Source: Gekko japonicus (Eukaryota). Taken from it: a stretch of DNA of 64,000 bases. Below, piece by piece: positions 1-64,000 of the stretch. The stretch lies in the NCBI RefSeq assembly GCF_001447785.1, contig NW_015163111.1, positions 1-64,000 of the forward strand. The letters are read 5' to 3'. The first letter of the stretch is position 1. Every line of letters begins with the position of its first letter. The translations under genes were made by a program, and so were the position numbers. The notes under the pieces are model-generated. The model saw nothing but the letters and a program-made list of their open reading frames with translations. It was not told the origin of the DNA and made no database searches.

Positions 1-1355
1 CAGCAAAGACCAAACCTGCATCTTTTATACTGAGCAGCGGAACTTCTATGAGAAAAAAATCAACTTGCAAGAGATTCACTACATATTTTGTCTTTCCTTT
101 GCTGGTGGAACAACTATCTATTAATATTTAGAGAGGTTAATAATGTTCTGCAGTTCTCATGGTACAGAGACATACATAAACATGACTATTTGTATTAATA
201 AAATACATTGCAACACAGAGACAGAAACAAACACTTGTTCAGCTTCATTAATCTATATTAAAATTACCTACTTTGTATTCTGATCCTAAATGCATGTGCA
301 GTGCAATTATAACATTTTTATAAGTGCTACTGAATTCAATGGGACTTTCTCCTTACTAAATGTGTGATGGATTACAGCCTTACTTGGAAGTAATTCTGAT
401 TGCACAACACAGAATTTATTTCTAAGCACACCTAGAATATGGTTAAATGAAACAGGAGTCTGGTGACACCTTAAAGATGAACAGAATTTATTGCAGTATC
501 AGCTGTCATGAGTCAGGTCTCATTTCATCAAACAAATAAGGCTGTCATAATCTCAGACTAGTTTGTTTGTCTATTCTAAATTATTAGATTTATTCAGAAA
601 TATTGCGTAAAGTTTGCCTCTTATATTCGGCTAAGTACTTAGAAGTGTTTGTACCAGATACTTAAAATTCAATATAGCCCGTCCCTACATTTGCACTGTA
701 CCCAGTGAGAGTTCCATCAAACTAGTCTACAGCTCCAACCATACAAGCAGGAAAGTTTGGGCAAAAACTAACAGAGAGCGCCAGGCCTGTATGTCAGTAA
801 AATAATTTCATGAAGGCGGCTTTCTGTTTATTCTCTGGCTTGCCTTCTGCAAGAGGGACTATCCATGATGACAGATACACTGAGATCCTGTTATGACAGC
901 CAATGGATGTTTAAGATGTTCACATTGTTCCTGAACAAAATGGTGTCATGCCTTAACTGTCCAATACAACCCTTTTTGGACAGTTGGCAACCATATCCTG
1001 CTTGCAGCTTTAAGAGGCCTGAGAAAGCAATATACTGCAGCAGGTCATATTTCCTAGCCAGATGCTACTTTTTCCTGCCCTAATCTTTGTTACAACAAAT
1101 AGAAGAGAATGGTACCAAATGTAGTGCTTCAGGCACCAGGACTGGAGATATAACTGTTGCAAATGACAAGATCTCTGGGTCTGGCTCAGCAATCCAAACG
1201 GTTTTTCCTGAAGAAGCTGTCTATGATTTAAAAAACAAACAAACTTGCACTGGATTTTGCCAACTGCCTACTTTAAAACAAACAAAATGTACAGCTGGGG
1301 GGATCCTAAACCAAGGTGTATGTGGGGGCCATGGCACAGACTTGTAACAGACTTA

Positions 1356-1799
1356 GGCCCCGGTCACACTAGCGGGAAAAGCCATGGCAGAAGTGCGGCT
1401 TTTTAGAGCCGCAGCAAATTGATGCACAGCATCAGGATCAGACAGATCCCCCAAGCAGCGCCGCATTTGCTCCCCGGCACGATCACATGCCGAGGGGGAA
1501 GCGATGGGATGAAGGGCAAAGCAAGGCAGCTGCACAGTTGTGCGCATGCACGGTGTGGCAGGGCCTCGCATACCATGGGATACGGGTGCGTCGGCGATCA
1601 CACGCCCACCCATGCTGCGTGTTTCAAAGTAGGTACTAGTGTTTTGCAGGTATTTTTTTAAATCTGCGTTTTCGGCCGGAAGGAACGGGTTGGGGGCGGG
1701 GGCGCGATACTTGCCAGATGTTGGCATCTGATTGCGCCGGTTTAATCTGCCCTCAACCCGTCCGTTTCACAGGGCAAATCCTCCCGTGTGACTGGGGCC
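1356..1799. mobile_element. PIF/Harbinger-type MITE
   Basis: TIR ggccccggtcacac / gtgtgactggggcc with TTA on both flanks; CpG-rich. Confidence 0.85.
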
Positions 1800-2220
1800 T
1801 TAGGGTGGAGACAGTGAATCTGGCAAAGAAGTGTCAGAACCTCATCTGTTCAAGTCCTTAGTTGTAGTTTCCCCTTCCTTATTTTTTCATTGTAGTTTTG
1901 TAGTCTATTAAGAAATCAATTAAAAAATCCCCTTCAGGGGCTTAAAAGAAGAAGAAGAAGAGAAATCTCCTTGTGTGAAAAACAGAAACACTATTTGAGT
2001 GGAGAATTACCGTAGTCATTCTCAGTATGGAAGCTTATTACAGACTGTTCTTCTGGAAGATAGGGATTTGACAAAAGGTTTGAGGAGGCACAGAGTTCCC
2101 TCAAGCAAGTCAAAAGAGGTTATTGCTCTTGAGAAGAAAAAAAATAAAAACCTGGCCAGAGGAACAGGGGGCAGATAGGTTAAAAAAAAGGGAGTCTAAA
2201 AAACAGGGTTAAAACATAAT

Positions 2221-3025
2221 AATTTTATTTATTTATTATTTGCATTTATATCCCGCCCATCCCGCGGGCGGGCTCAGGGTGGGTAACATCATTAGAATAA
2301 CTACAATTTCAGTTTAAAACATTAAAACACGATAAAACATTATAACAATTAAATCAATGGGTACTGCTTGGAACAGCGTCAGTTGGCTATAAAGCTCTGG
2401 CCCGATGGTACAATGAGTTAGCCAGTTGTCGGTGGTCAGTAGACAGGTGACAAATTGGTGACAACAACCTCAGGGAGGCCATAAATTTGCACCCGCCGCT
2501 TCAACCAAAGGCCTGGTGGAACAGCTCTGTCTTGCAGGGCCTACGGAATTGAAGGAGATCCCGCATGGCCCTGGTCTCAATAGGGAGCATGTTCCACCAG
2601 GCTGGAGCCAGGACAGAGAAAGCCCTGGCCCTGGTTGAGGCAAGACGGCGTCCTTCGGGCAGGGACCACCAGGAGATGTTGATCTTTCGAGCGCAACGCT
2701 CTTTGAGGCATATATGGGAAGAGGCGGTCCCTTAGATATGTTGGTCCCAGGCCGTAGAAGGCTTTGAAGGTCAAAAACAACACCTTGAAGTGAATCCGGT
2801 ACTTAACTGGCAACCAATGCAGTTGGCGGAGCACGTGCCTAATGTGAACCTGCACAGGCTTTGACATCAGTAGGTGTGCCGCTGCATTCTGCACCAGTTG
2901 TAATTTTCAGATCAGCTTCAAGGGTAAGCCTGCATAGAGTGAGCTGCAGTAATCAAGTGTGGAAGTGACCATTGCATGGGTCACCGCCACTAGGTCTTGG
3001 GGGGAAAGATAGGGCTATCTGGCCA
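2221..3025 (-). mobile_element. L2-clade LINE 3' fragment
   Basis: ORF QNAAAHLL...LRQLHWLPVKYRIHFKV is a typical L2 RT C-terminus; (TTTA)n-like tail at 2221-2250. Confidence 0.88.
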
Positions 3026-3079
3026 TCCATTAACAAGTTCAAAAGAAGGTACAATGGATTCTAGTAAAAGCAGTGAAAC

Positions 3080-3205
3080 ATCACCTCTTCTGAGCATTGA
3101 GCAGGGGGTCACTGGGGGTGGGCGGGAGCTATTTGTGAATTTCCTGCATTGTGCAGGGGGTTGGACTAGATGACCCTGGAGGTCCCTTCCAGATCTATGA
3201 TTCTA
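3080..3205 (+). mobile_element. CR1 3' terminal fragment (different subfamily)
   Basis: ttggactagatgaccctggaggtcccttcc...tctatgattcta, a typical CR1 3' end. Confidence 0.75.
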
Positions 3206-6200
3206 ACAGCATCAAGACAAAATAAACCAGGGAAAATAACTCACTAAACATCTCTAGTGTAGTATAAAAGCAGTTTTGGATATATATTTGAACCTCTCTT
3301 TACCAAATCTACTCAAAGTTCATTTGTAAATATAATTTTCCAACCCCCTGCCTGTTTATTCCAATAAATCTGATTTCTGTTTCAACTTCCAGTGTGCCTT
3401 GGTGCCTATTTCTGAGGGAGAATTTATAAAGGTACAGACCCAGAGGTGGGGTTTCGGCGAGCTGTTTATAAGCGTTATGGAGCTAGAAGAAAGGGGGGCA
3501 TGTTTAAAAGGGGCAATGGACTATACGGAGAGATTTCAGGAGGCAGTTAAGCATTGAAGCAAGTTTTCGGGACTTTGGCAAACTTTGTAAAAGTAAACAT
3601 CCTTAAAAATGGCGACGGACAATGTAGTAAGAGCAACAAGCGATATCCAAGCTTTCTCCAGGAAGTGGAAGAGCTGCTGGTTAACCATTAGACCGGAAAT
3701 AATCATAGACTCTTGCAAACTGTGTCTTAAGCCTTTGTTCCCTGTTGGTATAAACGAGGTACTATGCAAGAACTGTGCTACATGTCAGCTGTTGCTTTTA
3801 AAAGGATTGTGTTATTTTGGAGCAGCGTCTAACCAATGATCATAGGGGCTTCCAGCATCGAAGTCAAATGGGCATTTGCAATTCGAAGGGCCTGTATGCA
3901 GAACATAAGCGAGGCTTAAAGTGAAGGAGTATCCTCCATGGTTATATCCCGATTAAGTCTGCTGGGCAATAAGGTGACAAGACTCTCTTCAAGTCGGGCA
4001 GTGAAAAGCAAATTGGAACGACCCCTATGATTGAAGGCAAGAATTTAAGCGGAACAGTCCTGGAAAAAGGAGAAGGGACTTTGTTTTGAGATGGCCAGTT
4101 CCTGATACAGCAAGATGGTGCCGCAGGGAAGAAGAAAGAGGAAAACAGCAATGGAAGAGAAAATGAGATTGTGTAATATCTGCTGAGGGAGACTTATTCT
4201 TAATTTGCTTTTAATGGTGGAGGGAAAAATAATGGTTAAATGAGATGCCATTGTTCTCTGTAATTTGTGTCTAAGTTAAATAGCGATTCTCCTGGACTAC
4301 TCTTCATATAGTCAGATTTGTTGGGTAGTTTTTACAAGCTATGGTGATGATTAATCACTCTCAGTGTTAAAGAAAACTTTTTATTATTGTTAAGCAAATT
4401 TTTTACAAGCGGTATGTGACGTCCAACCCTTGGGTTTTTAGTGGGTTTTCTTTTCTTTCTCCTATAGTGTGTAGATTCCCTCCCTAATTTCCTTGTCGTT
4501 TTTAGTAAATGCAGATAAAAAATCCCCTAGGGGGGGGCCATAAAAAGTTACTATTAAAGTTATCCATAACTTCACTCCCTGACATTTGGTGGTTGGCTCT
4601 TCCTCCTAGGGAAGCCATTTTGTAGTTGTGCCCAACACCCCATGTCAGAATTCCAACAGTGCCCACAGGCTCAAAAAGGTTAGGGAGCCCTGTCTTAAAC
4701 ATTGCCATGATATAAATCCAGAGTGCACTCTGAATCACTCTGAGGATCAACTGTTTTATTTTTCCTAATTCAAGAAGGATGTTTTTCTACAATACGCAAT
4801 AGAAAATAATCTGTTTCCATCTTAACACTATGGTTTCTTTCCTGGGCCAGGCCATGTGTGCCATAAAATGTAATGCTAGATACCAGAGATATACACTATA
4901 TAAAGGACAGCAGCCAGTAAGGTCCGAGTTGGTGCATGCTCACTGCAAGGCCCCATGGGCTGGGAGGAGAGTCTAAAGGAAAACCCATATGGGCGGACTG
5001 GAGAGCCAGCGGTGCAGCACTGGGTAGATGCCCCCACACTGCCTGACTGCTGCAGATGAGGTTGTTCCACCATGCTGAAGGCACAATTGGAGTGGCTCTG
5101 CCCACTGTTAGCCAAATTGCTTTATTTACAGCCATTGGCAATTTATAAATGGGTTCTTGCCAGTTTATACCAAGGTCCTGTTCCCACCAAGGGTTACCAG
5201 AAAAGGATTCGAGGCTGTTGTTGTTAAAATAAATGTCTTTTACTTAAAGAATAAGTCTCATACAAACAATACTGATGCACTCACACATTCAATCAAGTTC
5301 CTTAGAAATACAGTATTAAAATAAGCACAACTGCATTAGCAGGTGGGGGTGATGATGGGCAATACTTATCTGTCTTGCAGGTTGGATGTTCCAATGAAGA
5401 ATGGATGGGAAGAAATAGAAACTAAAGGGGAGTTCACACATGACCAGAACCAGCCAGAAGGTGTGGGTCTCTTGACTGCAGATCAAGAGATCAAAGTAGA
5501 GGCAAGGGTTTGGGGATAGCAAGTGGGACTCAAGAGGAGTAAAAAGCAGACAGGGGTTGTTGCGGGGGATGCTAGCTAGGAAGGGCCAGGCGAATGGTCC
5601 TTACCTTTTATAGTGGGTCCCTTAGGTGGGTGGTAACTGTTCTAACCTGTGGACCCACTTACCTGTTAGTCCGTCCCAAAAACAATCCTATTGGTTGCAT
5701 ATAGGAGTGGGAGGTTACCTATAAGGAGTGGCCAATATTGTAATCTAATACCTTACTCAAAGGAGGGCATCTGGGCAGGTCTGAAAACCTTGGCATCAGG
5801 ATGCTCCATTGTAGTGTAGATGAAGCTGGCCATTCTCATTGTGAACCAAATGTCCATTTGCCAGGAAGTACCAACGCAGGAACAAAGCAGTGATGTGTCG
5901 TACGTGACCACAAATGATTCTGCAATGGGGGCTGTCTCTGCTCAAGTTGTTGTTTCTTACTGCTCACAACAATGGAGGCGTGTGCTTCTTCACCAGGCTG
6001 GTAACTGTGTAGCTAAAACCTTATTTACACGTATAAGAATTGTGCCTTCTATGTGTTACATCACAACAGGTGACTTAAAATGTACAGTTCTCTGAGCCTA
6101 TGTGTGTGTGTGTGCACAGTCCATTGTGTGTAGCAATAAATATAGTTCATAAAGCAAAATATCAATCGCATTCTCTAACACCACTCCCTCCAAACAGTGT

Positions 6201-8015
6201 CATGTTCCCTCCCTTGCACTAGTTGTTTGTGGGCCACATAAGAGCCCTGGACAGGCCGGTTCTGGCTCCCAGGCCTTATGTTTGACACCCCTGCTCTATG
6301 GCAATACATCACCAATGGGTTCTCATCCCATCCCCAAACTCTACCATCCCTAGGCTTCCCCCTTCTCAAATCTCTAGAAATTTCCCAAGATGGAATTGGC
6401 AACCCTAGGCAGGAATTCAGACTGTAGCTAGAGATGGAAGAGTTTCACTGAGTCCATCTCCATTCTTATTTATTTCTCCAGTGCAGTCTTGGAACTGTAC
6501 ATTGTAGAACATCTGACATTAATGATGGGAGTAGGGGAGGCTACAATAATTAAATCCAAAGTCTATCAAACTGCAGTACTGGCGACGTGCGAACATGTGA
6601 AAAAATTGTGTATATAGGGATGAGAATATTGGCTGCACAAAGTAGGAGTAGTTACACAGACTAATAAAAGTTGCTGATTTGAGAATGCACGAGTAAAGTC
6701 AAGGTTAGTCATTCCCTTTTAAAAATATGTATAAAAGATTAGCCATGCAAAGAAATCAGCATCAACAGAGAGGCTAATGCATCACTGCACCGAAGGATCC
6801 TGGGCTACATGTAATAAAAGACAGATGTCCAGAATATGGCACAAGTAGGGTCCGAAGGACTAAAAGAGAGCTATTTTGATACTCTTTTATTGTCCTTATG
6901 AAACAGGGAGAGAGGATGGCATGTAGAGCTGGAGATCTTCAAAAGAGTCCTGCGTTTGTACAGTTGCTGCTGTAGTTTAAGAAAGGGGAAATGCTGGCAT
7001 TTTATGTGGCATTCCCACTGCAGGAAATGGAAAGACAAGCTCAGAAAATCCCTAATACAAATATACTGATGTAGCCAGACATGATAATACAAGTGTAAAC
7101 ATTTAGGTCAATGCCCAGTGATAAGGAGCGGCTGCTGGTGTCAGAAAATTTGAGAGCAGATGGTACACGACAGATTCATTAGGATGCATTTCGGACATCT
7201 GTCCTGAGCAGCAGTACCCAAATTGAGGTTGGGTAATATAAACATTCAGAAGATGGCCCTGAAACCTCCATATTATCTATTCCTGTCTTGCTATAAATGT
7301 TTTCCTTTGCCGCTTCCTTGGGTGTCATGCTGGAGGTGATGCAATAGAACATGTGCCGCATGAGTAAGCCAACTCTGGCTCATGCCTGAATTTGGGTAGG
7401 TAAGCAAGGATTCTGAGCTGCTGATCCCGCTTAATCTAATTGGTTTAGAACCTTGCACTGTGGACTTATGATCAAAAGAGCGCTCAGCTGGGTCATGAGA
7501 AACTGTCGAATTAAGGTTTAAAAATAGATGTGGATGTATATATACTTAACTTAATTGGAGAGTTTTTTAAAAAAAGTGTTGTTGTTCTCTGCATATGAGA
7601 ATTATATAGCCTAGGAGAGCCTAAAGCTGACAAAACAGTTTATGCCTTTGTGGGTGGGCAGCACTTGGTGGGAGGGAGCCTGGCAACCCAGGGATCTGTT
7701 CCTAGTTCAGCTGCTGCTGTGCAAGCAGAGGCCTGTATTGCCCAAGCATTGTGACGCTGGAAAGTGCGGACTACAGACACCGACAGATCTTGTCCCCACA
7801 GAGCCAGCCCCAGATGAAATGGCATTCCAGGCGAGGAGCATCTCTGGCCCTCTCTCTCCGCCACTGGCTCAATTTTTAAAATACCTTATTTTAAATGCAT
7901 TTTTAAATCCCATTCCATGACTGATGCACAGTTTGCTTTCAGGATTCAGCCGTGTCTTGGAAGTCAACAAAACAGCATGCTAGCATCTCCAGACCTATTT
8001 TTATTCATAATGTAT

Positions 8016-8329
8016 GAAGGTAAAGGTTTCCCTTGCTCGAAAGCCAGTCGAATCCGACCCTAGGGTTGCGGTGCTCATCTCCGTTTCAAAGCCGAAGAGC
8101 CAGCGCTGTCCGAAGACGTTTCCGTGGTCATGTGGCCGGCATGACTAAACACCAAGGCGCACGGAACGCTGTTACCTTCCCACCGAAGTGGTACCTATTT
8201 ATCCCATCTAGCTGGAATTAGAGATGGGAGCTCACTCCATCATGCGGCACCCGGGTCTCGAACTGCTGAACTACTGACCTTCCACAGCCTGCAGTTCAGC
8301 GTCTTAACCACTTGAGCCACCGCAGCTCC
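8016..8329 (-). mobile_element. Sauria SINE
   Basis: (ACCTTT)n-type tail and tRNA-like head; 12-bp TSD ttcataatgtat at 8004-8015 and 8330-8341. Confidence 0.9.
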
Positions 8330-11101
8330 TTCATAATGTATACAAGCAAATAAAAACAAACTTATTTTCCTCTATACGTTTGTAATTTTAAGAATACCTG
8401 AAACATGTTAAAAACAAGAAATTGTGCCTCATCAGTGCAAGGACCAGGGTTAAACACTCTTGCTGAAGGTGACAGAATGCTAGCCCAAGTTTGTACCATT
8501 TGTTACAGCTGTCAAGGCAATAGCTGAGTGGACAGGTAGTCCCAAGCCTGGCACCTCATGTTGCCACCTGGATCACCTGTCTCCACCTGTCTCTAAAACC
8601 ACCCAAACCCAAAACTGTACTGGCACTGTATGTGTGCGGGAAATAAACAGAAAACCAATTGATGCTTGATGTAGTGGTCTGCTCTGCATTCTACTTTGTT
8701 GCCTTCACGCATTCAGGATCCTCCATGGTATTCAGTTCAGTTCAGCTATTTCTCTGCTGCTACTGGCAATGCACAGAAAGATCGTAACATTCAGGGGATA
8801 TGTGATGTTCAGAAATCTACATCACATTTTCTTCTACTTTCAGAGTGCCAGAATCTGTCATCGCTCCAAGCCAGGTTTTACTTATCTCTTTACAGGCTAG
8901 GTGAGTTGCTTATGAAGGATAAGGTAGGCCTTATTGTGTTGTCTTTGCTCATATTAATTAGTTTTGGGAAAAAATCATACTCTTGTTTACTTGGAAAGAC
9001 CCTTAGTATATTCCAGGATGAATTTAACAGCATCTTATAATGCTGGTTCACACAGCATCAGATCAGCAACAGCTGTACGTGCCGCAGGGCAGTGAGTCCG
9101 GATGTACCTGCCAGACCAGGTATGCCGCTGGCATGTGCTGCCAACAGTACAGACAATGCTCTGGATTTCCACAGTCCTTCCACTTCTTTTTGGGGTTGCA
9201 GGAACTGGCTTAATGAGGAGGTGATAACATGTAGGCAGTTGAAGAATGGGAGCCTACACATACAGCAGATGTAGAATTTAGATGGTGAATTCATTAAGGG
9301 TTTGAGGCAAGCACCCCATACCCACTATTTATTTATATCCTGTTTTTTAGCTTACATTCCAAAGGCATTTTCCAATTATGATTAAAATGATAGCATCAAC
9401 AAGTCAGCCACTATTAATCAAAGTCTTCAACAGACCCCATAAACTCTAAGAGCGTACAAGAAAATCATAATAAAAACCCAGCACAGAACCCTTTCCACCA
9501 TCTTCAGAAGGACAGAATTGTCCCATGTCCTCTATCCTGGTATCCACATCAAGATCAGCTGTTGTGCCTCTATTGGTTTCACATGTATCTATTTAGATCC
9601 TTCTTTCTTGGACAAATTGAGAAATGTTTGGCCAGCTTCATGAGAGGTCTTCCAGGCACTTAGCCCCTTCTCAGCTATCTGATTAATAATAATTAATGAT
9701 AATTCTATAAGCTTACTCTCCCAAACACACCTAAACATTTTGCTGTGTACCTATTCAGATTGGCAATCTTAACAATAATGAATGGACAACAGCTCACCCC
9801 ATGAATTGGTACACCAACTTGCTGATAGCACAGTTTTGAACTTACATGAATATCAAACCTACCCCCTTTCCTTTTCTCTAGTAAACAACAATTAAATACT
9901 TTCACAGGGAATTTTCATATGTTAAACAAATGGGTAATTATGTGCTATTATTCCTATACTGTTCTTTCCCAAAGTGGTTTTTCCATTCTCAATACAACGT
10001 AATGGATTTTTAAAATGGGTTAAATGAGAAAACAAACCTTTGGCAGTAATATTAATATAAAACGTTTCTCAGCTGCTGTCAAGGATCCCCCTGAAGTAGC
10101 TGTGTGGCATGGTATGGCTTTACATCATTGGAACAAATGACTTTATGCATATTTCAGAGTAGTTACTAGCTACAAATCCATTACATCTTCTTTAAAAATA
10201 AAGTGACAGCATGTGGGCTGTATGCTGAGAAGTTTTGTCACCTGGTTGTGATCTGATGAAAATAATTGTCGTTAACTTTTCTAAAAATTCCCTAAACCCT
10301 GCTGTAGAGGTTTTGCATTGTGACTGAGGAAATACATTTGGCAGTATAGCAGCTGGCTGTTTCAAAGGCCTGAAATCAGAAGACAGCTTTATCTTTGTCC
10401 TCACAATTTTGAGAAGGAGAGATTTAAACTCTTCACATCATGGTAAACTGTTGGAACAAACCCTAGTTATTTGTGAGATTTGAAGGCAGGCAAACAAGTT
10501 TTAGTTGGTTGGCATGAAACTGGGATCTATAGATGGGTTTGTTAAGCACAGTCATTACTCACTGCGGGGTGCTTTGACATCTGAATTCATAAACCACAGT
10601 TCTATAGAGCAGCACTATCCCAGAGCTGTAACTACTTAGCCAGAGAGCACAATACAGGGAGGACATTTTCCTCCTGGGAAATTTGGAGAAGCAGACAGAC
10701 TGAAGTGTATACACAAACCACGACTTTCATCTAGTAGACTAACCACAGCTTGTTGCACAAACCATGGTTTAAACAAACTACATTTTGTCATGATATATGG
10801 ACCTGCACTGTGTTTTACAATAGTGGTCTCTTGTTTTCAAGGAATAACCAGGGTTGGATTTACAGGACAGGCCCTTTAGATAAGGAGAAAAGACTCCCGT
10901 TCCACATATATAACGAGTGAAAATGATAGTATCCCTTTTGTTCCCTTCACTAATAGAGAAGGAGAGAAGGGGCAGGTTCTTAAAGAGCTCTGTAAGAAGA
11001 TGGAGGGGAGCTCTTCCCAGTTTTTTTTTTAGCAAATTGCCAATTCATCTCCTGCACCTCTCCCTGTAGAGCTTTTCTTCATTCCACAGTTCAATGTACT
11101 T

Positions 11102-11321
11102 TAGGGTTGCCAAGTCCCTTTAACTCACCGGTGGGGGAGGCCGGTGCCATATGGTTCCCCCCCACCGACAATCTGGGCCACGCCCCCAACGTGAGTGACG
11201 TGGCTGCGTCACCTCCGGTGATGCAGCTTTGGGGGCAGAGTTCCCCCCGGGGCCCAATTCCGCTGCGGTGGAAATCGGGCCTCCAAAGCGGGGGTTTCCC
11301 CGCCCCCACTTGGCAGCCCTA
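11102..11321. mobile_element. hAT/Tip100-like MITE
   Basis: TIR tagggttgccaagt / acttggcagcccta; TSD atgtactt / atgtacac. Confidence 0.85.
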
Positions 11322-12471
11322 ATGTACACTTCACTGTCTTCACTATGCTGCTAGAGATGTGGATCTCACCTGCCTTTCCCTCCACTTGTGGAAATGCTTA
11401 GGGTGCTGAGTCTATAACTTCTTTTGTGGGAATACTTAATTATTCAATTAAGGAAGCTGGTTGACCTAGAGCAGTTCAAGCAGGAAGCTGGAGAAATAAT
11501 TTGTACAAGCATAAGTGTTCTGGAGAAATGTAACTAGGCCATCTTCCATTATCAGCCCATCTCTGTACACGAAACACAATTGTGTATACATGGTTTGGCC
11601 TGGCAGCATCCAAATTATCATCTCTTATGAAAAGGCCAATGCAAAACAAACACACAATTAAAGCATGTTAGATAACTATCTAAGGGCACACCATTGGATC
11701 CCAAGGCATCAGTGCATGAACAGAATGCAATTTCTCACTTGAAATACAGGCTCCACACTGCTTTCCGTCCTGTCCGCAAGGGTACTCCTACTCCAGAACA
11801 GCTTTTCAGAAGATGACAGGTGTAGAAAAACTATTTCGAGAGCCAAGCTGCTCTTGCAGTATCATAGATATAAGTAATCATTTTTTTCTTCAAAAGTTGA
11901 AAAGACCTGCTTAACCAGAGTTCCTATTGCTAGATTTTATTTATTTTACTATCGAAGAAACTGTGCTTTGGCCAAAATGTTCCCTGGTTCAAATCTTGTT
12001 TTTGCCACAAACACACTAGAGGGCATTAGGCAAACTATTCTTCCTCAGGCCCTTACTCTTATCTGCAATATGGGGATAATTATACGGGCACACTGTATAA
12101 GGCTGGTATAAGGAGTACAATAAAAGGATTTATATGAAGCACTTGGACAACACTTCAAGTGTTATATAAATGTAATTATTTTAATGCACGCTTTTTCCTG
12201 CCAGACACTGAGGATACCTGCCTGAGCAATTTATAGTTCTACATTGATTTATTAATTCAAATGTTTATATCTTGCCTTACCTCGTAGCACAAGACAGCTT
12301 ACAAATCATAATTAAAAATGTCACAGTTTTAACCAACAAAACACCAGGCAAGGTAACTCCAATCCCAGATTCTCGCTATACAACAAACATTGTTAAAAAT
12401 ACTACCCTGCGGTTTACACCCCCATTAAAATCCCTGGCAAACAGAATGGCCTTGTGGGGCCTCTTGAAGTT

Positions 12472-14879
12472 AAGAACATAAGAACATAAGAGACGCCAAT
12501 GTTGGATCAGGCCAAAGGCCCATCCAGTCCAACACTCTGTGTCACACAGTGGCCAGAAATACCAGTGCCATCAGGAGGTCCAGCAGTGGGGCCAGGACAT
12601 TAGAAGCCCTCCCACTGTTGACCCCCCCCCAAGCACCAAGAAGACAGAGCATCACTTGCCCCAGAGCCCCTAGCTATACCTTGTGGCTAATAGCCACTGA
12701 TGGACCTCTGCTCCATATGCTTATCTAATTCCCTTTTGAAGCCGTCCATGCTTGTAGCACCCACCACTTCCTGTGGCAGTGAATTCCATGTGTTAATCAC
12801 TCTTTGGGTGAAGAAATACTTCCTTTTATCCGTTCTAACCCGACCGCTCTGCAGTTTCATGGAGTGCCCACGAGTTCTTGTATTGTGAGAAAGGGAGAAA
12901 AGTACCTCTTTCTCTACCTGCTCTTTCCCATGCATAATCTTATAAACCTCGATCATGTCACCCCTCAGTCGTCTTTTCTCCAAGCTAAAGAGCCCTAAGC
13001 GCTTTAACCTTTCCTCATAGGGAAAGTGTTCCAACCCTTTTATCATTCGAGTTGCCCTTTTCTGCACTTTTTCCAAAGCTATAATATCCTTTTTAAGGTG
13101 TGGTGCCCAGAACTGCACACAGTATTCCAAATGAGGTCTCACCATTGATTTATATAGGGGCATTATTATATTGGCTGATCTGTTTTCAATACCCTTCCTA
13201 ATAATCCCCAGCATAGCATTGGCCTTCTTTATTGCAGTCACACACTGTCTCGACATTTTCAGTGAGTTATCCACTACAACTCCAAGATCTCTCTCTTGCT
13301 CAGTCTCTGCCAGTTCAGACCCCATCAATGTGTATTTATATTTAGGATTTTTGGCTCCAATGTGCATCACCTTGCACTTGGCCACATTGAACCCCATTTG
13401 CCATGTTGACGCCCACTCGCCCATCCTTGACAGATCCCCTTGGAGTGCCTCACAATCCTCACTGGTTTTCACCACCCTGAACAACTTTGTATCATCCGCA
13501 AATTTAGCCACTTCACTGCTTACTCCCATCTCCAAATCATTAATGAACAAGTTAAAAAGCAGTGGACCAAGTACTGATCCCTGCGGTACCCCACTGCTTA
13601 CCACCCTCCACTGAGAAAATTGCCCACCTACACTCACTCTCTGTTTTCTATGAACTAGCCAGTTTTTGATCCATAAAAGGACTTGTCCTTCTATCCCATG
13701 ATTTTTGAGCTTACTTAGGAGCCTTTGATGAGGAACTTTATCAAAAGCTTTCTGGAAGTCAAGGTAAATAATATCTATTGGATCCCCCTTGTCCACATGT
13801 TTGTTCACCCCCTCAAAGAACACTAACAGGTTAGTGAGACAAGATCTTCCCTTACAGAAACCGTGCTGAGTCTGCCTCAATAGGTTTTGTTCATCTATGT
13901 GCCTACTAATTCTTTCCTTAATAATGGTTTCCACCAATTTACCCGGTATCGACGTCAGACTGACTGGCCTGTAATTTCCCGGATCTCCTCTGGAACCCTT
14001 TTTAAAGATGGGAGTGACATTAGCTACCTTCCAATCCTCAGGAATGGAGGCAGATTTTAAGGAAAGATTACATATCTTTGTCAGGAGATCTACAAGTTCA
14101 CATTTGAGTTCTTTCAGAACTCTCGGATGTATGCCATCTGGGCCTGGTGATTTTTCAGTTTTTAAGTTGTCTATCAGTTTTAGGACCTCCTCTCTCGTCA
14201 CCTCAATCTGACTCAGGTCTTCCAACACCCCTCCTGAAATCAGTGGTTCTGGAGTGGGCAAGCACTTCTCATCTTCCACAGTGAAGACGGAGGCAAAAAA
14301 TGCATTTAGCTTCTCAGCCATTTCCCTATCATCCTTCAATACTCCTTTTACCCCTTGGTCGTCCAAGGGCCCCACTGCCTCCCTGGCTGGTTTCCTGTTT
14401 CTAATGTATTTGAAGAAAGTTTTATTGTTGGTTTTTACGTTTTTTGCTATATGCTCCTCATATTCCCTTTTTGCCTGCCTGACCTCAGACTTGCATTTTA
14501 TTTGCCATAGCCTGTGTTCCGTTTTATCAGCCTCACTGTGACTAGCTTTCCACTGCTTAAAGGAATTCTTTTTACTTTTTACAGCCTCCATTACTCTGTT
14601 TGTTAACCATGCAGGCTTTTTCCTATACCTGTTTGTGCCTTTCCTAACCTGCGGAATATATATTTTTTGAGCTTCTAGGATCGTAGTTTTAAATAAATTC
14701 CAAGCTTCCCCAATTGTTTTGACCCTTTCTACTTTTCCTTTCAGTTTCCTCCCCACGTGTCCCCTCATATCAGAGAAATTACCCCTTTTAAAGTTAAAAA
14801 TGGTTGTGTGAGTCTTTTTGGCCAATTCTCTATTTGTACAAATGATGAACTCAACAACATTATGATCACTGTTCCCCAC
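12472..14879 (-). mobile_element. Young 5'-truncated CR1 LINE with open ORF2 (RT) and complete 3'UTR
   Basis: Open 730-codon frame (12687-14879) with PGPDG, NYRPVSLTS, YLDFQKAFDKV, GVPQGSVLGP and FADD motifs. The 3' end carries (TTCTTATG)n repeats. The first codon is GTG at the truncation point. Confidence 0.96.
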
Positions 14880-15440
14880 ACCTCTTCAGGGTAATCGTTC
14901 CACAGAGTGGCAGCCGCAATGGAGGAGGCTTGGCCTCTGGTGATACTGGGTGGGCTATCTTAAGCGGGGGAACAGCCAGTAGATGGCAGCCTGAGGACCG
15001 TAGTTGGCCCATAGGGACATAGGGGAGGAGATGGTCCTTCAAATATGTGACCTCAGGTTGGGAAGAGATTTAAAGGTCATAGCCAGCATTTTGATTTGAA
15101 CTCAGAAACTTAAGTGGCAGCCAACACAGCTGTTTTAAGATACACAAGATAATGTGCCTACCAGCTAGGCCAACAATAGTCGGGCTGCCACATTCTGAAC
15201 CAGCTGAAGTTTCTGGATTGTCTTCAAGGGAAGCTCAATGCAGGACACATTACAGTTTGCCTAACAGCAAGGTTTCAAAAGCATGGATCAGCATAGCCAG
15301 ATCAGTTAAAGGTTAAGAGTAGGTGACCCAGATGCAGATGATAGATGATCAGCCTCCTCCTCACCACATATAAAGTTGGGTCCATGAGCACCCCCAAGCT
15401 CTTGACCTACTCTGCAAATGCCAACTCCACTCCACCCACT
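14880..15440 (-). mobile_element. Degenerate L2 fragment, host of the CR1; its 3' part is at about 12243-12470
   Basis: Similar to 2700-3020 (gctgccacattctgaaccagctg, ttcaagggaagc). Confidence 0.65.
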
Positions 15441-18400
15441 ACAATCCACTTCTAAAACATCAATCTCTTCTGGATTCACGTAGGGCATTGTAGAGAACAG
15501 GTCAGGAAAAGTGATGTGAATGAACATAAAGTTACACACTGTGTACAGTCTCAAAATGTAAACACCAAGTCATTGATAAAAGACTTGGAATATTCTGCAT
15601 ATTCCAAAACCAACCAAGTGTTTACATGCTGATCCAATGCACTTCTTTTTCCAAGGAAGAACCAGAATTGGTTTTGGCACAATTAGACTGTGGGTTCTTT
15701 TATTTATTTATTTTTAACTTCTGCAAGAATTTTAAGGAAAAATTTACTCTGATATATCAGGCCTTGTTATTATTACAAAGGAGAAATTCTGCAGAACTTT
15801 CAAAGCATGAACTATTATGCAATTTCTCATTTTGCAGTTCCTCACAATTAGGAATTGGGATGCAATGTCCTTTCCCCCATAGCAGCTCCTATTAAGACTG
15901 CATAAGGAAGGAAGAGTGGTTGAGTAACATATGGATTATTTGTATAATGAGCAACTTATTAATCACTTCAGCCTCTGATTTCTTAAGTTCAAGAACTGTA
16001 GAACTGCTGAACTGAAGGTTCTTAACTAACTTCTTCACTAACTTCTTAACTCCCTTCATTTCAGGGTGAGAGCAGTTATGTCAACAACACCAGGACTGCT
16101 TTCCCTGACTGAGTTTCACAGTGCCACAGAGAAAATAATGACATCTTGGTATAATCCAAACAGTAGAATGTCTAGCAAGGATGTGTGACTGAAGGATGTG
16201 GTGATCCCTTATTCTGACAGATGGGGAGTTGTGATTTCAGGATAATATCCTTGGAATACTGCTGGTAAAGAAAACCAAAGCAAGTAAGCAAAACAAGGCC
16301 CAGTTCAAAGAGAACAGTAGCACTCCCAGAGCCCCTATGAATATGAGTTCCCTGGCTGGATCAGAGCATAGTCTCCTCAGTTCAGTGGCTACCCCAACAC
16401 TTCTAGAAGCTGAGAACCATGCGTGTAAAATAAAGCGCCCTCACCCTGTAGCCTGCCCTTTATAGGCGGTCTGTACATTACACCCATATATTGTTGTTGA
16501 ACGTGGAAGGTCCTTTGTAGGTATTACAGCCAATGGCCACTGACAGACTGTTGGCATCTACTACATTATTTCACACTTTCCATGAGTGGCTCACGGTGGC
16601 ATACATGGCTCTCCCTGCCTTTATTTTCTCCTCAGAACAATCCTGTAAGGTAGTTTAAGACAAGAAAACAGACAGCAAGTGTCCAAAGTCACCCAAGTTG
16701 CTCACCCTTGTCAACAGACACAGTGATTCCCAATACGATGCCCGTGGGCACCACTGTGATATCTGCTGATGTGTTTCCTGGTACCTATGTTCCTCTGTCT
16801 CAAAGCAAACAGCCAATCCTGCCTTTCCATCTTAATGGAGCAGAAGGCATTAAAGAAACACCTTTGTAACTTCCTGATGCATCCATTTGGAAACAACTGT
16901 CACCATTACAGGACAATACCTTCTGATTAGCCCCAGACCTTATGACAACCATTTTGTTGATTGCTGTGCTTTCCATGGAAGCCATTTTGCGGTGGTGCCC
17001 ACTAGCACTTCTCAAAATTCTGAAAGTGCCCATACAGTCAACAAGGTAGGGGTATTCCTACTCTAACCACTATGCAACACTAGCTCTCCACACATCTACA
17101 TCAGCAACAACAATAAATACATACGTTGGTAACCGAGTCTATAATTTGGTTATAGCTCCTGCTTCTTATTTTCCTGTGCTTTGTCACTTGAGAGAAGACA
17201 GTATGCACACTGAATTCATAAACCACACAGGACAAAAAAGAAAGAGATGGGATGTGTGCAAGGCCAGCGATTTCTGCTGCAACCTATGAACACTAGATTG
17301 GGCCCAGAACTGCAAGATCATGACACAGATACCTAGGTTTCTAGGCATGCCAGAGTTCCCTTTCAAAACAGCTTCAACCTTATTTTTGCATGCAGATTGC
17401 TAGAATGGGTTGGGTACCTTGCATTACACCAGTTACTGTAGTAGCCTGTAGTTTAAACTCCACAGAGTTCATCCTCAAGCATTTCTGGCATTGTTAGATG
17501 TGAGTGGCAGTGCCAGTGGCCAGGCCTGCTGAATATATAGGGTGATACAAGTCAGTTCACTTTAGTAGCTACAGGGTGGTTAAAGATACTGCCTCATTAC
17601 CACTAAATGTCATGTTTTTACTGCCTCGCTTCTCATGACATGATATGCGTCCCCAGAGTCACACGGGTAGGGATTGCTTGCAACAGCTGAACAGCACAGA
17701 AGAGCAATTTGGCAAAGGGCTGCTGGGCAATACTTGGCAACCATAATCTCAGCCCAAAGCAGAGACCAGCCTGAGCCTAGTCTGGGTTTTGATTACAGCT
17801 GCTGCTTCCTGGCCCATGTGCCTCATGTGCTCTCTTCAGTAGCACACCTAATATGGGACTGAATGGGTCAAGCATGGTGGGACAGGGACGGGGGTCAGAT
17901 GATGTTAATATGTGTTGACTATGTTTTTATCCTCAGCTCAGGGCTCCATATACAGGTCTCCGTCCTGTGCCATTTCATCTTCATAAGTGGAGTTTTGAAC
18001 TGATGCCTCCAAAGGCCTAGCCCAACACTCTGTAACCACTGCACCACATTGACTCTCAGCTGGCCTCAAAAGGAACATATACTATGCATACATATTTTGA
18101 TAGAAAAATGTGTCATCTTCCCAGTTGCCAATAGAGATATGGTACTGCTAAAAACAGGCATGAGTACTTTGAGACTACTGTTTTCCCCCTTCTGTTTTAC
18201 TAAAGAGGGGGGGGGCAGGCATTCACAATTTCCCATTATTTTTCTTGGAAAACATGTTTATCTCACAAACATCATTTAACCCCAAGGTAATGCAGTAAGA
18301 ACTAGGTCCCCACTGGGATATGTTTGCTTGACAACAACGTTTAAATAAAGGTTTAAACATCTTAAATAAAGGTTCTGGAGCTCAAGCTAAAGTCTGATTT

Positions 18401-19549
18401 AATGTCATGTTGGTAAGGCAAAAGAGCTTGATTGAGCAACTTTACACCAGCTCAGAGTTTCATTTAAACTGTGTTACAACCCATACAAAACAAGCTACAT
18501 GTGCTCAATTTGAACCACAGAGATCTGTGGTCCTTTGTGAATATTGTGCTGGCATGCTAATGAAGCCACTGTTGCTTTTAAACCAGGTCTAACTGTATGG
18601 CTGTAAGTGTACTCTGCATATGCTCAGTGGCACTTTTCTTCATTATTATTTCAAAACATTCCAGGATTCAGCCTTGGTATTACAACTGTATTCAGAATCA
18701 GACCTAGATACAAATTGAAGCCTTAGTTTTTTCTTTTTAAAAGTGGGGCTGGATCCCTTTCCAGGTTAAATGACACACAAATTCCAAACTACATCAAAAC
18801 ATTCTGTTGGCCGCTCCCTTAGTTGGAAAGTATTTGACTTATGGAAACAATCTCCCTCTGTCAATATTTTATTTTTCCATTTTGGAATGGGAAGTGGTCT
18901 GATTGGAGTATGATAAAAAGTGTGTCAAGCCTGCAGTTAGGGCATATCTCTTATTTCAAAATACATCCGTTCGAAAAAGGGCAGGGTTTCACAGCATCCA
19001 AGGCTCTGAATAAAATACCCATTCTCATACGATATGAAATATCTACAAACTGATAAAGAACCTTTGGCGAAAGGTACAAATCCCGAACAAATTAGCATCT
19101 AGCACTTTGACAGGATGTGGCTGCAAGAGAACTTCCTGTACTACTCCCGGTTCCTGGGAAAAAATCAGAAATGTGGCAGTTTTAGCAAAAAGATGGCAGA
19201 ATCCGCCCTCTTCCCTCTATCAGTTTTGAACTGTACCATTAACCTGCCCACAAATGCGCTGAAATCAGGCACTTGCTATGCCTGGTGGGGGAACAAGCTA
19301 AGTAAACGAACATGCCCATCCCCTATTACCAGCTCCATAAGGTAACTTCTAATGTGGAGAGGAATCTATGATCAGTGCTTAATTTCTGAAAAGGGTTGAA
19401 AGCCTCAAGCTTGTCTGAGCAGCCGGGAACTATGACCTGAAAACCTTGTCTATAATGCCAAGGTGTGTAGGAAGGTGGAAGGCATGCATTCTGCACATGC
19501 TCAGAGGAACGGCTCTTTTTATTTCACGGGCCCTCAAACAAACAGGTTA

Positions 19550-20900
19550 CAGGCCCGGCGTTGCCTCTGCATCTCTAGTTCGAATTAAAGCCCACTGTAC
19601 ATGAGGCCGCTGGGAAGTTTGTTCCCGGTTTCTGAAAAAGTAAGCTCTTCCGAGTGACCGAGGAAGGGAGGTTGCGAGAGAATCGCTTGCGAGCATTTCC
19701 CCACAGGGGGGGGGGGGGCAAGGGCTTCTGGCGAGCGGTATGTGAAAACAAGGAGTGGGTCCTAGTAGTCAGATCCCTCGGGGGCTTCAGAATCGTACTC
19801 ACCATTTCTTGCCGGAGGAGGTGAAGTTTGGTCTCCAGTCGTTCTAGGGCACTGGAGCTGTGGCCGCGGAGTATGGCGGGGGCTCTTGGGGCCAAGGAGG
19901 CGGGGAAGCCGGCGGGAGCGGGACCACGTCCTCCGCCGGGTTGCTCGCGGTCCTTCTCGCCCTTGCCGGCGACCGGCTCCTCCCCCCGCAGAGAGCGCAC
20001 AAGGCTCTCGGGGACTTTGCGCCCCAGCTTGAGCTCGATGTCGCGCAGATCTGGCAGGCAGCAATCTTCCATGGCTTTTGAATCAAGGAGGCTTTTCGGA
20101 TTAAGAAGAGCTGCCGGCGGCGGCAGAGGAGAAGGCGCTCCAGTCCAGTCCGAGCCCTTTTAGCCGCACTGCCCGCCACTCGCCGACCTCTCCATGTTAG
20201 TCCCGTTTAGGTAATCCGCCCGAGCAGCGCCAGTCACAGGTGGGGGTGGAAGGGAGGGGAAGGACAGCAAGCCGGCCAGGTGACCCGCCGCAGGAGACAA
20301 GCAGAGTCGCTGCCTCTTTCCGGCAGCTGCATTATTTGGATTGCAAACTCCGGCCCTTGGGGTGGCGGCGAGGGCGTTGTTGCAGGAAGCAGGCGAACCC
20401 GCGCGCTACGCTGCCGGTCGGACGGCTGCCGGGCCTTTGGCTGGGCTCTGGGAAGCGGCAGTAGCAAGCGAGCAACCCCTCCGGGAAGCTCAGGGAGGAA
20501 CAGGGGCTGAGTGCATAGCTCCCCCCCCCCCAGCCGCCCGCCCCGTATGACACTCCCGTCTGGGTGTGCTGGAGGAACAGAAGCACGGAAGGATGACCAG
20601 GCTCAGCGCGCGTGTGGGTAGAGCTCCCTCTACATCCCCCAGAAATTCTGCAAAGATTCCTCAACCGCAAGTTCGATCCAAATCGCTGAGTTTTCCAGAA
20701 AAACCGAAACTTTACGCCGTAGTGACAGGTGGACCTCAAAGAGGGCCAGCCCTTCTACCGTAATGCCCGTACAAGAAGCGCCTTTCCTTACCCTTCAACC
20801 CTGCAGGGGCCTCGCCCCCCTCCCCGTTTATCTTTAGCACTGGTCACAGGGCCGGCCCCAGGTTTTTTCGCACACTAGGCGAGGATACCTTCTGGCGCCC
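19550..20900 (-). promoter_or_regulatory. LURAP1L CpG-island promoter, 5'UTR and exon 1
   Basis: GC/CpG-rich block surrounding the start codon. Confidence 0.85.
19803..20072 (-). CDS. LURAP1L: Leucine-rich adaptor protein 1-like, coding exon 1
   Basis: MEDCCLPDLRDIELKLGRKVPESLVRSLRGEE...SSALERLETKLHLLRQEM matches the LURAP1L N-terminus. Phase-0 donor ATG|gtgagt. Lies downstream of TYRP1 on the same strand, as in other amniotes. Confidence 0.95.
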
Positions 20901-21365
20901 CCCCCCCCCCCCCCCCCCCCAATTTTCAAACATAAATGCATTTTAGGAAGAATGAACAGCAGCAAATCTGAAAGGTTGTGAGGTCGGTGGGGCTGAGAGA
21001 GCTCTTTCGAGGACTGCCCTTGAGAGAACAGCTCTGAGAGAACTTGTGACTGAGCCAAGGCCACACTAGCAGCTGCATGTGGAGGAGGAGTGGGGGAAAA
21101 CAACCCGGGTCACCCAGATTAGAGTCTGCGCTCCTAACCACTAATCCCTGTAGGTGGGGAGGCCAGTGGCTCCTGCTCCTCCAAGAGGAGGACTGCTGCG
21201 CTTCTGAGTGCACTGAAAGACCCAACAGCGTGTGGCAGTCACCCACCCGGTCAAGAAAGTTGCAGGGCTCTTACCGGGGGGGGGGGGGGGGGGCGGGTTG
21301 GGGTGCCTAAGGGCCGGCGCACTCTAGGCAAGCGCCTAGTTCGCCTAGTGAGCGAGCCGGCCCTG
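20847..21365. mobile_element. hAT-like element with cagggccggc / gccggccctg ends containing a SINE
   Basis: 10-bp TIR; no matching TSD. Confidence 0.45.
20976..21145 (-). mobile_element. Partial Squam3/MIR-like SINE
   Basis: Same core as 44996-45266. Confidence 0.7.
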
Positions 21366-23196
21366 GCCCTTCCTAGTCCTGATCCAACACCTGTAAATTA
21401 TACTTCTGTCCCATGACAAGGGGGGGGGGAAGCCTGGGGTGGGATCATTTCTGCAGTTTTGTTGAGTTTGCCTACAGTTTATATAGAATCCTGAAGAATG
21501 TGTGCAGGCTCATTTGCCAGGGGAGGGATTTACTGGGGTAGCAGGTAGAGAAGTTCAAATGATCCACGAAGAAGCCTGACCAGTAGCTTTGATGGTGGGC
21601 ATCAGCTCAGGCTTTGTGCAGGAGTCAGCAGGTGAGCTGACGTTGGTCACTGTTGTCACTGAGAGTCTCCAGCTTTCCGGGGCTTGGCACTGCATGCGCC
21701 TGAAGTGGCCCAGGGGAACATTCCCAGTCAGTCACAGTGTCAGTCTGCCCTGGACATTTCCATGCAAATGGAAAGCCACTTGGGCACCATTACAGGTTTT
21801 ATGAATAAAAAGAAAGCATAGATTAAAAAGAAACCCCCCCACACACCAAAATTGGACCTGACACTCGAAACCCCAGTATGATGCCAGCTCTCTCACTTCC
21901 TTCAAATCTGTCAGCAAAAGCCACCTTTTTGGTGTAGACTTGGGCACATCTCCCGAGAGTGAAACAACTTGTACATGGAAGATCCCTAACTGGAATTCCT
22001 GACATTTTCTTTAATGTGAAAAAGTAGGACGGGGAGGGCCCTTTATTTGCAGGCAACAGATTTGAAAAGAATATAATTCATTCATTTTTTTTGGGGGGGG
22101 GGGAGGATACAAAGAACTAGTTAGTGTGGTGAAACCCAATCAACTTTTCTGACTTTTGAGGAGGAGATATTCATGTATGCTCCTTCTTGGAGAAAGGACA
22201 GAGTAAAAATGTAGATGATCGGTAGATGCCCGAAGGACTGTGTCACATGCCCATAGATGAATCTTCCTGAGATGGCCTAAAGACAAATAAGATATGAGGT
22301 CCCTAAGCTCCTGTTAATGACCAAGGCCTGATTTGTTACGCAAATGATGTGAGAACAACTTCCCCATGACCTAGTTCTGTAGTACTCTCATAATATGTAT
22401 TTGGAAGAACCATATGGGAAAGCAAATTTATAATTTATTTCTGAGGGTGTTTATTAATTTGCTTCCCTCCTCCCCACCTGACAAATGACATGATTCCTTC
22501 CTGCATAATTGTTATAGTCTCCGATGGATGTTTGTGTGGAAAGGAAACTCATAATTCATTCTACTGAATATGGTTTCTCTGTACCAGTGATTCCCCAGCT
22601 GTATGTCATGAGGGAAGATGGTTTTTTGTGTGTAAAATTTAACCTTCATATTGGATGCATCCACCACTTTGTCCCCATTAGGGCTTGGTGGGCCCAGACA
22701 GCATTGACATCCACCCCACCAATATATAGGAAACAACAAATCATCGTGATCAAAAGCCCTTTCCACAGGGGTTTTAACAGGCATGGTGGAGTTCTAGAGG
22801 CAACATCATTGCCCCGAAAGCATAGTCCCATTCCTCAGAGGAGGCTGTGAAGTCAGATGGTGATGATAACTGGGTGGTCCCACAGTTGTAAAGAAGATGT
22901 TATCTATTTGTTTGGGAGCAGATCAAGGCACTGAGTTGGATCCAGCAATGCAATAAGCAGAGGAAAAGAAGTTTTCCCAAATGCAGTTCTGCTTGCCCAA
23001 GACTGAAAGAGTGAGCAGCATTGTTTTTTCCTTTCCAATCAGTGTCACTGTATGGGGGGGGGGGAGGCAAAAAGCTGTTTTATGCAGTCATTACAGTCCA
23101 ATTTGGAGTCCCAATTTTATGGAATCATTACAGTCCAATTTGGAGCTGCGAGGTGACAGTGGGATCAACAAAGGTCATTATTGGAGGGGGAGGTTT

Positions 23197-23490
23197 GCTG
23201 AAATATACATAAAGACACACACACACACAAAATCAGCATTTATTACAATTGAAGATAAGCCAAAATATTTCTCTATCTATCTGTCTCTGTCTGTCTGTCT
23301 GTCTGTCTGTATGTCTACACATACACACACAGTAAGAGTGAGGTGAGCTGAAATATACATAAAGACACACACACACACAAAATCAGCATTTATTACAATT
23401 GAAGATAAGCCGAAATATTTCTCTATCTGTCTCTGTCTGTATGTCTGTCTGTATGTCTACACATACACACACAGTGAGAGTGAGGTGAGC
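23197..23490. repeat. Tandem duplication, two units of about 147 bp
   Basis: gctgaaatatacataaagacacac...gagtgaggtga occurs twice, with embedded CA and TCTG microsatellites. Confidence 0.92.
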
Positions 23491-23649
23491 TTCCTTTTTA
23501 AAGTAAAAAAACCCCCAAACCGTGTTGGTGACCTAGACATGCTTCCTCTGTCCTCATTTCTGACAGTGTGCCAAGGAATACTACTGTCAGGCTGGCTCCC
23601 TCTCCTTTCCACAGGCTGCAACAAGCCCCATTCTATGTTTTCCCCTCAA

Positions 23650-23993
23650 ATGGCTGTGCCCCGCCCCCAGCGTGCCCGACGTCATGACGTCACTTCCCTG
23701 TGACGTGCATGCGGCGCCCGCGCGCCGGGAGCCAGCACAAAGTCCCCCGCCAGCAGAGGTAAGTTGATTTGGCAACCCTATGCCAGCCTCCAGGTGGGGC
23801 CTGAGGATCTCCCGCTTTTACCACTGATCTCCAGCTGACAGAGATCAGCTCCTCTGGAGAAAATGGCTGCTTTGAAGGGTTGACTCTATGGCATTGTACC
23901 ATGCTGAGGCCCCTCCCCTCCCCAAACCCTCCCCTCTCCTGGATCCACCCCCAAAGTCTCCAGATATTTTCCAGTGCAGACCTGGCAACCCTA
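23650..23993. mobile_element. Two adjacent Tip100-like MITE pieces; related copies at about 6176-6408, 26090-26333, 37943-38155 and 58676-58920
   Basis: ggcaacccta termini at 23771-23780 and 23984-23993; shared core acagagatcag...ctggagaaaatgg. Confidence 0.75.
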
Positions 23994-25801
23994 GCTGTGA
24001 TCCAGGTTACAGGTGTCAAAAGAAGGAGTGCTTTTGTAGTGCAATGCAGTTTGGGAATTACTGCAGTAGAGGAACCAAGTGGGAAGGATGAATGATGGCT
24101 TCCTTCCCACACAAACTTTCTGCTGGGAGAATTCATGTATTATTGAAGCAATGAGGGAGCAGACCACAGGGAGGCTGTTCACATGCTTCTGCTTTAATGA
24201 ATTGGGCCTGAATGACGGAGCATTTTCCTGAGCAGAGATATATCACATAGTGCTATTACTTTTGTAGCCACAGAATGCAAGCCCAAAGGAATCACAACAG
24301 AACTCCTCTGTGACTGAAATCAATAAAAATGTAGCCATTATCTCAAAATGAAAGCAGGTTTATAGGCCTAATAAGGCCACCAATTTTGCTTGCTGTTATC
24401 CTAGTAAGGCTGAGGCATGAGGGATTCCTTGAATTCACTGCATTATTGCCAGACTCCAGGGAACAGGCTAAACAGCTTTAACTGGTTTTTATTTGTTTTG
24501 GGTTTTTTCCCTCTTACATGTTCTGTTCTACTGCCATTTAAAAGGATAGCAGCTGATCTGCTCAGTTTATTTTTTTTCCTTCAGGCCTTAGTAACATGGA
24601 CAAATGGAACATGATACTGTCTGTCATGGTGGATAAAACGTTGTAATCTAAGTATCAGAAAGAAAGCTGATCTCTTTACATAATGAAGAAACGTTTTTAT
24701 TTTTTTTAAAGTGTTCTACAGTACTACATCCATATAGAAACCAAGAACTAGCCTTTATTTGGAAACTGTTTGAATCAGGAGGTTATCTACTTTGGAAGTT
24801 TAGAAGAACTCTGATGTTCTAGGTAATATCACAAAGTGATTAGATTAAGAGGACAGAGGTTATTGACCTTGTACGGAATATAGTTATTCCTATTCATTTT
24901 CTTCAAGCACCTGACTTACAGCCTTTCCGCAAAAAGAAAGAATCAGCTGTCAACCCTGGAGACTTAATTGGTGCTGTGTGTACTTCTGGACAGACCTGGA
25001 TTTACACAGAAGCTAAGTAAACTACAGTTTACATTCTCAGATGACAAGGACCTCGAAAGAACATTATTCCCCCCCACGCAGTGTCAGAATTCCAAAGGCG
25101 CCTGCGGGCTCAAAAAGGTTGGGTATGCCAGTTCTAAACCTTTTCATTTATTTAGATATTAATACACAGCTTGTCTCCCTAGATCCAAAGCAGTTTGCAA
25201 CATGGTTTTCTCCTCCCCCTGTGAGGTGGGTTAGGCTGAGACAGTGACTGGCCTTAAATCACCTAGCAAGCTTCCCTGGTTGAATGCCTTTCCCCTGCCT
25301 GTGGCTTACCTCTGTGTTGCCTGTTTTCTTCATATGCTTCTCCCCCCTCACTGAGTTCAAATATGAGAAGCGAGTTTGGCTGACAGAAAAGAGCTTGAGG
25401 TGAGAGGCTGTAAGAACGTAAAAGTTTGGTGCAGAAATGGTTCATCTCCCTTATCTGCGTACCTCTTTTGTTTTAAGAATTGGACTGCTAGTCTTAATTT
25501 TACATATCATTGGGCCAGACTCAAGTTTAAACAAATAGGTCTACCTTAGTTACATCGAGTATAACCTTTAGTCTAATCTTAAACAATGAGGGTAATTCAA
25601 GAATCTTAGGACTTGGCCCAGGTAGGGGTTGCCAGCTCTGGGCTGGGAAATACAAGGAGACTTGGGGGGGGGTGGAGCCTAGGGAGGATGGGGTTTGGGA
25701 GGCTGTGCATAATGCCATGGAGTCCATCCTCCAAAGCAGCCATTTTCTCCAGGGGAACAGATCTCTGTCGCCTGGAGCTCAGTTGTAATAGCAGGCAACC
25801 C

Positions 25802-26020
25802 TAGGGTTGCCAAGTCGGAAATCGTCGGGAGCGGGGGACATAGAGTTTCCCCCTCGGATGGTCATGGCTCCGCCCCCAGCGTGCCCGGTGTCATAACGTC
25901 ACTTCCTGGTCACGCACACGCCGGGGTGGGGTTTCCCCCCGGGGCCCGATCTGCCGGCGGCGGGGAACGGGCCTCTGGGGCGGGGTTTCCCCCACCCCCT
26001 GGGGGGACTTGGCAGCCCTA
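25802..26020. mobile_element. Tip100-like MITE nested in the TIR of another (25623-26030)
   Basis: TIR tagggttgccaagtc / gacttggcagcccta; perfect TSD ggcaaccc. Confidence 0.88.
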
Positions 26021-28956
26021 GGCAACCCTAGGCCCTGGCCACCTCCTTATCTGACTTTGCTCCTGTGCTCTTGCTTTCATCAACCTGTGTTAGGGTTGCC
26101 AGGTCCCCACTGGATACCAGCAGGGGGTGGGTTGGGTTGCCAGATCCAAGCTGGGAAACGCCCAGATTTTGGGGGATGGCGTCTGGGGATGACATGGACC
26201 TCAACGAGTTACAATGCTAAAGAGTTCACCTTCCCATGCATACATTTTCTCTAGGAGAACTGATCTCTGTAGTCTGCAGTTGAGCTGTAATTCCAGGGGA
26301 TCCTCAGGTCCCACCTGGAGGCCGGCATCCCTAAGTCTTGTGTCCATTTTAAAGTAAACTCTAGATTTGACATAGGTTAACAGGTACACAACATTGTGGA
26401 GAATTTTCCTTCTGTCTTTTATCTATTGTCAGGTTTCAGACAAATTCTTATTACTTCAGGGTCAGAGGTTTCCTCAGAGAATGGCTGAGTTGATATTTAG
26501 CCTGGTATTAAATCATGTTGAAACAGATATGGGTGGGGGGAAAACAGCCCTTGTTCATTTTCTGGAGTTGCCCTCTGTTCTTCAACTTTTCTTTTCTGAT
26601 GTAACCAAATAGCCTTGCTTTGTCCAGTTTGCAGTTATATACGTTTACATTGTAAAAAAAAGGTAGGCTCGAATCCAGCCATGCTTAAGGAGAAATGCAG
26701 GCTAAAGGTTGAGCTGAGCAAATCTCTAACTGCTGCATGGGAAAGTCATTCATAAGCCAACAACCATTTTAGCTAAGGTAGCTTTCAAAGGTTCTTGTTT
26801 GTGGAATCTGACAGGCAAGTAACTTGAAATACAAGATCTTTTAATAGTGGAGATGCCAATCCCATCTTTCATATAAAATCAAATAACTGGCTTTTACTAC
26901 CTTTCATAATCTGTGATGAGAACTTGTCTTACAGATTCTCTAGCTTAGTGTCTCTATTTATGTCTCACACTCTCCAGAATCCACCCAAAATGAGCAGGTG
27001 AGCATAACAGAACAATAAAAACACATTGAAATATAGCAAAATAACTCTTTAATGAAAGTTAAAACAGGAACAGTAAAACCAGTCATCAGTAATAGCAAGC
27101 AGTGGTATAAAAGTAGATATAAAAGCAAACAACATAAAAGCAAGTAAAAAATAGGAGGAAGAAATCAAATTCAATTAAAAACCTGGGTGTACAAAAGCGT
27201 TTTGACATGGTGTCTAAAAGACAGCAATGTAGGCAACAGGTGGGCTTTGAGGTGGGAGGGAATTCCCTAGGAGTCACCATTGAAAAGACCCCATATCTAG
27301 TCACCACCCAACTCACTTCTGTGGATGGGGGCACCAGGACTATTGCTTGAGATTGGGACAGAACTGGTAAACTAGATAGTGAAGCAGGAGATGATCCTCC
27401 AGGTCATGTTTCATATGAAGCGTAGTAGAATAATCTTTTATTAGCACAGAGCAAGCAATATGTGTTGAATACAAATCTGGTAAAGGCAGAGAAATCATTC
27501 CCCCATATTCTGCAGTATGTGTATTATACATACTATTCTACTACTATTACCTATAATTACCCACCTATTACTTTGGGTCTACATTGGCTAACAAAATCTC
27601 TCTCTCTCTTTTTAAGGAGCAGTTTACCTTTCCAAATAGTAGCCAGGGCCAACTCTGCTTAGTTTCCAATGTCTGACAAGATCAGGCTAGCCTTGGGTTA
27701 TCCAGGTCAGGGCACCCATGTATCTATGTCACTTGATTTCTTAGCATGTGAGTATTCAGCATCCTCATATATGAACTTACTTCAGTGGAAAGCACTGTGC
27801 TTTATTTGATGCAAAGTAGTATGAAGTTCCTCCTGTGGAGTTTGATTTGTAACGATTCATTCACACATGCAGGTCTTCGGTTATCAGGGAACAGATGTGC
27901 ATGTGTGAAACAACTGTTGAATGGAACAAATGGAAGGGGTATTTTATGTGGCTAACAGGCCATCAGAATTTACAACCAGGATTGAAGTTAGTTAATATAC
28001 TGTACAGAAGCGGGGGTACAAGTATAACCTATACTGTTTCTTTCCCCTTTTCTTTAATCACCTCAGGGGTGTGTGTGTGTGTGATGGGGGGGGGAGGATA
28101 AAAAGTCCAGAGAACCCAATAGGGTATAGCTGCTTAGGTGGCATAATAGGGAAGTATTATTGGTGCTCAACAAACCGTAATCCCAAGCATGTTGGAATTA
28201 TATCAAGCTAATGAATGTGAGGATTGGAGAATATGTGTCTGGAAATGACCCTAGTTCAAAAGATCTTATTGTTGGTCATGTTCATCCCTTTATGATATAG
28301 ATGCTGAGGCATCATGCAGTTTATTAACTATTCTGTAGCCCAGTAAGAGCATATGAACAAAATGCCCTGCTTTTTTTTTTAAGACTTTTAAAATCATCAG
28401 GCAGGGTTGTTCTATAAAACACTGGTTTGTTTGTGTCCCTCTAAGCTGAAAGAATGAATGACCCTTAAATCTGGGAAACCTTAATACACCAAAATATTTC
28501 TTTTAAATAAAGAGCCGAATGAATTCTTATGTCCAAGGATTCACTTTTGTAAAAGGAGCTCTGCCGGACAATAGATTTGCCACATGCTAAAATAGGCTAA
28601 CACTCTCTACTTGAAGAGAAGGAAGTTTAATTAAGGAATGGCATTTGCTTGGTCAGACAAATGTATTGGGCCTCAGTGTGTCATCCTTAGTCATATCAAA
28701 TACTGCTTATCTCCATGAGTCATCTTACCAAAATTAACAAAAGCATTGCTCACTTTAAAGAAGAATTTGACTTGGGTGTGTTTGTGTCTGGTTGGGAGAT
28801 AGGATCTAGTTCCTAAGAGTTAAGGTGATCAAATCTAGCATATTGTTTTTGTCTCTGACAAAAGTATTTACAGGCTTTCATTTCTTAGGAATTTTATCTT
28901 CTAATTTCACACATAAGTAGAAGTCTCTTGAAAATGATGTGAATGGCCATCTTGAG

Positions 28957-29143
28957 GGAGGGGCTGTGGCTCAATGGTAGAGCAGCTGTGCGGCATGCAG
29001 AATTCATGGCATCTCCAGTTAAAAGGACCAGGTAGTAGGTGCTTAACCTCTGCTTAAGACCTTGGAGAGCTGCTGCCAGTCTGAGTAGACAATACTGATC
29101 TTGTTGGACAAATGGTTTGATTCAGTATAAGGCAGCTTCATGT
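28957..29143 (+). mobile_element. tRNA-headed SINE; related copies at 33026-33212(-), 46808-46985(-) and 47316-47481(+)
   Basis: A-box-like ggctgtggctcaatggtagagc; shared 3' tcagtataaggcagcttca. Confidence 0.7.
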
Positions 29144-29364
29144 GGATGCTTCTCTTCTCAAGCTGTGGGTCTCCATGTGCTATTCAGAAGCTTTCTAGGA
29201 GAAAGACTCCTTATATCTTTTCATACTTGAACATTCTTGTACTGTTTGTGCCATTTGTGGGGGCACAGAACAGTAAGAATTACTTCAAAATAAACACCCA
29301 GTTATGTATGGTTTAGTGTGTGTGTATACACACAAACGCACAATATACACACATACATACATAC

Positions 29365-30044
29365 TAGCCCAGCCCAGGGAACTGAAGGAAGAGGGGGGGA
29401 AATCACCTTCTTATATTCTGCTTTTGAAATGGCATAAAAGAGGCTTTTGAAAGTTCAAAATAAAATATTTTATTTAACTTGTAGGAGAAAAGGTCTGGTG
29501 GAATCAGGTGTAGGATGTATGAGGTGAATAGATAATAAAACTGAGGTAACTTTGTATTTACACAAACACCAGTTAATTTGTTGCCAACAACTAAATGTTT
29601 CTGCTATTCAACAAGGTCTTTAACAAGGTCTTTAAAACTTTGAGGAGAGGTTTCTTTTCAGTTTCTTCTTAAACACTCAAGCGTAGGTTTCTGAGTTTCA
29701 CTGACACATAAGGTTTAGAAGGCAGGAACATACAACCAAGTTCCCCAAATTCTTCTTTATACACAGACCAGGGATCACTCCTCTTTTCTAGAAGCTATTT
29801 CCCTTTTTAACTGGGTAGGGATCACTTCTCTTTACTAGAAGCTGTTTCCCTTTTTTGGCTTGAACGAGGATCCTCCTTGATTCACTCACTCTCTTAGCCT
29901 CCTTCCCAGCCCACAGTCAGTGCATAACTGTCTCTTCTTCAGCTGTCTTTCCTTAACTGACTCTCTCAACAGAATTCTGTTTGAACAGCCTGTTATTCAA
30001 AGGTTCTCAAACTCTTTTAGGCAGGATCCATTGACGGTCTGTCA
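29365..30044 (-). mobile_element. Probable solo LTR; a related copy at about 1833-3450(+) is interrupted by L2/CR1
   Basis: TGTGACA start on the minus strand, AATAAA, short internal duplications. 29400-29480 (reverse complement) resembles 3350-3435. Confidence 0.45.
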
Positions 30045-30375
30045 CAACAGTATATTTGGGGCTGCTTTGAAAAATCTTTAGAAATATCAACTAGTCCACA
30101 ATATGGTGGTCAGCTTTTAGACAGGGACTTGCCATAGGGATGATATTCCTTTGATAGTTGAAGATCTTCACTGGCTTCCAGTTTACAGTCACAATTTAAG
30201 TTTTGGGTGCTGATCTGGGACCAGAAAGACTAAAGGACTGTCTCTGACCATATGAGTGGGCCCACCAGCTGAAATAATCTTTGGAGGTCCTTCTCCATGT
30301 TCCACAACTGTTATAAGTTAGCCAGGTATCAAGTGGAGTACAAGCTCTTTGTATGTGATATTGTCCAGCCTATAG

Positions 30376-30480
30376 TTTCAGGTGGGCAGCTATGTTGGTC
30401 TGCTATAGAAGAGCTAGATTAGAGTCCAGTAGCACCTTAAAGACCAACTTTTGAGAATCAAAGCTCCCTTTGTCAGATTC
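30376..30480. mobile_element. Penelope-like element terminal fragment; similar piece at about 453-530
   Basis: gagtccagtagcaccttaaagaccaac motif. Confidence 0.45.
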
Positions 30481-31164
30481 ATGAGGGATGTAATTGGCCA
30501 GGCATATTGGGACCGAGCTCAGCTTCCGTGGTGCTGCCAGTGCCTTGGGGGCTTGCTGGGTGGATGATCAGCCCTATGTGCCATGCAAAACTGGTGTGGT
30601 GGGCCACTGTTTGACAAGCACTGTTTGCTTTAGATTGTTGTTCAATTTTTATGTACTATAAGTGGTCCTGGGTGCCCCTATGGTGGCAGAAAAACAGGGC
30701 ATAAATTTTTCAAATGAATGAATGAATAATAAATACGATACACCAGATGGTGGCGCGTATTCATTAGCAATCCCAATTTGTTGTTTGAAATGCTGATCTG
30801 TCCTAAGGTCTGCTGAAGTTTCTCCGGTCCAGAACTGCTCTGGTGTAAGATTTCAGACTTGGATTACTTACTTGTGAGTTGTTCTATGGAGAGAGGAAGG
30901 GCGTCATTCAGCCTGAAACCTCTCACACTCTGTGATTCAGCACCATCCCCTTATCAAAACTAGAGCCACTGCCTGGGAACAAAATGTATCAGGCTCTTTC
31001 AGGACAGTTAGTAGACTGACTTCTTTTCAGGCTGATCTGGTCTAATTTATTACAGCAAGAGCCAGTAAAACAGTACGATTCTGATATAAGAGAGATTAAA
31101 ACAGTAATAACATAGCAATAGTATAAAAACATTAACAAGAGAAAATTAATAAAATTAGTAAAAT

Positions 31165-31500
31165 AAAATAATAATAATAATAATAATAATAATAGAATCA
31201 CACAATTTTTTTCAGCTAAAATAAGTTTACGTTTCCTAATAGCTAAGAAACAAAATTTTGCCACAGCATAAGTCGCTGAACTCTGAATGTCTTCTAGGAT
31301 GAATTTACAAAGGACTTCTGGCCTAAAATCAAGATAAGACTGCAGAGGGCTAAATCTAGCTAGAAGGGGTAGTATAATATGATCTCGTCCTTCCTGATAG
31401 AATTTGCAGAACAGTAGGACATGAGTAACTGACTCCACCATATTAGCCATGTATGGGCATATATGTTCATGCATTGGAACTCGAGTGAATTTGCCTTGCA
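31165..31500 (-). mobile_element. LINE 3' end (RTE-X/Tx1-like) with (ATT)n tail
   Basis: ICP...ESVTHVLLFCKFY resembles the C-terminal Cys/His knuckle; followed by an ATT microsatellite. Clade assignment is uncertain. Confidence 0.6.
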
Positions 31501-31561
31501 GTACAGCGGAAGGGAGTGCCTCAAAATAGGCTCTGGAAAAGGCCCATCTATAGGGCTCATA

Positions 31562-31913
31562 AAAAGTTAAAGGTAAAGGTTTCCCTTGCTCGAAAGCTAG
31601 TTGAATCCGACTCTAAGGGGCAGTGCTCATCTCCGTTTCCAAGCCAAAGAGTCAGCGCTGTCCGAAGACATTTCCATGGTCATGTGGCTGGCATGACTAA
31701 ACACCAAGGTGCATGGAATGCTGTTAATTTCCCACTGCAGTGGTACATATTTATCTACTTGCAATTTCTTGCTTTCGAACTGCTAGGTTGGCAGGAGCTG
31801 GAGTCAGAGACGGGAGCTCACTCCATCACGTGGCACTAGGGTCTTGAACTGCCAAACTATAGACATTCCAGTCCGCAGCTCAGTGTCTTAACCTCTGAGC
31901 CACCATGGCCCCT
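31562..31913 (-). mobile_element. Sauria SINE
   Basis: Homologous to the 8016 copy; 13-bp TSD tatagggctcata. Confidence 0.9.
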
Positions 31914-32778
31914 TATAGGGCTCATAGGTAATGTTAAATAAATAAGGGACAGCGGTAAAATTAGGCAACATTAATGGGGAACTGATACTGACTTTATTGA
32001 GGCACTCTTCTTCACATCATCAGACCTAGAAGTGAAGCACTAAACAGCCAATAGGGCAAAAAAGTCCTAAAACAAGAATTAGGCATTATGGCCTGTGCTC
32101 TAAATCCTAGACCATGTTTGTACTCTTATCTCAGTAAGCTCCTTGATGGTCCTAAATGTTTTGACCTACTGATGTGGTGAGTGGCTGGATTGTCATAATT
32201 TGCCAGGTGTTTAAAAGTGGCATCTGACTATCTTTCCTAATCCCACATCTCCTAATCTCCTATTAACCATCTGTGGCAAAGAAAAGCCTTTGTTTATTTG
32301 TCAAAATACTTATGCTCCCTCTTTCCCATTGTCTGTGACGGCTGAGAGCCTCTTGGAGTGGTAACATAGCCAAAATTTGCCTGAGTTTGGTCCAGAGACA
32401 CAAAAATATATAGAACAAAAATTATTGAATAGAATCTCAAAGAAATTGTAAAAAAAAACAACAAACCAAGGAATGCAGTTCAGCAAGGAAAAATGTACAG
32501 AAAACAATAAAACTAACTTTCTAACTACTCACATTAACCCTGTTTAGTTTTGATGTTCCTCAAGGATTGATGTCTCCAGAGTATAATATGAGCAGAATCA
32601 CCAACAGCATGGACAAATGATGAAAAAGATAGGAAGATAACTACATTTCTACATAGCTACTCTTATGGGAAACACCAGCCATAGCCTGGTGACCCCCATC
32701 AACCAATCATTAGGCTGTCTCCAAGGCATTTTCCAGAGTTAGCGCCACTAACAGCCCCCAACAAGGTTTCTCAGCTGC

Positions 32779-32841
<63 letters not shown>

Positions 32842-32864
32842 AGGAAAGAAAGAAAGAAAGAAAG
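32779..32864. repeat. (GAAA)n microsatellite
   Basis: Directly visible. Confidence 0.97.
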
Positions 32865-33239
32865 CTAGCTCATAGCAGGAGAATCCTCTCTAAAAGGGAC
32901 ACCTACTTGACACCATCTGAGGGTGGATCAAGGTGGCTTATCAATGTGGGTGTCAAGTCTACTGTACAAACTCATTAAAACCTTTTTAAACAAAAAAGTG
33001 GCCCTAGATATACATATACCCAAAACGTGAAGCTGCCTTATACTGACTCAGACCATTATCCATCAAGGTCAGTATTGTCTACTTAGACTGACAGCGGCTT
33101 GCCAGGGGCCCACATAGAGGTCTTTCACATCACGTTCCATCCGATCCTTTTAGCTGGGGATTGAACCTGGGACGTTCTGCATACCATGTGGGTGCTCTGC
33201 CACAGTCTCCCCCATAGGTCCGTTTGCACAGCAAGCTGT

Positions 33240-33700
33240 CAACTGGGCAAATTTTGTGACATTTCAGTTCAATTGCCTTTAAAGTCCTCATTAAACAAGA
33301 AGACGGTATAATTTCTCTAAAATAGTATCAAAGTGGGAACTCTCCTGTAGGAGGCTGTGCCTTGGCCTAGGAGGGACATGCTTGAGCTATGGCAGATGTA
33401 ATGACATTCAAGAGAAAGCCCTGGAAAGATTTGATCCAGGAGCACACAGGTAACCAATGTAGATGGCGCAATATTGAACTAATGTTGTCATAACTCCAAG
33501 CTGTACTCACTAAACAAGCAGCTGCATTTTGTACCAATTGAACCTTCTGGATTATCTTCAGGGTCAGCACCATGTAGAACATAGTGCAGTAGTCCAGCTT
33601 TTAATGGATCAGTGTAACTAGCGTAGCAGAATCTAGGAAAGGAGTGCTTTCCGTACTAAGTGTAGCTGGAAGAAAGCATTTCTTGCAACTGCATTCTGCA
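33240..33700 (-). mobile_element. L2 fragment
   Basis: QKVQLVQNAAACLV...LRHLHWLPV. Confidence 0.8.
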
Positions 33701-34567
33701 TATAACCAGTTTCTCATTTTATTATTTCACTTGTTCTAGGGTTGATTCCTCACATTAAAATTCCTCACAAAAAATTATATCCTGTTTCTTTCAGACTATT
33801 ACATTATAGCTGTGAGCATCTTTTGAAACACAATCTATTCTAAAATATGGAACTTAATATGAGCATACAGGGATTCTTGGCCATAGGCATGCTTTTATGT
33901 TAGGCAGACTGAATGTCCTGTCAGTGGCAGAACTCAGGAGGCGCTTCACCAAAACGCCATAGTCTGACCACTGCTGCTGCTGTGCATCTGAAGTAACAGA
34001 GACCATAGATCATCACCCGATCTTATTCTGTGATAGATGGACATTACTCAAGAGACCTCTAGATTACACCTATCCTGAGTAAATATCAGCTGCCTGTTGA
34101 ATCTTATGTGATCTCTTTTTTGCTGGCAGGGACAAGTCAAGAAATAATGTGTTCTGTTGCCAAATTTATTTTGGTTTCTCTATGTTATTTTAGAGATGGG
34201 TTTTAATTCACAATGTTGTATTTTAATGTTTACTGTTCTGTGTTTTATCTTGTATTTGTTTTGACTTTGCTCAAGGCCTTTGGTTGGTGTGTGTGTGTGT
34301 GTGTGTTAAGTGCCATTAAGTTGCTTTTGATTTATGGTGACCCTATGAATGAATGTCCTCAAAAACATTTGGTCAGAGGATAGGGATGCTAGCCTCCAGG
34401 TGGGACCCAAGGATCCCCCAAAATTACAGCTCATTGTTAGACTACAGAGTTCAGTTCTCCTGGAGAAAATGGATGGTTTGGAGGGTGGACTCTATGGCAC
34501 TGTACCCCACTGAGGTCCCTGTCCTCCCCGCACTCTGTCCCCAAATCTACAGGAGTTTCCCAACTTG

Positions 34568-35411
34568 GATGGGGTACGAACTGACAGAGACTGACCAAGA
34601 GAGAGACCTAGGAGTCGTAGTAGATAACTCACTGAAAATGTCCAGACAGTGTGTGATTGCAATAAAAAAGGCCAATGCTATTGTGGGTATTATTAGGAAG
34701 GGAACTGAACACAAATCAGACAGTATCATAAAGCCCCTGTATAAATTGATGGTGCGAGCTCATTTGGAATACTGTGTGCAATTCTGGTCACCACATCTCA
34801 GAAATGATATTATAGCATTGGGAAAAGTGCAGAAAAGAGCAACTAGAAGGATCAAAGGGTTGGAACACTATGAAGGAAGGCTAAAGTGCTTGGGGCTCTT
34901 TAGCTTGGAGAAATGACAACTGAGGGTTGACATGATTGAGGTTTACAGGATTATGCATGGGACAGAGCAGATAGAGAAAGAAGTACTTTTCTCCATTTCT
35001 CACAGTACAAGAACTCATGGGCACTCCATGAAATTGCTGAACAGTCAGATTAGAATGGATAAAAGGAAGTACTTCGTCACCCATAGAGAGATTAACATAT
35101 GGAATTCACTGCCACAGGAGGTGGTGGTGACTACAAGCATGGACAGCTTCAAGAGGGAATTAGATAAACATATGGAGCAGAGGTCCATCCATGGCTATTA
35201 GCCACAAGATATAGATGGGAACTCTTGGTTTGGGGCAAGTGATGCTCTGTATTCTTGGTGCTGTGGGGGGGCAGTGGGAGGGCTTCTAGTGTCTTGGCCC
35301 CACTGGTGGACCTCCTGATGGCACCTGGTATTTTTGGCCACTGTGTGACAGAGTGTTGGACTGGATGGGCCTTTTGCTTGATCCAACATTAGCTTCTCTT
35401 ATGTTCTTATG
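34568..35411 (+). mobile_element. CR1 LINE 3' fragment (same family), inserted in a TAGGG-ended MITE
   Basis: ORFs 34353-34916 and 34932-35201 match the C-terminus of the 730-aa RT, interrupted by a stop and a deletion. Ends ttcttatgttcttatg. The host MITE spans 34381-35428. Confidence 0.93.
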
Positions 35412-38234
35412 TTTGATCTGGCAAACCTACCCCACACCCACCCCAAGTGGTGGCCAGTAGGGACCTACCAACCCTATCAGAGGAGTATAATAATAAAAGG
35501 AAAGTACACACAGGAATACCATACCAAAGTTTGGCCCTGAATCTCTGTACCAATTATGTATCTTCTTTTCGTAGTGAAAGTGTATATCACCATGAATGTA
35601 CATTCAAAGGAAGTGAGGGCCATAGTACCATAAACGTTGGGGAGTATGTGTGGGTATTTCCTATATGTGTTTCCATGGTAACATGAAGTTCAAGAAATGA
35701 GTATCACTTCATTGTGTTCAAGTTTTCCTGTCCACTTTCCAAGAATGTTTATGTAGGATGGGAGACAGGAGTTGGGTTAAAGAGGCTCATCCATCATCTT
35801 TACACAGACCCCAAGTTACCAGATGGTTACACCGTGGCTACATGGATCCGATGTAAACCAAACCATAGACAACAAAGATAAAGGAACGTATTGATCAGTG
35901 CAGGTGCAGAATACAGTTAGTTCTCTTCTTAGACAGGCACTGAATTTATTATACAATTATTGCTACTTTAACAACAAAAACAGAACAATAGTTGTCAATG
36001 ATGCCCATTTTTTAATCAAACAGATTTAATAGGATGGCTACTTAAAAGAACTCTAAAAGACATGGATTTGAAGCCAAACCAAGGTGGTCTTGAAATCTGG
36101 TGCCATCCCAAGGGAAAGGCATAGAGATATATTTGTTTGCCCCTGGGGCTTCTCATGTTTGCAACTAATTAGAAATAGATTGCAAATATTTTTGAGCATA
36201 GCTGAAGAATCAAAGGCACACAAGTGACCAGTGCACAACAGCTGTCATTGCTATAATTGAATTAGTGTTCCACGGTGTTGTTCCAGGCCCACGGCTCTGT
36301 GCGGCATTAGAGACTGTGTGAATGAGTATTGTATTTCTGTCACTTGTGACATATTACATCAAAAGTGCTTTCTCTGAGTTACCGCTCACATCCGTTTCCT
36401 GCCCTAGTGGCAGAGGCTTCAGAACGACAACAAAAGAGGTTCGTGTTCAGGGACAATGAGTGTTTTATTCTCAGCCAGATCCTTTTATTTGAGGTAGACC
36501 CACCTTAGGAAGGACCAGTGGCATGAGTCTTGGAAGCATCATCGTCCCATGAACAATGAGGGGGTTTCAGATAGAAAGGGGCTCATGCTGGAATCTGCAC
36601 AGAGGTCTGAGGATTACTGATTTCCACACCTACTGAACTGATTAAGGACAAGCAGGGGCACTGTGAGCCTTTATGTTTTCTGGGCAATTTGTTCCATTAC
36701 ATAAATAAGTAATATCTGGCTTGCACAGATATTATACCAAGTGTGTGTGTAGAGACTGAAACAACTTCTCAAGCCTCTTCTGGGAGAAGCATTTAAATGC
36801 ATTTATTTTGAAGTATTCCTAAATCTATCTTTCTCCCAGCGTAGCTGATTTCATTTGCCTCGTGAGTCTTCCCTGTTTGTTGTGCTTCAGTGAAATAGGT
36901 GGTCAGCAGCAAGTGCCACATCTCAGAAATGCAGTTAAAGGGGAATTTAAATTACATAGCTCTACGTGGTATTTTTACCTGAACCAGATGATCAGCCATA
37001 CAGTTTTGAGACCACGGCCCTTATTAAATTTTGGCTGTATTTCACCCACCGCTAGAACAGTATGTACTTGTAAATAAGATGAGTACCATTGGAAAAACAA
37101 GGAACCTCCATGTCCAGAGGCAGTATACCTCTGCTGAGGGCAAGAGGAGGGCAGGGGAGGCTTTGGCCTCGATCATCCAGTTGGAGTCCCTAACTCTATC
37201 CACTACAATTGTTCTAAACCTGAAAAGAAGAAGAAATAATATTTTGTTTAGGTCTCTTGTGCCTTTCTCAAGGTGAACTTTGGTTGGTTCCAAACTACCC
37301 ATTTTGTGCAGTGGCAGAAGTCCTGTTGGCAGATGACAAGACACACTGCTCCTTGCCCTTTTGGATTTACCCCCCCCCCGGAACACTTGGACTTTCTAAC
37401 TGGTGCTGGTCCCCCTGGTTCAGCCTACAGGATCTCTAGTTATAAATCTCTATCATGCTTTTCCTTTCTGTCTGTCTGTCTTCTCACTTCCCAGCCTGAG
37501 TGATGTAGTATGCTTACAGTTTGAGCATTTGAAATAACTTGCCGTTCAGTGGGTACTCAATGGGTTCTGAGCCTTGACAACTTGGCATTATTTGACTTAC
37601 CATTTGCTGTCCCCTCTGCCTAGGTATTTGTGTCATCCCCCTCAATAAACCATTCTATCCAGTGTTCCTTCCAGATTTGGAATGGACCATCCCCTATCCG
37701 TAGGTCCCTGATTACTTGTCTGAGATTTAAAACTCAACTAGCAGCTCCTCGTCAAGGAAAGGAGGGGGTAGCAGATGGAAGATTGTTTCCTTACTTTGTG
37801 CCATTTGGCACATTGGAGAGTGGGCCGTAGTTACATGGTGTGTTCTGACCCATTACAAAAACACCACCACTGCCAAATCTGAACAAAACTGATAAACAGT
37901 AAGAGACTATGCCCAGAGGAATCTGCAATCTCTCTTTCAGGCTAGGGCTGCCAACTTCCAGGCGGGGCCCAGAGTTCTTCCAGAACTACAGCTGCTCTCC
38001 AGACTACAGAGATCAGTTTCCCTGGAGAATATGGCAACTTTGGAGCACAGACTCTATGGTACACGATAGATTCTAGGTGAAATCCCCCCCCAAAGTCCCC
38101 TCCCCAAGCAACACCCCAGATGCCCAGAATTTCCTAGGCCAGAGTTGGTAACCCTGTTTAAAACTGCTGAAAAGAGATGGTGTTATTAGGAAAACTCCCT
38201 TTAAGTAGTTGCCAGTTGAACCCATACATGTAAC

Positions 38235-38615
38235 CAGGGGTCATTTCGTAGAAAAAGAGGTGCAGGAGCTCGTTAGCGTAACTCATTAGCATAACTTATT
38301 TGCATATGCCACACCCCCTGACGTCACCGGAAGTGTGTCAGAAGGGAACACCCACTGCTCAGGCTCCATTGGACTGTTTTGGATTGCTAACTGTTGGGGG
38401 GAACACGCAGATCTGTCCTCGCAGAGGAGGGAGAGCTTGTACCTGAAGGCGGGCCTGGGGGGGGGGCTCTGCAATTTACTGGCTGCTTCTTGCTCCTCGT
38501 GGCCCAACTGAGGGCTGCTGGGAGCAGGGGGCGGGGCTTGTGGCATGTGCCTGCCCCCTGGGCTCCTTACTGCCGGAGCTCCGCTCCTGTGCGCTCCCTC
38601 AGGAAATGACCCCTG
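38235..38615. mobile_element. hAT non-autonomous element
   Basis: TIR caggggtcattt / aaatgacccctg; perfect 8-bp TSD catgtaac. Confidence 0.92.
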
Positions 38616-38664
38616 CATGTAACCTGTCACTAGATTTGTCTGCTGTATCAGAAGACTGGAGAGT

Positions 38665-39352
38665 AGCAAATGTTATGCCAATTTTTTAAAAGAGGTTCAG
38701 GGGGGAACCAAAAAATTACAGGCCAGTCAGCCTAACTTCTGTCCCAGACAAATTAGTAGAAACTATAATCAAATACAGAATTCTTAGGGACACAGAGGGA
38801 AGATCAGCATGGCTTTTGCAAAGGGAAGGCCTGCCTCACTAACCTTTTGAAGTTCTTTGAGAAAGTGAATGAGTATGTAGATAATGGTGATCCAGGAGAC
38901 ATGATATCAAAAGGCTGTCAAAAGGCTTTTGATAAGGTACGTCACCAAAGACCCATGAGTAAACTTAGCACTCATGGGATAAGAGAATTATCCCATGTAC
39001 TGTCCAGACTTGCAGAGGACACACAATTACCAAGGATGACCGTGAAGAGCTCCACTAGGATCTCTGCCCATGAGTAAACTTAGCAGTCATGGGATAAGAG
39101 AATTATCCCATGTACTGTCCAGGCTTGCAGAGGACACACAATTACTCAGAATGGTGAAAACCAAGGATGACCGTGAAGAACTCCACAAGGATCTCCGTAA
39201 ATTAGGTGAATGAGCAACAATGTGGCAGATGTTGCAAAATGAAAGGTGATGCACATTGGAACAAAAAAATCCCAGTTCTAAGATGTAGGCTAATGGGGTC
39301 TGAACTTGCTGAGGCTGAAAAGATCTTCGGGTTGTAGTAGATAGCTCAATGA
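38665..39352 (+). mobile_element. Older, deleted CR1 RT fragment with internal duplication
   Basis: Degenerate NYRPVSLTS, GFCKGKACLTNL and QKAFDKV. About 80 bp at 38952 is repeated at 39067. Confidence 0.85.
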
Positions 39353-39842
39353 AATCCTAAATTCATCTTATACTTTCCATTCTTTTGATCTTTATAAAAA
39401 GTCAGTAACATTTTCCTGTCAGATGGTGACTCTCTTCTCCATCATCTGACCAGCTGTAACAATACAAAGATGGCCCAATATTACCAATTTCTTAAATTGC
39501 TCTGGATTTTGCCTAGTTGGCTCTCCACGGGCCTGCCAGCTGCAAAAGTTGAAATGTCTCTTTGGAAAACATCAGTCAAACAACATCTATATAGCACAAC
39601 ATATAGTACTATGTGCCACATAAGCACTGGAGATGGTACAGAAGCCTGGGGATATTTTTCTAAAATGGGATATGAAGAAGGTCATCCATTTCAGCTGCTC
39701 AGGCAAAAAAAGAAGAAGAAGATGACAAACGCCCACCCTCATCTCTTCTGCTTTTCTGTGTGGATGTTTGCAAAACATATCCAACTTTCTTTTTGTTCTC
39801 TACAGTAAGACGTTGCACTGCAGATTTCAGAGGGAGTCATAG

Positions 39843-40238
39843 CAGGGCTCTTTTTGTAGAAAAAGCCCAGCAGGAACTCATTAGCATAATAGGCCACACC
39901 CAACAGCAATAACCCATTAGCATATTAGGCCACACCCCTGACAGCACAGCTCATTAGCACATTAGGCCGCACCCCCATGTTACCAGAAGTGTGGTTATCC
40001 AGCCACACCCACCTTTTGCTTGTTATTCTGTTTACCTTGTTTGTTGTCAAAACCCAGGGCTTTTTTTGTAGCAGGAACTCCTTTGCATGTTAGGCCACAC
40101 ACCCCTAATGTAGCCAATCCTAATGAGTTTCTGCTGTTGGGTGTGGCCTATTATGCTAATGAGTTCCTGCTGGGCATGGCCAACTCAGGAGCCAGCCGGA
40201 ACTCCGTTCCTGTGTGTTCCTGCCCAAAAATAGCCCTG
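39843..40238. mobile_element. hAT non-autonomous element
   Basis: TIR cagggct / agccctg; perfect 8-bp TSD agtcatag; a second left end lies internally at about 40055. Confidence 0.9.
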
Positions 40239-40344
40239 AGTCATAGTATCTTAGTACATATTTTCACAGCACCTAATAAAGATGTCATTTTACAAATCAG
40301 TTGAGCTCATTTGGCCCCACGTTGGCTTGAGTCCAAGGTCTGGT

Positions 40345-40595
40345 GGAGGAAGAAAAGGAAGAAGAGGAGGAGATTGGATTTATACCCTGCCCTTCACTCG
40401 GGGTCTCAGAGCAGCTTACAATCTCCTTCCCTTCTTCCACAACAGTCACCCTGTGAGGTAGGTGGGGCTGAGAGAGCTCTGAGAGAACTGTGACTGACCC
40501 AAGGTCACCCGGCTGGCTGCATGTGGAGGAGTGGGGGATCAAACTCGGTTATCCAGAATAGAATCCGCTGCTCTCAACCATTACACCAAACTGGC
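40345..40595 (-). mobile_element. tRNA-derived SINE (Squam3/MIR-like)
   Basis: Homologous to 44996-45266. Confidence 0.8.
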
Positions 40596-41251
40596 TTTAC
40601 CATTAGAGAAAGCTCTACCATCAGAGTCATGAAACCTTGGGCTTGCCCATCATTACGGCCTTCAATTTATTCTAATCCTTTTATGTGTTGTGCTGCAACC
40701 AGTGTGTCTCTATGACACATTTGGTACTCAGCTGTTAAGTGTTCAAACTGACTCAGTGAGGTTTCAGGAAGAAATAGCTGTGTGGTTTTATCTGTGGTGG
40801 CCCTATTCACACACAAAGTGAGGCATCCCTTGATGGTGTCATTGGATGGTAAACTTGCACCAGGTGATAAACAAGCACTGAAGCTTAGCTGGATTGTGAA
40901 AACAGCGACCTTCCTCCCAGCAGGGGACCAGACTTTATTTTAAGAAGCTCCAAATCCCTGTGTCAAGGCTATAGCTCTGAATTCTTCCTTCACCATTGTA
41001 TAGGCCTTAGACTTTTGTAATCTGTCAATTGACCCTTTTCAATTCAGTCAGATTTTCAGAGATAGCAGAAAGTTGACTCTCATATCACCTGCTGTCAGCT
41101 AGCCATGAGCAAGATGTCTGGACTCAGTAATCCTTGTAAGGCTGGGTACCGTGTCAGAGGCTGGGTTTTGCTTGAGATCCTCCAAAACAATTGTGATCAA
41201 GATAACAATGTTTTGCAATGAATTGGCTTTTGGTGAAAGCTAATGCATGTA

Positions 41252-41578
41252 GGGCCGCAGTGGCTCAGCGGTTAAGATGCTGAAGCTGCAGACTGGAAGG
41301 TCTGTAGCTCTGCTGTTCGAGACCCTAGTGCCACATGACGAAGTGAGCTCCCGTCTCTGGCCCCAGCTCCTGCCAACCTAGCAGTTCAAAAGCAAGAAAT
41401 TGCAAGTAGACAAATAGGTACTGCTTCGGTGGGAAAGTAACAGCGTTCTGTGTGCCTCGGTGTTTAGTCCTGCCAGCCATATGATCACGGAAATGTCTTC
41501 GGACAGCGCTGACTCTTAGGCTTGGAAATGGAGATGATCTCTGCCCCCTAGACTAGCTTTCAAGCAAGGGAAACCTTT
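41252..41578 (+). mobile_element. Sauria SINE
   Basis: Reverse-complement homolog of the 8016 and 31562 copies. Confidence 0.88.
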
Positions 41579-43539
41579 AATGTATTTTGCACCCTCTCTT
41601 CAATCTCCTGATCTCAACAGGATTGTTTTGCCTTCTTGTAGCCAGGTGTAGGCAGAAGCCACAGAATAGGAGAATCTGTACCTGCTGACTCCTCTCTCCA
41701 TCTCAGTTGTACAGTCAATCTTCAGAGGCAGTGGATTGTTGGCACTAGTTACATGTGTACTCGTTTTGTGTTAGCACTCAATATCTTTTCAACTTTGGGT
41801 GTTTTGCTGTGTGCTTTTCTGGAAATCATCAACAGTGACTTCAGGGATGACTGGATAAGATGGAAGAATGCAAAGGAATTCCAGTTCTATATTTTATGAG
41901 TTCTTCCTGTGCTCTGCAGCACAGCAGCTCACTGCCCGTATTTCCTTCGTGCTGTTTAAGCAATATATGTGCAAGGGAACCCATGGCCAGATGTGCTCCT
42001 TTCCCACTTGGATGCTGCAGCTGTGGGAAGTGGTTCCCATACCATAACAGCAGTGTACAGATTATCCTTTAGCCACTATGTTGTGTACTGCAAGCTGATA
42101 CCTTGTTTGGACCCATTATCATTGCTTCAGCTGTCTTGGCTGGGTACACGCAGTATTTCAGAGGCATGAAGGCAGTATACTCCCCCCAAAAAACTTAAAC
42201 CACGAAGCATCCCTTCATTTTTAGATGTCATGACAGTCAACAGCTACTTTTGATGGTTATCTCAACATATGTGTAATCACAGCAGTACAGTCAGTAATGT
42301 ACAGATGATGCACTCATCTGAAGTACAAATTAAATGTGTGTAGCTAGTGCACTTGAATGGTTGATGAACATGATACATTTTTGCGGTTCCCTTAGGAACT
42401 GTAAATTAAAAACTGAAAATTGTGTATACTGGAAAAAACCCTCATCTGTGTCTTTCCAGTCCTGGTTTGGATAAATGCCCAGGTTCTCAGATGCATATCC
42501 AAACATACCAAGCCAAATCAATCTTTCTGGTATAAAGTCCTTTGACCTTATGTGAGTTACATCATCAATCAATTTGGAGTCTGGTGCCTGTAGGTTTTTA
42601 TAGAAAGCCCCCTGGGTAGAAATGGCCCTTTAAAAACTTCCTATATTAGAATGTTCTTGCAGTGTGGGGAACTGTTCCCATTGTATGATGTCAAGCCAGT
42701 GTCTAGCTTTGGCTGGCTTCTAAGAAGTGTACAGAACTGGGTGGAGGGAGGGGACAGACAGATTGATTATGGTTTCATAAAATAAAAACTGGAAAGGGCT
42801 CAGTGAACACTAGAATGGACCCAATGGATATTGTAGGCTAAGGAGGATCAATACCTGTTAATGTATACATTGGTCTATCTGTGCTTTCCATCATCCACAC
42901 CTGCATTAAGCTCTTATTATTTGTAGTTGCTAAATAGGCCAAATGAGTATTTTAGTACTATGAGGGATGCTTGAGGGAGTAATCATTTTACACCCTGTAA
43001 ACATATCATTTCCGTTACCGATTTCAGCATTATTATAGAGCTTAAGTCCACCTCTGAAAGCTTCTGAATTATATGTTTTGTTCATTGCTTTTAAAGTGAA
43101 GCCTGGTATACATTTATACAAATTACATGCCTTAGGAAGGTGGAAGAATATGTTTTTGAAATCTTAGGCTCAAACTACATGTGATGGCACTAGGCCCATT
43201 TGTTTAAACTAGGGCAAGTCCCCGTCTTTCATCAAGCAGACTGTGTGTCTGTGCATTTATCTATCTAGAACGATTTTAGAACAAAAGGGGGATACAGCTG
43301 AATGCCCCACCCCATGCCTGCAGCTACTCATAGCCTTTCCTTGGAAACTTTTCTCCGAGCTCCTTTTTCTCATTCCCTGTATCAAAGCCCCGGGAAAGTG
43401 ACACAGAGGGGAAGGCAGCAGAGAGGTCGGAGAGCCAAGGACAAGGAGAAGAGAGCCTTTGACACCCTTCCCATTCAAGCACCTTGCTGGCATATAAAGT
43501 CGACAATTTAATCCCCTTACTGGTTCCGGAGTAGTGCAT

Positions 43540-44141
43540 TATTTATCATTCAATTTATATCCTGCTCGAACCCCGAAGGGTCTCTGAGTGGCTTACACAC
43601 AATCATTGGTTCCTAACTAAGGCCACAATTATACGGGGGGTGACTTCCTACTAGCACCCAGCAGCAGGGCTTGTTGTTGGAGTCTGGCTTCTTCTGGCGG
43701 CCTCGGATGTTGGCGCTCCACTTCCAATGTCCTGGGGCAGATTTCTTCCTGTTCCGTGCCTTCCTCCGGCGGGCTCCTCCAGTGCACGGCCCCGCGACCG
43801 CCGCAGCTCCGACCACCGTCCTTTTCAGCTCTGTCACGCTGCTCCGACATGCCACCCTACCTCCGTGGCTCCGCCTCTGCCGGATTCTGCTGCTCACACC
43901 GCGCTCGCAGGGCACTCCTCAGCCGCTCCATTGCTCCACCTGCCACTCCGCCATCACCGCTCCGTTGCCGCCGCCACCGTCGATGCCTCTGCTGCACGCC
44001 CCACTAGAGGAGGGTGTCCCCTGCCACCTAGGGCAGGTACCCATTTATCTACTTGCTAGATATTAATGCTTTCGAACCGCTGGGTGGGCAGGAGCTGGGA
44101 CTAGGGCCGGGAGCTCACTCCGACCGCGGTGGGTCTCGAAC
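43540..44141 (-). mobile_element. Composite non-autonomous retroelement: Sauria-SINE-like head, GC-rich body, L2-like tail
   Basis: 44035-44141 resembles the Sauria SINE 5' region. 43540-43600 resembles the L2 3' ends at 2240 and 61440. Confidence 0.55.
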
Positions 44142-44995
44142 AGCCATAGTGGATGGCCACTCTAGGGCGTGGGGCTTGGAGTGGGGCTCCCCCCACTGGC
44201 CAGCTGGTCGGGGGTGGATTGGAGCCCCCAAAAGCAGGTGAACCATCACCCGGATCTGGGGGCTGGCAACCCTCGTGGCCAACCAGGTGCCCTGGATGGC
44301 CAACAAACAGGGCATGCCGTGGGAAGCTATTACAAAACTTTTAAAGGTCCCAGGCTTTCTATGCCAGGTTGCCTGTTCATCCACACAGTCCCAGGCATTT
44401 ATTGCATTCAAGAGGGTGATTCCTCTAAACTAGGATTAGCTTGAAACACACATGTTAAAAGTGCCCCTGAGCAGAATACTGAATGGCCACCTGAGGTGCC
44501 AGCCTATGAACACTGTTGAGTATGGAGACTTTTGGTCAAAGATGTTGCAGCACGACAAGCAGGAAATTTAGCCCTGAAGCCTCAACTCCATTCAAGGTGG
44601 TCTTCCAAAAATATAGTTGCTGATCAGGTTCCTACATTGAGACTGGGCTGTAGTACATTTGTGATCATCAGGACCTGTTGTCACTCATGCCAACGTTTAA
44701 TATTTTTGACATGTTTCTGTAGGATCAGATTTATTTTTTTAGTAACGTACCCAACACAATCCTATCCTTTCTTGCATAGTGTATAAAGTGGAAAGTATCA
44801 GTAACCCTTATTAGGATAGCTGTGGATAGGGGATGACAGCAAACTAGTAAAATTGATGTCCCAGGGAGAGAGAAAAAGAAAACTGGAGAAGTGATCAGTT
44901 CAGAGACTGACTACAGCAATTATACTGTGCCGACACAATCAGATACAGGCAGATAACTCCATTTACCAAACTGGTGCTTCACATACACATGATTT

Positions 44996-45266
44996 AGAAG
45001 AAGAAGAAGATATTGGATTTATACTCCACCCTTCACTCAGAGTCTCAGAGCGGCTTACAATCTCCTTTCCCTCCCCCTCCCCACAACAGACACCCTGTGA
45101 GGTAGGTGGGGCTGAGAGAGCTCTGAGAGAACTGCTCTTTCAAGAACAGCTCTGACAGAACTTGTGACTCTCAAAGTCACACCAGCAGCTTCATGTAGAG
45201 GCGTGGGGAATCAAACCTGGTTCTCCCAGATTAGAGTCCATGCTCCTAACTACTACACCAAACTGG
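44996..45266 (-). mobile_element. tRNA-derived SINE with (TTC)n tail (Squam3/MIR-like)
   Basis: Homologous to 40345-40595 and 20976-21145 (caccctgtgaggtaggtggggctgagagagctctgagagaact). Confidence 0.8.
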
Positions 45267-48200
45267 CTATTTATTTGCAAAAACATTTTAATTCCTCTGA
45301 GCTGGACAGAGCAACCTTTGTGGAATTGAAAAAAAGCGAGCTGTGATGTTTACCTTTTCATTGGCGTCAGAAAAAAATATTCAACATATTTTAGTCTTGG
45401 GTGTCAAAAGAGAGTGAGCAATGCCAAATAATGAATTTTTGGCTATCCATGTGGAACAATGATCAGTTGGTACATAATTATTTTGGGACATTACAGATGA
45501 GTGTGTTTTATATATGTATTTTAAAAAACCCTATCACTTTTAAAAAACAATTATGAAGCTTATGAATATATTTATTTTAATGACACCCTTTAGTGTGGAA
45601 TGCCATGAATCACTGTTGAGAGAAACAAAATTTCTATATATACTTCAGACTAAATGTCCAGTGTTAAATAAGTACTTGCACTCATAAATGTTTTAATGTT
45701 TTACTGTTTAAAAAGTGCATGTTCTAAGCACTTATATTTCCACAACTGGGAGGACTATGCACTCCAATTTTGGATTTATAGTTCACTCACTAATCAGAGA
45801 CTCACAGTGTGTAACAATTATTCTGTAAGAATTAGGACTGTATCATATTTGGCCTGCAAAATATTTCAAATGACTTTTCGAAGGGGCTTAAAGTGGAAGA
45901 ACTCCAAAAGCACCATTTCTGCTCCCTGCCCTTCTAAAATTGCTGTTTACCGCCTTAAGGGTCTTCTCTGCTGCTGCTTCTATGCCATTATCCCAACAGT
46001 TAGGGATCACATAGTGAGAAAGATGACCATGAAGCATGGAATAGCCCATTAGGTTTTGCTCTAAGGCTCCATCAGTGAGGGCAGACGAGGCTGCATTGCT
46101 CTCACGGAGGGAGGGACTTGTATACTGCCTCGTGATTTCCTCTGTTGTGTTGCAGTGGTCAATTACCCCCCACCCGCAGCATGCAGAGTAACACCTGGCA
46201 CTTTTAGCAATGCTAATCTTGTGGCCCCTGCCTGCCTCCCTTCCTATGGACAAGCACTTTTGTTTAGTTGCGTGTCACCCCCCCCACCCTGTGTTGAAGG
46301 ATCAGTCAGTTTTCACATGTTGTGAAAGATTTCATGAAAAGATCTCCCTCCTCATTGTGGCCGAGCTCTACTAACAATATTTTAACGTGTCCAAAATAGC
46401 TAGTAGAGAAGATCAAATGCAAGAATGGTCAATTTCCTTCTACTTTAGTTTAAGCACAATCATCAGAAGCTAATAGTAGCTTTGGCTGGGAGGGCGGGGT
46501 ATAAATTCAATAAATAAATAAAAGTCTTACAACACTTCCAAAAGATGGTTGGAATATCACTTTGGCAGGTTTTCATACAAACGTATACAAGCCGTATTCA
46601 CATGTTACAGTGACCACATGTACAGCCTGCAGGTACTTGTCAAATGAAACCAGGGACCAGTTCCTGGATAAATGTGGGGGGTTTCAATGAGACATTCAGC
46701 TGTGCATGTGTTAAATGTAACACGAGAATTCTTCAATGTGCATATAAAGAAAAATCAACTGTACAGTGTACACAGATTGCACATTCACTGTAATTTGTCA
46801 ACAGGGCTATTGAGTCAGACTGTTGGTCTATCAAGCTTAGCATTATCTACCCTGTTTGGGAGCAGCTCTCCACGTTCTCAGGGGGAGATCTTTCACATCA
46901 CCTACTACTTGTACCTTTTAACTGGAGAACCTGGGACCTCCTGCATGTGAAGCAGATGGTCTTCCACTGAGCCACCCCCTGGCCCTTCATTAAGTTTTAG
47001 GGCAGACATTAAGATTTTATTCTGTTCATCTATTTACTTCATTTATACCCCACCTTTCTCCCAAGAACACTTATGTTGTTCTCTTCTCCTCCATTTTATC
47101 CTCACAATAATCATGTGAGCCTAGCGAACTTTAGGATCTCCAGATCCTAGTGAGATACTAACCACTACACCCTGGCTCACAACAGGGCATTACTGAGATG
47201 GCATGCTTGATGAGCCTAAGAAATCATACTGAGACATGAGGATGGTCTCCTAGGTATGTTGTGTCCTAGACATTGGAAGGAATTAATATATGAGCACCAT
47301 TAGGCACCATTAGCCCAAGAGTCCTAGCTCAAAAGTAGAGCATCTCCCTTGCATGCAGCAGGTAGTCCCTGGCATCTCCTATTAAAATGATCCAGTGGAG
47401 GGGAAAGAACCTGGAGGACTTCTGCCTGTCAGAGAGGACAATATGACCTTGATAGATCCACAATCAGGAAGGCAGTTTCATATACACTCTGTATACAGGT
47501 GCCCTTAACGCCAAATATAATGCACAACAGGAGGGCACCACAGCCAGAATTTGTAACAGTAATGCTTATGACGGAGCAATGTGAAATTTAAAAAAAAAAT
47601 CTTTATTCTGTGTTAGACCAAGATTTGCCATTTTGTTTCTTCTTACATTCTGCTTTTTAGAGTTAAGAAAGATTTAAAGATACAAAAGAATGGCGGACAG
47701 AGCTAAAAAATGACAGTGGCATGATATTTACAAGGTTGTTAAGTACAGCCCACTTACCACTGGACTGCATTGACTTTAAGTACAATTGACTTTAAGTGCA
47801 ATGGAGACTGCTGTCGTGACCACTGCATGGGTATCCTAGTATATCAATCATATTTCATCATGTTCTTAGAATGACCAATTTATAATTTTGGCACTATATT
47901 ACCATTCTTTCTTTGCCACAACGAGAAGCTGTATTCTTCCATCTGCAAATGGATGCAAATATTTTAATGGGATCCTCCGCATCCTTCTGTCCTGTACTAA
48001 ATCCTTCTACCCAACTGATTTGCAAAGAATGGATTTGGTTTGTTTCCAGAAACACAGTTCAACTGCTCGCTGTACTGCCATCTTGTGGCAGTTTTATAGA
48101 ACTATTCCTGAATTTTTAAAACAAGTGCAGGGGCCAGGCAAAGCATGTGGGCATGCATATTTTGGTTTTGGCTATATTATTTTTTCAGAGGAGTATTTTG

Positions 48201-48415
48201 CTGCACATGTTATTCATGCATGAAGGTGCATGGATAACATCAATTGCATGAGGCTGTAACAAACACTAGAGAAAAATGCCAGCTTAATCAAATCACGGAA
48301 CGCCAAAGAGAACTTGTGTGCTTGGGAACAATGGCATCTTTGCTATGGTAGCACTGAATATCTGCCCATTTTGATTTTCAAGTTGAAAGCTGTACTTTGG
48401 GGGCAGGCAGAAATA

Positions 48416-48421
48416 TTTATT
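48416..48421 (-). terminator. Candidate TYRP1 polyadenylation signal AATAAA
   Basis: First minus-strand AATAAA I found downstream of the stop (about 0.9 kb). An alternative lies at 47602-47607. Confidence 0.3.
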
Positions 48422-49302
48422 TTAACCCCCTTAAATATTCAAATGTCCATCTTTTTAAAAGTAGTAGTATAATACCTTTTTATGGGGACCAGCGGAAAGT
48501 AAAACAAACCAATGGATTTTCCAAAACTCTTCATAGGCTGGATGTTTGATGCAACCCCCCTTCCTCAACAACACAAAAGGTGGGGAGAAATGTTAGGGAC
48601 TAGTGACCCTATTTGTGTCTGGGTAGCTTGCTGTAGACTATTGTGGGAAATACTTTTTTGAAATATTTCTTGCTATTCTTTCTTCTGTCTGCTGCTTTGG
48701 TGCTATTATTCTTTCTTGTTAGGGATTCTTTCTTGTTCTTAGAGTGATCCTACGCTGAATTCAGCACAGTGCTACATACCCAAGTTGAATCTGGCTATGT
48801 GCTGATTTCACTGAATGCAAACAAAGTCAATGTAGAATTAAAGCAGTACTTGCTAGACTGGTCACAGTCTGATCTTAGCCAATCAATAAAGGCTCACTGA
48901 AGGCAAAGACGATGTCGAGTGAGGGCAATAACTCTTACATCCAGTTACTTGAAGATTTTTCCAAAAGCCACTCTTTTTGTTTAAAACCTAATCTTTCCAT
49001 AAATCTAGATTAAAAACTGGAAAACTGAAAGGAAGCACTGCACTTAATAATTAACCTTATTAAAAATGTCCTTTACCTCTCTACACTCTGATACATCCAG
49101 GACATGTCCTTCATACTATAGATAATTAGCTAAGCAGTGAAGCAGGTGAAAGCATATCATGGACATGAATGGGGATTTCCCCGGTGATACGAGAAGGAAT
49201 TCTAACAAGGGGTCTTCTTACTCTTAGCATTCTTCATTGTAAAGCAGAAGAGTTTCTGCAAAAGGAGTAGCACTACCCGGTGCAAGTCAGTCAGCTGACC
49301 CT

Positions 49303-49508
49303 TCACACCACTGATTGGCTTGGAGTGGGTATGCTGTCGTAATCATCTGAATAAGTCTGGTACTGGTCAGTGAGAAGAGGCTGATGCAGTTCATCCTTGT
49401 TTCTCCGGGCATGAACGATACATGTGGCACCAGCAAAAATAATTGCAACCAGAATCAGTGCAGTGACAATGGCAATAGTTATGACTTCGGTGACCTGGAG
49501 AGTCCGAG
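49303..49508 (-). CDS. TYRP1: TYRP1 terminal coding exon 8: TM helix and cytoplasmic tail
   Basis: (T)RTLQVTEVITIAIVTALILVAIIFAGATCIVHARRNKDELHQPLLTDQYQTYSDDYDSIPTPSQSVV*. Has the dileucine sorting signal QPLL and C-terminal PDZ ligand SVV. Acceptor ctag|CT. Confidence 0.97.
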
Positions 49509-50299
49509 CTAGGATGAAGCAGAAAAAAGGGGCAGGGTTAAGATGCTGCATTCCCCTGAATATATTGCTTTAGAGATTATGAATGACAAGGGGGGGACCC
49601 GCGATACTCGCGGGGGGGGGAGGCAGAGGAGGAAGCAGGAGGAGGAGGTAAGTACCCCCCCATCCCGCTGGTTCCCCCGTTTCCTTTACCCCCCCTTGAT
49701 CTCCCCTGACCCTGGGGGTGGGGTTTACACATCATACCTACAGTAATGAACATTTGGCAGCTTGCTGACATAAGGTCTGAATGGAGGAGGGCTGACACCA
49801 GCCTGCAAAATACACTCAGGAGTTGAGCCCTAGCCCAAGCCAGAACCTGATAAAAACCCATGTGCTCCTGACCCCTGCAGGAACAAAGGTGCCCTGTCCT
49901 CAAGGAACTGGCCCAGGTCAGCCCAGTTGATCTATAAAGCAGTCAGCGGAAGTGATATATTGGTGACTGTAGGGCAGTGCTGCACCCCAGGGAGGAGAAA
50001 TTAAAGGTCGCTGTCTTGGAGACTATGGAAGAAGAATGCTTATTTCTTGTTGAGGAAAGGGCCTTCTCTTTGTGAATTCTAGCATGAGGCCGAGGAGAAG
50101 CAAAAGTTGCCTGCAGCTAAACCCTTGCAGCACAAAATAGGTTTTCCCAACCCTAGCCAGAATGAAAATCTCTCTCAGGACGTCCCGAGTAATTCATGCA
50201 CTCAAGCTCCGACCTTCACACCAGGGCTTGAAGAAGCACCTGCTCTCCCCTCCTTCTGTCCAGGTACGTTTTTTAACGTCCAGCCAGATGAAGAGAAGA

Positions 50300-51460
50300 G
50301 TTCAGCGCTGTGAAAGCGGCAGTGAGGGAATGGCAGGCGCCGCCTGTTGCCCTTCCCTCCGGAACGGGCGCCGAGGCATTTCCCACGCGACTTGCCAGCA
50401 CACGGATCCCCGAGCAGCACCCCGAGCTCCCCCCCCAAAAATGGTCACCAGTTTCCAGAACATCCCAAACTTCCGCAGGTGTTGTCAGTCCCAGCGAATC
50501 TGTTTCGGTCCCTCCCTCGGCCATTCCAGCTCTGGAAGGGAGAGACGACTGAATTGTGATCCCGCTTGCCGATCCAACCGTACAGGCACTGCAGCAGCCC
50601 GGGGGCCCGTTGCCTGGCGAGCAGGTGCCGCGCCGACTCCGTCTGGAACCCGCCCCCCCCCGGCGCCGGAATGAGCACGCATGCGGCGCTGCTCCCGTTC
50701 AAGGCTCTCTCGCTCTCTCTCCCCCCCCTGGCCTTCGGATGCTCTTAATCAGAACTCCAATCAAACTCTTCCTGGATTTAAACCGCCGGGGACAGATAAT
50801 CCCGGGCCAAGCTGTCCCTTCGCTCTCACCCGAGATGAGCTGCTCGCCGAGGTCGGGGCTGAACCGGGGAGGCCGGTAGCGGCGGCGGCTGTCGGGAACG
50901 CGCGTTGTCCTCCTCCCCCCTCCCTGTCGGTGGAGTGAGAGACCCAGCGGGCAAGCGCAGCCCTCCTCCTCCCTCCACCAGCATCGCCCCCACCGCCTCG
51001 GCCTAGTCAGGGGCATCGGCGGCTCTTCCTCCGGGAACAGATTGCGTGCTTGCTGCCTCAGGCCCCCCCACCTTTCCCGCCCGCCGGCCGTATCAGGACG
51101 CTGAAGGGCCGGGGACACTGCGGCCCGGGCGGGGGAGGCGACGCGACAGAGGAGAGGAAGCCGCGAAGAAGAGCGAGGCCCCGCAGAAAGGCAAGGTGGA
51201 CTGGGGGCGAGGGAAAGAACGCGCCGCCCCTCCTGCAGTCCGCAAACTCCAACCCCCGTTCCAAGAGCGTTCCCCGCGCATGCGCAGGGGACGCTCTTTT
51301 TTATTTTGGCAAATTTAAGGACCCCCAGGATATTTTTCACACTTTTAAGATTTTTGTGCACATGTGGGGACCGCCCCACGTGAGCACAAACCTCTCCCTC
51401 CCCCCCCAGGAGCCCCCGATGTCCGGATTTAAGGATCCGCACAGAGGGGGCCACTTCACT
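50300..51460. promoter_or_regulatory. CpG island in TYRP1 intron 7, promoter-like
   Basis: GC- and CpG-rich against a CpG-poor background. NRF1-type GCGCATGCGCA at about 51276-51286, E-box CACGTG at about 51379, GC boxes, and a minus-strand donor CGG|GTGAGA at 50830. Confidence 0.7.
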
Positions 51461-51716
51461 ATTAGATATATAGATTCCAAATTTTAGTCAGTTCAGTTGC
51501 CCGTTGACTGGAGTTGTTAAGATACCCAAGTTCCACAATGATAGATTTGACTAGAATTGTGTTGGGACGTAGCTTTGAGAGGTGGCATTTGCCTAATGCA
51601 ACCTGAATGGTTTTCTCTGCATGCTGGAACAAGGAAATGTTCCATTTTTCTCAGTTGCCTTTAGAAAGCTCAGATGGCGTGTTCCCTGCTGACTGTCTTT
51701 AGAAGGTACCTGGGAC

Positions 51717-51924
51717 CAGTGTTCCCTCTAAGCTGAGTTAGTGTGAACTAGCTCAGTGTTTTTTACCCTCTGGCTCACACATTTTTGTCTTAGCTCAGGA
51801 AGGATGGCTCCAGAGCAAGCTAATTTATGCAGTAGGGGCAAATCGCCTGCTCACAACTTTAATGCCGGTAGCTCATAAAGTAGAATTTTTGCCCACAGGA
51901 CTCCACAGCTTAGAGGGAGCATTG
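51717..51924. mobile_element. hAT MITE in TYRP1 intron 7
   Basis: TIR cagtgttccctctaagctg / cagcttagagggagcattg; 8-bp TSD cctgggac. Confidence 0.9.
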
Positions 51925-52359
51925 CCTGGGACCATAAGTCAAAGCACAGGGCCGCCAATCACAAGCCAGACAATCAAGGGGGAAGGAAGCCCTACTGTAC
52001 TGAGAGCACACCATCATGAGCTATACTTTTGCACCAAGTGCAGGGACTACCCTTTGTTTTTTGCCTGTGTGTTCATGTTTTTTCCATCACTGAATGGTTT
52101 GCCTTTTTCATATTTTGATGATGAAAATTGGTATTTCCCCCTCTGTTTTCAGCACATGCAGTTAACAAAAAAGGGGCCATGGAACAAAAAGCCATCATTT
52201 TGAGGGGGTCCATTTAGAAACATTGTTATATTCACAGCCCCAGTCAAAGTGCTGTGCACTTACACAAAATAAATCACATTCTGACTCACTGAAAGAAAAA
52301 GCCAACAGTACAATTTACAATCTAGCATATAATGAGAAGAATATAGTTGAATAACTTAC

Positions 52360-52506
52360 TTGGCCACTGAACTTCATAATTATAGCCCAGGTTTTCTGGT
52401 GCCGTAACAAACATCTCATCATTGGTCATAGGGGGCCAGAACGGGACCATGTTGTATCGTCTGTTGTGTCCAATGGGGGCATTCTCTAGGGGGTATATGG
52501 AGGTAT
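52360..52506 (-). CDS. TYRP1: TYRP1 coding exon 7 (147 bp)
   Basis: (D)[48 protein letters not shown]. Acceptor gtag|AT, donor A|gtaag. Confidence 0.97.
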
Positions 52507-52818
52507 CTACTTTGGGGGGAAAAAGATTCCATTTCAAAAGGCTGTCATAGGTAAGAATGTTAAAAATATATCCTAGATCCTCAGACTTTGAGCCTTCAGC
52601 TTTAAGCAATGAGGCAATAATTCCTACAAAGAATAACTTTCCTTCTGCATATGTATGTTTTGTAGTTGCAGATGTTAAGGACAAAAGGAGGCTCAGGATC
52701 AAATTCTCTGACCATTTTGTGTGTTGAGCAGACGTAGGCTCAGGAGCAAGAATTGCAACTATAATCCATGCAGTTAAAAAGGCAATAGTTATGATTTCAC
52801 TGACTTGGAGATCCTGAA
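52507..52818 (-). other. Duplicated exon-8-like segment in TYRP1 intron 6; candidate alternative acceptor extending exon 7, or a pseudo-exon
   Basis: 52751-52822 aligns ungapped to 49441-49512 at 57/72 nt by hand count. Encodes [23 protein letters not shown]. Acceptor ttcttctag is retained and the frame is open into exon 7. Confidence 0.8.
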
Positions 52819-53808
52819 CTAGAAGAAGCAGGGAAAAATGAGCACAGATGGTATCAGTCTAGAAAGATGCAGTTAAAAGGCTCCATCCATTCAACTACTC
52901 AACTTCCCAACTGCAACAAGAGCAATATGGATGGTTGGATCATAGTGGAGATAACATAAATGAGGACCAGTGAAATTACTGATTTCTTTTTGCATGGCCT
53001 TTTAATATTTCCCCACTACCTAAAACAGCAACAAATGTCTTATCTTCAGATAGCCTTTTGGTTTCCTCAGTAAGCAATCTCCGCCTGTCATCTACAGGAA
53101 GACCACCAAGGAGAGTCTGCCAGCATGTTCTCAAATCATGAGGATGCAGGTGAGGTCCACGGGCCTCAGTGTTTCCCCATGGAAAATAAATGCACATCCA
53201 TGCTGACCACTTCCCTATTGTTTTTCACTGCAGGAGAAGATCACTAAAGGCAGGCAACTTGTTACTTGCTACCATTACCGTTCTTCTTATCAAGGAAACC
53301 CAGATCATCTTCTAGAGATCCTCAGAATACAGTTTGAAAAGCCACATTCTTCAAGCGTGTGCTGAAGCTTATGTGTCTTTCCCATTCCATTTTTAAAATC
53401 TGCATTAGCCCAGTTCCACAGAGAGACTGGCTGCCTCCTGCCGCACCATCTGCTCTTGTTTTGTGTTTGTTAGGGGAACATGACGTGAACTTATGTGATT
53501 TTCCTGCAGTAACAAACAACTCTCGGGACCTGCCAAAACTGGCACTTGCATGGCTCTGAAAATCCATGGCTGTATCCCTTTTTCAGGGCTGCCTTCAAAG
53601 GTGTGGCAATTCTGTGCTGTTTTGCCTTTTTTTGGTCTTTTTGAAAGGATCAATAGAAAAGGGGTCTTGTCTACATTTCTGAATTTATGAAAAAGGAACA
53701 GAGACTTCTCTTGCTGTGATCAGATGACATGGTTAAACACCCCTCAGTCTTGTGATCCCTTTCTGTTACTTATTTGGCATCAACAACTAATACAATAAGT
53801 CCTTCTTT

Positions 53809-54579
<771 letters not shown>

Positions 54580-56553
54580 TCAGAAAAAGAAAAGAAAAGA
54601 AACAAGAGGCACAGGTTGGAAATAATAGTTAGAATCTTGTGTGAAAGCATCAGATCGAAGTGGAATACAGGCATGGAATTTCCATGCGTATGTGTGTGTT
54701 TGAAATATGTGTGATGATTTTTGCCAGTTCCTCCTTCTCACAGGAGACCCCTGATTCCTCCCCCAGCTATTCCTGGGAATCCCCAGGAGCGGCATTTTGG
54801 GGATGGTTTGTGTCAAGATGTTCCCAAGTATCCTAATGGGGCAAGCCGTCTCTTCAGGTCTTCCCCACCACAAGTCTTTTCTTGAATGGCTGCTGGCGGG
54901 CTGGTTTTAAAAAGGTGCATTTCCAAGAGCTGATTCTCCAGCACCATCATACATATTCTTGATGTGTAGAAATCATAGTCGTCAGATGTTCTGTTACAAA
55001 AACAAACACCCCACCACCACTTTATAAAGTGAGGCCAAAATGTTCAACATAGTAGGAACTGAACATTAAATCCCCACTGGCTGTATGTTTCACCATGCCA
55101 TACAAAGTTAGTTTCCATGGGTCCCTACCCAAAAGTGTTGAGCCCAAACAATAGCATCTTCATCCGCTCAAAACTCATGATCCTTGAATGTCTCTGTCCT
55201 TTCCTATTGCTGTTCCTTATGCCTGGAACTCCCTCCTAAACATGTCCTCCATATTGTTCTTCCTTCAGTTCATTTAGCAAACCTGACCTTTTCTATTAAG
55301 GCAACGGTGTAAGCCAGACTTCAGTTGTAACCTAACTGTAGATGAAATACGATTTCATCCCTTGGTAGTTCTTCCTTTTCTCTCCCTCCTGTGCCTCTCT
55401 CATCCCTCTGTCATCTTGCTCTCTGTCAGCATTAAAATGATGATGCTTCAGGGCACATGTCTGGGGTTTTTTGTTCATTTGTTTTTGTTTGGTTAATGCA
55501 GCTTTGTATAAGTTCCACCTACAAAACTGGTGCTAAAATTGCAAATGAGAAAATCTGAATACTTGAACATTTGACTTTTGCCAACATTACATTGCCAGAC
55601 TATACTGAATGGGCACTAAAGCTGTACAATATTCTTAAGCAAATGGTAGCAGTTGTAATACAATCTTATGGATATTAGGGGATGTGAATGTATCCCACCT
55701 GTATTATGGCCAGTTGTGCAAGTTTTTTATACTATAAGAGTATAGTGTTTTTATACTTGCTTGCCTTATAATTTTGCTCTGACTTGGCTCTGAGAAGAAA
55801 TAGCTTGGACAGGAGCTGAAATAATAAAGGAATGACCCCCCCCCCCCAGCAAACCAGACACTGTGCAGCAAAGATGACTGATGTACACCAGTGTTTCCTG
55901 TAGCAGGCATGATAAGCATGCTCAATATACCTGCAATTTTTAACAGATGCAAGTGAGTGCATTCAAGGTTCACAGATACATTGACACGATGTGGGTATAC
56001 TGTCAACATTCTATGAGCTTATTTTGGAAGATATCAGTGTACTTGCAGTAGTCTGGTTTGCTGTGCAAAGTGAGGAGCTGCCCAAAAAAGTTGGCAATGT
56101 AGATAATATTTGCAGCTGAACTCAGAAATGCTGCTGGCCAAGCAATTATTTTGTTGTTTGGGTTTTTTTTGCAGAGGATCAGTATTTAAAAAGTGTAACA
56201 TGCTATAAAGGAACATTTCACCAAAACACTGACACTTCCTTTGCCTTGATTTTGCTGCTTGGGATTAATTGATAAGGTATGTGATATAAATTGGTTTAGA
56301 TTGTTTAACATGTTACTCATATTTTTTTTAAAAAATGAAGGAATGTTGCTTTATTTCCAATTATGCTTAGTATGAATGTGTCCCAAAGACATATGCAGTT
56401 CACCACATAGTGATGGGTTTGAAAGACAAAAGAGATTTCCCATGTGATTCTCTACCCCAACAAGGATTTGACCTGTTTCACTCAATGTGTGATAAATGTG
56501 GTAGATTTCAATCCCTCTCCCATTCTGCTTCCGGACCCTTTGCCTGAGAATTA

Positions 56554-56775
<222 letters not shown>

Positions 56776-58153
56776 CTAACATGATCATTAAACCTAAAGC
56801 TACAATGGTAGACCAGGCTTACAGAAAACAGGCAATGTTTGGAACTGGCTGAGGGCCATTCTGAATAATGATTACATACACTTAAAAGTATTTTAGTTCT
56901 TATGGCATACAATAATGCATGGTATTCCAGATGAGACCACACTAGATTATTTGTTCCAGCATGGATTCTATCTGCTCACTCATGTATTCCTGAACATTCT
57001 GATCACACCATACCATTGCATCCCTGTGTTTTCCTAGGCTATTGCCATGTCCCTTTTCCCTCACATTTATTACTTTTTAGGTGGCTCACCTGGGATGGAG
57101 AAGTGATTGAAGATGGTGTTGGTGACTATCAGTGCAGTCCTAAGAACATGTTCCTGAGATAAGCCCCACTGAATAAACCTGATTGCTCTCTGTGTGTCAT
57201 TTCACCTGCTACCATCTTTTAAACATTCTCTAGCTGCTGATGGGAAGAACCTGATGAAACTGACAAGCCTTGTCAGTTTCATGGACCTTCTCCAAATTCA
57301 AAACTGAGCTAGGGACAGAGTTTAGTCATTTCTACCAGGAATGCACATAATGTTAAAAGTCTCAGTAAAACTGACACCAACCCACCCTCCAGGTCTTCAG
57401 GAATACTGGAGTGCCCAATTGAAACTAAAAAAGCTTGTCAGTTTCAGGCTTTTTTGGACTTGGTTATGAACTGTGATAAAAATCCGCGGGGGGCGGTATT
57501 GCTGGAGTTCAAGGGAATTGCTTTCCCAGCCAAAGGACATTTCATAGGATATGGATAATATATATTCACCACTGCGGAGTGGTGAATAGCATTATATGTA
57601 GCATTAGTTTAGAAAAATACACTGTTTTTGTTGTTTTTGTTTTTGTCTTCTGGAAGCATCTTCTGGCAAGTGTCTTTTCAGTGGTAAAAGCACAATATCT
57701 GACACACAGAGAAAGTAAATGGGAGGAATATAGTTTGGCAGCTGCTGTGTCGAAACCCTTGCTGGAAATAAGCAGAGAAGAGTTACATTGTTGTTCACTT
57801 TTTTTTTTTTAAACAACTTTAGATGTAAGACTGGGGTTCAGACTTGAGAAGATGGATAATATCCATGATCATATAATCAGAAGGGTTTTTTAAAAAACAA
57901 ACAAACAAACCCTTACAAATAGTAAAAGAGATAGGCACACACACCATTCCCCCAGTTTGAATCCCCCAAGATCTGAAAGTAAAGTATTACTTATTTTTCT
58001 AGCAACTGGAGAGTCTAATGTTTATGATAAGGATTAAAGACAGTAGATATTGTATCACAGCCAAGTAGAAATTGTAATACCCCGGCATGTGTTAAATTAA
58101 CCCTTCAGGAGAGGGTGGCAACAATCATATATAGGCAAAGAATCTCAGCTTAC

Positions 58154-58358
58154 TGTTGCAAACGGTTCCCAAAGTATCATAGTCTTCAAGATTGTCACAT
58201 AAAACTCGCCATTGAGAGAAGACAGAATTTTGGCTTATAAGAGAGGGATCAAAGTTGCTTCTAGCTCCCAGCAGGTCGTCTGTGCAGATGTCACAGGTGT
58301 TTCTACCTGTTGCAAAGTTCCAGTAGGGAAGTGCAAAAAAAGGATCCTGTAACATGTC
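58154..58358 (-). CDS. TYRP1: Tyrosinase-related protein 1, coding exon 4 (205 bp)
   Basis: Translates [68 protein letters not shown]. Acceptor ccag|GAC, donor A|gtaag. Length matches vertebrate TYRP1 exon 4. Confidence 0.97.
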
Positions 58359-59115
58359 CTGGTGGAGAGAACATGGGGTAGTTAATGGTAAGCTTCAGTG
58401 AGGTGGAGATAGATCTACCTAATCGATTCATGTATCATCACTACAGCACTTCTCTGCAGCTTCTTCTCTTGCCTTGGTTTGAATGTGGAATCAATGAGAT
58501 GGGGTCTTCCCCAGTTGCTTTGGCAGGAAGAAACCACAGCATCTGCCTTGTCCACTTAGTTTGTTAGTTCCATACTTGGGGGCGGGGGCGGTTTCCATGA
58601 CACTTGCTGGCCATGTTTCATTGAGTACTGCTGAATAATCATTGACTCTAAAAAAAGATCTATGGAAGGATGGTTCAGGGATGCCAGCCTCCAGGCAGGA
58701 CCTGGGGATTCCCTGGAATTACAGAAAAACAGCTGACTACAGAGATCAATTCCCCTGGAGAAAATAGATGCTTTGGAGGGTGGACTCTGTGGTATTATAC
58801 CTCACTGAGGTTCCGGTCCTCCCTAGGCTTCACCGTGAATCTCTAGGAGTTTCCAAACTTGGATTTGTAAACCTTACTCCCCATCACCAGCTAGTGGCCA
58901 AGGGGGACCTGGCTACCCTACATGGTTCGTACAAGGGGTGTGGATGGACTGTTTAATTGGGAATTTTCCTGGTAGGCCAGTGTTGGCAAGGTGGGAGGAA
59001 TTGCCGGCTTGTTCACTGCTTGTTGCAGTGCAGTCCAAGGCTGCTCACTTGCATGGAGCAGCTTCCTCCTGGAGCACTCCAGGGTCCTTTCCACATTTGC
59101 CTGTCACTCCAGGGG

Positions 59116-59392
59116 TGATTTCTCACGAGAGCTGCCTCGCAGCACAGCACCGTTTGCCTCGACACAAACGTGTCAATTTCACACCTGAAGCTCCGGGGCT
59201 GCATTTGACTCGGGGCTTCGCCCGATTTCCTCCGCAGTTTCATGATCCTCAAAACCCAGGATCACGAAACTGCGGAGGAAATCGGGCGAAGCCCCGAGTC
59301 AAAATGCAGCCCCAGAGCTTCGGGTGTGAAATTGACACGTTTGTGTCGAGGCAAACGACGCTGTGCTGCGAGGCAGCTCTCGTGAGAAATCA
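59116..59392. mobile_element. Palindromic MITE 1 (TYRP1 intron 3)
   Basis: Near-perfect inverted repeat with arms of about 135 bp around the loop caaaaccc. Confidence 0.9.
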
Positions 59393-59407
59393 GTCCAGAT
59401 TTTCTCA

Positions 59408-59691
59408 GACCGATTTCACACAAGAGCTGCACTGCAGTTGCGCCTCCCTTTGCCCTGCTTCTATTGGTCAATTTCCCACTTGAAGCCGTGCGGCCACATT
59501 TTGACCCGTGGCTTCACCCAATTTTCGCGGCGGTTTTGTGATCCTCAAAAAACAGGAGCACGAAACCGCGGGGAAAATCGGGCAAAGCTGCGGGTCAAAA
59601 TGCAGCCACACGGCTTCGAGTGGGAAATTGACCAATAGAAGCGGGGCAAAGGGAGGCGTGACCGCGGCGCAGCTCTTGTGTGAAATTGGTC
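59408..59691. mobile_element. Palindromic MITE 2, Harbinger-like
   Basis: Inverted arms of about 135 bp, TCA on both flanks, core related to MITE 1. Confidence 0.88.
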
Positions 59692-59771
59692 TCAGTGTTT
59701 GAGTTGGGGCAATTTTAGTCCACAGCAAAACAGCATCCAAATATCCTGGGGCAACAGCTGGCTGAAACTGG

Positions 59772-60514
59772 GCTGTTCTGCAGTGAGTAGTGTTTCTTCA
59801 ACAAGTAATAAAGATGTACGCTTACACACTATGGAATTTGCATATACTCCCGTTTCACATAACAGCCTTTTCATGGTGTGCTGTGTAAATAACATTAATT
59901 TACACGTCAACAATTCTAATTTGTGAATTAATACTCAAACATTCTTCCCACTCCAATGAAACATTTGTTTCATTGGAGTGGGAAAAATGTTTGAGTGTTA
60001 TGTGAAATGGGAGTATATGCAAATTCCATAGTGTGTGTGCGTACATCTTTATTACTTGTTGACAGGGCTTTTTTTTGTAGAAAAAGCCGAGCAAAAACTC
60101 ATTAGCATAATAGGCCACACCCAACAGCAGAAACGCATTAGCATATTAGGCCGCACTCCTGACAGCACAGCTCATTAGCATATCAGGCCACACCACATGC
60201 CTTCCCTTGGCTTGCCTAGGCGCTCCGTGGCTGCGGGGAGCCCGGGCAAGCCGGCCCTTGGACAGGCTGGGGAAGGCACGGGGAGGCATTTAAAGGCCTC
60301 CCTGATCCTTCCAGCCCCCCCCTGGCCCGCCCGCCTCAGATTCTCCGGGGGTGTGTGTGTCACTCTCCAGGCCTTCCCTCTGTAGCCATGCACGCAGAGG
60401 TTTTGGCTGTAGTGGGCGTGGCCAACTCTGAAGCCAGCCAAAACTCCGTTCCTGTGCGTTCCTGCCCAAAAATAGCCTTGCTTGTTGAAGAAACACTACT
60501 CACTGCAAAACAGC
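59772..60514. mobile_element. Palindromic MITE 3, interrupted by a hAT insertion
   Basis: Left arm 59772-59863 pairs with 59995-60062 plus 60489-60514; internal hairpin at about 59932-59996. Confidence 0.85.
60063..60480. mobile_element. hAT element (same family as 39843) nested in a MITE arm
   Basis: Perfect 8-bp TSD cttgttga; ends shared with 39843-40238. Confidence 0.9.
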
Positions 60515-61429
60515 AGTCTAAATATATTTTCATAATACTACCGTTGTTTTCATCATTGTTTGCAGACCAAAGCTGAGTGGCTGGCCCCTCCAGGCTATAG
60601 CAGAACTGGTGGGCAGTTCACCCAATTGCTTCAGCCTTTGCCTGCTTTGCTTTAATGGCCACTAGCAGTACAGAGAGGAGAAGAGCAGAAGAGATCAGTC
60701 TGGTGCCAGGCAAACACACACAGTTCATACAGGTACCTGGAGTCTGTTTCGGTCCACAGATGTCCTCAAGATCCATTTTCTGTTGCTTTGCAAGGGCGAT
60801 TTGTGTGATTGTGCTGTGCCTTTTAACACTAAGTTGCTGAGATATTGAGAGAGACCCCCCCTCCATTTGGAAGCTCGGAATTTAAGGAGGGAGGAAACGT
60901 AAACCCTGAGCCTTTTCACACTACCTTTCTAAACTGAATGGTTTCTGTCATGGAGTAAACCAGTACAGGGACAGCTGTTTCACACAGTATTTATCTTCTG
61001 GTAAGGAGCTGTCTCTGAAGCACTGTGTCATTTCAAACTGTGCTGCTTTCTTTTCCTGCCACCCCCCCCCCCCACGCGCATGATCTTCCGGAGGAGTTTT
61101 TTAAAAAATGTTCTATTGGCAGCACTATAGCGCTGAAGCAGCACCATAAATCAGCACCATAGTGACCTCATTGAGGTGCCTGAACTCCATTTAGATACAT
61201 TGACATTCGCTACTGCTGTCACCTGTAAACAAGGAGCTCATTGGATACAGAGTCCATGTGTGTGTGTGGGGGGTACCGGACAATTTTGAAACCCAGGAAG
61301 CTTTTCTTAATTCCTTAACTCCCACAACACATGAAGTGTGTGTGCTTATGTGTGCGTGCCTGAGTCTACACTTCCTCTAAAGCAAATATCTGTCTCATCA
61401 TTTACTTATGCCCCTGATCTCACACTTAA

Positions 61430-62830
61430 TTTAATTTTATTTATTTAATTTGTACCCCGCCCTCCCCGGAAACAGGTTCAGGGCGGCTTACATTGGTACA
61501 CAAATAACCATTAAAATCCATATTAAAACATTTGAACAATTCAATTACAAATAGACTCGTAAAAACCTAAAATCATAAAGTGCTGGGCATATTTCATTCG
61601 ATACTTCAGATGGTGTACTGAAGAGTGCATACAGACAACAGTTTTCAGCTCAGTGATCTTCCTAAGTCATGTGGCAGCACAGGTCAAATGTCAAAGTTAA
61701 GGGCCAGGACCTATAACTACAATTCTTGGTGGTAGTAGTGAAGGTGGCTCCTTAATTGAAGGCCTGGTGGAAGAGATCCCCACCCCCAAACCGCCCCGAC
61801 TCAAGAACAGGACCTCTGTCTTCGTTGGATTCAGTTTCACCCGGCTCAGTCTAAGCCAACCAGCCACAACTTGCAGTGCCCGGTCCAGATCTTCCAGCCT
61901 GGAGTCTGACTGGCCGCCCAACATTAGGTAGAGCTGGGTGTCATCAGCGTACTGGTGACATCCCAGCTCGTGCCTCCGGGCAATCTGGGCAAGGGGGCGC
62001 ATATAGATGTTGAATAGCATTGGGGAAAGCACTGCCCCTTGAGGCACTCCACACTCCAGCAGGTGCCTCCTGGACCCTTTGTCCCCAACCTTGGAGAAAG
62101 GAAGCAAGCCATTGTAAGGCAAGCCCCTGAATTCCCATGTTGGCGAGGTGGTGGGTCAGTAACAGATGGTCAACCATGTTGAATGCAGCCGACAGGTCTA
62201 ACAACAGTACTGCTGAGCCGCCCCAATCCAGATGCCTCCGGAGGTCGTCTGTGAGGGTGACCGGTGCCGTCTCCATCCCGTGTCCCAGGCGAAATCCAGA
62301 CTGGAAGGGATCTAACATGGAAGTGTCATCCATAAAGCCCAGCAATTGTATCGTCACCGCCCTCTCAATTACTTTGCCCAAATAGGGCAAATTGGAAACT
62401 GGCCAATAGTTAGCCAATTCGGCCGGGTCCAGAGATGTTTTTTTGAGGAGAGGGTGGACCATCACTTCCTTGAGTGCCCCTGTCAACAGTCCCCCAGAGA
62501 GGGACTTGTTGATATTTTCCCTTAGGGCACCTCAAAACCCTTCATGGCCACGGTTTAATAAGCCAAGAAGGGCATGGATCAAGGCTGCACATGGTTGGGC
62601 GTACCATTGAGAGCAATCTGTCGACTTCCTCTAGCCTGAGCAGGCTGAAATGGTCCAAAACTGAGATTGAAGACGTGCATGGAGCCTCGAGTTCACTCAA
62701 CTGTGCTGTGTTTCAACTGTGCTGGGGAGGTCATGGTGGAGCAACAAGACTTTATCCGTGAAATAGCTCGCAAATGCCTTGCAGCCTATTTCCTTAAACA
62801 TGCTGTCCAATCAGCTCCTTGTTTCCAGGT
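61430..62830 (-). mobile_element. L2 LINE RT fragment, frameshifted and internally deleted
   Basis: PLLKKTSLDP..NYWPVSNLP, QSGFR, LLDLSAAF, GVPQGAVLSP and QYADDTQLY spread over two frames; AT-rich tail at about 61430. Confidence 0.92.
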
Positions 62831-63611
62831 GACAGCAGTAGTGAATGTCAGTGTATCTAAATAGAGTCCAGGCATCTCAATGGGGTTGCTATGGTGCTGA
62901 TTTGTGGTCCTGCTTCGGTGCCATGGTGCTCCCAATAGAACATAAGAAAAAAGAGGACAATCATGCATGTGGAGAAAAAGGGCGTAAAAAGTGTAATTGC
63001 AGGAAGTGCTACGGGGCATTTTACACAGCACCCCATAGCACTTCAGAAATGGAAGGAGGGATTGAAGACTGGAAGAAAGCAGTTTGAGTTAACAACACTC
63101 CAGGCACTCTTACTGAACAGGACAGAAGTGTGTTTGTCTGAACAGGTAAATATATTATTTTAGGAGCCAGTTACTAAAATGGGTCTGTCTGAAATGACAG
63201 GGGAAAAAAGTTAGTAACCAGTTCCTGAAATGGAATACTTAGGCTGTCTGAAAGGGCCATTGTTTTGCACTGAAAGTGACTTCCCCACCGGCCCCCCCCC
63301 CCCCCGTCCCTCCACTGCCAGCCTGTGAGGCAGCAGTAGGGAATGGGGGGGGATAATTCCAGGAGGTCTTCCACTATGGAAGGAGGCCTGCCTCCCCCAC
63401 ATGATATGTACTATCCTTCTAGGAACCTCCTGCCTGTACAAAGGGGCAGCTCACTCATTAAAAATGACGAAGACTGAATATTGAGAGAAAGCCAACAACA
63501 GCTAATCTTGTGAAAATGAGGGAAGGAGAGATTTTTTAAAAAACATGTTAATAGAAAACAGAAGACAAAACATCTGGTCCATGGCCTTACAGTTATGTGC
63601 CCTTTGACATA

Positions 63612-63810
63612 TATAGATAGGGGCTCTGGGGCAAGTGATGCTCTGTCTTCTTGGTGCTTGGGGGGTCAACAGTGGGAGGGCTTCTAATGTCCTGGCCCCA
63701 CTGGTGGACCTCCTGATGGCACTGGTATTTCTGGCCACTGTGTGATACAGAGTATTGGACTGGATGGGCCTTTGGCCTGATCCAACATTGACGTCTCTTA
63801 TGTTCTTATG
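63612..63810 (+). mobile_element. CR1 3'UTR-only insertion
   Basis: Nearly identical to the reverse complement of 12474-12680. Confidence 0.9.
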
Positions 63811-63853
63811 ACCTGCTAGACTTTGCCCTTCAATCTGATCAGCTACTTGCACA

Positions 63854-64000
63854 GGGCCCTGACCTGGATAGCCCAGACTATTCTGATCTCATCAGATCGT
63901 GGAACCTAAGAGGGTTGACCCTGGCTAGTATTTGGAAGGAATACCAATCCCAAGAAATTCCAAGAAATACTAGTGTTGTAATGTAGAGGCAGGCAGTGGC
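63854..64000 (+). mobile_element. 5S rRNA-derived SINE; related fragment at 27638-27715(-)
   Basis: ctgatctcatcagatcgtggaacctaagagggttgaccctggctagtatttgga is a degenerate 5S rRNA segment. Both copies share the leader gccctgacctggata. Confidence 0.7.

Follow-up and report, generated by a model that had tools for sequence, protein, structure and literature searches.

A partial copy of the exon 8 boundary within intron 6 of Gekko japonicus TYRP1, probably a decaying pseudo-exon

Intron 6 of the TYRP1 gene of Gekko japonicus harbors a partial copy of the intron 7/exon 8 boundary of the same gene, most plausibly a neutrally decaying pseudo-exon that was left by an old partial duplication and is removed together with the intron. 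The gene lies in a 64,000-nucleotide stretch of contig NW_015163111.1 (assembly GCF_001447785.1, positions 1 to 64,000; hereafter the window). A sequence-only reading of this DNA had offered two interpretations of the copy: a hidden exon, extending exon 7 in frame and bringing an extra transmembrane (TM) helix into the protein, or the relic of an internal exon duplication. The tests reported here favor the relic and do not support a hidden functional exon. The relic is preferred because a comparison of the copy with exon 8 gives a dN/dS near or above 1, the hydrophobicity retained by the copy does not exceed chance, the spacer that separates the copy from exon 7 lacks codon periodicity, the predicted insert has no credible protein match, and the gene model of the same species is canonical.

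The last five coding exons of TYRP1 (exons 4–8) are located within the window on the minus strand (Table 1), and their five translations are exact substrings of the 530-residue Gekko japonicus TYRP1 protein XP_015262303.1, with exon 7 corresponding exactly to residues 415–462. This protein is 5,6-dihydroxyindole-2-carboxylic acid oxidase. The split codons fit at the last two junctions, where G+AT yields Asp (exons 6/7) and A+CT yields Thr (exons 7/8). Exon 6 aligns to residues 337–395 of the human TYRP1 crystal chain 5M8L (E = 2.9e-34), with all three metal-B histidines present, and exon 7 aligns to residues 396–445 (E = 3.2e-24) of this 446-residue lumenal construct. These exons encode the metal-B site, the C-terminal wrap that completes the lumenal domain, the TM helix and the tail, which places the gene as TYRP1 within the tyrosinase family.

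Table 1. Coordinates, within the window, of the TYRP1 exons and of the features associated with the intron 6 copy
Feature	Position	Strand	Remarks
Exon 4	starts 58358	-	
Exon 5	starts 56726	-	
Exon 6, metal-B histidines	54393..54572	-	phase-1 donor CTG/gtgagt, last base 54393
Branch-point-like CTGAT, A at 52854	52853..52857	-	36 nt upstream of 52818; motif match only
Kept 3' splice-site motif, pyrimidine tract and TAG	52819..52838	-	AG at 52820-52819; would-be first exonic base 52818
Paralogous block, ~97 nt	52741..52837	-	last ~18 nt of intron 7, AG and first ~77 nt of exon 8
24 codons matching the juxtamembrane and TM part of exon 8	52745..52816	-	still hydrophobic
Competing AG, ttcag/G, first base 52813	52814..52815	-	PWM 7.1, second best in the interval; five bases downstream
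Spacer, 79 open codons	52507..52744	-	no exon 8 similarity; 38.7% GC
Exon 7, canonical, 147 nt	52360..52506	-	acceptor tag/AT, first base 52506; donor caa/gtaagt
Exon 8 coding part, TM helix and cytosolic tail to stop	49306..49508	-	parent of the intron 6 copy

Several features of the locus lie outside the copy. The exon 7 acceptor is a NAGNAG site (52507–52512, minus strand), in which an AAG (AG at 52511–52510) is followed by a TAG at 52509–52507; orthologues match the downstream TAG, and splicing at the upstream AAG would insert a single in-frame Val. The first full codon of exon 6 (54568–54570, minus strand) encodes Cys at Gekko position 355, as does XP_015262303.1, in place of the Tyr found at human TYRP1 Tyr362; of 40 aligned TYRP1 proteins, at least 90% have Tyr at the equivalent site, as do the four other geckos for which the region is available. 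Within intron 7, positions 50200–51400 are GC-rich (0.59–0.69 GC), contain long GC-rich open frames and represent a CpG-island candidate. Two retroelement frames for reverse transcriptase (RVT_1) are present on the minus strand, one a 732-codon open reading frame downstream of TYRP1 (12690–14885) and the other a broken frame in the intron upstream of exon 4 (61700–62531).

A sensitive blastn comparison of intron 6 with intron 7 and exon 8 returned a single significant match, in which 52837–52741 aligns to 49528–49431 over 98 columns with 76.5% identity (E = 4.7e-17). No further copy of this block, besides the exon 8 boundary itself, was found within the 64-kb window. The sequence-only reading had reported an ungapped identity of 57/72 nt (52751–52822 versus 49441–49512), a peptide identical to that of exon 8 at 14 of 22 residues, and a similarity that fades after the TM segment. 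The first two figures held on recomputation, with blastn extending the match, and the similarity indeed ends past ~77 exonic nt, dropping to background within ~20 nt. The copy has the same orientation as its parent, lies two introns upstream of exon 8, and differs from it by only one indel despite a divergence of ~24%. The copy thus shows what defines a pseudo-exon from partial exon duplication, a significant nucleotide match to one of the gene's own exons that extends into the flanking intron. Since intronic bases form part of the block, its source was genomic DNA or unspliced RNA (pre-mRNA) and not mRNA. A larger duplication that included intron 7 or exon 7 was ruled out by the lack of any additional blastn similarity in the 64-kb window.

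The anatomy of the copy's acceptor is the natural starting point for the opposite reading, that of a functional alternative 3' splice site. Exon 6 would then be joined to position 52818, producing a 634-residue TYRP1 isoform with an extra helix and ~80 additional residues, whose frame would be kept by selection; on the evidence set out below, we consider this unlikely. The acceptor itself speaks for such an isoform. As had been claimed, it preserves a pyrimidine tract and an AG that would place the first exonic base at 52818, and it has phase 1, the phase of the exon 6 donor whose last base is 54393. Pyrimidines occupy 16 of the 17 positions from -20 to -4, no new purine has entered the tract, and the 40 nt upstream of the acceptor are free of AG, so that none intervenes between the CTGAT motif and the acceptor. 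In a rough position weight matrix (PWM), whose scores are approximate, the copy's AG scored 8.8, the best of 334 AGs in the 4.9 kb from the exon 6 donor to exon 8, compared with 3.9 for the exon 7 acceptor and 7.5 for the exon 8 acceptor. At the level of motifs, the copy thus has what an in-frame extension of exon 7 would show, namely an AG, a pyrimidine tract, a branch-point motif, the matching phase and an open frame, and 'splice-ready' is a fair label at that level.

Nevertheless, the same region holds features that count against a functional isoform. The anatomy behind the splice-ready label stood, but a competing CAG at 52815–52814 had been overlooked; it arose by substitution (TTCAGG in the copy versus CTCGGA in exon 8), and an acceptor at 52813 would be out of frame and reach a TGA after five codons. 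No usable donor is present inside the 312 nt between the copy's acceptor and exon 7, the sole donor-like match being a weak one (7/9) located 14 nt into the copy, and a cassette exon was ruled out on this ground. The first donor that could be used belongs to exon 7, and the resulting exon of 459 nt would be long for an internal exon of a vertebrate.

The reading frame supplies the second argument for a functional isoform. The claimed spacing of 312 nt from 52818 to 52506, comprising 104 codons without a stop, was confirmed, and the other two frames over the same stretch contain 11 and 7 stops. The first 24 codons were already open at the birth of the copy, and the test of the open frame was limited to the 79-codon spacer. 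Only 0.36% of dinucleotide shuffles of the spacer were stop-free, while real intronic windows of 79 codons were open in 2.9% (other introns of the gene), 4.1% (rest of intron 6) and 3.8% (whole window) of cases. With a spacing divisible by three expected once in three by chance, the combined probability of an open and in-frame spacer is ~0.1% by shuffles and 1.0–1.4% by real intronic windows, figures that are tempered by the fact that the case was chosen for its open in-frame features. The spacer is the one odd feature that drift explains poorly; it is unusual, not extreme. Intron 6 contains two more stop-free stretches in the exon 7 frame on the minus strand (52979–53224, 82 codons; 53408–53719, 104 codons), neither with a Pfam match, an indication that open frames of such length are no rarity here.

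The pattern of substitution in the copy resembles that of neutral DNA and argues against a maintained isoform. Twelve of 25 codons differ from exon 8, 11 of them by non-synonymous changes, in agreement with the original remark that most differences are non-synonymous, and dN/dS was 1.08, 1.45 and 1.61 over 22, 24 and 25 codons, respectively. The differences are distributed over the three codon positions as 8/5/4 (hand count), which is not coding-like. In the exon 8 peptide, at most two of the first 30 residues vary among six gecko proteins, and this near-constancy implies that nearly all replacements fell on the copy. The spacer, likewise, shows no codon periodicity: its codon-position chi-square of 7.25 (p = 0.30) exceeds the scores of ~81% of intronic 79-codon windows and of 12% of real exon windows (exon median 14.9). 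Within the limits of a small sample (24 + 79 codons), the copy and the spacer therefore evolve without coding constraint, as pseudo-exons do.

The hydrophobic character of the copied segment had been reported as kept, and on the side of a functional isoform stands the fact that all replacements in its TM core are hydrophobic, with no polar residue introduced. Hydrophobicity on the KD scale reaches 2.35 over 19 residues of the copy, compared with 2.92 in the highest-scoring stretch of that length in the real TM helix and 2.69 within the 24 aligned codons of the parent. To what extent this reflects chance can be judged from simulations in which exon 8 was mutated at random with the observed 17 changes, of which 8 are transitions. 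With transitions making up 0.33, 0.5 and 0.67 of the changes, equal hydrophobicity or a polar-free core was retained in 9%, 15% and 25% of the runs, respectively, and ~80% of the simulated copies stayed stop-free. The retained hydrophobicity mostly follows from the codon table and is not beyond chance (p = 0.09–0.25).

Searches at the protein level revealed no credible relative of the insert, a further point against a functional isoform. When the 152-residue extended exon was compared with 1.84 billion representative proteins by phmmer, tyrosinase-family matches were obtained only through the exon 7 part, and all matches were confined to query residues ~88–152, save for two repeat proteins that were rejected as homologues of the insert, their scores being sums of many weak stretches. 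Residues 1–104 of the insert had no match in a word-indexed search of the 84–266-residue proteins of a 5.8-billion set, and no Pfam family was detected in the insert. AlphaFold modeling of the 152-residue extended exon from its single sequence gave a mean pLDDT of 45, with helices predicted without confidence, and modeling of the canonical Gekko TYRP1 with 40 sequences gave a mean pLDDT of 42.6, too poor to place the junction in three dimensions; the insert was placed by sequence alignments to 5M8L.

By these alignments, the insert would sit between residues 395 and 396 of 5M8L, inside the crystallised lumenal domain and just past the helix that bears the third metal-B histidine; the alignment of exon 6 to 5M8L 337–395 bears out the original placement right after the metal-B site. 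The insert had been predicted to contribute an extra TM helix and other hydrophobic stretches. One TM-grade helix is present, and the next KD peak is 1.09. TYRP1 is a type I membrane protein. Because of this topology, and because the insert has a single TM-grade segment, the one extra pass would divide the fold and put the exon 7-encoded part on the cytosolic side and the sorting tail in the lumen, which counts against a functional isoform; misfolding of an insert-bearing product is more likely than usefulness. If the Gekko lineage did splice exon 6 to 52818 as a minor isoform, with the 312 nt held open by selection, the resulting TYRP1 would cross the membrane twice or be anchored anew and would serve outside catalysis, perhaps in the sorting of melanosomes or as a dominant modulator, a reading that we regard as improbable.

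Gene models also speak against the isoform. XP_015262303.1 uses the canonical junction 54393>52506 and lacks the 104-residue insert. The TYRP1 proteins of Paroedura picta, Eublepharis macularius and Sphaerodactylus townsendi are each 530 residues long, and a 530-residue protein translated from a 2.5-kb Logan contig of a close relative has the canonical junction too. No isoform label is attached to any of the named gecko TYRP1 proteins, including that of Gekko japonicus, and no account of alternative splicing was found in the literature on TYRP1 in geckos. These 530-residue models are weak evidence against common use of the copy, being gene models and not junction counts. The cat "chocolate" intron 6 allele is a possible precedent for insertions at this junction and carries no evidential weight here.

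A second alternative, which we likewise hold to be doubtful, is that the copy acts as a decoy. Its AGs, leading to first bases 52818 and 52813, would divert pre-mRNA to degraded or misfolded products and thereby lower TYRP1, be it by noise or by regulation. The copy does contain the two AGs that score highest in the interval, the true exon 7 acceptor is weak by the same measure, and the early stop that follows 52813 would yield an unproductive transcript. However, strong-looking intronic acceptors that have no donor nearby are usually ignored by the splicing machinery, and here the 312 nt offer nothing beyond the weak 7/9 match, the exon 7 donor being 459 nt away; moreover, the gene models contain the canonical junction only. 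An assembly artefact or a chance resemblance is very unlikely, as mis-assembly or collapse would give near-identical copies and not one of 76.5% identity, the window contains no N, and an E value of 4.7e-17 excludes a chance match.

The copy may be dated, approximately, by a single residue. In the motif TEVITIA, Val is present in all six gecko sequences sampled (Gekko japonicus, G. kuhli, Paroedura, Eublepharis, Sphaerodactylus and the protein of the transcript-length Logan contig), and Ile occupies the same site in every other sauropsid sampled. Exon 8 of Gekko japonicus has GTC (Val, 49484–49486), whereas the intron copy has ATC (Ile, 52794–52796). As the copy carries the pre-gecko state, the duplication probably predates the common ancestor of the sampled gecko families, unless the copy reverted. 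The Jukes–Cantor distance derived from the blastn identity is ~0.28 substitutions per site, which, at an uncalibrated rate, would be about as much as neutral DNA so old should show.

We propose that a copying event in the DNA placed ~100 nt spanning the intron 7/exon 8 boundary into intron 6 without inverting them, and that the copied piece carried the pyrimidine tract, the AG and the juxtamembrane and TM codons. This copying was probably an old event, preceding the split of the sampled gecko families, after which the copy would have drifted at about the neutral rate. Normal splicing would join exon 6 (54393) to exon 7 (52506), so that the copy leaves with the intron; we infer its non-use in RNA, as we do its age. 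The intact AG and tract, the hydrophobicity and the open 312 nt would then be survivals and coincidence rather than maintained features, and any use of the copy's AG would represent splicing noise. Against such a history stand the open spacer with a length divisible by three, the best-scoring AG, the intact tract, the single indel and the absence of a polar change in the TM core. In combination, so many coincidences are improbable if drift alone was at work, though the case was selected for them.

As a relic, the copy is of a kind already known and is ordinary, the mark, open to dating, that a small duplication within a pigmentation gene has left behind. It also cautions that chance can give a pseudo-exon the look of a splice-ready, in-frame exon, and its Ile/Val site could be used as a small phylogenetic marker, or to date the duplication, across intron 6 of geckos. 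Should the junction prove real in RNA, and only then would the copy matter, duplication of the membrane anchor would have supplied a melanogenic enzyme with a membrane helix amid its catalytic domain, and few topologies would have arisen in so unusual a way.

Three known systems and one known gene are relevant for comparison. Mutually exclusive tandem exons share with the present case a duplicated exon sequence within the gene and a conserved acceptor phase, but here the copy is partial and lacks a 5' splice site; it also lies away from its parent and would be unable to replace exon 8, and it does not belong to that class. In-frame alternative 3' splice sites that arise by exonisation also have an upstream AG with its tract, the same phase and a frame open to the constitutive acceptor, but the distance of 312 nt is far beyond those usual for such sites, and a nearer out-of-frame AG competes. 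The TYRP1 gene product of Gekko japonicus itself, XP_015262303.1, is identical over exons 4–8 and has no 104-residue insert. The closest parallel is with intronic pseudo-exons derived from partial intragenic duplication. Unlike these, the copy described here comprises just the 5' part of the last coding exon, with no donor or tail, and landed upstream of the preceding exon, into which it reads in frame, whether or not by coincidence. Like them, it consists of a fragment of the gene's own exon together with the upstream splice signal, shares the orientation of its parent within a nearby intron, has diverged at a near-neutral rate and is absent from the gene model.
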